From a virus (Duplodnaviria > Caudoviricetes), in the IMG/VR virus record IMGVR_UViG_2667527676_000002, positions 1 to 64,000 of that record: a stretch of 64,000 nt of DNA; one strand, written 5' to 3'. Position numbers and translations under genes: made by a program. Shown here one piece after another: positions 1-64,000 of this stretch. Each line of letters begins with the position of its first letter. Position 1 is the first letter of the stretch. A model generated the notes under the pieces. That model did not search any database, had not been told where the DNA came from, and worked only from the letters and a program-made list of their open reading frames with translations.

Positions 1-1701
1 TCAGTCCAATATTGCATCCAAATTTGAAAGAACAGTTGCAGTGAGCGGTGGAGATTTTAACAAGTCACGAGAGATGTCAGGATCAGGTAGTGCAGTTTTA
101 ACCAAAAGATCAAGCCGATCAAACCAGTCCCCATCATTACTGGAAAAAAGATTATATAAAGCCTCATTCTTAGTCCTACACCCCATTTCCCTATACTTGG
201 CACCGCAATACTTCGAGGCAGCAGTAATAATATGCCAGCGCAGTTTCGAGTACCTACCATCAAACCGCTTGTTGGATGTAAGCATTTTCAAGCGATAATG
301 GCTATAGCAAGCGGTATAGTAATCTTCTTCAGGCGCACCTTGAGCAAATACATCGCTTAGTAACTCCCCAGTTAATCTGTTTGGATAACGACTGGAAAGA
401 TCCGGACGCATCATAACGAGAGCCGCATAGCAACGTGCTGTTTCTCTCACATCGAAAATCCGTACGGGTGCAACATTCTCAGTTCTATACTGTCCTTTTC
501 GACGCTCAAAATAAATTCTATTAGCCTCCCCCGCCCCCCTAGCGTTAAAGTATTGTTCCAAATCACGCAACGAGTCTAATGTCGACACAAACTGTGCGTC
601 TTCAACCTTCGATTGCCTATTCGTAGCACGCACAATATCGTCAACAACTGAAGGCTCATCAGCCTCAATTAGCTTTATCATCAAGCTAACAGAGTTGTCG
701 ACTTGAGCATCCATAGATATAAGAATGTTAGAAGTCTGGCAACCATTTACAATTTGAAAATCTCGCACATAGATTTCTTGCCCAGCGGGCCTAACACTTG
801 ACGCTACTATAGTTACACCATTATTCATCAGACCAAATCTTGGCTTTTTCTCTTCATCACTTAGAGTTTCCGCTATCTCCGAATTCACCTCAACATCAAC
901 CCCAAGAAAGTCCCTAACATTCTCCTCAAAGAGCTTCTTTCTAGGACTGCCATTCTGATCTTTCAATATTGAGTCAATAAAACTACGTGCAGTGACTGTT
1001 GCTACATAAGCGTTATTTATATTGGGCGCCGCAGGAAAGGGAGCGTATCCTACAGTAGCCAATCGAGCTTCCATGGGGCCACCCGCCGAAAGCCACAGAT
1101 CATGTATTACCTCTCGGTGTGCCTTAAAAAAAATAGTTTCATTCGAATAACCTAATTTTTTGAGCGCAGCCTCTCCAACTTGAAAAGCTGCGTTGATTTC
1201 CACAGCATCTGTATCGGATGCTGCACTGAAGAAATAGACGTGGAGATTTGGTAGTCCACCAACAACCCTACCAATATTTTCAAAGACCTTTTTAAACATA
1301 TCTTTGAAGTCAGAAAGATAACGACTATGTGGTTGCGCAGGCGTCTCCGACAAGTAATCAACAACTGCAGCCACAAAAGAGTCAACCTCCTGCTTAGACC
1401 AACTCATCGACCTCTTTGCCTGAGTTAAAACTATCGTTACTTTATACTCACGACGAGTAGTCTTAAAAATCTCTTCCAGTTCCTCCACGGAAAATACTGC
1501 ACGATCATCAAGAAACAGAAGAGCTCCATCAATCCCAGGGTCAGCCCCTTCATACACTAAGTCACTAGCTTCAACGCTATCTCCAGAATACTTCGAAAAA
1601 GCGCAATAATTAACAAATGCCTCAAAATTTTTAGCTTCTTCGTAGGGAGCCCCAAAATCCCTGCAAAAATTATCAAAATAAGATCTAGTTACAAGATGCA
1701 C
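1..1701 (-). CDS. AIPR family (abortive infection phage resistance) protein
   Basis: Motifs LFEENVRDFLG, FGLMNNGVTIVA, FQIVNGCQTS, RATNRQS; AT-rich; GTG at 1701 follows AAGGAG (the ORF track starts at TTG 1731). Confidence 0.88.
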   Translation of the reverse strand: MHLVTRSYFDNFCRDFGAPYEEAKNFEAFVNYCAFSKYSGDSVEASDLVYEGADPGIDGALLFLDDRAVFSVEELEEIFKTTRREYKVTIVLTQAKRSMSWSKQEVDSFVAAVVDYLSETPAQPHSRYLSDFKDMFKKVFENIGRVVGGLPNLHVYFFSAASDTDAVEINAAFQVGEAALKKLGYSNETIFFKAHREVIHDLWLSAGGPMEARLATVGYAPFPAAPNINNAYVATVTARSFIDSILKDQNGSPRKKLFEENVRDFLGVDVEVNSEIAETLSDEEKKPRFGLMNNGVTIVASSVRPAGQEIYVRDFQIVNGCQTSNILISMDAQVDNSVSLMIKLIEADEPSVVDDIVRATNRQSKVEDAQFVSTLDSLRDLEQYFNARGAGEANRIYFERRKGQYRTENVAPVRIFDVRETARCYAALVMMRPDLSSRYPNRLTGELLSDVFAQGAPEEDYYTACYSHYRLKMLTSNKRFDGRYSKLRWHIITAASKYCGAKYREMGCRTKNEALYNLFSSNDGDWFDRLDLLVKTALPDPDISRDLLKSPPLTATVLSNLDAILD

Positions 1702-1811
1702 ATCATTCTCCTTATAAGGCTTTCTCGCCAAAACCTAGGATATCTTAGTAAAAGTCGCATAGATTATTCTCGTAATTACTAGATCTTATAAGATAGTAAC
1801 GTAGTCTACTC

Positions 1812-2075
1812 CTAATTCTTACAGGCCCTATTGGCGGCCACCAACTGGCCCTCGTACCCGATCCGTTGTCGGCGCTCAGCCAACAGTGCCCGTACCTTGG
1901 TCTGGAGATCATCGTTCTTCTTCAGACTAGCGGTTGCCCAGGCCGGCACATCCACCACCGGCACGCGGCACAGCACCCTCACCGGCACCTCCACCCGCAC
2001 CATGCGCAACTCGTCTTCTTGCCAGCCGGCGCATCCCGCTAGCACGACCATCACCAGTATCAGCACCACCTTCAT
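1812..2075 (-). CDS. o-spanin (Rz1-like lipoprotein)
   Basis: Lipobox VLAGC, last gene of the lysis cassette. Confidence 0.8.
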   Translation of the reverse strand: MKVVLILVMVVLAGCAGWQEDELRMVRVEVPVRVLCRVPVVDVPAWATASLKKNDDLQTKVRALLAERRQRIGYEGQLVAANRACKN

Positions 2076-2434
2076 AGCCCCAACTCCTGATCAATGACCA
2101 CCTCGACGGAGTGCTCACCGCCGGTACGCTCACGCAGCAGGCGATGCGCCGCGGCATACTCATCGCCGGCGCGCTTGCGCGCTTGCTCCATCGCCTGGGC
2201 GGCCTCTCTGGCGCGCTGCTCGCCGGCATGGCGCAGCGCGGCGACCTGCCTGCCCTGCTCCGCTACTGCGGCCTCCAAGCTCCCACGAGCGGAACGGCAG
2301 GCGGCCAGATCCGCCTGCGCGGCATCGAGCTGCGGACGATAGTGCCGCGCGCCGAACCAGACACCGCCGGCGGCGCCGAGACCAACTAGCAGCAGGCAGG
2401 CCAGCGTGATCGAGATCACGCGGGCCGAGATCAC
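2072..2434 (-). CDS. i-spanin (Rz-like)
   Basis: N-terminal TM helix plus coiled coil; GTG overlaps the endolysin stop. Confidence 0.8.
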   Translation of the reverse strand: MISARVISITLACLLLVGLGAAGGVWFGARHYRPQLDAAQADLAACRSARGSLEAAVAEQGRQVAALRHAGEQRAREAAQAMEQARKRAGDEYAAAHRLLRERTGGEHSVEVVIDQELGL

Positions 2435-3060
2435 GACAGCACCCTCTTCGCCCGCTCCCACAGCGCCATGCGCTCCGCCTGGCCGATGAGCCCACCGTTG
2501 ATCCGGCGGGTGATGGCGGCGAACTCGCCCCGGTCGGCCAGTTCGTTCAGGCCGTGCGTCGCCCACCACCAGGCGGCGGACAGCGCCGCCCACTCCGGTT
2601 GCTCAAGCAGTTCCGGCTCCGCTTCCAGCGGCTGGCCCAGCCCGGCGGCGGCAGCGCGATAGTTTGACCGGCCGGTGATCTGTAGCAGTCCGCGCCCGCG
2701 GTACCGCCAGCCGTCACCGGACGCCTCGTCTCCGTTGCCATTGCGCGAGGCATAGGTGTTGTTCGCGATAGCCTGCGGATGCCGCGCCAGGTTCAGGGCC
2801 AGAGCGTTCGGCTTGCCGTCGGCGCTGCGGTACCGGCTCGGCCAGGTCGCCGCCAGACCGCGCGCGCTGTAGTTGAGGCTCTCCACCAGCCGGGTCAACT
2901 GGCTGCTCTCGTGGCCGGCCTGGGCGAGGAACGCAGCAGCTCGCACAGGCGAAGTGATACCGAAGCGCGTCATCCCGCGATGCAGCGCACCAACAAAAAC
3001 GCCGGCTTGCGGGCCGGCGTTCGGAAATATCTGCAGCAGCTGCTGCTCGGTAATCAGCAT
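2431..3060 (-). CDS. Endolysin, glycoside hydrolase family 19
   Basis: AFLAQAGHES, YRGRGLLQITGRSNY, ITRRINGG motifs. Confidence 0.93.
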   Translation of the reverse strand: MLITEQQLLQIFPNAGPQAGVFVGALHRGMTRFGITSPVRAAAFLAQAGHESSQLTRLVESLNYSARGLAATWPSRYRSADGKPNALALNLARHPQAIANNTYASRNGNGDEASGDGWRYRGRGLLQITGRSNYRAAAAGLGQPLEAEPELLEQPEWAALSAAWWWATHGLNELADRGEFAAITRRINGGLIGQAERMALWERAKRVLS

Positions 3061-3155
3061 CGGTACTCTCCAGTAACGTTAATGCTCTGCTATCGGTAGG
3101 CGTGAAGGGGCTCCGGTTTGCTATCGTTCGTTTGCCAGGTAGGAGGCGAACCACG

Positions 3156-3503
3156 ATGAATAAACGGATGTTGCCCGGGCTGCGCGCCCATGTTGATCAG
3201 TTCTTGCGCGATGGCTGGTGGATCTCCGCACGCGATCCGCTCACCTTGAAACGCGGGGCAGACCGCCTGCAGTGCCTGGGCGGCATGCTGGTCGGCTCGG
3301 CTCAGTCAAACCTCGATATCGAACTGGGGGAGCTGCGGCGCCGGGCCGGTCACCAGGCCATCGCTGATGAACGCCATCTGCCCGGCCGGCACCGCCGTGC
3401 CCCGGGCCGCGATCACGACGTTGTTTCGCAGGCGGACGCGGCAGGTGCCGGCGCCCTCGTCGACGTCGATCACCTCCCCCACCGTGCGCGCGCCGCCCGG
3501 TAA
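3156..3503 (+). CDS. Small antisense moron protein (MNKRMLPG...)
   Basis: AGGAGG at 3141-3146 and extended -10 TGcTATCGT at 3119-3127; 3' part overlaps the tail gene on the opposite strand. Confidence 0.5.
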   Translation: MNKRMLPGLRAHVDQFLRDGWWISARDPLTLKRGADRLQCLGGMLVGSAQSNLDIELGELRRRAGHQAIADERHLPGRHRRAPGRDHDVVSQADAAGAGALVDVDHLPHRARAAR

Positions 3504-3542
3504 GAGCCCGATGAACCGACGCCAGGGGTTGACCGTCGCCAT
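3306..3542 (-). CDS. Small tail-module protein
   Basis: MATVNPWRRF...; translationally coupled to the upstream tail gene. Confidence 0.7.
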   Translation of the reverse strand: MATVNPWRRFIGLLPGGARTVGEVIDVDEGAGTCRVRLRNNVVIAARGTAVPAGQMAFISDGLVTGPAPQLPQFDIEV

Positions 3543-5302
3543 CAGGAACCTCCCGGATAGTGGCGCTCGATGCGCAGGGTCTGCCACACGCGGCTAGCCC
3601 CTACCCCCTCGGCCGAGATATCGGTGGCCAGGCAGAGCCCGCGCCAGGTCGCCTGTTCGTCCCTCACCTCGACCAGCATTCCAGGCTGCACCAGGCCCGG
3701 TACCCCATCATCCTTCTGGAACAGCGGGATACGCCGCGTCTCGATCGCCTGGTTGCCTCCCTTCGACAACTCGCAGATCCCGCGCGAGCGTGCCACCTCG
3801 GTGCCGGTCATCCAGTCCTCCATAACATCAGGCGCCGACTCCTCGCCGGCGGTACCGGCGCGCCGCACCTGCACGCTGACGCCGTAGCTGGTACCGCTGA
3901 CGTAGACGAAATTCCATGCCGGCTGGGGACTCCACTCGCTGCCCCACTCGGCGACGATGGCGGCCGGGATGATCCGGTCGGGAATCGCGGTGTCCCAGTA
4001 CCAGGTCGCCTCACGATACCGCGGCAGGATCGTCACCGAGTCGTCCATCAGGCCCGGACGGACGATGCCGCCGGCGACCTCGGCCAGCTTGACGATGACC
4101 TGCATCGGCGTCTGATCCTGATAGCTGAAGGCGCCGGCCGGCAGCGTCCAGTCCGGCGGCCCCATGTTCTCGACGTCCCAGGACACTGAAAAGCCGGTGT
4201 ACTGCAACTGGTCGTCGACAACCTGACGTGCGTTCAGCGGCGTCGTGTTCACCGCGCTGCGCTTCGGCGCATAGGGCGCGTCAAGCAGTTGGGTGCGGCT
4301 CGCGCCGCTGATGGTGTAGCGCTCGCTCGGATGCTTGCCGCTGCCGCTGTAACGCTCGACCAGAAACCGCCAGGTCCAGCCGTTGATCTCCAGTTCTACC
4401 GTCTTCGGCCCGTTGGCATCCGGCGCCGCCAGGTCCAGCGAGGTGCGACCGAACAGGTCAGCCGAGAACGACCAGGCGAACGAGTCGATATCCAGGCCGA
4501 TGCGAATGCTGGTCGCATCCAGCGGCGTGCGACTCGGCAGCACCACCAGGGTGACCGTGTTTCCTATCATGTAGGTCTCCAGTATCTCGGGCTCGGTGGG
4601 TGGATCTATCGGCACCACCGGCCCCGGATAGTCGGGGTAGACAATGCCCGTCGGCACCGGATCGGTCGGCCGCCCCCATGCCCAGGGAATCCGCCGCAAC
4701 GCATCGAAGCGGGCCGGGCTGCCGTAGCTGCTGCGCGCCCCGGCGTCCACCGGACGGACACCACGGACCGGCGCCACGTAGCGGAAGTCGAAGAACACGT
4801 CGGGCGTGTTCGCTGGGGTGTAGCGGGTCGGGCCGAAATTGAAGTCGAGCAGCCCGGTCGGGATGTAGAGACTGGCACGCCTCTCCGAGAGCGCATCGCG
4901 GAAGCGGTCGAACTCGGCCGAGCGCCGCCAGCCGGGTGGACGGCCGGCGTCCTTGGCCGCGGGGCGCGGGTTGTAGATCAGCGACAGGCGCCGATCACGC
5001 GGACGCAGCGTCCGATCCCAGCCTGGCTCGCGCTCGACGTCCAGCACCCGGGTGCTGTCCCAAGCGCTGCCGGCTGCCGCGCTGCGCTGCTCGGCGTACT
5101 CCCAGCCACTCCTCCAGCCCGCATCACGCACCGATACACCGGACCAGCCACTGGCGCAACGCCGTGCCAGTGGTCGGCCGGAGCCCCACAGCCCGCCGCT
5201 ACGCGCATCGGCAAGCACCAGGCGCTGCCAGCGCAGCGGGACGGCGCGCACGGAAAGCGGCGCCGCCCTCTGCCAGGGGGCACCGAAACTCGCATTGATC
5301 AT
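3542..5302 (-). CDS. Tail/baseplate hub-like protein
   Basis: MINASFGAPW start coupled to the upstream stop; position in tail module. Confidence 0.7.
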   Translation of the reverse strand: MINASFGAPWQRAAPLSVRAVPLRWQRLVLADARSGGLWGSGRPLARRCASGWSGVSVRDAGWRSGWEYAEQRSAAAGSAWDSTRVLDVEREPGWDRTLRPRDRRLSLIYNPRPAAKDAGRPPGWRRSAEFDRFRDALSERRASLYIPTGLLDFNFGPTRYTPANTPDVFFDFRYVAPVRGVRPVDAGARSSYGSPARFDALRRIPWAWGRPTDPVPTGIVYPDYPGPVVPIDPPTEPEILETYMIGNTVTLVVLPSRTPLDATSIRIGLDIDSFAWSFSADLFGRTSLDLAAPDANGPKTVELEINGWTWRFLVERYSGSGKHPSERYTISGASRTQLLDAPYAPKRSAVNTTPLNARQVVDDQLQYTGFSVSWDVENMGPPDWTLPAGAFSYQDQTPMQVIVKLAEVAGGIVRPGLMDDSVTILPRYREATWYWDTAIPDRIIPAAIVAEWGSEWSPQPAWNFVYVSGTSYGVSVQVRRAGTAGEESAPDVMEDWMTGTEVARSRGICELSKGGNQAIETRRIPLFQKDDGVPGLVQPGMLVEVRDEQATWRGLCLATDISAEGVGASRVWQTLRIERHYPGGS

Positions 5303-6159
5303 AGAGCCTCGACAGGAAAGGGCCCGTGGCTGAGCGGGCGGTAGTAACGCGTCGCCTGCAGACGGGCCGTGCCGACCTGGCGGCTGGGGTTGTCGCCCTC
5401 GATCGGCCACCACTCCGGCTCAGCCACCGGCAGCACCCCGGCCTCGGTCACCTCGTAGAGCCAGCCAGAGAAGATCGTCGGACGCACGCGCTGGCCCAGG
5501 CTGACGGCGAGACGCGGCTCGAACACCGCGCCCCAGTCATCCAGCCCCATCGCGTAAGTGGTCCCGCCGGCCGTCACCTCCAGGGGGATCTCGGCGCGCC
5601 CGGACTCGGCCGTCTGCCCCACGCCGGCCACCCGCCATTCGCCATCGAGCTTGCGCTCGATGACCACCACCTGGCGCGCGGCCGCACCGCCGTCGACCGT
5701 GACGACCGCCCGCACCTTCGCCGGGTCGGTCGGATCTCGACCGCCCGAGCCTTCGGTCAGGTCATAGGACAGCAGGCGCGTATCGGCATCGAGGACCGGC
5801 CAGCGAATGATCCCCAGGCGCGGGTCGCCTTCGTCGGTGACCTGGATCACGAACTGTCCGCGCAGGCCCGATGCCTCGAAGCGCTGCACCGTCTCGCCCT
5901 CGTAGACCTGGAAGGTCGCCGTCATCGCGGTCGCGGTGACCACCGTCCCGCGATACAGCGTGGCGATCTTGCGCGCCGGAGTCTCCTCCCCTTCGCGGGT
6001 GACCTTCACGGCGAGGGTCTGGTAGATCGCCTGCCCGGCCCCCGACCAGGCGACTGCCACCGGCGGGCGAAGGGTCTTCGGCCCAATGCCGAACCGCTGC
6101 AGCCAGGTATCGGGCCGGACCTGGACCGGCGGCACCACCTGCAGCATCAGCGCGCTCAT
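5299..6159 (-). CDS. Tail structural protein
   Basis: MSALMLQV start with ATGA overlap; tail-module synteny. Confidence 0.65.
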   Translation of the reverse strand: MSALMLQVVPPVQVRPDTWLQRFGIGPKTLRPPVAVAWSGAGQAIYQTLAVKVTREGEETPARKIATLYRGTVVTATAMTATFQVYEGETVQRFEASGLRGQFVIQVTDEGDPRLGIIRWPVLDADTRLLSYDLTEGSGGRDPTDPAKVRAVVTVDGGAAARQVVVIERKLDGEWRVAGVGQTAESGRAEIPLEVTAGGTTYAMGLDDWGAVFEPRLAVSLGQRVRPTIFSGWLYEVTEAGVLPVAEPEWWPIEGDNPSRQVGTARLQATRYYRPLSHGPFPVEAL

Positions 6160-7157
6160 GCTGGCCACCACGCCGGATCCACAGACAGGAACCAGAGCCC
6201 CCAGCGGTCCATATGCACATGGTAGGTCTTGCCATCCATCTGGACTGCCTCCGCCACCGCCGTTGCGCCCAGGGACAACCCCAGCCGCTCCAGCAGGTGT
6301 CCGTGGCGGTAATGGCCCAGGATCGGGTCGAAACACACACCCTTCAGGCGGCCGACGTAGTTCGCGCCGTTCGTCACATAGGGCTGCTGCATCCGCCAGT
6401 AGGGAGGGTTCTCTCCCTCCGTCCGGTCGTAGTAGGTGCTCTGATACTGCATCTGGTCCATCAGCGCTCCCACGCTGGGACCGCCACCCTGGATGATCTC
6501 TCCCGAGCGCTGGTCACGCAGCGAACTGAAGCCACTCCCGAAGGACCAGTTTCGGCTGTACCCCGTTGTGTTCTGGTACCCCTGGGCACCGCCGACGGCA
6601 ATAAACCCCTGAACGCCGGAGGCGCCGCTGAAGCTCTCGTACTGCCCGACGTAGAGGCCGAGCTGGTACGCCTCGCTCGTGTTTTCGTAACCGGTGGATT
6701 GGAGGACGCAGAAGATGAACGTCTCGGCGTCCGCACAGATCTGCCAGTACGTCGCATGGTTCCAGTACATGTACCCCAGGTAGATGACATGAGCGTCATT
6801 GCTGGTGGGATTGGTGTCCGCCGACCAGGTACGTGACCGCGTATTGACGCCCTTTGGGAGCGGAGTGCTGATATCCAGCATGCCCTCATGCACATAGACT
6901 GCGATGTAGTCGTTGACGCTGCCGCTACCGGTTAAGTGCCTGTAGAACGTCACCTGCGCGCAGTTGGACGCCGGGGCCAGGGTGATGGCGGTGTCGAACT
7001 CGCTTACCACGGTCCACCCTGCCGGTGGCTTGTTGCCGTAGCCATCGACCAGCGCCGCGCGCAAGTAGCTCTTGAGCTTCTGGAACGGCGTCACCGCCGA
7101 CGGGAAGAGCGCCGGTGGTGCGCCGGCGTCCCGATAGCTGTACTGTCGAGCGGTCAT
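6156..7157 (-). CDS. Virion/tail protein, possible receptor-binding protein
   Basis: 333 aa, beta-rich, LVDGYGNKPPAGW motif seen in Pseudomonas siphophage tail proteins. Confidence 0.65.
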   Translation of the reverse strand: MTARQYSYRDAGAPPALFPSAVTPFQKLKSYLRAALVDGYGNKPPAGWTVVSEFDTAITLAPASNCAQVTFYRHLTGSGSVNDYIAVYVHEGMLDISTPLPKGVNTRSRTWSADTNPTSNDAHVIYLGYMYWNHATYWQICADAETFIFCVLQSTGYENTSEAYQLGLYVGQYESFSGASGVQGFIAVGGAQGYQNTTGYSRNWSFGSGFSSLRDQRSGEIIQGGGPSVGALMDQMQYQSTYYDRTEGENPPYWRMQQPYVTNGANYVGRLKGVCFDPILGHYRHGHLLERLGLSLGATAVAEAVQMDGKTYHVHMDRWGLWFLSVDPAWWPA

Positions 7158-10100
7158 CAGTCCGCGTCTCCTCTGATCTGCAGGTGGAATTCATCGTCCT
7201 CGACGGTGCCCTTGCCGCTGAGTACCGTCCGCACGATCCACATCGGCCCCAGGCACGAGTCGGTGTTGAAGCGCACCGCGTTGCCGGCCGCCCAGCCACT
7301 GCCCCAGCCTTCCTTGCGGATGGTGAAGTACGGCGTGTTCGTCTCCGGGTTGATCGGCGCCGTGTCGGTGGTGGTAGTGCCGTTGGCGATGACCCCCAGC
7401 TTCTCCTCCACCACGCTGAAACTGGTCGAGGAGTTGAACACCAGCGCCCACTTCGCATCGATCGCACCGCGGTTGGCGATCAGCGGCGGATAGGCGAGGC
7501 TGTTGTAGTTGGCGGTGGTCCCGTCGCCCTTGGGCTCGTCGGTCCAGTTCGGCGAGCCGATATCCCAGGTCCGCTGGGTGAACCAGTGGTGCAGCCGCGC
7601 CTGCAGGTCGCCCCAGCTCAGCGCACTGGACGCCAGCGTTTCGCCCGCCGGCAGATCCCAGGGCAGCGGCGAGGAGATTCCCAACTCGCCGTTCACTTGG
7701 ACCTCGGTGCAGAGGGTCATGTGCTCGACCCGGTCACGCACCACCAGCGGCAGGGTCAGCGGGTTGCCCTCGGCATCCTGCAGGACCAGCGGGTTGGCCC
7801 ATGTCACCCGGCCGCGTTCCAGGTCGACGCTGTAGCCCGCCGAGGCCAGTTCCACCGCGTTGGCGTCCACCACCTTGATCTCGGCCTGCTGGTCGCGGCC
7901 GAGCTGCAGCACGCCGCCAGCTTGAGGACTCGGCAGCGTGGTCTCGGCGGTATGAGCAACCACCATCACGTCGCCCTCGCGGAACACTGGCACCCGCCCG
8001 TCCGCCGGCAGTCGCACCGGGTCCAGGCCCAGCAGGGTTGCGTCCAGCGGCAGAGAGGTGAAGACGACCGCGTTGTAGCGCAGCAGCAGCGGAATCACCG
8101 GGATATCGCTGGCCCCAGTGGTGTCCTCCAGATTGCTGGTGAAGCGCAGCCGGACGATGCCGGTCACGATATCGACGCTACCCTTGATCACCGCGCCATT
8201 GAGCTTACCGTTCGCGTCCGCCGTGGTGGTCACGATCTGCGCGGTATCCAGGCGAACCGCCGTCACCTGCAGGCTCGCAGAACGCAGCGGCGCCCCCGGC
8301 GTGCGGAAGGTCATGCTGGTGACGCTGAAGCCGGCGTTGGTGGTCAGACAGGCCAGCAGCGTGACCGTCGGCGCCGCCCCCGAGCCATAGGTATTCAGCG
8401 TCGCGGTACGGCCGGCGTAGTCCACCGAGCCGACGGCGATGCCGGCGTTGGTGCTGCTGTTGATGTTCTTGTAGAGCACACCGGAGCGGTCGACGTAGAC
8501 CTCGCCGGCCCAGGTGAACACCAGCGAGCCCGGCAGGATCGGCTCGGCCACACCAGGCAACAGGTCCAGGGTCACCGGAGCGACGGTCTGCGAATCGGTC
8601 TGCTCGCCGTACTCGACGCCGCGGCTCTGCGCGCGCACGCTCAGCGTGCCGCCGAACCCCTCCAGCAACGTGGTATCGGTGGCCACCAGGCGCAGCTTCT
8701 TCATGCCGAAGTTGTCGACCGTGTCGGTGTAGTAGGTGTACTCCTTGAACACGTAGTTGCCGGCCACCTTCAGGCTGAATTCGCCGGTCTCGTAGTTGAT
8801 CGTCCCGGCGCGCCCGGCCCAGCCGCCGGCGGCGTCGTCGGTCACCGAGTTGTCCACGGTGATCTCCGATTCGAAGATCGGCAGCGCCCCGGTGCCCATG
8901 TCAGCACCGAGGGTCGGTGCCGCCTGGCGACGCTTGGTGATCCACGATAGGCGCACGCTGCCCGCCTTGAGCGGCGCCCCGGGGAGAGTGCCGATGCACA
9001 TGCCGGTGCTGTCGGAGGTCACCGCCAGCGGGCTGTCGGTCACGCTGCCCTGCTGGTAGGTATGCACGATCCCACTCCCGGCATCCGGGGTGGCGCTCAA
9101 TTCCATGCTGACCTTGCCGTCGGCATAGTTGATCTGGCCGCTGCCACCGGTACCGCTGAGCGAGCCGTTGCCGCTATCGAGCACGGTGCGCTCTACCCCG
9201 CCGACCTTGAACGTCGCCTTGTAGGAGCCGGGCAACAGCCCCTGGTGCGGCAACGTCCGGTTGATCCGCGCGCGCGCCTGCACGCTGGTGCCGGTGCGCT
9301 GGGTCAGCGCCGCATCGTTCTGCCCGACGTAGGCGTAGATCAGCGAACTCCCCACGTCCGGCAGCGCGCTCAGGGTGATGGATACCGAGCCGGTCGCGAA
9401 GTCCACCGTGCCGGTGCCTTCCCCGGCCAATTCGCCGTTGCCCTGGTCGCGGATCTCCTGCCATTTGCCCAGGGCGAGGAACGAGACCACCAGGGTGCCC
9501 GGCTGGGGCGGCGCTTCGGACAGCGACAGGGTGTAGACGAAGCCGCGGTTGCCCAGTTCGATAGGGATCTCCCCGGTCACCGCTTCGCCCGTCGCCGCCG
9601 CGGCAGGCTGGTAGGTGGCGCTCGCTGTCCCGCTCCAGCCGCTGCCGGAGGCCGCCATCTCGATTGCGCCGCTCTCGTAGTCGACGGTACCGCTGGCAAT
9701 CCAGTTCGAACCGCTGATGTAGCGCAGGCCTCCCTTGCGGTCGTCGGCGAACACACCGCCGCCGGCGCTCAGCGACAGCGAACCCGGCGCGCAGCCGGTG
9801 CCGAGGAACGTCCGCGACCTGCCGCTGCCTATGTTCGCGACATTCAGGTTGACCGTCCGCGCCGGCCCGGCCGCAGCGAACAGGCGCCGCTGGTAGCCGG
9901 CCAGTTGGTCGACCAGCGCGTTTTCCCGGGTGGTACTGGGCACCAGTTGGGAATAGACCGACTTGACCCGCAGGCTCAGCGCGCCGCGGCTGACAGCCTC
10001 GGCCAGGGGGCTGATGCCGTAGTACCGCGCGGCATCGGCGACCTGGGTGCTGAGCACCTGGCTTTTCGGGCTGGTGGTGCCGCCTGGCGTCACCTGGCCG

Positions 10101-10708
10101 CCGGGGAAGGTCGCGCCCAGCGGCGCGCTGATCGACAGGTCCAGCCGGCGCCGGGTGAAGTTCACGAAGTTGCCGTTGCCGTAGTCGTGGGCGAACTGTT
10201 CCAGCCGCGCCTCGACGTCGGTGATGCGGACATACTGCGAGCGCGACTCGAACACCAGCTGATAGACCTCGCCGATCTCGGGCAGCCGCTGTTCTTCGCG
10301 CTGCACGCAAGCGATGGCGCGCTGGCCCTGCAACTGGTTGCCCAGCAGTTCGAACGAGGCAGACACGGCCGGCACCACGAAGGACTCGATGGCGTTGCGC
10401 GCGTCGCGGCGCTCATCGGTCTGGCTGCCGGTGTTGAACAGCAGCACCGAGACACGCGGATCGGCCGGCGCCCGCGTGACGATGGCATGAGCGCCCAGGT
10501 ACGGCTCGGCGCTGTTCGAGCTGATGCCGGCGAAGGCCTTGCGCAGGTTGATCCGGCCGATGGTCCGGTCCAGGCGCGAGATATCGGGAAACAGGTTGTT
10601 GATCTCGCGATCCACCACGGCCTGCCCGGTGGCACGGCCGCCGCCGTCGTCCTCATCGGTGAGGCGCTGGGATTTCAGCAGCTTTACATCATCGACGGTG
10701 ATCGTCAT
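7157..10708 (-). CDS. Large tail tip protein (1183 aa)
   Basis: Repeated GTVDY/GTINY beta motifs; follows tape measure and distal tail genes. Confidence 0.8.
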   Translation of the reverse strand: MTITVDDVKLLKSQRLTDEDDGGGRATGQAVVDREINNLFPDISRLDRTIGRINLRKAFAGISSNSAEPYLGAHAIVTRAPADPRVSVLLFNTGSQTDERRDARNAIESFVVPAVSASFELLGNQLQGQRAIACVQREEQRLPEIGEVYQLVFESRSQYVRITDVEARLEQFAHDYGNGNFVNFTRRRLDLSISAPLGATFPGGQVTPGGTTSPKSQVLSTQVADAARYYGISPLAEAVSRGALSLRVKSVYSQLVPSTTRENALVDQLAGYQRRLFAAAGPARTVNLNVANIGSGRSRTFLGTGCAPGSLSLSAGGGVFADDRKGGLRYISGSNWIASGTVDYESGAIEMAASGSGWSGTASATYQPAAAATGEAVTGEIPIELGNRGFVYTLSLSEAPPQPGTLVVSFLALGKWQEIRDQGNGELAGEGTGTVDFATGSVSITLSALPDVGSSLIYAYVGQNDAALTQRTGTSVQARARINRTLPHQGLLPGSYKATFKVGGVERTVLDSGNGSLSGTGGSGQINYADGKVSMELSATPDAGSGIVHTYQQGSVTDSPLAVTSDSTGMCIGTLPGAPLKAGSVRLSWITKRRQAAPTLGADMGTGALPIFESEITVDNSVTDDAAGGWAGRAGTINYETGEFSLKVAGNYVFKEYTYYTDTVDNFGMKKLRLVATDTTLLEGFGGTLSVRAQSRGVEYGEQTDSQTVAPVTLDLLPGVAEPILPGSLVFTWAGEVYVDRSGVLYKNINSSTNAGIAVGSVDYAGRTATLNTYGSGAAPTVTLLACLTTNAGFSVTSMTFRTPGAPLRSASLQVTAVRLDTAQIVTTTADANGKLNGAVIKGSVDIVTGIVRLRFTSNLEDTTGASDIPVIPLLLRYNAVVFTSLPLDATLLGLDPVRLPADGRVPVFREGDVMVVAHTAETTLPSPQAGGVLQLGRDQQAEIKVVDANAVELASAGYSVDLERGRVTWANPLVLQDAEGNPLTLPLVVRDRVEHMTLCTEVQVNGELGISSPLPWDLPAGETLASSALSWGDLQARLHHWFTQRTWDIGSPNWTDEPKGDGTTANYNSLAYPPLIANRGAIDAKWALVFNSSTSFSVVEEKLGVIANGTTTTDTAPINPETNTPYFTIRKEGWGSGWAAGNAVRFNTDSCLGPMWIVRTVLSGKGTVEDDEFHLQIRGDAD

Positions 10709-10723
10709 GGAACACTCCAGCCA

Positions 10724-10750
10724 GAAAAGAAAACCCCGCCGAGGCGGGGT
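10724..10750 (-). terminator. Intrinsic terminator-like hairpin
   Basis: ACCCCGC-N4-GCGGGGT followed by a T-run on the minus strand. Confidence 0.6.
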
Positions 10751-10756
10751 GTGGGA

Positions 10757-11167
10757 TCAAGGGTCGGGGGTGGGCGGTGCCGAGGGCGGCGCTACGGTGA
10801 GCAGTCGCAACGTCACCAGGTAGTCGGCGTCCGGACCGGGGTTGACCTCGCGGAACAGCGGTTCGGCTTCCAGCGGCGCCCCGTCGGCGCGGTTGAAGAT
10901 CACCGAGAATTCGCGGCCGTCTGGCAGCACTAGCGGCATGACCCGCAGGCGCTGGTCGCGCAGCACCTCCAACTGCCGCACGACCCACAGCGGCGTCCAT
11001 ACCCCTCCCCCGGAACGCAGTGTGATCGGGCGTCCATGCAGCTTGGTGCCTTCCTGCACCAACAGCGCGCCGGTCAGGGAGCGTTCCTGCTCTTGTGCCA
11101 CCGCATCCCAGGTGAACTCGTCCACCCACTCGAACTGGTCGCCCAGTTCCACCGCATCGAGCCTCAT
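10757..11167 (-). CDS. Distal tail-like protein
   Basis: 136 aa directly after the tape measure; WVDEFTW...GRPITL. Confidence 0.7.
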
Positions 11168-14100
11168 CGGCCGGTCCTCATGCTGGCCTGCTCGAGCACG
11201 CCGAGCAGGTTGGTTTCGTCCTGTTCGCTGGCCACCGCCACGTCAACGGCTCCCCGCGGCGTCTCGAAACGAACGACCCGGGGCGGAGGACTCGACACCG
11301 GCGACGAGGCAGGCGGCGCCGCCGCGGCCTTGGCGGCGCTCTGCTCGTCCACCCGCTTCTGCTGCTCCTCTCGCTGCCGCTTGGCATCCGTCTCGGCCTG
11401 GATCTGCTGCAGGGTGGCCAGCGCCGTCATCAGGTTCTGCACCGCGTTCATGTCGCCGCTGCCCTGGGCCTCGGCCAGTTGCTGCTGCAACTCGGCGCGG
11501 CGGCTGTTGAACCGGCTGCGATCCACGGCTTCCTGCTCGCCGCGCAGCCCCGCCAGTTCCTCGCGCAGGCTGACCAGCGTCGACTTCGAGCCTTCCTTGA
11601 GCTGCTGGATCTTCTGATTGGCCGCCTCGATTGCGCTCTCCAGTTGCCGCATGTCCGAATCGTTCAGCAGGCTGAGGCCATTTCGAGCGCCCTTGGCCGC
11701 CGACACGAAGTCGCCCAGCTTCATGGTCCCGCGCTCGTAGTCGTCCATCAGGCTCTGCAGGCTGCGCTTCTGCTCCAGGTACGCCGCCTGGATCTCCAGG
11801 CTGGCTCGCTGGGTATCCATCGCCCAGCGCCCGAAACCGCTCATGCCCACACCCGACTCGGCCTTGATCCGGGCCAGTTGCTCGCTGACCTTGGCCAGCG
11901 AGCGCGACGTGGCGTCCAGGCTGCTGGTGTCGATGCTGAGATCGACGGTGGAGATCCCACGCATCGCGTCGAAGGCGTTCAGCGCTTCCTGGCTCAACTG
12001 CGCAACGCCCTGCCGCGCGGTGCTCAACACCCCACCGAAGAACCCTTCGAAGGCGCCCATGTCGTCCTTCGTCGACGCTACTCCCTTGCGGGTCGCTTCC
12101 ATCGATTCGCCAATGGCCTTGCGCTGGTCCGAGAGCGATTTGGCCGCCTTGTCCGAGGACTCCGCGACCGCCTGCATACCCTTGGCGCCCTCCTCGCCGG
12201 CCGCCTTCAGTTCCTTGATCTTGGCGGACAGCTTGGTCTGCTCCTGGTTGAACTCCCGCGCGCTGATCGTGCCGTCGTTGTACAGCCGGCCGAGCGCCGT
12301 CCGGATGTTCTGGATATCGACCGTGGTCTTCGCGCTGCTGATCGCGTCTTGGACCTGCTTCAGGTTCTCCAGGCCGGTGCTGAGGTCAGACACCCCCAGG
12401 GCGGCGCCGCTGGCGATCGACTTCAGTTCGGTCAGCTTCGCGTTGAGGACACTGGCGCCGTTCGCATACTCCTGCTGGCTCAGCGTGCCGGCCTGGTAGG
12501 CCTTGAGCATTTCCCCCTGCAGGGCGGTCAGTTGCTCGGTGGTCTTGGCCGCGCTGATCTGGTCCAGGGCATTCTGCAGGCTGGTCACCGCCTGCACCGA
12601 CTCGGCGGCCGCGTTCTTCGCACCCGCCTTCAGGTCGGTGAAGGTGTCGGTGATCGCCTGGCTCTGCTGCTGTGCGGCGGAGGCGATGGCCGTGGTGCTG
12701 GTGTCCCAGGCATCCGCGATATCCTGCGCGTCCTGCTGGATCTGCTGGCGAAAACCCTCGCTCATGCTGCTGAGCAGGTCGTGGACGCCGGCGACGGAAC
12801 TGCGGATGCGCTCTCCACCCAGCGCCGCCGGTATCTTCTCCGCCACCTTCTCGATGCCGGCGACCATCAGCGACAGGGTGCCGGTCCAGGCCAGAGCGAT
12901 AGCGCTGATGCCCGAGGTGACACCGTTGAACAACGTCCGGAACGGCGCGATGAACAGTTGCACCCGCGAGGCCATGTCGTCCAGCTGGGTGCTGAAGCTG
13001 CTAAGCCAGGCCGAGGTCTTGTCGATCAGGGTGCCGAAATCGACGTCGGCCAGGCGCTTGATGAAACGCTCGACCCATTCCGAGCCCTGGACGAAGGCAT
13101 CCGACAACCCCTTGGCCAGCGTGTCGAGGCGCCCGTCCTGGTCCATCTGCGCGATGGTATCGCCCAGTTCCTTCAGCTTGTTCTTGACGTGGTCCAGCGC
13201 GCCAGCGTTGGCAATGCGGTTGAGAAAGTCGGCCGCAGTGTCGCCGAGGTTGCTGACCAGACCGGTCAGGGTGCTCATGGCCTTCGCAGCGGCCCCTTCG
13301 GAGCTGCGCCCCATTTCGTCGACCAGCGCCTTGATGACGTCCCGGCCAAGCTTGCCCTTGCTCGCCAGATCCTGCAGCTGCGCGGCATTCTTGCCGGTGA
13401 CCTTGGCCAGCATGTCCCACACCGGCACTCCACGCTCGACCAGTTGCAGGATCTCCTCGGTCTGCAGCTTCTGCTTCGCCCAGGCCTGGCCGACTGCCGT
13501 CGTGATGCCCTCCAGGCGCTCCATGCCACCGCCCAGCTTCTCCGACTGGTCCTCGATCGCTTTCAGCGACCCATCCATCGGGTCCAGGCCGTAGGCCTTC
13601 AGCAGCGCGAAGGCGTCGGTGACGTCGCCCAACTGAAGCGGCGTGTCCTTGGCAAAGGTCTTGATCCAGGCGGTTGCCCGCTCCCCCCCGGCAACCGAGC
13701 CCATCAGCGACGTAAGCCGGTTCTGCAGGTTCTCGAACTGGTCGCCGGTGGTCAGCATCGAGACGATGCCATCACGCACGAGGCCGATTCCACTGCGCAC
13801 CAGGTTCAGCGCCGCCTGGATGCCGACGAAGGCCGCGGCGTAAGCGGCTGCCTGGCGAACGCCGGACGACATGGCCTCGCGCAGCGCCGTCACGCGCGAG
13901 GTGTGGCCAGCAGCCTCCCGCGCCGCTCGCATCTGCGCACGTTCCAGCTCGCGGATCTCGCGGCTGTTCTGCGCGATGCTCTCGCGGGTGTTGTCGACCA
14001 CCGACGCCAGCCGCCGCTCCTCGTTGGCAAGCTGCCCGGTATCCACGCCCGCCGCCCGCGCCGCACGTTGTTGCTCAGCGTGCCGAGCAGTCAGTTGGTC

Positions 14101-14436
14101 AAGGGTCCGACGCAGACCCGCTGCGTCACGCTCCGCGATCTGCAGGGACACGGCCAGGCCCCGGCTCCCGGGGTTGCGGTCCAACGCCTCCCGCAGGTCC
14201 GCAATGGTACGGTCCACCCGCTGCACCGACGTCTGCGTCTGCGCAATGGCGCGCTCGGTAGTTCCGAGCGCGGTCACCAGGCCGCGGGCACCCTTCGCAT
14301 CGTCCAACTGCCGGTTCAGGTTCGCCGCCGTGGTGCGCAGCCCTTCCAGCGCCTCGGTCGACTGCTGGGCGGCGGGCGACAGTTCGTCCCGGCCGCGAAG
14401 AACGAACTGGATCAGGCGCTGCATTGGGCTCGCCAT
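11164..14436 (-). CDS. Tail tape measure protein
   Basis: 1090 aa helical protein with tape_meas domain ([31 protein letters not shown]). Confidence 0.93.
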
Positions 14437-14453
14437 AAGAATCTCCGGACAAT

Positions 14454-14478
14454 AAAAACCCCGCCATATGGCGGGTTA
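14454..14478 (-). terminator. Intrinsic terminator-like hairpin upstream of the tape measure gene
   Basis: CCCGCC-ATAT-GGCGGG followed by TTTTT on the minus strand. Confidence 0.55.
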
Positions 14479-14602
14479 AGATCAGAACTGGCTATTACTA
14501 GCTAACTCTCTTGAGCCACAAAAAATTACGCCCCACTAAAAGTCTCTGAATGACACAACTTCGTCCCAACAGAGAAACCAAGAACGTACTTACAAACCAT
14601 TT

Positions 14603-14636
14603 AAAAGAGCCTCCAGCATGGAAATACTGGAGGCTC
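14603..14636 (-). terminator. Terminator of the lectin moron
   Basis: GAGCCTCCAG...CTGGAGGCTC inverted repeat followed by TTTT on the minus strand. Confidence 0.7.
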
Positions 14637-14652
14637 TATAAAGGCTAATTTT

Positions 14653-15093
14653 TTAGAAGTCGGCCTTCGCGAACGAGAGTCGCTGCGGGATCCATTGCTG
14701 AGCCTGCGAACCGTTGAACTCGTAGAGCCAGATCGGGTTGCCGTCTTTAGTTACACGATTCTGGTTGTCGATACAGAGCCCCGGTTCGGGGACGCTCAAG
14801 ATGTAGAGCGGTTTCGTCACCATATCGAAGCGTTGGCTCTTCGAACTCGAATTCACGACAGCCAGCGTCAGGATATTCTGTGGCGAAACCTTCCCACCCT
14901 GCGGGTCAATCGCCAACTGGCCGCCGCTTGAGTTCAGGGTGATCACCCCTGTGTCCTGATCGACATCCCAAAGGATGAAGCGATATGGCGTGCCTTGCGC
15001 TTTCCGCAGTACGACTTTGGCGCCGGACTGCTCATCGGAAACACCCAGCACATAATCCTTATCTTGTGCATATTGGAACAGATAAGTACCCAT
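14653..15093 (-). CDS. Ricin B-type (beta-trefoil) lectin moron
   Basis: QxW/QxF repeats (SKSQRF, LCID...NGSQAQQW); AAGGAG RBS; AT-rich flanks; no signal peptide. Confidence 0.75.
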   Translation of the reverse strand: MGTYLFQYAQDKDYVLGVSDEQSGAKVVLRKAQGTPYRFILWDVDQDTGVITLNSSGGQLAIDPQGGKVSPQNILTLAVVNSSSKSQRFDMVTKPLYILSVPEPGLCIDNQNRVTKDGNPIWLYEFNGSQAQQWIPQRLSFAKADF

Positions 15094-15325
15094 TTGCGAT
15101 GCTCCTTGCATAGCGAATAGTTATTAGCCCTACACTCGACAGGCAGGACCACCGAGCCGTTTCCAGGCTCGCAGAACTAAACCTAGCCAAATATAAATAA
15201 GACACCCCTACCAGAAATATGGGGGTTAACACCAAATAACAGCAATACCTGGGCACCCTATTTATATTCGCAATATTGGAGAGACTTTATATTACCTCTC
15301 TAAAAGTAACTTTTTATTTCCATTC

Positions 15326-16072
15326 TTATCCTGCTAGATCCATCTGGCAGAACTTGGAAATGTCGGTCGCGGTCACCCGCGAATCTGCGAGCAGTTCCGC
15401 CGGGCCGGTGAGCTTGGCGTATTCCTGGCCCAGCACCGCCAGTTCCTGCAGGAGGCCGAACTTGACGCGGCGAGGACGCAGCGCGAATGGCTCGCCCGAC
15501 TGCGCGTCGTTCAGGCCAGCGATGAACAGCTCCAGCTCCTTCTGCGAGCCGTTGAGCATATGCACCGCCCGGCTCGGGCGCGGCGTGTAGCTGACCTTGA
15601 TGCCGGTTGCATCGATCTTGCCGCCGCTCAGCACCTGGATGCCGTGAGGTACCAGCAGGTAGTCCGTGCCCGGGGCCACCTCGACGTCCCCCGCGGTCTT
15701 CACCGTCACGGGCTTGGTCAGGTCCGGCAGGTACTTGAACGGGATCAACTCCAGCGCAACCCCCTGAGAGGTATGCGCCTCGTCGGTGATCGCGGCGGTG
15801 GGCGCCACCTGGATGGTGGAGCGCGTCACCAGGGCGACATTCTCGGCGGTCAGGTCGAACATTCCGATGGAGGACGTCACGTCGGTGACGCGCTCGCGGA
15901 CGTTGCTGTTGCCGCCGCCTCCCATGTAGTTGGGCAGCGTCTTGCGGTCGGTGGCGAAGCTGATGTTGAAGGTGTCGCAGTTGCCGAGCGGCAGGAACGG
16001 TTCCTGCGATCCGTGCAGGCGGGCATGGATGATGCCCTCGCCGATGAACGAGCGGTCGATGGTCTGGAGCAT
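15326..16072 (-). CDS. Major tail (tube) protein
   Basis: 248 aa; size and position between tail terminator and tape measure. Confidence 0.75.
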   Translation of the reverse strand: MLQTIDRSFIGEGIIHARLHGSQEPFLPLGNCDTFNISFATDRKTLPNYMGGGGNSNVRERVTDVTSSIGMFDLTAENVALVTRSTIQVAPTAAITDEAHTSQGVALELIPFKYLPDLTKPVTVKTAGDVEVAPGTDYLLVPHGIQVLSGGKIDATGIKVSYTPRPSRAVHMLNGSQKELELFIAGLNDAQSGEPFALRPRRVKFGLLQELAVLGQEYAKLTGPAELLADSRVTATDISKFCQMDLAG

Positions 16073-16099
16073 GGGGCTCTCCTGATGGGTTCGGGTGGG

Positions 16100-16300
16100 T
16101 TACTTCTGGTCGCCGCCGGTCGGCTCGGCGGTGGCTGCCGGAATCGGCGCCTTGGCCTTGGCCTCGGTGGCGTAGCCCTTGCCCAGGGCATGGGCAGCTA
16201 CGGCGGCGGTAACGCTGATGGCGCCCTTCGACGCCGGGTAGTGGGTCGCGTCGAGCCCCTCGCGGTAGTTGAACGGCCTGGTAACGATGATCTCGGGCAT
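16100..16300 (-). CDS. Small hypothetical protein (66 aa)
   Basis: MPEIIVTRPFNY...; GGAGG RBS. Confidence 0.65.
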   Translation of the reverse strand: MPEIIVTRPFNYREGLDATHYPASKGAISVTAAVAAHALGKGYATEAKAKAPIPAATAEPTGGDQK

Positions 16301-16350
16301 GGAGCCCTCCGGAAATGTAGAGGCCGCCCGGAGGCGGCCTGGTGGATGGG

Positions 16351-16788
16351 TTACAACTGCTGCGAGTAGCTGACCTGCAGAGGGATGGCTCGATAGGCCC
16401 AGCGCCGGCCGGGCTCGGGCAGGCGCACAGCGGATGCCGGAAAATCGACACGGACCAGGCCGGGTACCGTCAGCCCGGCCTTGTGGCCCTTGAGCACCCG
16501 CTTGATCGCCAGGCGCGCCTCGCGCAACGCCTGGGCGGCGTCCCTGCCGCGCGCCATCGGGACGATGTTCACGGTCCACTCCTCCACGACACTGCCCGGC
16601 GACCGGTCTCGTTCCACGGTGTCCCCTTCCTGCAGGATGATCAGCCGTTCGGGCTCGTCGCTGTCCTCGGCGTCGAGCACCCCGGCCACCCAGTCCTCAC
16701 GGACGGCGTCGCCGAACGCCGGTACCGCGGCCAGCAGGTCCAGCAGTTGGCCGATGACCGCGGTCTGTACATCGATCACGTCGCTCAT
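16351..16788 (-). CDS. Tail terminator-like protein
   Basis: 145 aa, synteny. Confidence 0.6.
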   Translation of the reverse strand: MSDVIDVQTAVIGQLLDLLAAVPAFGDAVREDWVAGVLDAEDSDEPERLIILQEGDTVERDRSPGSVVEEWTVNIVPMARGRDAAQALREARLAIKRVLKGHKAGLTVPGLVRVDFPASAVRLPEPGRRWAYRAIPLQVSYSQQL

Positions 16789-17096
16789 TCGGGCACCACG
16801 TAGAAAGTGATCCAGTCGCCGTCGTCGGCATGGATGCCGTCGATGCGCCAGACCTGGCCATCGGAATCGAGGAACGCCCCCTTTCGATCAAGGGGCTGCA
16901 ACACGGCCTTGCGGCACGCAATGGTGCGGTACCGATCCAGGGCGCCGGCCTCCATGCGCTCAACACCTTCCTCAACGATCACCGCAGCATTGCCGACCTG
17001 CCGACCGGTGCGGTCTAGGTAGCCAAATTCACCATCGCCGAGGACGTCGGCGATGATCTCGTCCATGTCGGCGACCAGTTCAGAGAAACCCGCCAC
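16785..17096 (-). CDS. Head-tail joining (FII-like) protein
   Basis: GTG start right after the capsid stop; WRIDGI..DDG beta-barrel pattern. Confidence 0.65.
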   Translation of the reverse strand: MAGFSELVADMDEIIADVLGDGEFGYLDRTGRQVGNAAVIVEEGVERMEAGALDRYRTIACRKAVLQPLDRKGAFLDSDGQVWRIDGIHADDGDWITFYVVPE

Positions 17097-17098
17097 GG

Positions 17099-18097
17099 TC
17101 AGAGGGTCAGTTCGCGCACCGCCAACGGGCGGGTGCACAGGTGCAGCGGGTTCGATTGCGCTTCCCCAGCCACGCCTTTGTCGAAGGGCAGACGCTCAAG
17201 CTTGGCGTAGTACGGCAGGCCTTCGGTGTTGACGACCTCCATGTAGTCCGCCGGCGCAAAGGCGCTGATGAAGAGGTCCGGAACCCCCTCCGGGACCAGT
17301 TGGGCACTGCCATCGTCCACGAACGGCTCCCCGTCATGCTTGCCGCGATAGCGATCCCAGACCACGCCGCCGAACTCGAACGACTGGCGACGGTCACCCC
17401 GCAGTTGCGCCGCCTGCAGGGTGTTCAGGTAAGTGCCGCGCACTTTGGGGTGATCAATGAGCTTGGCCCAGAAGTTCTTGCCACAGAACGCTCGCGAACC
17501 GGTGCTGGTGACGTTGCCCAGCGCGTCGTCCTGCTCGTCGAGCAGGTCGGCCAGAATGCCGCTCAGATCACCCTCGGGGTTACCCAGTTCGAGCGATCGC
17601 GGCTTGGGCTTCCTCAGTCCGAAGGCCTGGTAGATATCCAGCAGTACCGTCGAACCGTCGGCATCGAGAATCTTGCCCTTGATGGCGCCGATGCGCTGAT
17701 ACTCGTGGGTCAGGTCCAACTGGCGGCGCGCTTTTTCCAGGCGCTTGGCCACGACCGCCTCGGCGGACTGCAGCTCGGTCCGGCTACCCACCGCACGGAT
17801 GCCCTGGATTTCATCGGCGAGGATCTGGAACGTCTGCGGCAGGTGAACGGTGTTGAAGGGGACCAGTTGACGCTTGTCACCGGTCACGACCTGGCCTACG
17901 CCGCCGCGGGCTTTCGCCTCCACCAGTTGCAGCGTGGTGCCGTCCTTTTCGATCTGCACCACCAGCGAGGACACACCCTGTTCCTCGAACAGGCCCAGCG
18001 CGGCGAGTTGCCCCGGCACCGGGTGATCGGTGTTGATCACCGCCAGCAGCGCCTCCACCGAGAACGCCTCATCTTCGAAAATGCTGATTTCAGCCAT
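17099..18097 (-). CDS. Major capsid protein (lambda E family)
   Basis: MAEISIFEDEAFS..., C-terminal EAQSNPLHLCTRP. Confidence 0.9.
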   Translation of the reverse strand: MAEISIFEDEAFSVEALLAVINTDHPVPGQLAALGLFEEQGVSSLVVQIEKDGTTLQLVEAKARGGVGQVVTGDKRQLVPFNTVHLPQTFQILADEIQGIRAVGSRTELQSAEAVVAKRLEKARRQLDLTHEYQRIGAIKGKILDADGSTVLLDIYQAFGLRKPKPRSLELGNPEGDLSGILADLLDEQDDALGNVTSTGSRAFCGKNFWAKLIDHPKVRGTYLNTLQAAQLRGDRRQSFEFGGVVWDRYRGKHDGEPFVDDGSAQLVPEGVPDLFISAFAPADYMEVVNTEGLPYYAKLERLPFDKGVAGEAQSNPLHLCTRPLAVRELTL

Positions 18098-18164
18098 GTG
18101 AATACTCCAGAAATGAAAAACCCCGCGCAGGCGGGGCTTGAGGTGGTTGAGGGACGGAGGAGGA

Positions 18165-18800
18165 TCAGGTGCGAAGGATGAGGCCCAGCGCCTTGAGGTC
18201 GGCCTCACCGGCAGCATCCAGGCCGGTCAGCAGGCTGGCGATCACTTCGGCATCACGGACCACGGCCACCGCCTTGACGTCGGTATCCGTGGCATCCACT
18301 GGTCCGAACAGAATTCCGCCAGCCGCACGACGGCCGTCATCGGCACCGTCGTCGTCGTAGGGCGTCCACTCGCCGAGCCCTGCCAGCACCTGCAGGTTGA
18401 AGCGATCACCCACCACGAAGTCGGTGGCCCCGTCGGAAAGGGTGAAGCCGATTCCGCCGCCGGTGAACGCCTGGCCGACTTGACCAGTGCCCACCTGGCG
18501 TCCCTGCGGGTCGACCACCTCGAACTTGCCGCCATTGGCTCCGGCCTCGGTGATTTCCAGCACGTAGGTGCCGCTGATGGCGGCGCTGGTCACCACGGTG
18601 GCACCGACAGTGCCGTCACCGGTGTTCCCTGCCGCCGCGGTCGCGCTCAGCGCATTGGCGGCGGTGATGGGGGCGATCAAGGTACCCGCCACCAGCCGGC
18701 CGGAGCCGGCGGTGATGACGATGTTTTCGCGGCTGCGCGAGCCGTTGGCCTCCGACAGGAGGAACTCTCCGGCGTGAACGCCTTCGGTCTTGATGGTCAT
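18165..18800 (-). CDS. Head decoration protein (lambda D-like) with internal insertion
   Basis: EFLLSEANGSRSRE N-terminus and AVVRDAEV...LGLILR C-terminus. Confidence 0.8.
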   Translation of the reverse strand: MTIKTEGVHAGEFLLSEANGSRSRENIVITAGSGRLVAGTLIAPITAANALSATAAAGNTGDGTVGATVVTSAAISGTYVLEITEAGANGGKFEVVDPQGRQVGTGQVGQAFTGGGIGFTLSDGATDFVVGDRFNLQVLAGLGEWTPYDDDGADDGRRAAGGILFGPVDATDTDVKAVAVVRDAEVIASLLTGLDAAGEADLKALGLILRT

Positions 18801-19969
18801 GCTTGCTTTCCTCCTTTCGAGGCATTGAGCCGGCGCTTCGCGTACACGTCGCTCGGCGCCGGGGGTTGGTAAGCCTTGTTCTGCGGCTGATCGTCCGTCG
18901 GTACGCGGTTGTCGATCTCCACCTGGGTGCTGCGCGCTACGATCTTGTCGTACAGCCGCAGGCGGGCGCCGTCGGCATCCAGGCCCTCCTCGATGAGCGC
19001 CTTGGCCTCATCGGGCATTTTCGCGACGAGGCATACCGACCGGACGGCCTTCGCCCGGTCCAAGGCCGCGCGCGCAGTCTCGCGATCTTTCAGGCCCGAG
19101 GCCTTGATCAGATACGCCGCGCAGTCGGCCAGACCGGCCTGGGCGCAGTCCGCCGTCAGCTCCGCAGCCAGTTCGGCCGACGTCGGGGCGGGGTCACCCG
19201 CCGGCTCCTGGCTAGCCAGCAGCCGGCGCGCCGCGTCAGGCGTGTTGCGATAGCGATTCAGCACCTTGCCCAGGCGTGCGTTCACGCCGACCGGCTCGGC
19301 CGCGCCGAGCACCTCGTCCACGAACCCCTTGTCCTTCGCCTCGGGTGCGGTGAGCCAGGTTTCGTCGTCGATCATCCGGCGCAGCTCGGCGTCATCGACA
19401 TTCAGCGGCCGATGCTGGTAGCTCGCCACGATGCCCTCGAACGCCTGGTCCATCATGTCGGCGACCTTGCGCAGGTCTTCGCTGTCGCCTGCCGCGAGGG
19501 TCCAGGGGTTGTGGATCATGAACAGCGCGTTGTCGGCCATTTCGACCCGGTGTGCACCGCAGGCCGCGACACTGCCCGCGCTGAAGCAGGCCCCGTCGAT
19601 CCGGGCGGTGCAGCGCTCGCCCAGGGCCCGGAGCGCGTTGTGGATGGCGATGCCGTCGAAGAGGTCACCGCCGATGGTGTCGAAGTGGACCAGTACCGGA
19701 GAGGTGCCGTCGTCGACTGCTTTCAGGTCGCGGATGAAATCCGCGGAGGTGATGCCCCAAAAGCCGATTTCGCCGTAGATGTAGATCTCGATGGAGGCGG
19801 CCGAGCCGGTACCCTCAGCGCTCAGCGCCTTGACGCTGTACCAGTGCTCGGCCTGCAGATCCGGCGCGCCCTGCGCCTTGTTCTGGATGCGCGGATTGGC
19901 GAGCGTGCCAACGCCCAGCAGCGCCCACAGGGCGGCCAGCGCCAGGGGCTGTTCATTGCGTTTCTTCAT
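18797..19969 (-). CDS. ClpP-type prohead protease/scaffold
   Basis: IYIYGEIG, GGDLFDGIAIHNAL, SAGSV, MIHNPW, ETWLTA. Confidence 0.92.
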   Translation of the reverse strand: MKKRNEQPLALAALWALLGVGTLANPRIQNKAQGAPDLQAEHWYSVKALSAEGTGSAASIEIYIYGEIGFWGITSADFIRDLKAVDDGTSPVLVHFDTIGGDLFDGIAIHNALRALGERCTARIDGACFSAGSVAACGAHRVEMADNALFMIHNPWTLAAGDSEDLRKVADMMDQAFEGIVASYQHRPLNVDDAELRRMIDDETWLTAPEAKDKGFVDEVLGAAEPVGVNARLGKVLNRYRNTPDAARRLLASQEPAGDPAPTSAELAAELTADCAQAGLADCAAYLIKASGLKDRETARAALDRAKAVRSVCLVAKMPDEAKALIEEGLDADGARLRLYDKIVARSTQVEIDNRVPTDDQPQNKAYQPPAPSDVYAKRRLNASKGGKQA

Positions 19970-21419
19970 GGTTGTCCCCTTGGTCTCTCACCGGTTGCCC
20001 GGTGTCGGTGGTGTAGTGCAGGTTCAGGCTGTCGGCCCGGGCGTTGTCCTGGGCGTTCTCCCGGTCGATCACCTCGGCGTCGTATCCGGTGCGTAGCGCA
20101 TGCTCGCTCCGGCTGGCGAGGCCTCCGCCGATCTCCAGCAGCTTGCCCTGGACGTCCTGCACCGGATGGATGTAGGCCCAGCCCTGCGGGATCCAACGCG
20201 TGCGCAGGAACTCACGTCGCCGCGCCGGATAATCCGGCAGGTCCACTGCTCCGCTGAGGTACGCGGTATCCAGCCACCACGCGCGCACCGGGCGGCAGAG
20301 CTGGTAGACGTACACGCTGAATTGAACCTGTTCGATCCGGCGCCGAAACTCGTTGAGCAGCACCCGCAAGGTGCGGTCGCTGATATCGCCCATGTCGCCG
20401 GTGAGCAGCTCATACGGCAGGTCGACACCGACCGCCGCTGCCATCAGTTGCTGTCGCATGAAGTCGACGTAGGTGTTACCGGCGTCCGGCGGGTCGGAGA
20501 AAACCACCTCCTCCCCTTCCAGCAGTTCCTGCATGGTCCCCGGCTCCAGGCCGACCATCGGTGTCCCGTCGCGATCCTGTGCAGGAGCCAGCCCGGTCGA
20601 CGGATCGAAGATCGGCGCCCCATCCTGTCGAGGCCTGGTGATGAAGCCGGCGAACAGGTTGGAGACTTCCTGCCTGAACAACACTGCGTCGTCGTAGTTA
20701 TCCAGCGACTTCAGCCGCAGGAGAACCGGCGACAAGCGCGGCACACCGCGCAACTGGCCACCCTCCAGCGGTTCGAAGATGTGCAGCACCTGGTCCGCCG
20801 GGATGCGGTTGAGCTGGTTGTAGCCGCGCCGTGGCGCTGCCGGATCGCCGGGATGGCTCTGCCACATCCAGTAGGCAACCCGGCGGCCGATGGCGTCGAA
20901 CTCGATTCCTGCGCGCACCACGTTGCCGCTGCGGGTCTTGAAATTGCGATCCACCGGGACGAAGTCAGGCGGGAGCACCTGCAGTTGCAGAGGTACCGCC
21001 AGGCCGTCCTCCGGCCGCCGGTTGCGGCGCCTCACGAAGCACTCGCCCGCTTCCTCGACCATCCGCGCAATGATCATCTGCAGGCCGTAGAAATCGGTAC
21101 GGTCATCCGCGTCCGACTCGTCTACCCAGTCCTCCCACAGCAGGTTCAACGCCTCGCGCAACGCCGCGTCGTCCAGACGTGCGCGCGGCGTAATGCCGGT
21201 GCCGATCAGGTTGCTGACGCGCTTGCTGATCGCGCTCGCGGCGTAGGGGTCATTCCTCACCGCCGCTCGCGAGCGCTTGCGCAGGGTCGGCAATGCCGGA
21301 ATGGCTACCGCATTCAGCGCCGCCTCGGGCGCGTCCCAGCCAGCGGCGCGGCGTCCGGTGCCAGCGCCCTCGTAGCTGTTGCGAATGCGCTTCGACGTGA
21401 TTCGGTATCGGGTAGCCAT
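19953..21419 (-). CDS. Portal protein, lambda family
   Basis: YEGAGTGRR, GIEFDAIGRRVAYW, PYELLTGD. Confidence 0.93.
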   Translation of the reverse strand: MATRYRITSKRIRNSYEGAGTGRRAAGWDAPEAALNAVAIPALPTLRKRSRAAVRNDPYAASAISKRVSNLIGTGITPRARLDDAALREALNLLWEDWVDESDADDRTDFYGLQMIIARMVEEAGECFVRRRNRRPEDGLAVPLQLQVLPPDFVPVDRNFKTRSGNVVRAGIEFDAIGRRVAYWMWQSHPGDPAAPRRGYNQLNRIPADQVLHIFEPLEGGQLRGVPRLSPVLLRLKSLDNYDDAVLFRQEVSNLFAGFITRPRQDGAPIFDPSTGLAPAQDRDGTPMVGLEPGTMQELLEGEEVVFSDPPDAGNTYVDFMRQQLMAAAVGVDLPYELLTGDMGDISDRTLRVLLNEFRRRIEQVQFSVYVYQLCRPVRAWWLDTAYLSGAVDLPDYPARRREFLRTRWIPQGWAYIHPVQDVQGKLLEIGGGLASRSEHALRTGYDAEVIDRENAQDNARADSLNLHYTTDTGQPVRDQGDNHEETQ

Positions 21420-21643
21420 CAGATCCCCTTGCCTCCGCTGTAGAGGCGAACCTGGCGCGAGCGTCGGTTGTTCGTAGCCGCCTCCAGGGCTGCGGCTTCG
21501 GCGTACTGCTGCTCTAGAACGCGCAGACTCGCCAGTTGCGCGCGGTCGACCTGGCGGTCTCCCTTGCGCACCGACTGCCCTTTTTTCAGGATGTCCTGAA
21601 TCGCCACCCGGACCTCGTCCAGGCGCTGCTGCGCTGTGCTCAT
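21419..21643 (-). CDS. Head completion protein (gpW-like)
   Basis: 74 aa between terminase and portal. Confidence 0.8.
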   Translation of the reverse strand: MSTAQQRLDEVRVAIQDILKKGQSVRKGDRQVDRAQLASLRVLEQQYAEAAALEAATNNRRSRQVRLYSGGKGI

Positions 21644-21654
21644 GCTGACCTCGT

Positions 21655-23670
21655 CTATCGGCGGCTCAGATACCCGCTGCGCGAGGTACGCCGGCCAGTT
21701 GGTTGGGATGGTGGGTTCGCGCTCCGCGTGGGAGGTAACGGCCGCACTGGGGCGCTTGGCGCCTCGTTCTGCGGCTCATGCTCGTCCGCCTCGTCGGCTG
21801 CGCTGGGCACCGTGGCGACTGGGTCGGCGAACAGGCTGCCTTGACCTACCGCTGCGCGCAGGCTGCTCCACTGCGGAGCGTGATAGCGATGCAGGCCGAG
21901 GAAGTGGGCCGCGGCCAGGTTGTACACGATGAGGTCGAGGGCCTCGTTTCGCTCCGACTTGGCCTTGACCCAGTCGGTGCGCTTGAACCCCTTCACGTAG
22001 CGGACCACCTTGCGCTCGGCCACGCACTGGTCGAAGAAGTCAGGCGGCAGGTCTGCGGAGAAGTGCAACGCCCCGGGGCCATCCTTGAGGTGGTAGCGGT
22101 TGTAGACCCAGTCCTTCGCCGTGTCGGTGCCGACCATCCATAGTTCGGCGCCACTCTTCTCGGTGTTGCCTTGCCAGGTGACGTCGACCTTGGACGGCCG
22201 CTGGGCCAGCACAGGGCGGCCGCGCTTGCTCGCCCCCTTCACCGCCAGCACGTTTCGCCAACGGCGCAGGCGGGTGAACTGGTAGACCTCATGGGTATGG
22301 TGTCCACCCGAGTCGATGCAGACCGCGCAGATGGCCAGGTCCACACCGCTGACGTGCCGATATCGAGCCTTCAGGCGCTCGTCGAGCAGCGCCCAGGTCC
22401 GCTCGTCGGTCGGGTCGCCAGGGATCACCTGGAAATCGACCGTCCAGCGCTCCAGGCCCTCGCCCCAGCCCATCACCAGCATTTCCAAGCGGTTGTGCTG
22501 GGTATCGACCGCCGCGGTCAGCAGCAGCGCTCCGGCGGGTACCAGACCCAGCCGATGCCCCTCGGCCTCGGCTCGCTTGCGCAGCTCGTCCGCCTTGGTC
22601 ATTTCCTCGGCGCTGTCCCACAGCCGGGCCAAGCGGGTGTTGTAGAACACCTGCATGGACCCGGGATCGCCCTTCTCCTGTAGACGCTTGGCCTCGTCGT
22701 ACTCCTTCGCCAGGTCCGTCCAGGTCAACCAGCCGGGAGGCGCATACAGCGCGCTCAGGGTGAAACTGACGGTCTCGCCGTCACCGACGGCATGGGCTCG
22801 CCACTCGCCAGCGGACAGCATGGCCGCCTTGTGGTGCTCCTCGATCAGGGCGCCGCACTCCTCGTTGCTGCACATGTACTGCACAAGGCGGTACTCGGGG
22901 TCGTACTTCAGGCCCTCCCACTCCAGCACCTGCATCGTTCCGCAATGCGGACACGGGACGTAGTAGTGCCGCTGGTCGCCCTGGGTGAAGAGGTCGGCGA
23001 TCCGCGAAACGCCTTTCAGCGTGGGCGAGCTGGAGTAGTAGAACTTCGCGCGGCGGCCGAACGTCGAACCGCGCGCCTCGGCCTGCTTGACCGGGTCGCC
23101 GTCGTCGTCGACGTCCATTTCCCAGCGATCGATTTCGTCGCCGTACACGTACCGAGCGGACAACTCGGCCAGGTTGGAGGCCGAGCCGGCTGACGCGCAG
23201 TACAGCGCGCCACCCTCGAACTCCTTGGTGTCGAGCGTGTTTCGCGAGTCGCGCGAGCGGGCCTTGGCAACGCGCGCGGTCAGCACCGGCACGGCCTTGA
23301 TCGTCTTGTCGATCCGTCCTGATACCCGCTTGCTCAGCTTCTCGGTGGGCAGCAGCACCAGGATGTTGGCCGGTGCCATGTGGATACAGCCGCCGATCCA
23401 GTTCAAGGCGACCTGGGTCTTCATCAGCTGCGAGGCGATCATGGTCACCACGCGCTTGGCTGGGAACAGCGGCGACAGGCAACGCATCGGCTCGCGCGCA
23501 TAGGGGGTCCGGTCGGTGTGGTACTTGCCCGGCTCGGCCGCCCCCGTATCTGCCGGGATCATCTGGAACTCGTCCGCCCACTCATCGATCCATAGTTCGG
23601 GGTCAGGCTTCAGTCCTCGACGGTATGCCGCCAGGTACACGGCGGCACCGTCGGCATACGGTTGTTCCAT
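21655..23670 (-). CDS. Terminase large subunit (GpA family)
   Basis: SQLMKT Walker A variant, GDEIDR, YYVPCPHCG, DSGG, RNEALD. Confidence 0.95.
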   Translation of the reverse strand: MEQPYADGAAVYLAAYRRGLKPDPELWIDEWADEFQMIPADTGAAEPGKYHTDRTPYAREPMRCLSPLFPAKRVVTMIASQLMKTQVALNWIGGCIHMAPANILVLLPTEKLSKRVSGRIDKTIKAVPVLTARVAKARSRDSRNTLDTKEFEGGALYCASAGSASNLAELSARYVYGDEIDRWEMDVDDDGDPVKQAEARGSTFGRRAKFYYSSSPTLKGVSRIADLFTQGDQRHYYVPCPHCGTMQVLEWEGLKYDPEYRLVQYMCSNEECGALIEEHHKAAMLSAGEWRAHAVGDGETVSFTLSALYAPPGWLTWTDLAKEYDEAKRLQEKGDPGSMQVFYNTRLARLWDSAEEMTKADELRKRAEAEGHRLGLVPAGALLLTAAVDTQHNRLEMLVMGWGEGLERWTVDFQVIPGDPTDERTWALLDERLKARYRHVSGVDLAICAVCIDSGGHHTHEVYQFTRLRRWRNVLAVKGASKRGRPVLAQRPSKVDVTWQGNTEKSGAELWMVGTDTAKDWVYNRYHLKDGPGALHFSADLPPDFFDQCVAERKVVRYVKGFKRTDWVKAKSERNEALDLIVYNLAAAHFLGLHRYHAPQWSSLRAAVGQGSLFADPVATVPSAADEADEHEPQNEAPSAPVRPLPPTRSANPPSQPTGRRTSRSGYLSRR

Positions 23671-23673
23671 GGT

Positions 23674-24264
23674 TCAGTTCGGCTCCTTGCCCCCTTGTTC
23701 GATCTCGGCATCGAGCTGCAGGAGGCGGTCGGCATCTTCCAAGGCACGGCGCAGCGCCTGGGTCAGGCGGCGTTCGATCTCCCAGGGGTCGGTCAGTGTC
23801 ACCAGGTCGCCGGCGATCTTCGGCGGCACGCTCATCAACAGATCGCGCAGAGCGCGCGCAGCGGTGAAGGCCGCGGAGTCGACACGCGCGCGCTCGACCG
23901 TCTCGCCACGGCTCTTGCGGTGTTCGTCTTCTGCCAGCAGAGCCAGGGCGTACTCTCGCCGTGCGCGGGCTTTCTGGTAGTCGGGCAGCGGTGCGGTCTG
24001 CCCAGGTGCCGGTAAGGCCGGGCTCGGGGCTGCACCTGCGCCTATGTGGGCGTACACGCCCTTCTCCACCCGCTCCTGCCGGTGCCGCTCGGCCACGGCA
24101 GCCTTGCTCGGGTCTGCGCTGGCGGCCAGCAATTCGTCGCTCGCCTGGACGTCGACCTTTCCGTCGGCGGTGAGGACGAGGCGTCCTTGCCGGACCAGCT
24201 TCGACACGTAGGCGCGCGACCAGCCTTGGCGGTCCGCGAACGCTGCCTTGGTCATGAACTCCAT
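23674..24264 (-). CDS. Terminase small subunit
   Basis: N-terminal winged HTH (KAAFADRQGWSRAYVSKL); precedes GpA. Confidence 0.88.
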   Translation of the reverse strand: MEFMTKAAFADRQGWSRAYVSKLVRQGRLVLTADGKVDVQASDELLAASADPSKAAVAERHRQERVEKGVYAHIGAGAAPSPALPAPGQTAPLPDYQKARARREYALALLAEDEHRKSRGETVERARVDSAAFTAARALRDLLMSVPPKIAGDLVTLTDPWEIERRLTQALRRALEDADRLLQLDAEIEQGGKEPN

Positions 24265-24269
24265 GTACG

Positions 24270-24410
24270 GTACCTGTTAACCACGATGAACCGAGGGGGG
24301 TTAACCCGGTTAACCCTGTTAACTAACTTCCCGGCCCAGCCACTAGCGCGAGAACGGGGTTCGAATCACCCTTGTCCGGGGCGGCGCTTCAGGGGCCCCC
24401 GGTGCTTTTC
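24270..24410. other. Probable cos/packaging region
   Basis: Upstream of terS; four GTTAAC repeats (24276, 24300, 24309, 24318) and a GGGCGGCG stretch near 24378. Confidence 0.55.
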
Positions 24411-24519
24411 GAGTAGCACGTCACTGCCCCGTTTTTCGCGTCACCCCGCCCGCGGGTGGCCATTGCCGGCTCGGGTTGAACCAACCCCGCTCCGCCCGGC
24501 CAGGCCACCCGCCAACGGT

Positions 24520-25257
24520 TCAGCGCAGCGCTTTCGCCAGGGCCCGCTCGATGTTCGCCTCTAGGCGCGCGTCGTCCTCGGCAACACGCCGAACGACTTC
24601 GTGAAACTGGAAGCGCACGCGGTACTGAGGCTGGCGGACGAAAGCGAGGACCATAGTCAACGTCCGTCCACGGCGCTCGGCGATGCCAATCGGCCGGCGG
24701 CCACGGCACATCACGAAGTACGCCAGTTGGTGTCCCTTCGCCAGGGAGCGCGCCGACTGAGTGGCGTTTCCTTTGAACCCTGCTCGGTATTCCAGGGCGC
24801 CCAGGCCGGAGAGGATCTGGATCATCTGGCCGCGGCTCATGTTGCCGTACTGGTCCAGCCGGGCGCCCTCCGCTGGAACGACGAACATGCCCGCCGGCAG
24901 GATGCCTCGGGCCCGGAGGTTCCGCTCCGACGCCTTGTCCACCCTCGGCCCCCCGAAGACTTGGGGAGCCACCCAGTCCTCCGGCGCCTGCCCCTTCGAG
25001 GCATGGTCCTTTTCGTCCTTCACCCACAAGGCCGCCTCAAGGCGGCGCGAAGTGGCATGCAGGATGCGGACGGCGTTGCGGGTGAACGGTGTCGGCCGGT
25101 CGAAGACCTGGTCGATCTCCCCGACCAGCGCCTGATTCGCCTGGTTCGCCGTGTGGTTCAAGGCGTCGGCCAACACAGCAGCAGGCAAGTCGCCACCGAG
25201 CTGCTGCAAGGACCGAACGGCGTCGTCCAAGTCCCGCGCAGTGATAGCCCCTCTCAC
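24520..25257 (-). CDS. Conserved phage protein (basic, 245 aa)
   Basis: Coupled to the holin stop; FDRPTPFT motif. Confidence 0.7.
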   Translation of the reverse strand: MRGAITARDLDDAVRSLQQLGGDLPAAVLADALNHTANQANQALVGEIDQVFDRPTPFTRNAVRILHATSRRLEAALWVKDEKDHASKGQAPEDWVAPQVFGGPRVDKASERNLRARGILPAGMFVVPAEGARLDQYGNMSRGQMIQILSGLGALEYRAGFKGNATQSARSLAKGHQLAYFVMCRGRRPIGIAERRGRTLTMVLAFVRQPQYRVRFQFHEVVRRVAEDDARLEANIERALAKALR

Positions 25258-25604
25258 TCCGAGTCGGCCCGACGAGGCGGCACCTCAGAACCGCCCGCTT
25301 TCCGCTCAAGCCAACGCGTGTAAAAACCAGATGCCACGTCGGCGCCGAGGCACGCGACCACGCTACCGAGCGCGGCGGCAACCGGCAGCCCCGCACCGCT
25401 CGCCGTGGCGAGCAACACCGAGGCCAGGCCGAACACCACCGACGCCCCCGAGCGCAGCAGGACACGCTTCAGCAGATCGCTGACCGTCAGCCCTGCCGCC
25501 TCGGCGCGCCACAGCTCCCCGGACAGACCGGCCATCGACACCAGCACGAACAGCCAGGTCGGGATATCGCTCAGCGTCTGCTGAACGTCGTTCTCTGTCG
25601 CCAT
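25254..25604 (-). CDS. Holin (pyocin PA0614-like)
   Basis: Three hydrophobic segments, AGLSGELWRA motif; GAGG RBS. Confidence 0.8.
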   Translation of the reverse strand: MATENDVQQTLSDIPTWLFVLVSMAGLSGELWRAEAAGLTVSDLLKRVLLRSGASVVFGLASVLLATASGAGLPVAAALGSVVACLGADVASGFYTRWLERKAGGSEVPPRRADSE

Positions 25605-25683
25605 GTTCACCTCGGTCTGAGTAGGCGGCCCGTCCCTGGACCCGACGCTCCGCCAGGGAGGCCAGAGGCGCCGAAGTCGAGCC

Positions 25684-25711
25684 AATAAAAAACCCGGCGC
25701 GATGCCGGGTT
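25684..25711 (-). terminator. Terminator in the late leader upstream of the holin
   Basis: AACCCGGC-N4-GCCGGGTT followed by a T-run on the minus strand. Confidence 0.65.
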
Positions 25712-25889
25712 CCGATGATGTGGAGCGTGTGCCTCAGTGGCGCACCTCTACGAGAGTGCCTACTTTTTACCCCCAAAGTGTCATGGCAACAACCCCGTTT
25801 CATTGCCACCCTGCGAATATCCCTTGAACGCCTTGGTAATCCCTGGCGAATACTCGGTGAATATCTGCCTACGGTTATCAAGCGCCTCC

Positions 25890-26163
25890 GGCGCTGTCCT
25901 ACTGGTCAGTAGGTGGGTCAGCAGGTGGGACAGATAACCCATTGATTTATATGGCGCTGTCCTACTGTCCCACTTGTCCTACTACTTTCTACGCATATAA
26001 GAGAAGAATAATAAGAGCGCGCGCTGCGCGCGTGCGCGCGATGCGTGCCTATGTGCGGGCGGGTGTGCGAAAGGTGGGACAGTGGGACAGCCCCAGCAGT
26101 GACGGGGCTTTGCGTTGTCCCGCCTCGAAAAACGAAGCGGGACAGAGTAGGACGGTGGGACAG
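25890..26163. repeat. Iteron cluster, probable replication origin
   Basis: About 12 GTRGGACA/TGTCCYAC-like octamers in both orientations, IHF-like site at 25935-25949, AT-rich core. Confidence 0.7.
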
Positions 26164-26175
26164 CGCCCGGCCAAG

Positions 26176-26547
26176 TTAGGCCGCCCGCCGCAGCAGGATT
26201 TCTGCGATGGCCGCGTGGGCCAGGTCGAGCCTGCGGTAATACTGGCGTTTGCCACATCCGCATGCTGCCCATTTCATCGGGTCCGACATGTCGTAATCCG
26301 TGTAATGCAAGCGCACCACCCGCTCGATGGGCGGCGGAAGGTGCTTGTTCACGATCAGCTCAATGTCCGCCGTGCGATCCAGAGGACACCGAGCCCCCGC
26401 CGTGGAGCGAGTCAGGTTTCCCCTTGTCGCCATCAGCATAGCAATCACATTGCTCCCGCCGCTAGCGTTCCCGGCAGAGCCTACGCCATTCGGCGGGTGC
26501 AACTCGGCGGCCCAGGTCCGTAGCATCTCGTCAATTGGCTTGATCAA
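26176..26547 (-). CDS. Q-like late regulator (PA0613-like)
   Basis: IDEMLRTWA..., C-terminal HTH YYRRLDLAH; TTG overlaps the primase stop. Confidence 0.7.
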   Translation of the reverse strand: MIKPIDEMLRTWAAELHPPNGVGSAGNASGGSNVIAMLMATRGNLTRSTAGARCPLDRTADIELIVNKHLPPPIERVVRLHYTDYDMSDPMKWAACGCGKRQYYRRLDLAHAAIAEILLRRAA

Positions 26548-28757
26548 AATGCGGCCTCCCTCTGCGTCGGCTGTCCCTTCCACGACGGCGGCCGCTCGTA
26601 GCCCCACGGTCGCACCGGCGACTTACCGGATGCGGGTAGACGTCTGCGCCGCCAGCCCAGCCGGTGCATGATGTGGCCAACTCGCATCTGCTCCGGCTTG
26701 CCCCAGTGCCCGTAATCCAGATTGAGCGCTTCGCCCAAGATAGCCGCACTGGTCACGGTCTCGCCGACGTATCCCTCAAGCCAGCCGATCAGCTTGTGCT
26801 CCCAGGCGTCAACCGTGTAGCGCTTGTCCTGCTCCTCCTCGAACAGCGCTCGCTCCTCCCGCGAAACCCACCACGGATCGCCGGCCCGATAGCAGAACAG
26901 TGCTTCGGCCCATAGCTGGTCCCGGATCTCGCGCAACAGGTCAAGATCCACCTTCGTGCAGAGGACCGGCCAGTATCGACGGTTGCCGGTGGTGTCTTTC
27001 AGGTACTCGTCCTGGTTGGTCGTACCCACGAAAACACACTGTCGTGGCACATCGCGGGTTCTGCGGCCGTAGCTCTCGCGGAAGGTATCGACCGAGGCCG
27101 AAAAGAACTGCTTTGCCTTCGTGCTGTCGGCTTTGTTGAACGCATCCAACTCGCCCAGCTCGCTGATCCACTTGCCGCGCAACATCTGGAACGTCTCTTT
27201 GTCACCGAGCACGAACGGGGTATCCATGAACCACTCGCCGCCCAGCACCGACATGGCGGTCGACTTGCCTTCGCCCTGCAACCCTTCGAGGATCAGCACC
27301 GTATCCATCTTGCAGCCCGGGCGCATAACACGCGCAACAGCGCCGATCAGCCAGCGCTTGCCGGCCTTCATCGAGTACGGGGTCTCCTCCACGCCCAGGG
27401 CCCTGTTCAGCCAATGCTCGATCCGCGGCGTACCGTCCCACTCCAGGCCCTCAAGGTACGCCCGCACCGGGTGAAAGCTGTTCTTGCTGGCCACCACCGA
27501 CACCGCTTCCAGCACCGGCGGCACCTTCGTCAGCAAACCGTACTGCTGGGCCAGCCACTCGCACGCCAGCATGTCGTCCAGATCTGTCCACTCCCCCGTA
27601 CCACCACCATAGGGCGGCGTCCGCAGCTTCATGGTCTTGGCGCTGAACTCGTCGTAGCCGAGCACTCCGTGCCAGCGCTCATCGTTCTGTAGGATCAGAC
27701 TGATGTTCACCATGTGCGCCGCCAGGCCGCCGCCCTTGATCCGCAGAAGGCAGTCACGCCAGCCACCCTCAGCGGGTGGCCGGACTACCGCCATGACCTG
27801 GGCGCGAACCACCTCCAGCCCCTCGGCACAGTGCAGGTCGTTGAAGTCAGTCCAGCCCTCCTCGCGCTCGCTGCCGAAGCGAGGGAGCACGAACTGGCCG
27901 CCAAGGATCGTGGCGGCGTTCTCCGCAGCCTGAGCGCCCGGATTCCAAGGCGACCCGTCCTGGCGGGTGGTCTTCCAGTCATCATCGCCGCAGAAGATCA
28001 ACGGCCGAGACGGATACTCGGTCTGCATCGCCTTGCCGACCGGCAGCAGGTTGCCGGCATCGAAGGCAATAGCCACCGCACAGCCCGTCGCCATATGCAG
28101 GCTGACGCCGGTCGCGTACCCCTCGGCAATCAGCACCGGCTCGCCGGGTTCGGGGCGCGGACCGATCAGGCAGAACGCTCCTTCCTTCTGCATGCCATAG
28201 GGCCAATACGCCTTGTCCCGGCCGGTATCGGGCTGCTTCTCGGGGTAGATGATTTGCAGTCCCACCAGCCCCTTGAGGGTCCGCATGGGCACCATGAAAC
28301 GCCCGCCGTAGCCGTAGCGACCGCCGATCCCGACGATCTGCTTGCGGTCGAGATACGGCGCCTTGCCTTTCTCCGATAACCGCTCCCACAGCCGCGCGGC
28401 GCCCTGGGCGGCACGCTGGGCGGCATAGGCGGCCTTCGCTGCCGCCTTGCGCTTGGCCTCTTCCTGCCGCGCGTGCATCAGCTCGCGCTCCTCGGCAGTC
28501 AGGCGAACACCCTTGAGCTTGAATTTCTCGTTGAGATCCTGCCGCCAGTTGCCGAAGCGCCCGAAATAGAGGGTCTTGCCGCTGGCAGTGGTGTATTCGT
28601 GCAGGACGTACCAGCCAGTTGCCTCCCCGTTCCGGTCGCCCTCGACCTTGCAGCGCACCAGCTTCCCGAACACCCAGCCCGGGCTCCGCTTGGTGAAGGG
28701 TTCAATTCCATGGTCTCGAAGCTGATTCAGCACTTCGCCCAAGGCTTCGTTACTCAC
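26544..28757 (-). CDS. Toprim primase fused to VapE-family helicase
   Basis: IAEGYATG, GDDD, TDFNDL (Toprim); GLQGEGKST Walker A, VFVGTTN, TGNRRYWPV. Confidence 0.9.
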   Translation of the reverse strand: MSNEALGEVLNQLRDHGIEPFTKRSPGWVFGKLVRCKVEGDRNGEATGWYVLHEYTTASGKTLYFGRFGNWRQDLNEKFKLKGVRLTAEERELMHARQEEAKRKAAAKAAYAAQRAAQGAARLWERLSEKGKAPYLDRKQIVGIGGRYGYGGRFMVPMRTLKGLVGLQIIYPEKQPDTGRDKAYWPYGMQKEGAFCLIGPRPEPGEPVLIAEGYATGVSLHMATGCAVAIAFDAGNLLPVGKAMQTEYPSRPLIFCGDDDWKTTRQDGSPWNPGAQAAENAATILGGQFVLPRFGSEREEGWTDFNDLHCAEGLEVVRAQVMAVVRPPAEGGWRDCLLRIKGGGLAAHMVNISLILQNDERWHGVLGYDEFSAKTMKLRTPPYGGGTGEWTDLDDMLACEWLAQQYGLLTKVPPVLEAVSVVASKNSFHPVRAYLEGLEWDGTPRIEHWLNRALGVEETPYSMKAGKRWLIGAVARVMRPGCKMDTVLILEGLQGEGKSTAMSVLGGEWFMDTPFVLGDKETFQMLRGKWISELGELDAFNKADSTKAKQFFSASVDTFRESYGRRTRDVPRQCVFVGTTNQDEYLKDTTGNRRYWPVLCTKVDLDLLREIRDQLWAEALFCYRAGDPWWVSREERALFEEEQDKRYTVDAWEHKLIGWLEGYVGETVTSAAILGEALNLDYGHWGKPEQMRVGHIMHRLGWRRRRLPASGKSPVRPWGYERPPSWKGQPTQREAAF

Positions 28758-28963
28758 CGGCGCCCCCTCCGCTCGTTGAAGGACTGGCATTCAATGCAGG
28801 TTTGGCACCCCGGCACAGCTTCGCGACGGCGCGGCGGGATCGGCTCGCCGCAGCACTCGCACTCATGAGCCGATTCGCCAACCGCTACCAGCGCACGGGC
28901 AGCCAGTGCCGCCTCCATGCGCTCGAGTACCAGGTCATTGGCGTGATCCGCGATATCAGCCAT
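28754..28963 (-). CDS. TraR/DksA C4 zinc-finger protein
   Basis: MADIADHA...CECCGEPIPPRRREAVPGCQTCIECQ. Confidence 0.92.
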   Translation of the reverse strand: MADIADHANDLVLERMEAALAARALVAVGESAHECECCGEPIPPRRREAVPGCQTCIECQSFNERRGRR

Positions 28964-29510
28964 TGCTCACCTCCCCGCGCTCGGCGCCCTTGGTGGTCTG
29001 GTGGACGTAGCGGGCACGCTCGTAGAGGCCGACCGCCGCGCGGATGATGCTCATCGCCAGCTTTTGGGTTTCCGCCAGCTCGGCCGCGTCGATGCGGCCG
29101 TCCTCGATATGGCGCGCGATAGTGGTCGCTGCGTTGGCCGACGTGTGCAGGATCTCGCCGGCGCCGGCAATCAGGCTGGCCGGCACATCCTCGAACTGAA
29201 GCGGCGAAACGAAGAACCACAGGCTGTCGCCCAGCTCGGCATGCAGCGCGTCGAGCACGACCGCCCGCCCCTCGGCCGACACGTACCGCAGGAAGTCGAG
29301 CACGTCGTAGATGTTGAGGATGTGGCTGGTGTGGCTGGGATCGAACTTGTGGGAGGTGGTGGAGACGCTGCGGCCGGTGGAGTGCGCGAAGCCGGTAATG
29401 CCGCCGTGGCACATGCGTTGATTGCGGGCAACGAGGTTGAGCGCTTCGCCCAAGGGAAGCACCTCGCGGCCCATCCGCTCGAACTGATCGGCGAATGAAG
29501 GTCGGGACAT
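28956..29510 (-). CDS. cII: Phage regulatory CII family protein
   Basis: Downstream of cro; DGRIDAAE motif. Confidence 0.7.
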   Translation of the reverse strand: MSRPSFADQFERMGREVLPLGEALNLVARNQRMCHGGITGFAHSTGRSVSTTSHKFDPSHTSHILNIYDVLDFLRYVSAEGRAVVLDALHAELGDSLWFFVSPLQFEDVPASLIAGAGEILHTSANAATTIARHIEDGRIDAAELAETQKLAMSIIRAAVGLYERARYVHQTTKGAERGEVSNG

Positions 29511-29570
29511 GGCAATTATTCCTGTTTACTGCCAGTGCCACGACGCCACCAACCTTGTTAGAGTAGGCGC

Positions 29571-29815
29571 CGTGGTCACATTGCATGGTGGTCACAAGGC
29601 AGATGGCCGCTCTGTGGTGGAAACGCCATCTGCCACGATGGCCGGGTGATCGGTATCCCTGATCACCCGACCGTTACAGCCAGCAGCTCTGTGGTGGAGA
29701 GGCTGGCAACCCCGAGGCATCCGTGCTTCGGGTCTGGGAAGCTCGGCCGGCTGTGGTGGTACTTAGCGTGCTGCTCCAGCCGGCCTGGCTCCCCTCCCTC
29801 GGTGGTGGCGAGGGA
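29571..29815. ncRNA. Structured hairpin array with GTGGTGG/CCACCAC loops
   Basis: Six consecutive stem-loops, four carrying GTGGTGG (29614, 29691, 29753, 29802). Confidence 0.6.
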
Positions 29816-30052
29816 CTAAGCTGCTTTCCTAGAGTGCTTATCTGGAAATGGAAATAGGTCTGGCAGGTCCGGCCGTAATTCATGTGCAGCAACAGCACCT
29901 TTGCATGCTCGCACTACGGCAGGCACACGCTCAGCAGGCACCCCGCGCTTTTTCCATTGGGAAACAGCCATCGGGCTAAGCCCCATTGCTTGCGCGAGCG
30001 CCCGACCACCTCCAGCAGCGCTAATCGCCTTTTCCAATGCAGATTGATCCAT
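29816..30052 (-). CDS. cro: Cro/YdaS-like regulator
   Basis: GGGRALAQAMGLSPMAVSQW HTH, ELRPDL motif; divergent from the repressor. Confidence 0.9.
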   Translation of the reverse strand: MDQSALEKAISAAGGGRALAQAMGLSPMAVSQWKKRGVPAERVPAVVRACKGAVAAHELRPDLPDLFPFPDKHSRKAA

Positions 30053-30125
30053 AAACGCACCGTTTTCTTCGCATTCGTTAATACACATTACGTTTATTTA
30101 AACGCAATGTCTACCCCTGTAAACT
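30052..30125. promoter_or_regulatory. OR operators with PR and PRM promoters
   Basis: TAAAC-N5-GTTTA-like sites at 30052-30066, 30082-30096, 30099-30113; minus-strand TAGACA-N17-TAATGT; plus-strand TAAACT at 30120. Confidence 0.75.
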
Positions 30126-30133
30126 CTGAGTTT

Positions 30134-30874
30134 ATGAGCACATCCGGCACCAGATTGCGCGGCCTCCTCGATGAGAGAGGAATCGCCTATAGCGAGTTCG
30201 CAGCAGCGCTAGGCGTTGAGCCCCAACACGTCAACAATTGGTTCAAGCGCGGGATTCCAAAGGCCCGCGTTTTCGCTATTGCTGACGCACTAGCCGTCAA
30301 TCCTCGCTGGCTGAGCGATGGAACAGATAGCGAATCTCCATCGAATTCCCTAGCCACAGGCGGTGAAAGCTCCCTGCTCTCTCCCCTCGAGCCCTGGGAT
30401 GACAGAACGCCCCTAGAACCGGACGAGGTTGAAGTGCCGCTGTACAAGGAAGTTGAGCTATCCGCCGGAGCCGGCCGAACAGCGGTGCGTGAGATTAAGG
30501 GGAGAAAGCTGCGATTCTCCTACGCTACGCTTCGAAATGCCGGAGTCTCCCCTTCGGCGGCTTTCTGCGCCACGGTCAGCGGGAACAGCATGGAGCCATT
30601 GATTATGAATGGCGCCACCATCGGAGTGGACAAGAGCGCAACCCGCATTCTGGACGGCGAAATCTACGCCCTTGAACATGACGGAATGCTACGAGTGAAA
30701 TACCTATATCGCCTGCCAGCGGGCGGTATGCGCCTGCGGAGCTTCAACACAACAGAGCACCCAGACGAAGAATACTCAGCCGAGCAGATCGAGACCCAAC
30801 AAATCCGAATCCTTGGTTGGGTATTTTGGTGGTCGACGCTCCGAAAAAAGAAAGGCCTTGCCTTCGACCAATAA
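30134..30874 (+). CDS. cI: CI-like repressor (HTH + S24 peptidase)
   Basis: HTH, SAGAG cleavage site, VSGNSMEP and RVKYL catalytic motifs. Confidence 0.95.
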   Translation: MSTSGTRLRGLLDERGIAYSEFAAALGVEPQHVNNWFKRGIPKARVFAIADALAVNPRWLSDGTDSESPSNSLATGGESSLLSPLEPWDDRTPLEPDEVEVPLYKEVELSAGAGRTAVREIKGRKLRFSYATLRNAGVSPSAAFCATVSGNSMEPLIMNGATIGVDKSATRILDGEIYALEHDGMLRVKYLYRLPAGGMRLRSFNTTEHPDEEYSAEQIETQQIRILGWVFWWSTLRKKKGLAFDQ

Positions 30875-30880
30875 ACAAAA

Positions 30881-30922
30881 TAAACAAAACGTATTGACCA
30901 AGCCTTAAACGTTGCGTTTAAT
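30881..30922 (+). promoter_or_regulatory. PL-like promoter with OL operators
   Basis: TTGACC-N17-TTTAAT; perfect TAAAC-GTTGC-GTTTA at 30906-30920 and a weaker site at 30881-30895. Confidence 0.8.
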
Positions 30923-30958
30923 TACCTCGACTCTCCACCACAGAGACGAGGTAACACC

Positions 30959-31150
30959 ATGCAACGTTCCGCCACGGTACACGTCCACCCGGCCTGTACC
31001 TCTTCCCCCCAGCAGATCCAACGCCTCCAGGCCGACACTGGCTGCCTTGTCGTCATCTTCAACGGCAAAGCCCAGCTCGTTGCCAGCCGTACCCCGGGCC
31101 GCCGTCATGCGGTAACCGCCACCTCCCCGTTTGGAGGTGACGCGGCATGA
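30959..31150 (+). CDS. First early-operon protein (63 aa)
   Basis: GAGG RBS; ATGA coupling to the next gene. Confidence 0.7.
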   Translation: MQRSATVHVHPACTSSPQQIQRLQADTGCLVVIFNGKAQLVASRTPGRRHAVTATSPFGGDAA

Positions 31151-31458
31151 CCTACGCACTCCGCCAACCATCCTTTGTGCGGCTCAAGGCTCAACTCAGC
31201 CTCAATGGCCGTTTCAACCACGCCCTCTACGATGCCGAAACCCGTCAGGCAGTCCACGCCACTCTTGACATTGAGCGCGGCGCTGAACAGGTCCACGTCG
31301 TCGTTCGAATGGGCTCCACGCTGAATAGCCTGGGCCTCCCGGTCGACGCCCCTTCCAACGCCAACACCGTGGCCGACTACCTCGAGTCCATCGCGAATGG
31401 CCGCTTGGACACGGCGGACGACACCCCGGCTCGCCGCCGTTTCGACCAGGCTGCGTAG
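31147..31458 (+). CDS. Hypothetical early protein
   Basis: GGAGG RBS, coupled start. Confidence 0.75.
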   Translation: MTYALRQPSFVRLKAQLSLNGRFNHALYDAETRQAVHATLDIERGAEQVHVVVRMGSTLNSLGLPVDAPSNANTVADYLESIANGRLDTADDTPARRRFDQAA

Positions 31459-31467
31459 GGGGCCGCG

Positions 31468-31761
31468 ATGAAAGACTTGTCCCTGCACCAGGCCGCGCAG
31501 CGCCTCGGCCTGAGCCGTCCCGAGCTGATCAAGCGAATGAAGGCGACCGGCCTGCTCGACAGCAGCAACCTTCCAGCCGTACCGGTCCGCGACCGCCTCT
31601 ACCTGCGCGCAAAGGAAACGTCCTGGCACCACCCCGAACTCGGCATGCAGTACAGCCACTCGACGAAAGTGCGCCCGGCCGGAGTGGCATGGCTGGCCGA
31701 CAAGCTCGGCATCCCCCGAGTCTGCCCGCCGGCGGTCCCGGACCGCCGCGAGGTTGGCTGA
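31468..31761 (+). CDS. Antirepressor KilAC-like DNA-binding protein
   Basis: SLHQAAQRLG HTH; TKVRPAGVAWL. Confidence 0.7.
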   Translation: MKDLSLHQAAQRLGLSRPELIKRMKATGLLDSSNLPAVPVRDRLYLRAKETSWHHPELGMQYSHSTKVRPAGVAWLADKLGIPRVCPPAVPDRREVG

Positions 31762-31915
31762 CGAGCCCCGGCCCCGCGAATACGCCCGCCAGATCGTCGC
31801 CCTTCGAACCAAAGAGGAACGCAGGGCGGCCCTGGAGCGGGTGCCGGAACACCTTCGGGAACTTGTACGAACCCACGTAGAGATCGCCTGGAACCACCCC
31901 AAGGGGAACAAATGA
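31754..31915 (+). CDS. Small protein (53 aa, below the ORF-track cut-off)
   Basis: TTG ADEPRPREYARQIVALRTKEERRAALERVPEHLRELVRTHV...; fills the operon gap and overlaps both neighbours. Confidence 0.65.
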   Translation: MADEPRPREYARQIVALRTKEERRAALERVPEHLRELVRTHVEIAWNHPKGNK

Positions 31916-32142
31916 ACAACGCACGCCGACGCCAACTGCAACAGATCACCGCTCAACTCGAAGAGATCCGCGAGCAGATCGAAACCCTGGCTAGCGAGGA
32001 GGAGGAGGCCCTGGACGCTATGCCCGAGAGCCTGCAAGACAGCAACCGCGGAGCGCGCATGGAAGAGATCGTCGACCAACTCAACGAAGCAGCCAGCGGC
32101 ATCGAGGACGCGGTAGCCGTGCTCAACGAGGCCGCCGCATGA
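31912..32142 (+). CDS. Acidic coiled-coil protein (76 aa)
   Basis: MNNARRRQL...[13 protein letters not shown]. Confidence 0.75.
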
Positions 32143-32456
32143 GCACTCCTCACGACAACCAGCCCGAGCTTCGCCTCACTCCGGCCCCGCGCCCAGAGAC
32201 AGTGGAACTCCTCTACCGCACCTTCGGCGACGTACTGATTCCGCTGGAGCAACTGCGCACCAGGTACTTCAGGAACCTCAACGAAGACAGCTTCAGCCTG
32301 GCCATCAAGGCCAAGCGGATAGCCCTCCCGCTGACCACCCTGGACCCCAGCCGCAAAGCGCCTTTGTTCGTTGACGTGCGCCACCTTGCGGCCCTGATCG
32401 ACTCCCGAGCCTGGCAGGCCGACGAGGCATATGCCCGACCCGGCAGTAACGAGTAA
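32139..32456 (+). CDS. PrtN (pyocin activator) family protein
   Basis: [35 protein letters not shown]. Confidence 0.8.
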
Positions 32457-32506
32457 CCACACCGGCCGCCACCACCGGCCATCCACCACCAATGGAGAAA
32501 ACCACC

Positions 32507-33133
32507 ATGCATACCCAACACATCATTCTCGCGGCCGCCACGCTTGCCGCGCTGCTGATCCTGATCACCACCGCCTACCTTGCCGGGCGCAAGGACAGAA
32601 AGAACGCGCAACAGCAGGCGGTCGACGAGGCGCTCTATCTCTGCCGCGTCTCGCACGGCCAGGAACTGACTGCGCTGCATACCGACCTGATCAAGCTGCG
32701 CACCAATGCCCAGCGCCTGCAACAGGTCATAGATGAGCAGGAGGAAGAGATCAGCGACCAGAAGGAGCTCCGTCAAAGCATCGAAGCCGAGGCCACCGAG
32801 AAACTTGCGGATTGGCAGCAGCGCCACGAAGAGCAACAAGCGGAACTGAAGCGCCTGGAGACGGAGCTGGAGACAAGCATCGCGACCAATCATCGGCAGG
32901 CTGAGACCGCGAAGCTCCTCCGCGAGCAGAACTTGGCCGCCGAAGAACTGGACGCCATCCGCACCGCCAGTCGCCTCCTCAGCGGCCACGCTCGACAGTT
33001 CCAAAAGACCGGCACCACCAAGCGCAACGCAGACGCCGAAGCCCAACAGCAGCTCGCCGCGATCCTCCAGCGGCTCGCCATCACGGAACTGGCCAGCCAG
33101 AGCGCAGAAGCTGAAGCGCAGGAGGCGGCATGA
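32507..33133 (+). CDS. Membrane-anchored coiled-coil protein
   Basis: N-terminal TM helix and long Q/E-rich coil; GGAG RBS. Confidence 0.75.
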   Translation: MHTQHIILAAATLAALLILITTAYLAGRKDRKNAQQQAVDEALYLCRVSHGQELTALHTDLIKLRTNAQRLQQVIDEQEEEISDQKELRQSIEAEATEKLADWQQRHEEQQAELKRLETELETSIATNHRQAETAKLLREQNLAAEELDAIRTASRLLSGHARQFQKTGTTKRNADAEAQQQLAAILQRLAITELASQSAEAEAQEAA

Positions 33134-33369
33134 ACTACTCCAGCCTCTCCACCTACGACCTGCTGAAGCACCGCAGCCACCACGTCGACAGCCTGACCCG
33201 CCTGCGCCGCTCCCAGCCACAGTGGGACGAGGACGATGCTCGACGCGGGGAAATCACGATGGCCGATATCAGCGACCAGATCCGCGAGATCGATGACCAC
33301 CTTCGTCCGAGCGGCTGGGAGTCAGTCGACCTCGACTACTCCGGCGACACCGCACCGATGTGCATGTGA
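33130..33369 (+). CDS. Hypothetical early protein
   Basis: GGAGG RBS, ATGA coupling. Confidence 0.7.
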   Translation: MNYSSLSTYDLLKHRSHHVDSLTRLRRSQPQWDEDDARRGEITMADISDQIREIDDHLRPSGWESVDLDYSGDTAPMCM

Positions 33370-33378
33370 GGCAGCGCG

Positions 33379-33858
33379 ATGACTACTATCCCGGCTAGCC
33401 GCGTAGCGGCACAAGACCAGGGCGCCGCCCTGGCACACGCCACCCACAGCACCCAAGCCCCGGCCGCGCAAAAGCGCGGCGGCGGCCTGGCACGTCGCAT
33501 CCAACTGATCGCCATCGCCCAAGGCCGCCAACCGATGCCCGAGGGTGGCGCTATAGAAAGCCACTGCTGCGCAGCAGCAGGCATATTCCAACCCAACCTT
33601 CAGCACACGCCGAAGGCACGCATACCCCACGAAAGGCTGCGCCGGGGCGCGAAGCACATAGCCACGCTTCGCTTAATGACTCGCTCGCCCGCGCAGCTTG
33701 TCGAGGGGGGAAAGCGCCCACCGAAGCCCACCGATAACGCACTGATCCGCACGCTGTGCGCGCAGATCCGCGAGCAGAACCAAGAGATTGCCGCGCTGCG
33801 CATCGCGAACACCGACCTCCTCCAGCGCCTGGAGAAAGCCGAAGGGGGACGGGCATGA
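33379..33858 (+). CDS. Hypothetical protein with C-terminal coiled coil
   Basis: GAGG RBS; coupled to the methyltransferase start; central part looks atypical. Confidence 0.5.
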   Translation: MTTIPASRVAAQDQGAALAHATHSTQAPAAQKRGGGLARRIQLIAIAQGRQPMPEGGAIESHCCAAAGIFQPNLQHTPKARIPHERLRRGAKHIATLRLMTRSPAQLVEGGKRPPKPTDNALIRTLCAQIREQNQEIAALRIANTDLLQRLEKAEGGRA

Positions 33859-35690
33859 GCAGCTTCCAGCAGCACCTCCACCAAGCAGCCCAACAGCGCG
33901 CCCTCCCGTTCCAGAAAGAGCTTTATGTCGACCTCTTCGCCGGCGCCGGCGGCGCAAGCAGCGGGGGCGCTCGTGTCTATCGAGATCCAGACATTGCGAT
34001 CAACCACAACCCCATTGCCATTGCCGTTCACCGAGCCAATCACCCGAACACCCTCCACTTCAGGACAGACGTTTTCGAGGTAGATCCGCTAGAGGCAACC
34101 GGCGGGCAACCCGTGGGCATTCTGTGGGCCTCGCCCGATTGCCGCCACTTCAGCAAGGCCAAGGGCGGCGCGCCTCGCAGCAAGCGGGTCCGCTCCCTCG
34201 CCTGGGTCGTGGTCCGCTGGGTACACGCGACGCGCCCACGTATGTTCTTCCTTGAGAATGTGGAGGAGTTCCAAGACTGGGGACCGCTCGACGAATCCGG
34301 CAAACCGATCAAGAGCGAGGCTGGTCGCACGTTCAGGGCATTCATCGCTTGCCTGACCACTGGCTTGGCCCAGGACCACCCAGACATGTCCGAGATACTC
34401 GACGCAATCGGGCTGTGGGTTCCCAAACAAGCACTAGTGCGCGGCCTGGGCTGTGATGTTCAGTGGCGTGAACGCCGAGCAGCCAACGCCGGCGCCCCGA
34501 CAATCCGCAAACGCCTGTTCATGATCGGCCGCACCGACGGACGCCCCATCGTCTGGACCTCCCCGAAACGTCACCAGACTCCGCAGCCGGGTCAGCTACC
34601 TTGGCGCTCTGCCGCTGAGTGCATCGACTGGAGCGACCTGGGCACCAGCCTGTTTGATCGCGCCCGACCACTGGTAGACAACACCTGCCGCAGGGTGGCC
34701 AAGGGGTTCTGGAGGCACACCGTCATGGCCGACCAGCCCTACCTTGTCCCGATGGATGCTCAACACCTGGCGGCGGCCAGCCTCACGGAATTCGCCAACG
34801 CGAGCAGCCAACGCACCTTCAGCGTGGCCGAGCCCCTGCGGACGCAAGTCGCCCAGGTCAAGGGCGGACACTTCGCACTGTCAGCCGCAACGCTGGTGGA
34901 GATCGGCTACGGCGAGCGAGCCGGACAAGCTCCCCGCGCCCCCGGTTTGGCCAAGCCTCTAGGCACCGTCGTGGCGAGCAGTCGAAAGCACGCCCTAGTC
35001 ACCGCAGCGATGGTGACACTGCGCAAGGGCTCTGTGGGCAATGGACTCCTTCAGCCGATGAACTCCATTACCACCGGAAGCGGGCACCACGCCATCGCTG
35101 CATGCCACTTCGAGCAAGCCAACGGAGGGTTCTATACCGGTGACGGCCGGGCTGCCGATGCGCCACTCAGTACGATCCTGGGACGCGGTACGAACCAACG
35201 CCTGGCTACTGCGTACCTGGTGAAATACTACGGCACCGGGCACAACTGTCAGGACTTACGCGAGCCCATGCATACGCTTCCCACCAGAGAGCGCATGGCC
35301 CTAGTTACGGTTACCAAGGTTCCTGCCAGCATCCTGCCGCCCGAGCTGCTGGAGCGCGCAAAGCGGTGCGCGGAGTTCCTACGCAAGTATCTGCCGGAGC
35401 ACTTCAGCGAGCCAGCCGACGTCGTGCTACTGGGGGACTACGCCCTGGTGGACTTCACCCTACGCATGCTCAAGGCGCCGGAGCTGAAGATGGCGCAGGG
35501 CTTCAGCCCCGATTACATCATTGATCGCGGCTTGTTCGAGACCGTCGATGGACAACTCGAATGGCGCCCCATCAACAACACCGAACAAATCCGCCTCATC
35601 GGCAACAGTGTTTGCCCGGATGAAGCGGAAGACCTCATCGCCGCCAACGCCGCGGACCTGATCGACCTATACCAACGGGAGGCAGCATGA
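33855..35690 (+). CDS. DNA cytosine-C5 methyltransferase (orphan)
   Basis: DLFAGAGG, SPDC, ENV, RKRLF and IGNSV motifs. Confidence 0.92.
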   Translation: MSSFQQHLHQAAQQRALPFQKELYVDLFAGAGGASSGGARVYRDPDIAINHNPIAIAVHRANHPNTLHFRTDVFEVDPLEATGGQPVGILWASPDCRHFSKAKGGAPRSKRVRSLAWVVVRWVHATRPRMFFLENVEEFQDWGPLDESGKPIKSEAGRTFRAFIACLTTGLAQDHPDMSEILDAIGLWVPKQALVRGLGCDVQWRERRAANAGAPTIRKRLFMIGRTDGRPIVWTSPKRHQTPQPGQLPWRSAAECIDWSDLGTSLFDRARPLVDNTCRRVAKGFWRHTVMADQPYLVPMDAQHLAAASLTEFANASSQRTFSVAEPLRTQVAQVKGGHFALSAATLVEIGYGERAGQAPRAPGLAKPLGTVVASSRKHALVTAAMVTLRKGSVGNGLLQPMNSITTGSGHHAIAACHFEQANGGFYTGDGRAADAPLSTILGRGTNQRLATAYLVKYYGTGHNCQDLREPMHTLPTRERMALVTVTKVPASILPPELLERAKRCAEFLRKYLPEHFSEPADVVLLGDYALVDFTLRMLKAPELKMAQGFSPDYIIDRGLFETVDGQLEWRPINNTEQIRLIGNSVCPDEAEDLIAANAADLIDLYQREAA

Positions 35691-35692
35691 GT

Positions 35693-36334
35693 TTACTCTC
35701 TATCAGAGTGCAGCAAGGCCAGACTAGCTTCCAAGTTTTTTCGCCAACCCGCCAACTCTTTAAGTTTTTGCTGTGCCTGCCCTGGAATATCACTGACATC
35801 AATCCCTTGAGTGAAATCTTTGGCTTCAAGTTTTTCTGCTGCAAGCTCGCAGAATACTGCAATCTGGCGAAGACCAAGGACGACAAATACCAGCTCACTA
35901 CCAAAAACCGTAACGGGCACTCCTTCCAACAGCGTCACCGTATCCTTGAGCTCCCTACGCAGAACAGCATCAGCTTTCACTGTCGAAAGTCCAGCTTTAC
36001 TTGCCTCCCTAGCCAATCGATACATCAGTTGCTCAAAGTGACACACCAGAGAATATGCAGCCCCACTGTTACTGCATTTTGCGAAACGCTCCTCGGCGTG
36101 CCGATCTGCAATGCTCTTCCGCGTCTGGAAGTAGGGGACACCTATAGCAACAGCTATCGCAAGAAAGCCACCCAGAGCCTGAGCCCAACCCGCAGTATCA
36201 GCCGGAAGGTACCCATTTTTCACCCAATAAGCAGTACTGCCGACCAGCAACCACAAACTGGCACTGACAAAAAACAACCACCAAATCGCCCATATTGTCC
36301 GTTCAACCAACGTCGACGGAATTTCTACCTTCAA
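35693..36334 (-). CDS. Antisense moron membrane protein (2 N-terminal TM helices)
   Basis: Lower GC; WAIWWLFF and WAQALGGFLAIAVAIGVPYFQ helices. Confidence 0.75.
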   Translation of the reverse strand: MKVEIPSTLVERTIWAIWWLFFVSASLWLLVGSTAYWVKNGYLPADTAGWAQALGGFLAIAVAIGVPYFQTRKSIADRHAEERFAKCSNSGAAYSLVCHFEQLMYRLAREASKAGLSTVKADAVLRRELKDTVTLLEGVPVTVFGSELVFVVLGLRQIAVFCELAAEKLEAKDFTQGIDVSDIPGQAQQKLKELAGWRKNLEASLALLHSDRE

Positions 36335-36462
36335 GATGAACTCCCTTTATCGGCAAAGCTGGATGGAGATTGCTTACTTGTAGATCATTGGTCGAGAGGT
36401 AGCCATATAATCGACCTGAGCGACCAGATGCATGCCAGACAAAAGCAGAAGGAGGACGGAGC

Positions 36463-36585
36463 ATGCAAAGAACAGTGACCGCCCTCTGCATCATCGTCGC
36501 CACCCTCGGCCTAGTCGCAGTGTTCGCGGCGGAGGTATTCCCGAGCCTCCGCACGCTGGCCGTCTGGCAAGCGGGGTGCTACTGA
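36463..36585 (+). CDS. Small membrane protein (40 aa)
   Basis: MQRTVTALCIIVATLGLVAVFAAEVFPSLRTLAVWQAGCY; GGAGG upstream; TGATG coupling. Confidence 0.6.
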   Translation: MQRTVTALCIIVATLGLVAVFAAEVFPSLRTLAVWQAGCY

Positions 36586-36860
36586 TGAATACCCTGTTCC
36601 TTCTCATGGCCCAGTACAACGGCCTCGCCATCATCCCGCTGAATAGAGTATGCGCCGACTACTTCAGTCACCTGACTGTCGAGCAGTTCCAGCGGAAGGT
36701 CCTGGCCGGACAGATCCAGATCCCTATCACACGGATCGAGTCCAGCCAGAAGGCTGCCAGAGGCATTCACTTGGCGGACCTGGCGGCGTATCTGGACAAA
36801 CAGCGCGAGGTCGCCCTGAAAGACCATGAACGGCTAAACCGAGCCCGGCCGGCGGCCTGA
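36585..36860 (+). CDS. PrtN family protein, probable excisionase/RDF
   Basis: MNTLFLLMAQY...SQKAARGIHLADLAAYLD; convergent with and overlapping the integrase. Confidence 0.8.
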   Translation: MNTLFLLMAQYNGLAIIPLNRVCADYFSHLTVEQFQRKVLAGQIQIPITRIESSQKAARGIHLADLAAYLDKQREVALKDHERLNRARPAA

Positions 36861-37988
36861 CTTCTTCTTGGAAACCCATTCCCCGAAGGACACCGGCATC
36901 GCCAAGACCTTCGGGAACCATTCCCAGCCAGCATATTTATCGCCAGACCCACGCAGATGGGTATATCGCCGAAGAGAGTTCCAATCTCGGTGCCCGCTGA
37001 CCGAAGCCACCTTGGGAATGTCCCACTCCAGCTCAAACAGCCGACTGATCGCTTCGTGGCGCAGATCGTGAAACGTCAGATCCTCTATACCTGCGGCAGT
37101 GATCGCGCGACTCCATGCCCCCTGAATCGCATCGGTGGTGTATGGAAATATCTCGTCAAAGGCCCGCGGCATACTCTTGATGACCGCCATTGCCTCCTCG
37201 GGTAGCTGACACCACACGTCGTTACCCCACTTGTCACCTGGGTTCTTCATATCCCGGACTAGGACGGCGCCCCGGGCCTCGTCCAGGTCTGCCCACCGGA
37301 TACGGATGATCTCCTCCTGCCTTCGGCTGGAGAACAATGCAAAGGCAGCAACCTTCGCCATGCACATCGAGGTCGGTCGCGATCGCCATGAGCGCTCGAA
37401 CGCCTGGAACAACCGATCCAACTCATCAAGTGTCGGGCGCCGATCACGCTCCCTGCTGCGCAACTTGTAACCCAGGTTCTTGAGAACCCTGCGGGCTCTC
37501 GCCATAACGTCCGGGTCGACTTGATACCCCCAGGCTGCCTCCGCCACTCCTAACACCGACCCAAGATGTGCCAGGTCATTGGCAACTGTCTGCGCCTTCA
37601 CCCCTCCCCCGTCCGGCCCCATACGCCACAGCGCATAGTCAACGAGCACCTGACTGGTGATATCCCGGTCGATGGTATCGCCCAGGTGGGAAGCGGCGAT
37701 GGCGGTCAGCGTGGCGATCTTGGTCTTACCCAGCGGGCGAGTCTTATCCCGGTCGGCCAGGTACTGGGCGATGATGTTCCGAAGCAGTACCCCCTTTTTC
37801 GTCGCCCGCTCCAAGCCACCGGGCTCGGCCAATTCAGCCTCCCGACGGAGCGCCCATGCTTCAGCGGCCTTTTTCCGGCTGAAACTTGCGCTCTCCTGAT
37901 AGACTTGCGCGCCTCCGCGCTTGATACGAATCTGCGCGGTGTACATCACCGTTCCATCGGCGTTGCGCCGAGCGCGAATAGTGGCCAT
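36834..37988 (-). CDS. int: Tyrosine integrase (dusA-associated type)
   Basis: SSRRQEEI, HDLRHEAISRLFE, SGHRDW..LRRY; divergent from the dusA 5' fragment. Confidence 0.95.
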   Translation of the reverse strand: MATIRARRNADGTVMYTAQIRIKRGGAQVYQESASFSRKKAAEAWALRREAELAEPGGLERATKKGVLLRNIIAQYLADRDKTRPLGKTKIATLTAIAASHLGDTIDRDITSQVLVDYALWRMGPDGGGVKAQTVANDLAHLGSVLGVAEAAWGYQVDPDVMARARRVLKNLGYKLRSRERDRRPTLDELDRLFQAFERSWRSRPTSMCMAKVAAFALFSSRRQEEIIRIRWADLDEARGAVLVRDMKNPGDKWGNDVWCQLPEEAMAVIKSMPRAFDEIFPYTTDAIQGAWSRAITAAGIEDLTFHDLRHEAISRLFELEWDIPKVASVSGHRDWNSLRRYTHLRGSGDKYAGWEWFPKVLAMPVSFGEWVSKKKSGRRPGSV

Positions 37989-38056
37989 CGTAACTCCCGG
38001 TCCCGGTGGTAAAAGGCGTTAGGCGAGTGGTAATTTTTACCACCAACCCGCCAAAT

Positions 38057-38221
38057 ATGCCCGAAAACCCCGAAAAACGCACCGATAAAGCGCACACAAA
38101 AGACCTGATGAATCAAGCCTCAACGCCAGCAATGACGCGCCCTACACTGTCCCGCCGCTTTTCCGTTGCGCCGATGATGGATCGGTCAAACTATAAAAAA
38201 TTACCTAATAAAATCATATAG
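38057..38221 (+). pseudogene. dusA: Phage-supplied 5' fragment of tRNA-dihydrouridine synthase A, truncated at att
   Basis: Encodes SRRFSVAPMMD (DusA N-terminal signature), then diverges into AT-rich sequence and stops. Confidence 0.85.
38150..38185. other. att core, hybrid junction between prophages 1 and 2
   Basis: dusA homology ends at GATGATGGA; abrupt GC drop; arm-like repeats on both sides. Confidence 0.8.
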
Positions 38222-38312
38222 ATACGAAATAAACTCAATTTGCTGTAGCAAATCCGTAGCAAAGTCATCCTAGCCGCGGATCTCCTATAGGCCCTTTCAC
38301 TAGCACCAGCGG

Positions 38313-38696
38313 CTAGCGGGGCGGATAGGTCAATACCGCCAACGCCAGTTGCAGATCACTGTAGCGCGCAAGCTCGGCGCGCTGGCGCAAGGTGTCCAGC
38401 ACCGATTGCAGCATCGCACCGCGGATCGCGCCGTTGCTAGCGATGAAAGCGGCCGCATCGTCATGCGCCAGCTTGAGCTTCCGGTCGTAGCTGCTGATTT
38501 CCTTGGATACGTCTCCAGAGAGTTCTGTACCTTCTCTTGGGTCGCTGGTGCCGATGGTCGTTGTCGCCAGCAATATCGAACTGTAGAAACTGCTGGCAAT
38601 AACGGGGTGGTCCTGCCTATCCCGCGTTAGGTCAATCCCGGCGTGGACAGGCAGGCATACCAGTAGTTTGACCAGCAGCAAGAGCTTGGATGACAT
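38313..38696 (-). CDS. DUF2388 family exported protein
   Basis: Signal peptide; AHDDAAAFIASNGAIRGAML...SDLQLALAVL. Confidence 0.78.
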   Translation of the reverse strand: MSSKLLLLVKLLVCLPVHAGIDLTRDRQDHPVIASSFYSSILLATTTIGTSDPREGTELSGDVSKEISSYDRKLKLAHDDAAAFIASNGAIRGAMLQSVLDTLRQRAELARYSDLQLALAVLTYPPR

Positions 38697-38788
38697 GAAA
38701 AGCCCCGATTGAATGCCATCCTTTCGTTGCCATCTTTGGCCAGGCATAGTGATATCGCAGCTTTCCGCCCTAGCGCTTGCTGCCGCCA

Positions 38789-39136
38789 TCACTGCATCTC
38801 ACTACGCGCCAATAGTCCGGTAGCAAAGGAGCTCAGTTCCAGCCTGGGTTCAGGAGTGTCGGCTTGATATTTCCTCCAGGCGCGCTCCAGTTGCACGCCG
38901 TAGATTGCTCCTTCTGAGGCTACAAATGCTGCCGCGTCCTCGCGGGCATAGGCATAGCTGTTGTGCCCGAAATGATCGCTTGTGTGGCCGGTTGCTGAAG
39001 TGCCCATTACAGTGAGAATGACGGTGCCACGGGCAAGCTCCTCCAATCCGTCCGAGACCTCGGCGGCGACGCATATCTGACAGGAAAATACGATGTGGAA
39101 GAGCCAGATGCGGCCCCGACGTTTTTTCGTTTCCAT
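38789..39136 (-). CDS. DUF2388 family exported protein (paralog)
   Basis: AREDAAAFVASEGAIYGVQLERA. Confidence 0.72.
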   Translation of the reverse strand: METKKRRGRIWLFHIVFSCQICVAAEVSDGLEELARGTVILTVMGTSATGHTSDHFGHNSYAYAREDAAAFVASEGAIYGVQLERAWRKYQADTPEPRLELSSFATGLLARSEMQ

Positions 39137-39265
39137 AACTTGAACATCCTCTGTTCGTCATCGGCTATACACCGCTTGTCCATTACCAGACGGCCAAGCC
39201 GGGGGCAGGGTCTTGGGCTGACGTAGCGTTTTTCAATACCATCACTTCGGCCGGCCTGCGCGCCA

Positions 39266-39511
39266 TCATTCACCTGCTTTTGAGAACTTGTCCCGTCGAA
39301 AAAAAAGGTCAACCCCGAGGATGCCAAGGCAAATCCCCAAGATATCAAGACCAAAGCCTGCCAACTTGACCGAGGAGAATCGAAGAATAAGCACCCAAGC
39401 CGCAACAAACACAGCGATCCCAAGCCACTTACGGACCTCCCTGTTGCGCACTAGGTGACCGACTGCAACAATGACTACAGTCCAGATGGCAAACTGGATG
39501 ACATCATTCAT
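39266..39511 (-). CDS. Small 3-TM membrane protein (81 aa)
   Basis: Three hydrophobic helices; ATGA coupling to the upstream gene. Confidence 0.75.
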   Translation of the reverse strand: MNDVIQFAIWTVVIVAVGHLVRNREVRKWLGIAVFVAAWVLILRFSSVKLAGFGLDILGICLGILGVDLFFRRDKFSKAGE

Positions 39512-39996
39512 GCAGGTTCTCCAGCACTCTGGACGATCTCCGACTTGACAGAATGCTGGGGCCCGATCCCGCCGGACACCTCCCCTTCAACGCAGATAAT
39601 GACGTCTCCAGCGTGGTAGGTCGGCAAGGTCTGCTGAGTAGCCCAACGAACTGCGAGGCCGCTGCCAACCCCAACAAAAGTGTTGATGCGTTTACCGGCG
39701 ACACCCGCAAGCATACCGACCATACCAGCAACGGTGACGCGCTGCTGGTTCAGAGAGTCAGCCTGAGATCGGGTCAAGGGCAGCGAGACAAAGACTCTCA
39801 GTACGCAAGGTCGATCCTTCGCCTGCATCCTGTCGAAAATCTCAACCGCAAGATCAGCCACTGCATGGCTGGCCTTCGCTGATGAACAGTATTTCATGTG
39901 AAGCAGCCGGCTGCGCTCCGCCCACGCGAGACGAATGATCGCCAAGCTGAAGTTGATGCCGTGCTGGCTGTGAATGTGCGTCCGTTCGATATCCAT
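39508..39996 (-). CDS. Hypothetical protein with glycine-zipper-like segment
   Basis: GGAAGGA RBS; VAGMVGMLAGVAG...VGVGSGLAV. Confidence 0.7.
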   Translation of the reverse strand: MDIERTHIHSQHGINFSLAIIRLAWAERSRLLHMKYCSSAKASHAVADLAVEIFDRMQAKDRPCVLRVFVSLPLTRSQADSLNQQRVTVAGMVGMLAGVAGKRINTFVGVGSGLAVRWATQQTLPTYHAGDVIICVEGEVSGGIGPQHSVKSEIVQSAGEPA

Positions 39997-40100
39997 AGCG
40001 TTCCTTCCGTGCTTCGAGCGCGCAGTTTCGATAGCCAGAAACACCACAACCACTAGCAGAACAGCTAGCTCTCAACATCCACGCCCAGACGGAGTTAGAC

Positions 40101-40364
40101 TCAGCGCTCCGCCTCATAGGCAGCAACGCCCGTCCCTATGGCACGCCACTCATTCTGCGGCATGCGCGCGTCGCAGATGAATACCTCGACTTCGCCGCTT
40201 TCCTTCGGCTCCGCCGGCCGGATCGCTGCATGCCGGAGAATCGTCTGCATGTCTGGGACGTAGCTGCTCTCCGAGCCGTGGAATGACCAGATGCCAAACT
40301 TCCCTGCTCCACCCACCTGGTGGTCGAGTTTCACCGACCAGCCCTTGAATCGAATGACCAGCAT
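40101..40364 (-). CDS. Hypothetical protein (87 aa)
   Basis: GGAG RBS; directly downstream of the spanin. Confidence 0.7.
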   Translation of the reverse strand: MLVIRFKGWSVKLDHQVGGAGKFGIWSFHGSESSYVPDMQTILRHAAIRPAEPKESGEVEVFICDARMPQNEWRAIGTGVAAYEAER

Positions 40365-40399
40365 CGCCCTGCTCCGTAGGAAAAGGTTGTAGTCTACTC

Positions 40400-40663
40400 C
40401 TAATTCTGACAGGCCCTGTTGGCAGCCAGCAGTTGGGCTTCATACCCGATCCGCTGCCGCCGCTCGGCCAGCAGCGCGCGGACCTTGGTCTGTAGGTCGT
40501 CGCTCTTCTTCAGCCCAGCCGCTGCCCAGGCCGGCACCTCGACCGCGGGCGCTCGGCACGGCACCGCCACCGGAACTTCTACGCGCACCGTGCGCGGCTC
40601 GGCTTCCTGCCGGCCGGCGCATCCCACCAGCGCGACAATCATCAGCATCAGCACCACCCTCAT
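40400..40663 (-). CDS. o-spanin (Rz1-like lipoprotein)
   Basis: ALVGC lipobox; paralog of 1812-2075. Confidence 0.8.
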   Translation of the reverse strand: MRVVLMLMIVALVGCAGRQEAEPRTVRVEVPVAVPCRAPAVEVPAWAAAGLKKSDDLQTKVRALLAERRQRIGYEAQLLAANRACQN

Positions 40664-41028
40664 AGACCCAGCTCCTGATCGATGACCGCCTCGGCGGCCG
40701 CACACTGCTCACCGGCGGTTCGCTGACTCAGCAGGCGTTGGGCTCCGGCATACTGCTCCGCGGCCTGCTGCCGCCCCCGATCCACAGCTTGCGCGGCATC
40801 CCGGGCGCGCTGCTCGCCGGCCAGGCGGAGCGCGGCAACCTGCCGGACCTGCTCCGCCACTGCGGACTCCAACTCTCCCCGGGAGGCACGGCAGGCGACC
40901 AGATCCGCCAGCGCAGCATCGAGCTGCGGCCGGTAATGACGTGCGCTGAGCCAGACACCGCCGGCGGCGCCGAGGCCAAGCAGTAGCAGGCAGGCCAGCG
41001 CGACCGATAAAGCACGGGCGGAGATCAC
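40660..41028 (-). CDS. i-spanin (Rz-like)
   Basis: TM helix plus coil; paralog of 2072-2434. Confidence 0.8.
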   Translation of the reverse strand: MISARALSVALACLLLLGLGAAGGVWLSARHYRPQLDAALADLVACRASRGELESAVAEQVRQVAALRLAGEQRARDAAQAVDRGRQQAAEQYAGAQRLLSQRTAGEQCAAAEAVIDQELGL

Positions 41029-41654
41029 GACAGCACCCTCTTCGCCCGCTCCCACAGCGCCAGGCGCTCCGCCTGGCCGTTGAGCCCACCGTTGATGCGC
41101 CGAGTGATGGCGGCGAACTCGCCGCGGTCGGCTAGGTCGTTCAAGCCGTGATTGGCCCACCACCAGGCGGCAGACAGCGCCGCCCACTCCGGTTGCTCAA
41201 GCAGTTCCGGCTCCGCTTCCAGCGGCTGGCCCAGCCCGGTGCCGGCGGCGCGGTAGTTCGACCGGCCGGTGATCTGCAGCAGCCCGCGCCCGCGGTAGCA
41301 CCAGCCATCGCCGGACGCCTCGTCGCCGTTCCCGTTGCGCGAGGCATAGGCGTTGTTGGCGATAGCCCGGGGTTTCCGCGCCAGGCGCTGCGCCAGGGCG
41401 TTGGGCTGGCCGTCGGCGCCGAGGTATCGGCTCGGCCAGGTCGCCGCCAAGCCGCGCGCGCTGTAGTTGAGGTTTTCCACCAGCCGGGTCAACTGGCCGC
41501 TTTCGTGGCCGACCTGGGCGAGGAACGCGGCGACCCGCACCGGCGACGTGATACCGAACCGGGTCATCCCGCGGTTCAGCGCTCCAACAAAAACGCCGGC
41601 TCGAGGGCCGGCGTTCGGGAGGATATGCAGCAGTTGCTGCTCGGTGATGGGCAT
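41025..41654 (-). CDS. Endolysin, GH19
   Basis: AFLAQVGHES, YRGRGLLQITGRSNY. Confidence 0.93.
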   Translation of the reverse strand: MPITEQQLLHILPNAGPRAGVFVGALNRGMTRFGITSPVRVAAFLAQVGHESGQLTRLVENLNYSARGLAATWPSRYLGADGQPNALAQRLARKPRAIANNAYASRNGNGDEASGDGWCYRGRGLLQITGRSNYRAAGTGLGQPLEAEPELLEQPEWAALSAAWWWANHGLNDLADRGEFAAITRRINGGLNGQAERLALWERAKRVLS

Positions 41655-41713
41655 AGACAACCTCACTTCAGGTAGAATTCTGCCGCCTTGTAACTATGGA
41701 TGAATGCAAGCCA

Positions 41714-43357
41714 ATGAAACGCTCCGCCTCGTTAATTGCTTTTCTGCTCCTATCAGCCTCCCTGCACGCCGCTGAACACCCTCAAAAGTCTCTTGCCGCG
41801 AGATCAGCGGTAGAGCTAGCGCCATTCCAGTGGTCTTGGATGGATCCTGTCTCATACGATGAAGCAGGTCTTCAAAAAACGGCGGCCAAAAAAGATCCGC
41901 TTCGACCATTCTTCTTAGCGTTCAGACTTCTTGTGGAGCACGAAAAAACCGGGGAAGAAAAAAGTCTGACCAGTGCAAAGAGAGTACTGGACTTCATGCT
42001 TGATGAATATCAGCCAGCAACTAGAGAGGCAGATGGGACTCGATGGTTCTATGGCTTTGACTATGACCGAGGCATCAAGGCGCCTTGGTGGTCAGGAATG
42101 GATGGCTTCTTCGGACCAATGACACTGTTTGCAGGGTGGCAAGCCACTGGTGAAGAGCGCTATCGAGAAGCCGCATTGAAAAGCGCGAAACTCATGATTC
42201 GACAGCCAACCGAAGGCGGATCTCTTTGGAGAGATGGTGACTCCTGCTGGATTTCAGAATACTCCTGGAATGGGATAACTAGGGATAAAGAGTACCATGT
42301 GCTAAATGGCCACCTTTGGGGGCTTCAGGCGCTCTATATGCTAGCAGAAGCATCTGGTGATAAAGCCCTAAACGAAGCATACCAATGCGCGCGCAAGGGT
42401 ACGCTTGACAGACTCCCGGAGTTCTATAACTCGACAGGAAGTTGGACTTGGTACCAGCTTGTCCCAAAGGTTATAAACCCAACACACTATAACATATTAG
42501 AAACCGCACAGTTCAGAGCGCTGCATGCAATAACCAGAGACAACGCTTATAAAGACCCGGAACAGCGCAGAATCGCGGCATTTCAAAAAGCATATCCTCT
42601 ATACTTAATCGAAACAAAAAAAGGACTTGAAATACAGTTCTCAATGATGGGGGCGCCAAATGCTTACTGGACAGATACTTACCCGGTTACAGTAAGCTGT
42701 ACTGTTGGAAACAAAACCGTAAGCCAAACCAACAAAGACGCCTACAGCACCAAACCAATTCATGAACGGATGATATTACGACTTCCAGTCAATAAAGTTC
42801 CGAAAAAGTGCTCAGTATCCGTGAAAAGCAGCATGGATATCGCCATGTACACTCAAAGTAAGTTCAAAACGATCAAATCACCAGTTGAAGATTTTGTAAA
42901 ACTCACACCATTACCATCTATGCAAGCCTCAAGTCTTCAAGAAGGAATTATACACATCACCACAGAGAAAGGTGATACCGCAAAGCCCGGTGAGGGAAGA
43001 GTCATGTTTGATGTAAACCGAGATCTATCAGAGTCAGAAATGATTGGCATGGTAATACATACAACTGAGGACTCTCAGCTAGGAATTGTTCTTGATGGCG
43101 CAAACGAAAAACGGGCAAGCAGCTACTACCCCGTAATAAAGTCAGGAAAAGACAATATAGTAATCTTCAACAAGCTTGGATTTGATAAAGGCTCAGAGCT
43201 AGAAGGCCACATAGCTAAAATTATGCTTAGGTTCTATACAAAACCTAACGAAAGGGACAGAGACATAGAAATCAAGGAAGTATCAGTTATCAGAAATACT
43301 GCAAACCTTGAAGATTTCTTAAGACGCAACCAGTCAGCAAATTTCCATCAGCAGTAA
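41714..43357 (+). CDS. Secreted D-glucuronyl C5-epimerase-like protein (moron)
   Basis: Signal peptide MKRSASLIAFLLLSASLHA; APWWSGM, ISEYS, HVLNGHLWGLQALY, WTWYQL, HYNI motifs; low GC. Confidence 0.75.
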   Translation: MKRSASLIAFLLLSASLHAAEHPQKSLAARSAVELAPFQWSWMDPVSYDEAGLQKTAAKKDPLRPFFLAFRLLVEHEKTGEEKSLTSAKRVLDFMLDEYQPATREADGTRWFYGFDYDRGIKAPWWSGMDGFFGPMTLFAGWQATGEERYREAALKSAKLMIRQPTEGGSLWRDGDSCWISEYSWNGITRDKEYHVLNGHLWGLQALYMLAEASGDKALNEAYQCARKGTLDRLPEFYNSTGSWTWYQLVPKVINPTHYNILETAQFRALHAITRDNAYKDPEQRRIAAFQKAYPLYLIETKKGLEIQFSMMGAPNAYWTDTYPVTVSCTVGNKTVSQTNKDAYSTKPIHERMILRLPVNKVPKKCSVSVKSSMDIAMYTQSKFKTIKSPVEDFVKLTPLPSMQASSLQEGIIHITTEKGDTAKPGEGRVMFDVNRDLSESEMIGMVIHTTEDSQLGIVLDGANEKRASSYYPVIKSGKDNIVIFNKLGFDKGSELEGHIAKIMLRFYTKPNERDRDIEIKEVSVIRNTANLEDFLRRNQSANFHQQ

Positions 43358-43396
43358 AAAAATCGGCGCATATTCAATTACCGCATATGCGCCGAT
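43356..43396. terminator. Terminator between the moron and the tail operon
   Basis: Perfect 12-bp stem ATCGGCGCATAT/ATATGCGCCGAT with a T6 run on the minus strand. Confidence 0.7.
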
Positions 43397-43419
43397 AATA
43401 TTCTATATCTCCCTGATTC

Positions 43420-43659
43420 CTACGCGCCGCCCGTCTCCGGCAGCGGATACCTGGCCTTGATCTCCTCGACCTTGGCGACCCAGGCGCTGTAGTCCGGTTC
43501 CACGCCGGCCTTGATAGCGTCGAACTCGGCCTCGGTCTTGAGCGGGTCACTCTCCAGGCGGTAGGCATTTGCCCGCGCGACGGCTGCGGCATCGTACTCA
43601 GCCTGCCAGCGTTCTTGCGCCTGCTGTTCAGCGGTTTTTACCTTGCTCCAGTCGATCAT
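43420..43659 (-). CDS. Tail fibre assembly-type protein
   Basis: MIDWSKVKT...EIKARYP; F-pyocin-like. Confidence 0.7.
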   Translation of the reverse strand: MIDWSKVKTAEQQAQERWQAEYDAAAVARANAYRLESDPLKTEAEFDAIKAGVEPDYSAWVAKVEEIKARYPLPETGGA

Positions 43660-43958
43660 CGCGGTAACTCCACAGGTCCATCGGTATCGATCAGCAACGG
43701 CTCAGGGAAACGGGCGGCGGCACTGGCATCATCAGCCAGCGGGAACCGCAGGATCAGCTCCAACTGGCCGGCACGTCGCAGTACAGGACCAGCGAACCAC
43801 TCCGACCCGATAGCCTCGGCCGGCAACTCTCCGCCCTCCGAGAGCGGTGTGAAGTCGAACGCCTGGCCATTCACGATGAGCACATCGCCATCTCTGCTCA
43901 GTGACAGGTGTTCATTGCTGCCGGGGAGCGGCAAATACGGAGAAAGAGTGATGATCAT
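43656..43958 (-). CDS. Tail fibre accessory protein
   Basis: MIITLSP...GDVLIVNGQAFDFTPL. Confidence 0.7.
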   Translation of the reverse strand: MIITLSPYLPLPGSNEHLSLSRDGDVLIVNGQAFDFTPLSEGGELPAEAIGSEWFAGPVLRRAGQLELILRFPLADDASAAARFPEPLLIDTDGPVELPR

Positions 43959-44767
43959 CAGAACCACCTCCCGATGGCGACGACCCTGTTATTCCTAGTC
44001 TGAGCGCCTGATGTGAATGATGCCGACGATATGCAGAAGAACCCCACCCCAGCCGTACCCGCGGATGGATTGAAGTAGGTCGCTCCCTGGTTTCTCGCCG
44101 ACACGCCAGAGTCATAGTCTCCACCAGCACCAGAAGCGGAGACAGCCCCAGCGATGGGGTACGAGGAACTAAAGCTCGCCGGGTACGACCAGTTCGCACC
44201 GACCGACGTGACCCCAGCGGTGAAGGTGAGAGTGTTCGTCCAACAAATCTGCGTCCCATCCGCGAACCGCACATACTCCCCGTTCGCGTTACTCCCGCGA
44301 TCAATCACCGCACCGGTCGGTACGCCGCTCGACTGCGAAACGGCGCCGAGGATGCTGTCTCGCGAATACAGCGCGCCCGAACTACCGAGCGCTTCGCGGA
44401 CAGCCGCACTGCCGAGGCCGAGATCCCCCCGCGCTGCCGCCGCATTTGCAGAGAGCGCCCAGGGCTTAATCCCCGCCAGGGTTGCCCCCCACTGGCTGGC
44501 GATCAGGTTGAATCGATCCGACAGGTCCTTGTCGTAGCCCAGGATCGGCGCCACCGCATAGGCCTGGCCGCTGGCCGTGCTGCCCTGGTAGTTGGGCTTG
44601 ATCGAGATGACCGTCGAACTGGCGACGTTTGTGACCTCGTACCAACGTCCATCGGGTCCGCGAAATGCGTCGCCGACTCGGGCATTGGACGAGAACTGTG
44701 TGCCGGTACCGGTAACGGTCGGGCTATTTGCGGTCACCGCCACGGTTCCGGTTGAGTACCACGCCAT
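43958..44767 (-). CDS. Tail fibre protein
   Basis: MAWYSTGTVAVT..VTGTGT N-terminus; NGEYVRFADGTQICW...AIGRWF C-terminus. Confidence 0.88.
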   Translation of the reverse strand: MAWYSTGTVAVTANSPTVTGTGTQFSSNARVGDAFRGPDGRWYEVTNVASSTVISIKPNYQGSTASGQAYAVAPILGYDKDLSDRFNLIASQWGATLAGIKPWALSANAAAARGDLGLGSAAVREALGSSGALYSRDSILGAVSQSSGVPTGAVIDRGSNANGEYVRFADGTQICWTNTLTFTAGVTSVGANWSYPASFSSSYPIAGAVSASGAGGDYDSGVSARNQGATYFNPSAGTAGVGFFCISSASFTSGAQTRNNRVVAIGRWF

Positions 44768-44779
44768 AGAGTTCTCCTG

Positions 44780-45466
44780 CTATGCAATGGCCAGAAGAGG
44801 CCATGGGAAAGGTGTTCGTATTGCGTCTTGCCCAGGTCCGCCGACTTGAACAGTTGCTACGACAGTGTTTCGGGCCGAAGTAACAAACCCAATGGAGCAC
44901 TCTCCAGTATCACCTTGGGGCGGTTGCGCCTGTACATTGAAATGACTAACCAGAAAATACCCATCGGTCCCATGCGGCCACGGCGCTGACCATGAATGCA
45001 ACGTGTAGTACCCAAGATAATTGCCATTCGTGCCGTAATAATTCAGCAGCTGGGTACCACTTATGAACCGAACAAGATCCCTATTACTGTCAAATACCAC
45101 TCTCGACTGATTGTCAAATATTTGCATCCCCCATCCGCCAGTTTTCGGCATGAACACCGCGCATGCCTTCCACTTCCCTCCCAGTACGACACCGCTTGTG
45201 TCTTGAAACACCTTCACGTAGAAGCTGAAACCCGTCCAGTTCCCAGACGAACCAGCATGTTGGAACATCGTTATGTGATGCGAACCATTAGGGCAAAAGA
45301 AAACGAACGGCGGGAACGGGCTCTGCACCGGAGATGGGTACGAGACGTTGATGATCTGGGCATTAGTGGCTGGGTAGGTACCAGACGCAACCAGATGCAG
45401 ACAAGGGTGGTCCTGATCGATTATCACCTGACCGGCATTCCCAACAAATTTCGCACCGAAACTCAT
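44780..45466 (-). CDS. Tail-tip accessory protein
   Basis: Follows J; WGMQIFD..VVFDS; lower GC. Confidence 0.7.
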   Translation of the reverse strand: MSFGAKFVGNAGQVIIDQDHPCLHLVASGTYPATNAQIINVSYPSPVQSPFPPFVFFCPNGSHHITMFQHAGSSGNWTGFSFYVKVFQDTSGVVLGGKWKACAVFMPKTGGWGMQIFDNQSRVVFDSNRDLVRFISGTQLLNYYGTNGNYLGYYTLHSWSAPWPHGTDGYFLVSHFNVQAQPPQGDTGECSIGFVTSARNTVVATVQVGGPGQDAIRTPFPWPLLAIA

Positions 45467-45750
45467 GAGAACATCACCGCATATAGAGTGTAATTCGCTG
45501 TTACATCACCGGACCAACCAAACGTAATAGTCGAGCCGCTAATGGTATGCCTGGGAATCCAAGATCTAGAATCCGGCGTATTGCAGACGACAAACATGAC
45601 ACCTTTAGAACCGTCGAACCCAGGGACCGTAACTGAAAGTCCCTGAGGAATGTTCCCCAAGTCCCGACGATAGACCATCCTCAATGAGTAATTGTTGCTG
45701 TCAAAGAGTATTGAGCCGCCGGCCGAACGCGTTCTCATTCCGTAACTCAT
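45463..45750 (-). CDS. Small tail-tip accessory protein
   Basis: MSYGMRTR..ILFDS; coupled to J. Confidence 0.7.
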   Translation of the reverse strand: MSYGMRTRSAGGSILFDSNNYSLRMVYRRDLGNIPQGLSVTVPGFDGSKGVMFVVCNTPDSRSWIPRHTISGSTITFGWSGDVTANYTLYAVMFS

Positions 45751-48700
45751 ACATCAAGATTCCCGATCTGGACTCGAAGCACCAAGTTTCCGTCATACAC
45801 TTTTATTACCTCTGCAGTCTGGCGCATAAACCCTCCCGACGTTGCGCTGTTCATTGTGAACGCGCCGCCCTTATCCAACTTCCACAGCGGCTCACCGTTG
45901 GCACCGAGGGCGGTCGACTGAATCACGTTGCCGATCTTCGCGTTGGTGATCGAGCCGTCCTGGATCATCGCGTTGTTGATGAACATCTGGCCGCCGACGA
46001 TCGAGACCGGCGCCACGGTCTGCCCGCTGGAACTGTTGAACCAGAGGAAGCGATCAGCCTGGAACGCCATGGTCGTCACGCTCGTACCGCTGTCGAAGCC
46101 CAGCTGCCATCCCGCCGCATACTTCTGCCCGTTGGTATGCGCCTGGAGCTTCACGCTGTAGAGCGCCTTGACGTTGCCATCCAGCGAGGTAACCGCTTGA
46201 GAGGTGGTCTGGATGTTCGCCTCGTTGGTATCGGTGCGCGCGCTGACGGTATCCACCCGCTGCCCCAAGGCGCTGTCCGCGTTGGCGCGGACGGTCTGTT
46301 CGGTGCTGATCGCCGAGGCGTTGCTCGCGACCTGGCTGGATAGCTGATCCAGGCGTTGGACGGTGACAGCATTGTTCGACGCAACGACCGACTCCACGGT
46401 GGCGATCCTGCCCTCCGCCGTCCCGGTCCGCGCCTCCAGCAAGCTCGTCCGCTTCGCCTGCGCTTCGTCCTCGTTCGCCCGCACGGTGACTTCGGTGGCG
46501 GCTCGAGCAATGGTGTCCCAGCCCTTCAGCGCATCCGCCTTCTCTCCCGTCGCGGGCTCCCGGCGGGCAGCAGCCTGCAGAACATCCAGGCTCGAAGCAG
46601 CCGCCTCGACCTTGCCGTCGAGCTCGGTGATATCCGCGGTGTTGGTTGCCACCTGCTGGGCCAGGCCGTTGGCCGTCTCGATCGACTGTCCGATGTCGGC
46701 CCAGTAGGTCGCGTTCGGCGGCGAGGCGTTGAGCGGCACCGCCTGCTTCGCTTGATACAGCCGGTTGCCGACCCGCACGATATCGTTCTTCGCGTAGGTC
46801 TTCGTCGGGTCGTAGGCCAGCACATCGGTCAGATTGTCGATCTGGTCCTGCAGGCCACTGATATCGACCTGCATCTGGTCGATGTCGGCGAAGAACTGCT
46901 CGCCCAGCGCGGACTCGACGTACTCCTGGGTGATCAACTGGTTGTACTCGCTCGCATCCGTCGAGCTGATGCCGTCGACCCAGGCCGACCATGGACCGAC
47001 GTTGCCGGTCCGGTCGATCAGCCGCCCGCGGAAGGCCAAGCGAGCGCCGGCCGCCAGCGAGGTCAGCGTGTGGGTATCGGTCGGGTACGCGAACAAGCCC
47101 AAGGCAGTTGCGTTCTGTTCGCTGCCGCCCGGGGTAACCGACTGCTGGATCTCGGTGTAAGCGGTGTCCGCCGCGCCACTGGCCGGGAATCCCCACTCCA
47201 GGCCGATTTTCCACGGTCCGCTGGTGGAACGCAGGAACGCCAGCGCCGGCGGCACGCCGGTCTTGCCGCTGAGTTGGGTCAGGATCGAACTCTTCCAGGC
47301 CGACGTGATGTCGAACGCCGACACCGCGCGCACTCGCGCCAGATATCCACCTGCGTAGATGCCGGTCACATCGACGCTGGTGGTGCCGGCACGCGGCAGG
47401 CGGATCCAGTTGCCGCTGTCCTTCTTCCACTCCACGTCATAGGCGACAGCCCCTTCCACGGGTGGCCAGGCGATGGTCATCGTGCTGACCGCCAACCCCT
47501 GATCGAACTGGTAGTGCGAGGTCACCGTGACGCTTGCCGGCGGAGGCACCGTGGTGATCGGGATGACGCTGATCGGGCGGCTCTCCAACTTAGCGCCAGT
47601 GTCGATCGCTGAGAACTTCCCGGGCTCGTACTGCAGAGCGGTGATCTCGAAGACACCCCGCTCTGGCTGGCTGACTTTCATCACACGGTAGAGCGGCACC
47701 GCCAGGTCGGCGGCATCGAGGGTCCAGACCAGTTCCGGTAGCGGAGTCTCGCTGTAGGCTGTCGTCACGGTCACCGCGCGCCCGGCGACCGACTGCACGG
47801 TTCGCGCCTCAGCCTTACCACTGGGCAGGTTCAGGAGCAGGCGGTCGCCAGCCTTCGCCTGAGTATCGCGATCCAAGGTGATCACTCGGCCAGCAACCGC
47901 CGAGATCCTCCCGCCGATCTCCCGTCCAGCCAACAGCGCATCAGCCACCGGAATCACCCATCCCGGCAGCGGTATCGCTCCATCCATCCCGGTACGGAAC
48001 GTTACCGTGCGATCCTGGCTGTTGGTCAGGATCGCCCATTTTCCGCGCCGCTGGGCCTCACTCTCGCGGGTGCAGCCAATGGCTGCCACCTCGACCGGGT
48101 TGTCGCCGTAACGCCGCTGCAGGCGCTTATCGGTGGCCACAGCCACGTCGGTGTCGTAGTTGTTCGCCGGATTGTCGTAGCTGACCAAGGCACGGCTGTA
48201 GCGAGTGCGCTCACTGGCCGAGCCGTAGCTGAAGCGGCCGTCGATGACATTGGCCCGGGTGTAGGCGAAATCGACGTCGGTGGCGCGCGGAATATCCGCC
48301 TGGATCTTCAGTTGGCCCTGGGCCCAGTACGCCATGCCGCGGTAGATAGCGGTGAGGTCGCGCAGCAGTTCCCAGGCCCCGGCGCGGCTTTGCAGGTTCA
48401 GGTTGCAGGTGTGGCGCGGCTCCTGGCCACCCTTCCCATCCGGCACCAACTGGTCGCAGTACTGGGAAATCCGGTACATCTCCCAACGGTCTACCATCCA
48501 GGCCTTGATGCGTTTACCCACACCGAAGCGATCGTTGGTCACGATGTCGTAGGTGTGCCAGACCGGGTTGTCGGTCCAGGCCTGTTTCATCGTGCCGTCC
48601 CAGATGCCGAGGTAGGCCCGGGTCTCCGGATCGTAATTGCTCGGCACTTGAACCTTCCGCCCGCGGCAGTCGACTGTGACAGCCGGAATGTTGCTGAACT

Positions 48701-49409
48701 GCTCTGCGCTGAACTCGACATACAGCAGGGCCGTGTTCGGGTAGCGCAGCTTCGCGTCGATCACCTCGGTGTAGCCGGCGATCAGCATGGTGTCGGCGAT
48801 ACGGTTGTTGTTCTGGTTCGGCGTCAGGCGCCGCACGCGCAACTGCCAGCCACTGGTGGCCGCCGGCAGGTCGATTCGGCGGGAGCGCTCGTAGCGGGTG
48901 GTGGTCTTGCCATCGACGGCCTCGCGCAGCACCTCCTGATAGGCGCCGCCGTCGGTGGCCAGATCTACGGCGTATTCGATCCGGTACCCGCCGATGTTGC
49001 CGTTGGTGTCCTGCTGCTGGAGCGCCGGCCAGGCGAAGCGCAGACGCACTGCGGAAAGCTGGGTATTGCTCAGCGAGCGCACCCAAGGCGTATCGCTGCG
49101 CAACTCGACGTTGACACTGGTTTCGTTCTCAACGGCAGGGATGCCCGGGATGTAGTCCTGGTCCACCGCTCCCGCGCGCCACTCCCACTTAACGTTCGGG
49201 AAGTTCAGGTTACCGCTCGGGTCCATCAGCGGGGTGTTGTCGAGGTAGATATCGCGCTCGCTCGGAACGCCGGCGAACTCGCCCTCGCCCACGGCGAGCA
49301 GAATCTTGGCCATCGCGACCGAGCGCAGGCTGTCGGGTGCCTCGACCGGCTGTTTCGGTTTGCTACTGCCGCCCTTGCGGCCGGTCAGGTGCTGGTGAAC
49401 TGCGCCCAT
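45747..49409 (-). CDS. Central tail fibre/host specificity protein J
   Basis: GRKGGSSK, VGEGEF, YPNTAL, AWTDNPVW, C-terminal RVQIGNL. Confidence 0.95.
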   Translation of the reverse strand: MGAVHQHLTGRKGGSSKPKQPVEAPDSLRSVAMAKILLAVGEGEFAGVPSERDIYLDNTPLMDPSGNLNFPNVKWEWRAGAVDQDYIPGIPAVENETSVNVELRSDTPWVRSLSNTQLSAVRLRFAWPALQQQDTNGNIGGYRIEYAVDLATDGGAYQEVLREAVDGKTTTRYERSRRIDLPAATSGWQLRVRRLTPNQNNNRIADTMLIAGYTEVIDAKLRYPNTALLYVEFSAEQFSNIPAVTVDCRGRKVQVPSNYDPETRAYLGIWDGTMKQAWTDNPVWHTYDIVTNDRFGVGKRIKAWMVDRWEMYRISQYCDQLVPDGKGGQEPRHTCNLNLQSRAGAWELLRDLTAIYRGMAYWAQGQLKIQADIPRATDVDFAYTRANVIDGRFSYGSASERTRYSRALVSYDNPANNYDTDVAVATDKRLQRRYGDNPVEVAAIGCTRESEAQRRGKWAILTNSQDRTVTFRTGMDGAIPLPGWVIPVADALLAGREIGGRISAVAGRVITLDRDTQAKAGDRLLLNLPSGKAEARTVQSVAGRAVTVTTAYSETPLPELVWTLDAADLAVPLYRVMKVSQPERGVFEITALQYEPGKFSAIDTGAKLESRPISVIPITTVPPPASVTVTSHYQFDQGLAVSTMTIAWPPVEGAVAYDVEWKKDSGNWIRLPRAGTTSVDVTGIYAGGYLARVRAVSAFDITSAWKSSILTQLSGKTGVPPALAFLRSTSGPWKIGLEWGFPASGAADTAYTEIQQSVTPGGSEQNATALGLFAYPTDTHTLTSLAAGARLAFRGRLIDRTGNVGPWSAWVDGISSTDASEYNQLITQEYVESALGEQFFADIDQMQVDISGLQDQIDNLTDVLAYDPTKTYAKNDIVRVGNRLYQAKQAVPLNASPPNATYWADIGQSIETANGLAQQVATNTADITELDGKVEAAASSLDVLQAAARREPATGEKADALKGWDTIARAATEVTVRANEDEAQAKRTSLLEARTGTAEGRIATVESVVASNNAVTVQRLDQLSSQVASNASAISTEQTVRANADSALGQRVDTVSARTDTNEANIQTTSQAVTSLDGNVKALYSVKLQAHTNGQKYAAGWQLGFDSGTSVTTMAFQADRFLWFNSSSGQTVAPVSIVGGQMFINNAMIQDGSITNAKIGNVIQSTALGANGEPLWKLDKGGAFTMNSATSGGFMRQTAEVIKVYDGNLVLRVQIGNLDV

Positions 49410-49467
49410 GCTTTCCTCCGGGCATGAAAAAGCCCGCCGAAGCGGGCATTGGTGGGCCAGGCAGAGC

Positions 49468-49968
49468 CTACGCGGCGCTATCCAAACCGAGCGTCATCTG
49501 CAACTGGTCACGCCAATATTCGACTTGTTGAATCAGTCCCGACTTCCTCTGCTTCCACCGAGCTAACTCACGACCATTGAGGCTGGCCAGTTCCCGAGCA
49601 TCACGCAGTTCGCGGCACGCACGGTCGAACTGCCGCTTTTCGGTGAGTTCGCCCCGTAGGAGAGCATCGATGTGCAGGTCACACCAAACAGCAAAATCAA
49701 CATCGAGCCAGCGAGCAAATGCCACAGCCAGCTTCGGATGCAGCCAGGTGCCACCGGCACGCCCCTTCGAAGTCTTAACTAAAAGGTGGGATTCCCCCAC
49801 ATTTAAATGGCGCGCCAGTGCGTCCGTGTATTTCACCGTATCCGGCAGGCGCAGCCATTCCACCGGTTTTTTGCCGAAACGCTTGGCCACATCCGTGGCA
49901 TTGATCCAACCATCGGAATTGAATCGAACAGCCTGGCCCTGGTAGTTGAAGGGAATAACGTTAGACAT
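49468..49968 (-). CDS. KilA-N domain protein (antirepressor-like)
   Basis: WINATDVAKRFGK, GGTWLHPKLAVAFARWL. Confidence 0.9.
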   Translation of the reverse strand: MSNVIPFNYQGQAVRFNSDGWINATDVAKRFGKKPVEWLRLPDTVKYTDALARHLNVGESHLLVKTSKGRAGGTWLHPKLAVAFARWLDVDFAVWCDLHIDALLRGELTEKRQFDRACRELRDARELASLNGRELARWKQRKSGLIQQVEYWRDQLQMTLGLDSAA

Positions 49969-49998
49969 AGTGATGCTCCATCCGCCTGAAAAAGAGAA

Positions 49999-50060
49999 GT
50001 GCAGGCAGGGGCGTAGGCGGAGCTGGACCGACCCTTTTCGGTAGCGAGCCTAGCCTGCAC
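49999..50060 (-). ncRNA. c4-like structured antisense RNA element
   Basis: 8-bp closing stem; internal TCCGCCT and GAAAA are complementary to TTTTCAGGCGGA next to the KilA-N RBS. Confidence 0.6.
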
Positions 50061-50202
50061 GTGTACCCCAGTTGGGGGGGCGGGCACAAAAAAGCCCCGG
50101 CACGCCGTGCGGCGTCCGAGGCTTTGGGTTTTCTGTGGGCACAAAAAAAGCGCCTTTAGGCGCCTTAGGGAAGTCAGTTACTTTTGTTCCAACAATGCCT
50201 GA

Positions 50203-50231
50203 ACCATACAGTTTTTGATTATCAAACGCAA
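50203..50231 (-). promoter_or_regulatory. Sigma70-like promoter of the KilA-N moron
   Basis: TTGCGT-N17-TATGGT. Confidence 0.55.
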
Positions 50232-50291
50232 CTCATGCGGCTGTAAGAATCGGCAACGTATATGTATCTTGCCCCCTTTCCACGCGGATGG

Positions 50292-50876
50292 CTACACCTT
50301 GTCCTCGGCGTAAATCGAAGCCGAGATAATCGCCCCGCCCCAACGGCGCTTCCCGTAGCAGATCGGCACCGGGTTCCCGCTGGCGGTGGTGTTTCTGGCG
50401 CTGCCGAAGGCGTAGCTGGGCAAGTTCTCCGGCGCCGCGCTCTGCTTCAGGCCCTGGGCCTGGGGGCTGAGCATTTGGATGACGCCGCCTGCAACCATCC
50501 CTATCCCTGCAGGCAGCGCATACGGGGCTATGACGGGAAAAGCGTAGGAAGCAGCGATCAGCACAGCCCCGACTATCGTCTGCACCAACCCGCCACGCTT
50601 CCGGCCACGCATGACCGGAGCAATGCGAATTTCCTCGGCGCCCCCGAACTGCAGCTCATCTTCGGAAATGTTCCGTTTCCCACGGAATACAACGAACTCC
50701 ATGCCTCGCAGGTGGGCATTGGCGAGGAAGCGCTCGAGGCCTGGAATTTGCACGCACAAGGCCTTGATCGCTTCAGCAGTCGACCCGACGAGCATACGGT
50801 ACTCCCGGCCGAACTGCCGGAGCGCGCCGTAGAGTTTTATGGTGGTCATCGGAGTGTGGTGCGCTGCGGTGGTCAT
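50292..50876 (-). CDS. Tail assembly protein I
   Basis: TIKLYGALRQFG, GNPVPICYG..GGAIISA. Confidence 0.92.
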   Translation of the reverse strand: MTTAAHHTPMTTIKLYGALRQFGREYRMLVGSTAEAIKALCVQIPGLERFLANAHLRGMEFVVFRGKRNISEDELQFGGAEEIRIAPVMRGRKRGGLVQTIVGAVLIAASYAFPVIAPYALPAGIGMVAGGVIQMLSPQAQGLKQSAAPENLPSYAFGSARNTTASGNPVPICYGKRRWGGAIISASIYAEDKV

Positions 50877-50941
50877 GCGTCTCTCCAGGTAATAAAAAAC
50901 CGCCCGGAGGCGGTCTGAAGACGTTCAATACGGTTCAAGAG

Positions 50942-51523
50942 CTAGTTCTTGTACATCATGACAAAACCATCGACACCCATTTCTACCCTAAGCATAGCAA
51001 GCTGAGCTTCAGCACTTTCTCTTTTCTTCCATGGCCCAACGAAGATCCTCAAGACTCCATCACCACTTTTCTCGGTGAATACCGGGTAATGAAATTTCTC
51101 CAGATTACCCAGCAACCATTCCGACCTACCTGCGACTGAAACTCTGGCAACCCAGTATGGGGTAGATGTACTAGGGTCTGGGCCATCGGGCTTTATGGGC
51201 ATAAACGCAATAACGCCTTTGGGTAGCTTACCTGGCTGACATGCACCTTCAACTACCCAACTATCAATATCTCCAACCATAGCATCAAGGCCGCGCTCTT
51301 CGCGATCGACCACAATAAAGGGCTGAAAGCCGGTATATCCTCCGAAAGAGTTCTTGGCGTTTACTTCGCCGCAATATAGCCCCTTCCGGACCTCACGCTC
51401 ATTCTGAAATCTGGCTGATTGCGGATCCTTCAACTTTTCGGAGACCGCATTCCGAACTTCACGTTCCTCACTGCAGCCTACAAGGGCGACAGCAAAGCAA
51501 GTCATGACGAATATCCCCTTCAT
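50942..51523 (-). CDS. Lipoprotein moron with C-terminal SPOR-like domain
   Basis: ALVGC lipobox; LKDPQSARF, CGEVNAKNSFGGYTG; RIFVGPWKKRESAE; own extended -10 at 51548-51556. Confidence 0.75.
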   Translation of the reverse strand: MKGIFVMTCFAVALVGCSEEREVRNAVSEKLKDPQSARFQNEREVRKGLYCGEVNAKNSFGGYTGFQPFIVVDREERGLDAMVGDIDSWVVEGACQPGKLPKGVIAFMPIKPDGPDPSTSTPYWVARVSVAGRSEWLLGNLEKFHYPVFTEKSGDGVLRIFVGPWKKRESAEAQLAMLRVEMGVDGFVMMYKN

Positions 51524-51594
51524 ACCCCCTCCATAGTTGTTGATGGGACTCTACCATCACCGCTCCGGCGCCAGAACCCAGCAGACTGTTGACC

Positions 51595-52359
51595 TCAGGT
51601 AGTCAAGGGGCGCACCCGGTGCCGCAGCACCAGTCGCATCCGATCGAGCCACGGCCCGCCGAACACGATGATCTCTGAGGGCTTCCCATACAGGTGGTGC
51701 AGCAGGAAAGGCCCGGCGCCGAAGTGCTGCACATCCTCGCCAGGTAGTGATGGGTCGTCCGCCAGGTATATCCCGGCATGGTTCGGGTGCGCAGTACGCC
51801 CCACCGCCATCACGATCATGTCGCCACGCTGCGGCCGGTCCACCCGGATGAAACCGGCCCCCTCGAACCGCTGCTCGTAGAGGCTCGGACCGTCTGCCCG
51901 CTCCCACCAGCCGTCGGCACGCTCGAAGTGCGGGAACTCGATGCCCCACGCCCTCTGGTACCAGTCCGAGCAGACCTGCCAGCAGTCCTGCACCCCATGC
52001 ACGAAGGCGCGCCCAAGCAGCGGCACCTGGTCGACAGGCTCGATGGTGCGCAGGTCGCCTTCCGGCCAGCTCAGGATGTGCCAAGTCAGGCCCGAGGCGT
52101 TGCACATCGCGACGTCAGCGGCACTCGGTCGGCTGGTGGCATCGGGGTGGCTATGCACCACGGCGACGATCTCGCCCTGGTCCTCTGCCTCTGCATACGC
52201 CGCCGGTGCTATGCGGAACTCTTCGCTGGCGTCGGCAGCAGTGTTTTCGCAGGGAACGTACCGCTGGCTCCGGCCGGAACGGATGATCAAGCCGCAGCAC
52301 TCGCGCGGGTACTCTGCCGCGGCGTGCTTCTGCACGGCAGACAGGATGTGCTTGAGCAT
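51595..52359 (-). CDS. Tail assembly protein K (JAB + NlpC/P60)
   Basis: YPRECCG, HSHPD..PSAAD, DCW, NHAGIY. Confidence 0.93.
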   Translation of the reverse strand: MLKHILSAVQKHAAAEYPRECCGLIIRSGRSQRYVPCENTAADASEEFRIAPAAYAEAEDQGEIVAVVHSHPDATSRPSAADVAMCNASGLTWHILSWPEGDLRTIEPVDQVPLLGRAFVHGVQDCWQVCSDWYQRAWGIEFPHFERADGWWERADGPSLYEQRFEGAGFIRVDRPQRGDMIVMAVGRTAHPNHAGIYLADDPSLPGEDVQHFGAGPFLLHHLYGKPSEIIVFGGPWLDRMRLVLRHRVRPLTT

Positions 52360-52361
52360 GG

Positions 52362-53111
52362 TCAGCTCCTGGCGATGATCGAGACGGCAGGGAAGCCGCC
52401 GAAGGGCAGTTGGTTCCCTTCACCGAAGCGCGGGATGCAACCGGTGCCCAGGCAGCCATCACACTCGTCCCGGGCTGGATCATCGGTGGGGTTGCCGTCG
52501 ATGTCGAAGTACGGGCCGGTGTAGCCGCAGTCGGGCCCGCGATACCCGCCCGTCATCGCCCAGTGGCAAAGGGTGGTCATCTGCCGGCCGACCTGCTCGC
52601 CGCCAACGTCGCCTGGCGAGGCCAGTTCCCAAGCCACATACTGGCCGTCCTCGTTGGTTTTCTGGTCCAAGTACCAGATTTCGACGATCTCCTGGGAGGG
52701 ATCAGCGTCGGGATTGCCGCCAGGGAAGTTCGCCGCGTCCAGATATTTCGCCAGCGTCGTCCGGATGGTGAGGCGGAACTGGAGCAGGTCCTCGAACGCC
52801 AGGCAGAGCGCCGTAATCCGGCCATTGACGTTGCCGGCGGTGAAGCTCGGCCGCGCCGCAGTACCATCGCTGTTGGCCTCGATGCCCTCGATCTGCACCG
52901 GCCAGGCCGCGTATTCGCGGCCCTGCCACCAGATCGATTTCGCCGGCAACTGGTCGGCGTTGGCGCCGGCGGCGGCCAGTTCCTGCGGACTGTGCGGGAT
53001 AGCGTGACCGTGGAACCGGACCACGTCGGCGCCGAAGTCGCTGCCGTCAAGCTCGAACAACACGACCTCGCCGCCCGGCTCCAGCTTCTGGATATCGGTG
53101 ATCAGTGTCAT
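52362..53111 (-). CDS. Minor tail protein L
   Basis: IQKLEPG, Cys-rich C-terminus, LPFGGFP. Confidence 0.93.
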   Translation of the reverse strand: MTLITDIQKLEPGGEVVLFELDGSDFGADVVRFHGHAIPHSPQELAAAGANADQLPAKSIWWQGREYAAWPVQIEGIEANSDGTAARPSFTAGNVNGRITALCLAFEDLLQFRLTIRTTLAKYLDAANFPGGNPDADPSQEIVEIWYLDQKTNEDGQYVAWELASPGDVGGEQVGRQMTTLCHWAMTGGYRGPDCGYTGPYFDIDGNPTDDPARDECDGCLGTGCIPRFGEGNQLPFGGFPAVSIIARS

Positions 53112-53446
53112 GGATGGAATGCCTGTTCAAAGGTCGCGGTCAGCCGGTAGACCCGGCCACCGAGGTTGACGGGCCGGTAGCCCGCACAGGTGTAGAAGCC
53201 CAGGTCGCCCAGGGGCGGCGTCCAGAGAAATGCACGCGCTCCGGTGTGGCGGTCCAGGAAGTCCATCACGGCCTTGATCGTCGCCGCCGGCCCGGTGATG
53301 GACACCGGCCAGCTCTGGGACTTGCTGTTCAGACCTTCGCTCACCAACTGCTTGTAGCCGTCACCGAATTGCGAGGACCTGGTGGCGAAGGTTATGTCGC
53401 CCTCGCCACCGCTCTCGGTGGACCAAGTGAAGGTTTCGATTGCCAT
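53108..53446 (-). CDS. Minor tail protein M
   Basis: FGDGYKQ..GLN, FLWTPP. Confidence 0.92.
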   Translation of the reverse strand: MAIETFTWSTESGGEGDITFATRSSQFGDGYKQLVSEGLNSKSQSWPVSITGPAATIKAVMDFLDRHTGARAFLWTPPLGDLGFYTCAGYRPVNLGGRVYRLTATFEQAFHP

Positions 53447-53451
53447 GTGCT

Positions 53452-56400
53452 CTACCCGTTGATGGCCCGGCCGATCGCACCGTCACGCCGCAGATCACGC
53501 GCCAGGAGTTGTCGGTATTTCTGCTCGACGAACGTCCCGATGTCGCGACCGAACTGGTCCAGGCCAGGCTGGCTGCTGGAGACGTTGGCCGAACCATCCG
53601 AGGCAATGTTCACCTCGACGTTGATCTGCGAACCGCCGCCGCCCATAGCGCGCACACCGAGGGCGCCGGACGAGGTTCTGGTCAGCGGCATCACTGCCTC
53701 AGGCCCCGCTTCGCCCATCACACCCAGGCGGCCGCCGCTCATGCCGAACGCGGTTGGCGTGCTGACCACGCTGTTGGTGAATGCCCCGCCAGCGGCGAAC
53801 ATCTGCACGCCGCCGGCGAACGCACCACCGTTGGCGAACAGCCCGCTGTTGCTCACAAGGTTGTCGACACCAGACTGCGCGGCAGCGTTTCCACCGCCGA
53901 AGAAGCCGCCGAAGAGGGACGAGAGGGCCTGCGAGGCAGCGGCGCGCGTTGCAATCCGCGCCATGTCGGCCAGGATGCTCTTGGCGAAGTCGGAGAACGA
54001 CAGCTTGCCGGTCGTGGCGAAGGTCGCGACCGCATCTTCCATGCCGCGGAAGGCGTTGGTGAACAGGTCATGTGTCTGTCCGGCGACATTCCTGGCGCTT
54101 TCGAGATAGTCGTTCCAGGCTCCGCTCGCTCCGTTGCTCCAGTCTGACTGGGCAGCGGTCATCTGGTCGTAGTTGCTGACCACGGTGTCTCGCAGGTCCT
54201 GATGCGCCTTCCTGAGCGTAGCCAGACGTTTCTCGTACTCCTCGTCCGACATCTGCCGGCTGGGATCGGAGCGCTGGTTCTCCAGGTCCATCAGTTGCTG
54301 GTTGTAGCGGTCGTCGAGACTGTTCAACTGCTCGAAGCGGGACCGCTCTCGTCCGCCCATGCTGACACCGGCCGCAGCGCGCTCGCCCTCCAGGCGCAAC
54401 GCATCGACCTGGGCCTGCAGAGCCTGCGTATAGCGCTGCACCGACTGCTCCTGTCGCCGAAGCCTCCCCTGCTCGCTGAGTTCGATTTGGTTGAGCTGTG
54501 AATCGGCGTCCTGCTGCGCCTTGACCAGCGCCGACCTGGCGTCGGCGATCTTCTGGTCGAGTTGGATTCGCTGGGCTGCCGAGGTTCCTTGCTTCGCCCT
54601 GGCAGCCTCCAGCGCTGCGATTTCACGCTCGTAGGCATGGGTGACCTCATCCCGCTCCTGCTGGATGATCGAGATGCGCTGCTGCGCGTAACTTTCCGCG
54701 CTGATCACGCCTGCGCGTTGGGATGCCTCCAATTCCTTTTGCGCGTTACGGTAGGTCGCGGTGATCTCGGCCAAGCTGTTCTTCGCGGCGTTGGCCGCGC
54801 GTAGGTCCACCGAACCGGCGGAGCCCTTCTGGTCCTTGTACTTGGCGTTGATGTTGGCGATCTCGCGATCGATGGTCGCCTGCTGCAGGCGGTCATCGTT
54901 CGGGTTCACCTCGCGGATCGCCTGTAGATCCTTCTTGTACTGCTCCAACTCCTTGGCGCGCTTCTGCTGGTTGGTCAGCGCCGCCCTGGAACGAGCGTCG
55001 ATCCGGTCAATAGCATTCTGGGCGGCCTGTTCAGCCCGAGCGCGCTCGCCGGCGGTTCTGGCATCGTCCTCCATCGCCTTCTTCCGCTCGCTGAGCATGT
55101 CGAGCTCTTCGCGCAGGCGGTTCCGGCTCTCGTCGCGGTTGCCGACCAGGCCGAAACCACCTTGATCGAGCTGGGCAAGGCGCCGCTCCACGTCGGCGAT
55201 CTGGGAGTCGATGTCCTGGCGACCAATGCTCTTGGCATCATCCCATGCGCGCTTCGCAGCACGTGCGACTCCATCCCAAGCACGCTCAATCCAACCCAGG
55301 TTCTCCAGAATCTTCGGGGTCCGCTGGTTGATTGCGTCAGCGTAGGCCTCAGTCGCCAGCTTCACCGCGCCGGTGTGATCCCCCTGCTCCTCCAGCGCCT
55401 TGATCTGCGAGTAGACGGATGCGGTGAGGTAGTTGTACTGCTCGTTCAGGGCCTTCGAGGCCTTCACAGGGTCCTCTCCCAGCCTCACGAACTCGGCGAC
55501 GGTATCCCCCACCGCGCGGCCAGTTGCCTCTTCCATCGACAGCGCGGCCTGGGTGATGGCAACGAAGCTTTCGCTGGCCAGGTCTCCCTTGCCCGCCAGG
55601 GTGGCCAGCACTTCGGCAGCAGCTCCGGTCGTGCCAACCGTATTGCTGACTTGGCGCGCCATTTCGCCCAGTTCAGAGGCGCTGGTACCAGCGTAGTTGC
55701 CGGTCATGATCAGCGCCTTGTTGTATTCGCCCTGTTCCTTGCTGCCCAAGTACGCCGCCGCAGTCACACCACCGATCGCCGCTGCCAGCAGCCCAATCGG
55801 GGCCAGGACGCCGATAACACCGCGAGCGGCGCCGCCGGCGTTCACACCGATCTCGGCGATGTTGTGGGCGGCGACCCGCCAGTTACCGGTGGAGAGGGCG
55901 TTACCCAACTGCAACACATTCTCGCGCGCTTCCTTGCTGGTCAGCCCGAGCTTGTTGATCGCGCCGCCGGTCCCTTCGATGTCCCGCCGCTTCGCCGCGA
56001 TCTTCTCCAGGCCGGCGGCCAATCCGGCGTCATCCAGCCCGCCGGCGGCGCGCAGCCCACGCAACGCGGCTTCCTGCTTCTCAAGCCTGGCCAACGCGGC
56101 GGTCACCGGATCGATGCTGTTGACCGTGCGTTGCATCGCTTCGATCTGACGGTTCTGCGCCGCGACCAGGCGCTGCTTCTCGGCGGCCTCCTTGGTTTCC
56201 GCCTTCTGCAACCGGTCATAGGCCGCACCCAGGCGATCCTGATACTGCGCCTCGTCCTGCAGCGTGGTCAGGCCGGCCTTGCGCGCCCGCTCGAGCAAGC
56301 TCTCGGCGCGAATCAGATCGTCGATGTTGGCGACGTTGCCGGAGAGCGCCCGTTCCAACTGGCTGATGATGGATATCTCGCCAGCGGCACTGTCGTATAC

Positions 56401-56643
56401 CTTCCGGCTGGCAGCAGCCTGGCGTTCACGCGCACCGGCCGCCTTGTCGACACTGCGCGCAGCATCCTCCTCCGCGCGCGACACTCCCTTGGTGGCCTGC
56501 TCGAGGCCCTTGCTGGCGTCGGACAGGTTGTCGATCGCCTGTTCGGCCTGATCGGCGGAGTCGACCAGCTTGTCGAGGTCCTCGGCCGCCTTGGCAGCCG
56601 GGCTCGAATCGACCTTGATGCCCAGTTCGGCGAAATTGCTCAT
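53452..56643 (-). CDS. Tail tape measure protein (lambda H-like)
   Basis: 1063 aa; ALIMTGNYAG, MGEAGPEAVMPL. Confidence 0.94.
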   Translation of the reverse strand: MSNFAELGIKVDSSPAAKAAEDLDKLVDSADQAEQAIDNLSDASKGLEQATKGVSRAEEDAARSVDKAAGARERQAAASRKVYDSAAGEISIISQLERALSGNVANIDDLIRAESLLERARKAGLTTLQDEAQYQDRLGAAYDRLQKAETKEAAEKQRLVAAQNRQIEAMQRTVNSIDPVTAALARLEKQEAALRGLRAAGGLDDAGLAAGLEKIAAKRRDIEGTGGAINKLGLTSKEARENVLQLGNALSTGNWRVAAHNIAEIGVNAGGAARGVIGVLAPIGLLAAAIGGVTAAAYLGSKEQGEYNKALIMTGNYAGTSASELGEMARQVSNTVGTTGAAAEVLATLAGKGDLASESFVAITQAALSMEEATGRAVGDTVAEFVRLGEDPVKASKALNEQYNYLTASVYSQIKALEEQGDHTGAVKLATEAYADAINQRTPKILENLGWIERAWDGVARAAKRAWDDAKSIGRQDIDSQIADVERRLAQLDQGGFGLVGNRDESRNRLREELDMLSERKKAMEDDARTAGERARAEQAAQNAIDRIDARSRAALTNQQKRAKELEQYKKDLQAIREVNPNDDRLQQATIDREIANINAKYKDQKGSAGSVDLRAANAAKNSLAEITATYRNAQKELEASQRAGVISAESYAQQRISIIQQERDEVTHAYEREIAALEAARAKQGTSAAQRIQLDQKIADARSALVKAQQDADSQLNQIELSEQGRLRRQEQSVQRYTQALQAQVDALRLEGERAAAGVSMGGRERSRFEQLNSLDDRYNQQLMDLENQRSDPSRQMSDEEYEKRLATLRKAHQDLRDTVVSNYDQMTAAQSDWSNGASGAWNDYLESARNVAGQTHDLFTNAFRGMEDAVATFATTGKLSFSDFAKSILADMARIATRAAASQALSSLFGGFFGGGNAAAQSGVDNLVSNSGLFANGGAFAGGVQMFAAGGAFTNSVVSTPTAFGMSGGRLGVMGEAGPEAVMPLTRTSSGALGVRAMGGGGSQINVEVNIASDGSANVSSSQPGLDQFGRDIGTFVEQKYRQLLARDLRRDGAIGRAING

Positions 56644-56975
56644 CCCGACTCCCTCTGCTCGCGGAAGGTCCGCAGAGCGGCGTCTTCCATTACCCGGATA
56701 TCCGCGAACACCGCGGCTTGCTCACCAGCGGCTACGCCGCACATCTGCATCACCACCGGCAAAGCGGTGTAGTCCAGGCCTGTTGCGCCACACATGCCGG
56801 CCCGCCACTGGGTACTCATCGCCTCGAAGACGATGAAGGCCGTCCAGTTGCAGGGCCAGAGTTCCATCTGCTCGTCGCTTTCGTCGAAGTCATCCGGCGA
56901 CAATCCGAACTGCGCCAGCTCCTGGGCGCTGGCTGCAGGCCGATAGAGTTCTTGTGCGGCGCGCTTCAGTTTCCC
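56640..56975 (-). CDS. Tail assembly chaperone T moiety (-1 frameshift extension)
   Basis: WPCNW..FEAMSTQWR..GLDY; reached through the GGGAAAC slippery site. Confidence 0.85.
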   Translation of the reverse strand, partial: GKLKRAAQELYRPAASAQELAQFGLSPDDFDESDEQMELWPCNWTAFIVFEAMSTQWRAGMCGATGLDYTALPVVMQMCGVAAGEQAAVFADIRVMEDAALRTFREQRESG

Positions 56976-57346
56976 AAGCGCCCTCTGCTGTAGGCGCTCT
57001 GGTAGGCCTCGAGGATGGCCTCGGGCACGCTGACCAAGGAGGACACCAGCAGCCGGACGTTGGCCTCGGTGAACGCCTCGTCGAACCCCCACCCGGCCAC
57101 AACGGCTTGTACCTGCTCGACCTGGAGGTCGATCTGAGCCGTGGTGAACGCTTCCAGAGACTGCTCGCGAGTCTCCTCGACCAGGCGTTTGAACCGCTCC
57201 CCCCAATTGCTGTAGAGGTCGGCCAGCGCTTCACGATCCAGGTACTTGAAGGTGAATGGCACCTTGATGGACTCCCCGCCGAGGCGGGGAATCTCCACAC
57301 TGGATTCGAAGGTGGGCGCCTGCGCGATGCTGAACTTCTTCGCCAT
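56966..57346 (-). CDS. Tail assembly chaperone G
   Basis: Between tube and tape measure genes; ends RLGN-stop on GGGAAAC. Confidence 0.88.
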   Translation of the reverse strand: MAKKFSIAQAPTFESSVEIPRLGGESIKVPFTFKYLDREALADLYSNWGERFKRLVEETREQSLEAFTTAQIDLQVEQVQAVVAGWGFDEAFTEANVRLLVSSLVSVPEAILEAYQSAYSRGRLGN

Positions 57347-57355
57347 GACAGTTCC

Positions 57356-58009
57356 TTAGGGGGCCGGGTTGTAGCGAACCGGGCGGCCATCGAGAGCGAT
57401 GGTCAGGGTCCGGGTCATGATTTCGTTGACGTTCAGGGTCGGGGTATCGCTGACCGAGACGTAGCCGTTGTAGAAAACCTCCGATCCGTTGCGCAGCGTC
57501 AGGCGGATCACCTGCAGCGCCTTACTCTGGTCCGCCGCCTCAATCACCGCCCACTGCGGCAAGTTGGGGTCGTCGGCGATCGGCATCGAGAACGACTGAG
57601 CGTTGCGGAAGGTAGGCAACTGGCGCTGGTCATCGTCCTCGAGGTACTGGTACTGGACGAACTGCTGTTCGCCGCCGGAGGTGGTCGGGTTCATCACCTG
57701 CTGGATCTGCTGCCAGGTGAGGACCTTCTTCGCCGAGCCGATACCGCCGCCGGCCGGGTAGCGGATCACATCGGTGGTATCGATATTGCCCAGGGAGAAG
57801 GTGTCCTCGGTGGAAACTGCGACCTTGACGGCTCGGCCGTTCAGGCCAGTCCAGCCGGACACCAGCGACACGACGTCACCGACCAACAGGCCGTGAGCAT
57901 CTGCGGTAGCAACCGCTGGCTTGGCGTTGGAGACAGCGGTAATCGGAATAGCCGTGCCGTAGGTGGCAGCAATGGCCAGCAGCGCGCCGTTGGGGAGGCT
58001 TGCGGACAT
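57356..58009 (-). CDS. Major tail tube protein
   Basis: LPNG, ITAVSNAKPAVAT, GGEQQF. Confidence 0.88.
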   Translation of the reverse strand: MSASLPNGALLAIAATYGTAIPITAVSNAKPAVATADAHGLLVGDVVSLVSGWTGLNGRAVKVAVSTEDTFSLGNIDTTDVIRYPAGGGIGSAKKVLTWQQIQQVMNPTTSGGEQQFVQYQYLEDDDQRQLPTFRNAQSFSMPIADDPNLPQWAVIEAADQSKALQVIRLTLRNGSEVFYNGYVSVSDTPTLNVNEIMTRTLTIALDGRPVRYNPAP

Positions 58010-58076
58010 GGAGTTTTCCTCGTGTGGAAATGAAAAAACCCGCTCATGGCGGGTGCTGGTGTGCCCATGCGGGCGA

Positions 58077-58487
58077 TCAGAAGATGTCGGCGCGATAGCC
58101 GATGGAGACTGGTTTGGTATCGGCGATGTCCCCCGATATCCAGGGTCCCGGCGCTGGTGGGCTCACCACCTGCACAGAGAAACCGGGGCGGGACAACTCG
58201 GTGTAGAGAGGGAACTGCTGACCTAACTCGGCGATGATGTCTGCGGCAACGCCGGTGCCCTGCCCGCCTGGGACCACGATGCTGATCTGGAACACACCGG
58301 TGAAGCCCCGGTGGTAGCCGCCCAAGTCGCTACTGGTAGTGCCAGCGGGCAGCGTGAAGCAGCGTAGATAGATGGCACCCGGCGTCGGTTCGAACGTCAC
58401 ATTCGGGTACGCGACAGGGATCCCCTTGGCCTTCGCCCAGACGTCCAGGCGAGCCTCGAACAGTTGCTGAATGATCTCGTGACTCAT
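58077..58487 (-). CDS. Tail terminator-like protein (DUF4128-like)
   Basis: VAYPNV, GVFQISIVVP. Confidence 0.75.
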   Translation of the reverse strand: MSHEIIQQLFEARLDVWAKAKGIPVAYPNVTFEPTPGAIYLRCFTLPAGTTSSDLGGYHRGFTGVFQISIVVPGGQGTGVAADIIAELGQQFPLYTELSRPGFSVQVVSPPAPGPWISGDIADTKPVSIGYRADIF

Positions 58488-59158
58488 ACCTGGTTCGCCC
58501 TGACGGCGGCCTCCACAATCTGCTGGAATTCGGCGATGGTCACCCGGACCATGCCAGCCGGCGCCTGGCTGGAGTGCCCGTACTCGAGCGGTACCGCATA
58601 CGGCAGGTTGTTCACCAGGTAGGCGGTATCACCGAGCTTCAGCGGCTGGACCCCAGCGGTCACTGCAGAAATTGCCTTGCTGCCAGTCGGGTCGACGTCA
58701 TCAATCTCCCCCTGTGCGGCCGTGCCGATGCTGAACTGCCAGTTGGCCCGAAAGCGCCCGCCAACATACCCGCGCCCGGCCACCATCCCGTTGACGTCGA
58801 AGTTCTGGTCACGCTCCGCCTTGGTCAGCGTCTTCGCGTGCTTCACGCCTCGACGTAGCGTCCCGTTCCTGGTGAAGTTGCTCGGATTCAGGTTGATCAG
58901 GGTGTTGCGAATCGCAACGTTCTCGTCGTAGCGGTCCGCCGCAGCACTCGCTCGCTGGCGGTAGGCGACGTTCGCGGCCCACCGCTCCGGGTCACCGACT
59001 GGAGATTTCTCGATCACCTTGACCGACAGGTCCAACATGATCCGCTGGTAGATCGCATCGCCGGCAGCCAAGGCTTGGTCGCGGAACTGCGCCACCGCTG
59101 CAGCGAAGCTGCCCTGGCGCCCCGAGTAGCGTTGACGCATGCGAGAGCCACGGGCCAT
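58484..59158 (-). CDS. HK97 gp10-like neck protein
   Basis: GRFRANWQ, NNLPYAVPLEYGHSSQAPAGMVR. Confidence 0.8.
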   Translation of the reverse strand: MARGSRMRQRYSGRQGSFAAAVAQFRDQALAAGDAIYQRIMLDLSVKVIEKSPVGDPERWAANVAYRQRASAAADRYDENVAIRNTLINLNPSNFTRNGTLRRGVKHAKTLTKAERDQNFDVNGMVAGRGYVGGRFRANWQFSIGTAAQGEIDDVDPTGSKAISAVTAGVQPLKLGDTAYLVNNLPYAVPLEYGHSSQAPAGMVRVTIAEFQQIVEAAVRANQV

Positions 59159-59161
59159 GCG

Positions 59162-59551
59162 CTACCTCCTCGCCTGCGCGACGAAGCCGATGTCCAGTCC
59201 GGCGTAGTTCCAGGCTTTCGCAGTCACCACCTTGAAGGCCTCGCCGTCGAACTCGATACGGTCGCCGTTCCTCGGCGCCGGCATGTCCTGCCCCCCGAGC
59301 TGCACTGGTGACATGATGATCTCGACATCACCCTGTTGGATCAGCGAGCCATCGATAACCCGCACATCGTAGTCCTGGCGCATGCCGGAACCATCGAAGC
59401 GGCGCTCTATGGTTGGACTTCCACCGGTCGCCGGGTCGTACTCGCCCTGCTCGAACTTGGTCAGGCGTAGCTCAAGCCCCTTACCGCCCTTGCTCCGCGG
59501 TGCCAGCATACGAATGGCCATCGCCCGGGAACGGTCGTAGATATCAGCCAT
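59162..59551 (-). CDS. Head closure protein
   Basis: YDPATG, IDGSLIQQGD; synteny. Confidence 0.72.
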   Translation of the reverse strand: MADIYDRSRAMAIRMLAPRSKGGKGLELRLTKFEQGEYDPATGGSPTIERRFDGSGMRQDYDVRVIDGSLIQQGDVEIIMSPVQLGGQDMPAPRNGDRIEFDGEAFKVVTAKAWNYAGLDIGFVAQARR

Positions 59552-60015
59552 CAGCTCATCCTCGACACCCTGACGTTGAACATGCCGCCGCCGACTGTCA
59601 GCGCCTCCACAAGCCGATCCACTGCAACGTAGCGCGGCTGCCCCTGGTTCACCGGATCGGCGTAGACCGTGGTGAGGGGCCCCACCGTCTCGGATTTCAC
59701 AGCGGAGGCCTGCTGTACCGTGTCCAGCGGCCCGTCGAGGGCCAGCAGGGCCAGTTCGCAAGTTGCGGCCTGCAGTTTCCGGTTCGGCCAGGCCAGGCCG
59801 GTGCGTGGAAACTCCAACGGCTGGTCCGGGTCGACCTTCGAGCCTCGGAATTGATAGCTGCGGTCGATGTAGTCGGTCGCCCTGATCAGTGCCGAGGAGC
59901 GGCTGTCATTGGAGGCCGACGCCCAGGCAGCATTGCCGCGCTGAGCGTGATACTCGGTAGCCTGGTCGACGGAGACGTAACTGTTGGCGCTGTCACCCTC
60001 AGTCACCACCGCCAT
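59551..60015 (-). CDS. Head-tail adaptor (DnaT-like annotated family)
   Basis: ANSYVSV, ALIRATDYID, LEFPR, ATCELA. Confidence 0.78.
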   Translation of the reverse strand: MAVVTEGDSANSYVSVDQATEYHAQRGNAAWASASNDSRSSALIRATDYIDRSYQFRGSKVDPDQPLEFPRTGLAWPNRKLQAATCELALLALDGPLDTVQQASAVKSETVGPLTTVYADPVNQGQPRYVAVDRLVEALTVGGGMFNVRVSRMS

Positions 60016-60484
60016 TGGCTTTCTCCTCGGTCGCCTTCAGGAGCTCGCGCAGCGAATCGGGCGTGGCGCCTTCCGGCACCTCGACACCCAGTTCAACGAG
60101 ACGCGCCAGCACCTGTTCGTCGTTCAACGGCGAGGGCTCCTGGGCCGCCTTCGCCTCGGCGAGCAGTTTCGCCAACGCAGCCTTGCCTGCACGCCCATCA
60201 AACGCAACGCCGAGGGTCTTCAGGTCAGCCTTGATTTCGTCGAGGGTCGGCTCGCCGTCATGGATGCCCGGAGCCTTCTCAGCACCGCTGGTTTGCAGTT
60301 CGATCAGGTCGTAGGCCACCGAATATGCCCGCGGCACCTCGCCGGCTACCGCATCGGCCTGTTCGAGGAAGTCGCCCTGGCGATAGGCGAGCGGGTCCCG
60401 AATCGTCAGCCCATTGCGTTGGGCGAACTCCATCTGGTCCGAGGTCGCCGGGCCAGCTACGAACCACAGAATCTTCTTGGTCAT
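59999..60484 (-). CDS. Hypothetical head-module protein
   Basis: GAGG RBS; two short HeH/LEM-like helical repeats. Confidence 0.7.
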   Translation of the reverse strand: MTKKILWFVAGPATSDQMEFAQRNGLTIRDPLAYRQGDFLEQADAVAGEVPRAYSVAYDLIELQTSGAEKAPGIHDGEPTLDEIKADLKTLGVAFDGRAGKAALAKLLAEAKAAQEPSPLNDEQVLARLVELGVEVPEGATPDSLRELLKATEEKANGGGD

Positions 60485-60524
60485 TGTCCACCTCATGAAA
60501 GGGGGCCTGGCGGCCCCTCTGCGG

Positions 60525-61496
60525 TTACTTGCTCAGCACCAGAACGCCGGCGGTGTCCTTGACGCTGGTGGCGGTGCGCTCCCAGTTCGCCGCGGTGCCG
60601 ATCGCGGTATCGTTCGGCGAAGCGCCGCCCGCACCGGTCTTCCAGGTGTAACCGAGCACGCCCAGGTTGTAGCTCCACTCGGCCTGGTAGACCGAACCCA
60701 GGTTCTCCTTGCCGGTGGTGCGGTTCAGGACAGCGTCGAAGTCGTTGTTGCCGGTCACCAGCACCGAGCTCTGCACCAGGCCCAACGAGCGGAACGAAGC
60801 TGGGTTGGCCTCGGGATCAGCGCCGGCCGGCACGATCAGCGAGTCGGCGTCGGTCACCACGAACAGACGGCCGAACGGGTCGCGCATCACGTTCACGCCA
60901 TCGTAGGTGAACAGGTTCTCGGCGTTCGCAAGAGCGTTGTCGTAGAGATCGCTGACCACGCTGGAATGGAACACCCAGGCCGCAATGGCGTTGGCGCGGT
61001 CACCGAACTTGAACGCCGCCTTGTTCAGGGTGCGGAAGGTTGCGGTCTCGGTGGCGCTGCCATGGGTCGCGTCGGAGTGACCGCTGATTGCAGCCACCGC
61101 GCCGCGGATGGCGGTGTTCAGCATGTCCGCGACCCGTGCCTTACCCAGTTGCTCACCGATGGTCAGGGCCGCCAACGCCGGGTTCTGCAACACCCAGTTG
61201 TACTGGGCCGCTTCATACTCGATCGGTGGCGTGCCGGCGGCGACCTTCACCGCGGCGTTGAGCAACTGCGTCAGACGAGTCGCAGCCACGTCGCCGTTCC
61301 CGTAGACGTTGCGGCGGCGCACCAGATTGGCGATCAGCTTGAAGCTGGCCTTGATGTCGAAGTCACCCTGCGCCGGCGCGTTCTGTAGAACGATGGTGCC
61401 GGCGGATGCCTGGTTGAATTTGTCGATCGCCTGGGCGACGGTTTCGGTCAGAGCCGTGTAGGTCTGCTTGTTGAATACAGCGAGATCGAAAGCCAT
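60525..61496 (-). CDS. Major capsid protein
   Basis: 323 aa after the scaffold; AAGGAGG RBS; FNQASAGTIVL. Confidence 0.85.
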   Translation of the reverse strand: MAFDLAVFNKQTYTALTETVAQAIDKFNQASAGTIVLQNAPAQGDFDIKASFKLIANLVRRRNVYGNGDVAATRLTQLLNAAVKVAAGTPPIEYEAAQYNWVLQNPALAALTIGEQLGKARVADMLNTAIRGAVAAISGHSDATHGSATETATFRTLNKAAFKFGDRANAIAAWVFHSSVVSDLYDNALANAENLFTYDGVNVMRDPFGRLFVVTDADSLIVPAGADPEANPASFRSLGLVQSSVLVTGNNDFDAVLNRTTGKENLGSVYQAEWSYNLGVLGYTWKTGAGGASPNDTAIGTAANWERTATSVKDTAGVLVLSK

Positions 61497-61505
61497 GTGG
61501 CCTCC

Positions 61506-62249
61506 TTACTTGATCGTTTCGAGGTAGGCGACCTTCTCGGCCTCTGTCTTGCAGTCGGCGAGCGACTTGGCCGTGCTGCCGGAGGGCTTGCCGCCCGGGG
61601 GCGTTCCGCCGCCGGAGTGGCCAGAGCCCTTCAGGATCTGGTCGCGGTAGGGGTACTGGTCGACGAGAATCTCCAGCGCTTCATCGAAGTCGGCGGCCTC
61701 GCCGGGACGGGCCTTGCTGTACAGCTTGTTGCCGTGGGCGTCGTAGGCCACGACATTGCCGTCCTCGATCTTCAGGTGCTTGCCGAACACGGACTGCACC
61801 ATGTCGGCCGGAACAGCCAGGCGGTCTGCCACGAACTTCGAGCGGGAGAAGCTGCCGCCGATCTTCTCGGCGTAGAGCTGCTGCTCCAACTGCTCCGCGC
61901 GCGTGGTGGCCTCGGTCAGCTTGGTGTCGTAGGCCTTGCCGATTTCAGCCTTCACCTTCTCGATCTCGCCGGCATCCACCAGCTTCTTCGCGTCGAGATT
62001 GGCGACGGTTTCCAGGGCTTTGCGCGCTGCGGCCGGGTCCTCGATGCCTTCGAAGTCTTTTGCGATCTTCTCGGCCTTCTCCGCCCGCTCGCGGTGCTGC
62101 TTGGCCTCTCCGTTCAAGCGGGTGATGGTGGCTCGGGTACCGACCGCATCGAAAGCGATCTCCTTACCGTCATCTTCCACGTAGACCGGCTTGCCATCCT
62201 GGACCTCGGCGTATTGCTTGCCATCGACTTCGACAGTCTTCAGTTTCAT
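61506..62249 (-). CDS. Scaffolding protein
   Basis: MKLKTVEVDG...GKPVYV; charged coil upstream of the capsid gene. Confidence 0.8.
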   Translation of the reverse strand: MKLKTVEVDGKQYAEVQDGKPVYVEDDGKEIAFDAVGTRATITRLNGEAKQHRERAEKAEKIAKDFEGIEDPAAARKALETVANLDAKKLVDAGEIEKVKAEIGKAYDTKLTEATTRAEQLEQQLYAEKIGGSFSRSKFVADRLAVPADMVQSVFGKHLKIEDGNVVAYDAHGNKLYSKARPGEAADFDEALEILVDQYPYRDQILKGSGHSGGGTPPGGKPSGSTAKSLADCKTEAEKVAYLETIK

Positions 62250-62372
62250 CTCGTCTTTCTCCGGCCATCCGGCCATTGCGATGGGCCATCCGGCCCGGAA
62301 GGCGCCCCGCTCCATCCGAAACGCAGGCATAAAAAAGCCCCGGACATTGCCGGGGCCTACACGAATTGGTGA

Positions 62373-63452
62373 TCAGTCGGGCGCGTACAGCGACTTGAGT
62401 TGCGCCAGGCTCAGCGGGTTGCCCCGCTGGTCCAACAGGTCGCTCAAGGTGATGACGCCTCGGCGCCAGAGGTCGGCGCGGCCGGGCCCCAGCTTCTCGT
62501 CCTGGAAGGCCTTTGACTTACCCTTGAGCCATGTCTCGAAGTTCAGACTGGCCGGCACCTGGCCGTCCATCGACGCCCGGGTGCTCTTCACCTCGTCGAC
62601 GTCGATACCCAGCTCACGCATCGTCTTGAGCCAAGGCAGAGTGGCACTGCGACACCCCCAGTGCCGCGGGCAACCTTGCTTGTACGGCAGCGAGTGCCCC
62701 ACAGGTCTGAACTGCAGATCCCAGGTCTTCTGGTCGTAGACCATGCAGATTTCAGTGGTGTGCGAGTCCAGGGTGCTGAGCTGGCGATACCCTTTCACCG
62801 GGCCATTCTCGCCAGAATTGGCCTTGTAGACCTCCATCCTGGCGCCATTGGCCACCGCTTGGGCGCTGTTGTGGACCAAGGTCCGAGCCGCGCGCTTGCT
62901 GACATCCATGAAGCCCTTCACCGGCGGTTGGTCGCCCCGAGCCCGGCGGCCGACGATCTGGGTAACCATCTGTTCCGTGGTCTCGCCATTCACGAAGCCA
63001 TTGCGCACCACACCGGAGAACCGAAACGATACATCCGCAGCCTGCTTGAGCCACCATTGCTTGGTAGGCGCGCCCTCGATGAGCGTATTCGCAACCACGG
63101 CGCTGAGTCGGTTCTTGCCGACGCCGAGCATGATTGGCCGGCTCACCAGGCTGTTGACTGAGCTCGACGCGAAGCCTCCTTCGATGACCGCGAGTTGCCG
63201 CAGATTGGCATCATGCGCCGCAGCGATCTCGGTGTACTGCGCCTTGATTGCCTTGGCCGCCTCGTCGAGGATCGCGTTGACCTCCTTGACGTTCTTCAGC
63301 GGCAACCGGCGGCCCTGCAGCAGCTTCACCAGCTCCTCGGCGAGTTCGGTGATCTTCTCCTCGACTTCCTTCGACATACCCGCCGTGGTCCTGATCAGGT
63401 CGATACCATGGTCGGTATACAGCTCCGCCAGCAGCACCTCCAAGCGAGTCAT
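62373..63452 (-). CDS. Minor head morphogenesis protein (SPP1 gp7/Mu F-like)
   Basis: STLDSHTTEIC, PRHWGCRS. Confidence 0.85.
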   Translation of the reverse strand: MTRLEVLLAELYTDHGIDLIRTTAGMSKEVEEKITELAEELVKLLQGRRLPLKNVKEVNAILDEAAKAIKAQYTEIAAAHDANLRQLAVIEGGFASSSVNSLVSRPIMLGVGKNRLSAVVANTLIEGAPTKQWWLKQAADVSFRFSGVVRNGFVNGETTEQMVTQIVGRRARGDQPPVKGFMDVSKRAARTLVHNSAQAVANGARMEVYKANSGENGPVKGYRQLSTLDSHTTEICMVYDQKTWDLQFRPVGHSLPYKQGCPRHWGCRSATLPWLKTMRELGIDVDEVKSTRASMDGQVPASLNFETWLKGKSKAFQDEKLGPGRADLWRRGVITLSDLLDQRGNPLSLAQLKSLYAPD

Positions 63453-64000
63453 ATCGCAGGCTCCTGGTTGCGGATCCGCTCCTGCTCCGACTCCCAGTCC
63501 AGGTCCTCGGCAAGCATGCCGCGGCGCTGGGCCTCGTTGAACAGGGTCTGGTCTGACAACGAGCCGCCGTCACGCATGCGCTGCAGCACACCCATGGTCT
63601 CAGCCGGAGCATAATCCGGGTCGAGATTCGGCTGGAGCTGCACGGTGCCGCCCTCGGCGCGGTTGTTCAGTGCGAGGGAGAAATACGACAGGAACAGCAC
63701 CAGGCTGTCCTGCAGACCCTGGCACATCATCGCCAGTTTGCTGGTCTCCTTCGCCGATTCCTCGCCAGACTGCTTAGCCGTCATGACCTGGGTGGACTTC
63801 TCCACCAGCTTCGCACCAGCCTGCCGCATCTCCTCTTGCAGTGAGTCAAGCTGTTCCCGCGCGGTCTTGATGGCGGCGCCGGTGTGCTCGACATACTTCA
63901 TGTCGGATTCCCGAGGCAACTTCACCGCGGAGCGCGCGCCGATGGCCAGCTCGTCGCCGGAGTCGACACCAGTCATCACCAGGATCGGCACGCAGGCGAC
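63449..64000 (-). CDS. Portal protein (DUF4055-like), C-terminal part only
   Basis: YVEHTGAAI, EMRQAGAKL; runs off the window end. Confidence 0.75.
   Translation of the reverse strand, partial: VACVPILVMTGVDSGDELAIGARSAVKLPRESDMKYVEHTGAAIKTAREQLDSLQEEMRQAGAKLVEKSTQVMTAKQSGEESAKETSKLAMMCQGLQDSLVLFLSYFSLALNNRAEGGTVQLQPNLDPDYAPAETMGVLQRMRDGGSLSDQTLFNEAQRRGMLAEDLDWESEQERIRNQEPAI

Follow-up and report, generated by a model that had tools for sequence, protein, structure and literature searches.

The gap between the cro-like and cII-like genes of a lambdoid Pseudomonas aeruginosa prophage raises the question of what is encoded by a row of hairpins that share one loop sequence, and on which strand that sequence is read. 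The window, by which is meant the whole stretch of 64,000 nucleotides that was analysed, has the lambda arrangement, with PR directed leftwards and PL rightwards, and over 29450-31000 it is 98.8% identical to phage LPPA36 and 94.4% identical to vB_Pae_U5. The Cro-like gene (29816..30052, - strand), which carries the Pfam domains YdaS_toxin and P22_Cro, is separated by a gap of 305 bp (29511-29815) from the gene for a CII-like activator (28956..29510, - strand; Pfam Phage_CP76, 1.7e-9; PHROG 101), and the array therefore lies upstream of cII on the PR-type transcript. On the same strand, 3' of cII, are found a TraR/DksA-like zinc-finger gene, a 748-aa primase-helicase gene, then a holin gene and finally the terminase and structural genes, such that the PR-type operon reaches the late genes. 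No Q homologue was seen in this operon, and hence some form of antitermination device is plausible. The CI-like repressor gene, encoding HTH and S24 peptidase domains (30134..30874, + strand), begins 320 nt 3' of the array and is on the strand of the RNA proposed below. It is followed by a PL-type promoter, TTGACC-17 nt-TTTAAT (30894..30922, + strand), overlapped by an operator-like AAACG-N4-CGTTT; the counterpart of this promoter in the related locus L118 scores 10 of 12. The order of cro, gap, cII and opposite early leader had been outlined in an earlier note made from the DNA letters, and is borne out by both the coordinates and the Pfam assignments.

The gap consists of a row of six stem-loops, four of which bear GTGGTGG on the + strand. 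The body of the array (29571..29815) presents GUGGUGG loops when read on the + strand; read on the - strand it forms the cro-cII leader of the PR-type transcript and presents CCACCAC loops. Hairpin 1, nearest cro, is TCCCTCG-GTGGTGG-CGAGGGA (29795..29815, heptamer at 29802), and its end is the exact edge of the exchangeable immunity module. Hairpin 2 has a long imperfect stem (29736-29753/29777-29794, 18 nt at 83%) with GTGGTGG at 29753; in relatives CACCAC sits in the apical loop instead. Hairpin 3 (29711..29732) has a 9-bp stem with the loop CGGA on the - strand (UCCG on the + strand), and all 8 of its pairs have changes on both sides among relatives. Hairpin 4, GCCAGC-AG-CTCT-GTGGTGG-AGAG-GCTGGC (29679..29707), carries the heptamer at 29691 and has an outer stem that covaries. 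Hairpin 5 (29640..29672) has a 12-bp stem, an apex of GGA on the - strand (UCC on the + strand) and compensatory changes in Haddon, U5 and distant relatives. Finally, hairpin 6, nearest cII, has a 10-bp stem (29598-29607/29625-29634, 10/10 complementary) with an apical GTGGTGG at 29614; covariation of this stem is seen in L022, L088 and L114, and L086 no longer has the motif.

All six of these hairpins, four with GTGGTGG and two without, had been located correctly in the earlier note. Its description of the latter two as motif-less has to be withdrawn, as they have a conserved loop of their own, which is GGA on the cII-sense strand and UCC on the + strand. At the predicted 5' end of the + strand RNA lies a direct repeat, GTGGTCAC...GTGGTCAC (29572..29601, + strand; 16 nt start to start), that is kept in aeruginosa- and Azotobacter-type relatives. 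Counting both strands, GTGGTGG occurs 27 times in the window against 10.4 +/- 3.4 expected, a number reached by 0 of 100 shuffles, and four of the copies fall within 195 bp on one strand. A coding reading of the array was rejected: a 42-aa ORF is annotated there in phage Haddon and is broken in more distant relatives.

The same motif recurs at the start of the opposite operon. The PL leader hairpin, CCTCG-A-CTCT-CCACCAC-AGAG-A-CGAGG (30925..30951, + strand), contains in its 3' arm the GAGG ribosome site of the first PL gene, ORF1, and the predicted PL start (~30929) falls within its 5' arm. The reverse complement of 29687-29701, in hairpin 4, is 100% identical to 30931-30945 over 15 nt, as the earlier note had reported, and its claim of a shared motif in the opposite early leader likewise stands, the motif there being a CCACCAC loop. 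The first 15-16 nt of the predicted PL mRNA would thus be the complement of the hairpin 4 apex, ending five bases before the ORF1 GAGG. Two more CCACCAC-loop hairpins (32464-32480 and 32479-32495, + strand) are located further along the PL operon, 3' of a PrtN/excisionase-like gene and 5' of the ribosome site of a gene for a membrane protein. The first of these is kept in relatives with covarying stems; there the PL operon contains GGCUG-YCACCAC-CAGCC, the stems of which covary freely, 10-25 nt 5' of the ribosome site of the conserved membrane-protein gene.

ORF1 (30959..31150, + strand) encodes a conserved small protein of 63 aa with a His/Thr-rich N-terminus. It belongs to PHROG 13491, a family of unknown function, has no Pfam match, gave no lead in sequence searches of the ESM Atlas or PDB, and has an AlphaFold model with a pLDDT of 58. 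The earlier note's observation that there is no N-like protein is upheld by these results, ORF1 being the first PL gene. The PL operon is syntenic, with ORF1, ORF2, an ANT/HTH-like ORF3, a 53-aa ORF4 and a PrtN-like gene each found in at least 31 of 33 loci. ORF4, which has a median identity of 72% among loci, is modelled as a three-helix bundle (pLDDT 82.6) for which Foldseek gave no PDB match at E <= 0.001 (best E 3.8), and no sequence match was obtained either.

The array recurs in more than 100 related prophage loci of Pseudomonas and Azotobacter, including loci found by protein alone. Among deposited phages it is seen at the DNA level only in LPPA36, Haddon and U5. Haddon is instructive, since its repressor, cro and operators differ from those of the window, whereas the array and the PL leader hairpin are the same, and the break-points coincide exactly with the outermost hairpins. 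An exact scan of IMG/VR with the 15-mer returned 113 stretches, 22 of them with both copies (24 loci once the deposited phages L001 and L002 are included). The two copies are 1241-3729 nt apart, which indicates that the immunity regions in between differ. Across relatives the loop stays (Y)CACCAC while the stems covary, so that the conserved loop on variable stems suggested in the earlier note is indeed seen in homologous prophages of Pseudomonas and Azotobacter. In the distant loci L022, L075, L086, L088 and L114, compensatory changes rewrite the stems and the loops persist.

To avoid the bias of a motif search, the ORF1 protein family was used as a query. Among 1.84 billion proteins it has 10 representatives at E <= 0.001, six of which are 58-77 aa long, and a scan of species genomes with the ORF1 peptide pattern found 33 loci, distributed over many species of Pseudomonas and two Azotobacter. 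The leader hairpin stands directly 5' of the ORF1 start codon in 33/33 of these loci, with a loop of ACCAC in 30 and one-base variants in the remaining three. A CII homologue (~35% identity) is present in 28/33, and the same ordered series of hairpins folds in the 400 nt 5' of it. Along the PR transcript the family order runs from hairpin 1 with the loop (AC)CACCACA, through hairpin 2 with an apex of CACCACA, hairpin 3 with CGGA, hairpin 4 with CACCACA or UACCAC on an inner stem resembling CUCU/AGAG, and hairpin 5 with CGGA or GGA, to hairpin 6 with YCACCAC, followed by a small hairpin that presents the cII ribosome site. A scan of IMG/VR anchored on CII yielded 80 loci, of which 78 have at least one sense-oriented CACCAC-loop hairpin no more than 420 nt upstream of cII, with a single antisense-oriented one in the whole set. 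An ORF1 match lies within the 4-kb flank in 66 of these loci, and 65 of the 66 have the leader hairpin.

In the 33 protein-found loci, sense-oriented CACCAC-loop hairpins outnumber antisense ones by 59 to 2 on the PL side and by 58 to 2 on the PR side, or 117 to 4 over both early operons, although these loci are related and the counts do not represent independent events. The plain motif is less skewed in the same loci (192/36 for PL and 161/57 for PR). The array is a real, conserved RNA element family of lambdoid prophages of Pseudomonas and Azotobacter. The Rfam search proposed in the earlier note was run with the covariance models of Rfam 15 on the window and six relatives; there was no match at the gathering score, and at E values up to 10 the matches were at chance level and belonged to unrelated families. 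A full-text literature search, in which papers were represented mostly by listings and abstracts, yielded no description of the element, and none appears in the part of the phage YA3 paper (PMC7326022) that was covered. Within that coverage the element is previously undescribed, having neither an Rfam family nor a description found in the literature.

The strand on which the array functions does not follow from its folding. The region 29511-29830 folds at -157.1 kcal/mol on the - strand (z -6.5) and at -166.5 kcal/mol on the + strand (z -6.6), and in each case 0 of 100 shuffles was as good. Read in the cII sense, the alignment has compensatory changes in 22/36 consensus pairs. The + strand reading of 19 diverse sequences has 78 consensus pairs, 40 with changes on both sides, against 8-18 such pairs in slid controls, and 93.8% of its cells are paired compared with 85.9% in shuffles, 0 of 500 of which reached as high a value. 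The Watson-Crick covariation is thus strong, but it is blind to strand. Wobble-pair tests of strand were rejected, as they were either contradictory or biased by the way in which the structure had been derived: in a neutral count over stems the cII-sense strand has 87 G.U pairs and the + strand 61, whereas in the motif hairpins the respective numbers are 13 and 30. The contention of the earlier note that G.U pairs favour + strand folding is therefore not established. The consensus energy is lower on the + strand (-153 against -135), an advantage that is expected because this strand is G-rich. The retention of GGA in the cII-sense loops of hairpins 3 and 5 across variants in loop size fits a protein site on the sense strand better than a tetraloop on the + strand.

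Two signals outside the hairpins are also relevant to the strand. A putative + strand promoter (29535..29564) is made up of a weak -35-like GTGCCA (29535-29540), an 18-nt spacer, a TG (29556-29557) and a -10-like TAGAGT (29559-29564), with a predicted start near 29571 that adjoins the cII ribosome site. Of 79 distinct sequences (from 108 loci), 72 have the pattern TGnTAnAnT at a distance of 44-51 nt from the start codon of cII, on the opposite strand to that gene, and 7 lack it; the pattern has 0 occurrences on the cII-sense strand and 0 in shuffles. Its fixed letters are the positions that sigma-70 reads in an extended -10 element, and the letters in between vary. In fluorescens-type loci the promoter-like block forms the 5' arm of a hairpin of which only the 3' arm varies, which points to a constraint on the sequence apart from pairing. 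A scan for consensus promoters does not call a + strand promoter here, and the conserved block could instead serve the hairpin at the cII ribosome site on the other strand. A role of the conserved CTGCCAGTGCCAC block as a CII box was rejected, as its 43 matches in the window against 33 expected show no enrichment.

At the far end of the array an intrinsic terminator is found on the + strand in 72 of 99 distinct sequences, and no intrinsic terminator was found on the sense strand of those sequences. In most of them the distance from the start codon of cII to the beginning of the terminator is 286-307 nt, with outliers at 369 and 575; that of L118 was confirmed by a terminator scan, and that of the Azotobacter locus L140 has a different stem. 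The predicted + strand RNAs are accordingly 253-281 nt long. The window has no intrinsic terminator in the array or just after it. Fourteen RNA runs contain the stretch as long contigs of flat depth (pieces of 29, 22 and 14 kb), which may represent carry-over of DNA. In run X22, for which raw reads were searched, the sole match was a 33-nt host paralogue, and the prophage is lacking. Promoter-like and terminator signals that bracket exactly the array are hard to explain by sense-strand hairpins alone, and a + strand RNA is favoured for this reason. As the PR transcript must cross the array in order to reach cII, both RNAs probably exist, and the + strand and sense-hairpin readings are compatible rather than exclusive.

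The relationship between the array and the PL leader can also be examined as pairing. In the window the hairpin 4 apex and the PL leader are exactly complementary over 15 nt, and exact complementarity of at least 10 nt is found in 76 of 87 distinct pairs of leader and array, with a maximum of 18 nt, although within a locus it is only slightly greater than between loci (12.5 against 11.6 nt). A rare UU-ACCAC variant of the loop appears in the PL leader and hairpin 4 together in 9/9 combinations, which form one clade and amount to roughly one event, and the other hairpins of those loci keep CACCAC. Positions 5' of ACCAC in the PL loop vary without a matching change in hairpin 4. The duplex of the + strand RNA with the PL 5' end has an energy of -59.9 kcal/mol, compared with -47.2 +/- 4.1 for shuffles, of which 1 in 200 had an energy as low; the sense-array control reached -36.8.

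The reading preferred here, at a probability of about 0.45, is that the array specifies a structured + strand RNA whose GUGGUGG loops would pair with CCACCAC loops present both in the PL mRNA and in the cII leader. The observations from which it starts are conserved structure, motif orientation, promoter-like and terminator signals, and complementarity. Some 250 nt in length, the RNA encoded in the cro-cII gap would share its strand with cI and the PL operon and be antisense to the leader between cro and cII; its transcription would begin near 29571, from the conserved extended -10 promoter, if this fires as predicted. The RNA would fold into six hairpins, four of them exposing GUGGUGG, and pairing may begin with kissing contacts between these loops and CCACCAC hairpin loops. 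The targets would be of two kinds: the cII leader of the PR-type transcript, which is complementary throughout, and, in the PL operon, the first 15-16 nt of the mRNA together with the hairpin before the ribosome site of the membrane-protein gene. Such pairing is envisaged to lower the translation or stability of early lytic messages and thereby couple both early operons, the direction of the effect being a presumption. In most relatives the RNA is predicted to stop at its own terminator and so to be a discrete small RNA. In the window, which has no terminator, it probably runs on, antisense through cro into cI, and, with the array as leader, would then be similar to the establishment transcript that starts at P_RE in lambda. 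The second model of the earlier note, a multi-loop RNA from the + strand, thus gains an extended -10-like element and, in most relatives, a terminator on the same strand, and loses its argument from G.U pairs. A fuller version of the preferred reading is rather doubtful: a multivalent RNA with up to four identical GUGGUGG heptaloops would hold the cII leader in cis and both the PL 5' end and the ribosome-site hairpin in trans, such that both early operons would be coupled by RNA alone in a large family of lambdoid phages of Pseudomonas and Azotobacter without N and Q. Host physiology would enter the choice between lysis and lysogeny through GGA hairpins of the RsmA type on the other strand.

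It is also conceivable, if on the unlikely side, that a single trans-acting factor binds the sense-strand CCACCAC loops in the two early transcripts. This factor might be a phage protein (ORF1 or the 53-aa ORF4), a protein of the host or RNA polymerase itself; the outcome would be nut- or put-like antitermination or translational control, with the GGA hairpins adding RsmA/CsrA control of cII. In favour of this, the motif hairpins of both divergent early operons are sense-oriented (117 against 4), and they occupy the positions of lambda nutL/nutR and HK022 putL/putR, right after the PL start and right after cro. They also travel with the flanking genes and not with the immunity module, and ORF1 sits behind the leader hairpin in every one of the 33 loci found by protein and, among the 66 loci of the CII-anchored scan that have an ORF1 match, in 65. 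Moreover, the PL-side hairpins adjoin ribosome sites, and GGA is kept in hairpins 3 and 5 and in the hairpin at the cII ribosome site; the hairpin 3 loop of the window fits the CsrA/RsmA consensus. Set against this, the early leaders have no boxA within 2 mismatches, the loops are not of the boxB type, and neither ORF1 nor ORF4 has a family, fold or structural match suggestive of RNA binding. No intrinsic terminator, the one type for which the early operons were scanned, lies downstream to be overcome, and in fluorescens-type loci a hairpin separates cro from the array. A sense-strand factor would, furthermore, leave unexplained both the promoter-like and terminator signals of the opposite strand and the restriction of the UU variant to hairpin 4 and the PL leader.

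Two further readings dispense with a loop-specific reader of RNA. One is that the array is a structural leader, in which the hairpins would be processing sites for RNase III or RNase E, would have a stabilising role or would insulate transcription in the region equivalent to the lambda y region, with the shared apex having been spread by duplication or gene conversion. The very stable fold on both strands would suit such a leader, as would the identity between hairpin 4 and the PL leader, which reaches into the stems over up to 18 nt in the manner of gene conversion, and the PL hairpin is at the extreme 5' end of its mRNA, where hairpins protect messages. The explanation is nevertheless improbable, since the loop is kept on wholly changed stems at six or more hairpin positions in Pseudomonas and Azotobacter, and since the strict orientation bias and the second type of loop (GGA/UCC) indicate reading that is specific for sequence. 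The other places the function in the DNA, where direct GTGG-type repeats would act as iterons or priming signals for the P4-alpha-like primase-helicase, or as sites on the non-template strand. Six GTGGT(G/C) repeats in the same orientation do lie within 250 bp, about 0.7 kb upstream of the 748-aa primase-helicase gene, and on either side of the immunity region the motif would be carried by the template of the lagging strand. Variable stems, compensatory changes and an asymmetric loop, however, imply a single-stranded hairpin in place of a site bound as duplex, the hairpins are found at mRNA 5' ends and ribosome sites, and the stems are probably too long for a transcription bubble; a DNA-level function is accordingly very improbable.

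Temperate Pseudomonas phages of the type found in the window are common, with more than 100 loci fetched from P. aeruginosa, the fluorescens group and Azotobacter, and they are without recognisable N and Q antiterminators. A conserved structured RNA of about 250-300 nt sits at the very position that nutR, tR1 and P_RE occupy in lambda, and the opposite operon starts with a matching motif, which makes the element a testable candidate for the missing control element and one that may link the two early operons of the phage. Should the preferred kissing-loop reading be true, a multivalent design with a shared loop would be added to the regulatory RNAs of phages, and a compact RNA part would become available for the engineering of Pseudomonas. 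Should a protein bind the loops instead, the result would be a new system of RNA recognition in early phage transcription.

The element can be compared with several known systems, the classical N/nut arrangement among them. The earlier note had offered nut/boxB-like or put-like antitermination sites as its first model, of which the nut-like positions stand and the classical N/nut form is not supported, no boxA in the early leaders, no boxB-type loop and no N-like protein having been found. With an 11-nt boxA consensus and up to 2 mismatches, there are 9 matches in the window against 7.5 expected and none in 29511-29815 or the PL leader, and the loops of the window and its relatives are 7-8 nt long, (Y)CACCAC(A), in contrast to a GNRA-like boxB pentaloop. 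As with lambda nutL/nutR and HK022 putL/putR, one element follows the PL start and one follows cro, and these belong to the flanking module and not to the immunity module. Unlike a single nut site or the two-hairpin put site, the array has 4-6 hairpins. In HK022 the put RNA comprises two hairpins in some 70 nt and works in cis on RNA polymerase, with no phage protein involved. The array differs in its six hairpins and the PL element in its single one, and the two systems are likened by position.

On the cII-sense strand the sequence has features of CsrA/RsmA targets, namely GGA loops, one of them at the ribosome site, which would make it a candidate target. Unlike typical targets, it has only two or three GGA sites, interleaved with a different loop motif. 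The predicted + strand promoter is like lambda P_RE in its place beside the cII start, in its direction away from cII and antisense to the PR transcript and, in the window, in being directed towards cI, but in most relatives the RNA is predicted to terminate before cro, unlike a P_RE transcript. In contrast to OOP RNA, which lies at the 3' end of cII, the + strand RNA overlaps the cII 5' leader.

In the mechanism proposed, the element appears closest to the c4 RNA of P1/P7, to the CI RNA of P4 and to those antisense RNAs of plasmids that act through kissing loops, an analogy that involves no match in sequence or covariance model. Both c4 and P4 CI are immunity RNAs, and each pairs with complementary sites that are repeated in an early leader. 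The RNA proposed here would similarly be a small structured phage RNA with several sites on early transcripts, on the same strand as its trans target. Unlike those RNAs it has no Rfam match, it has a putative promoter of its own in the cro-cII gap of a lambdoid CI/Cro phage, and it would use one heptamer, repeated in up to four loops, against targets in both divergent early operons. RNA I/RNA II of ColE1 and CopA/CopT of R1 exert antisense control through kissing loops, their loops differ from one another, and they act as cis-antisense pairs only. As in those plasmids, stem-loops with loops of 6-7 nt face fully complementary loops encoded on the opposite strand; unlike theirs, the loops of the array share one sequence, which is also present at unlinked sites.

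The hairpin in the leader of the PL operon (30925-30951, + strand), which carries a CCACCAC loop and lies directly before ORF1, has an outer stem in which an anti-ribosome-site arm is paired with the GAGG ribosome site of ORF1, both in the window and just 5' of ORF1 in the 33 related loci (L116-L148). The outer stem shows covariation, for instance in loci L141 and L124. Since the predicted PL start falls within the 5' arm, the complete hairpin could be restricted to transcripts that read through from cI. In such lysogenic read-through transcripts ORF1 would be silenced by the full leader hairpin, and in PL-initiated mRNA, where the full hairpin would not form, ORF1 would still be translatable.

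ORF1 itself (30959-31150) and its homologues share a conserved C-terminal end, GG-x-A-A, of which the Ala-Ala resembles protease-targeting tails. In this family the stop codon overlaps the start of the next gene (ATGA), and in many relatives codons 2-4 (CAC ACC ACN) themselves fold, together with the start codon, into a hairpin with a CACCAC loop. Among the PL proteins, the highest conservation is seen for the product of a 53-aa ORF with a TTG start (31754-31915, + strand), which is annotated in phage Haddon only and is found in 31 of the 33 loci with a median identity of 72%. It is modelled as a basic bundle of three helices (pLDDT 82.6) and has neither a structural nor a family match.

Operator-like inverted repeats, AAACG-N4-CGTTT, are present at both early promoters (30052-30065, 30095-30113 and 30907-30920), and other repeats occupy the same places in phages with different immunity regions. 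One strain (sequencing run X1, contig record 2) contains a second related prophage that matches the window only at hairpin 4 of the cro-cII array (29671-29712) and at the PL leader (30925-30951), with 1133 differing letters between the two matches. It is another immunity type set between the same two flanking elements.

Between cro and hairpin 1, the fluorescens-type loci among L116-L148 all have, on the cro-sense strand, an unvarying A6 run in front of their terminator hairpin, because of which the terminator might be weakly active in both directions.

The sole Rfam match in the window is an int-alpA RNA motif (49985-50060, - strand), which scores 36.0 bits where the gathering score is 35.8 and lies within a second mobile-element-like region and beside a 1220-aa ORF (45747-49409). 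Finally, two + strand ORFs of 66 and 193 aa (25737-26523), with lower third-position GC and without a match in the family search, interrupt the - strand operon in the manner of a moron, with the primase gene on one side and the holin gene on the other, and enclose a terminator-like hairpin (26032-26018, - strand).
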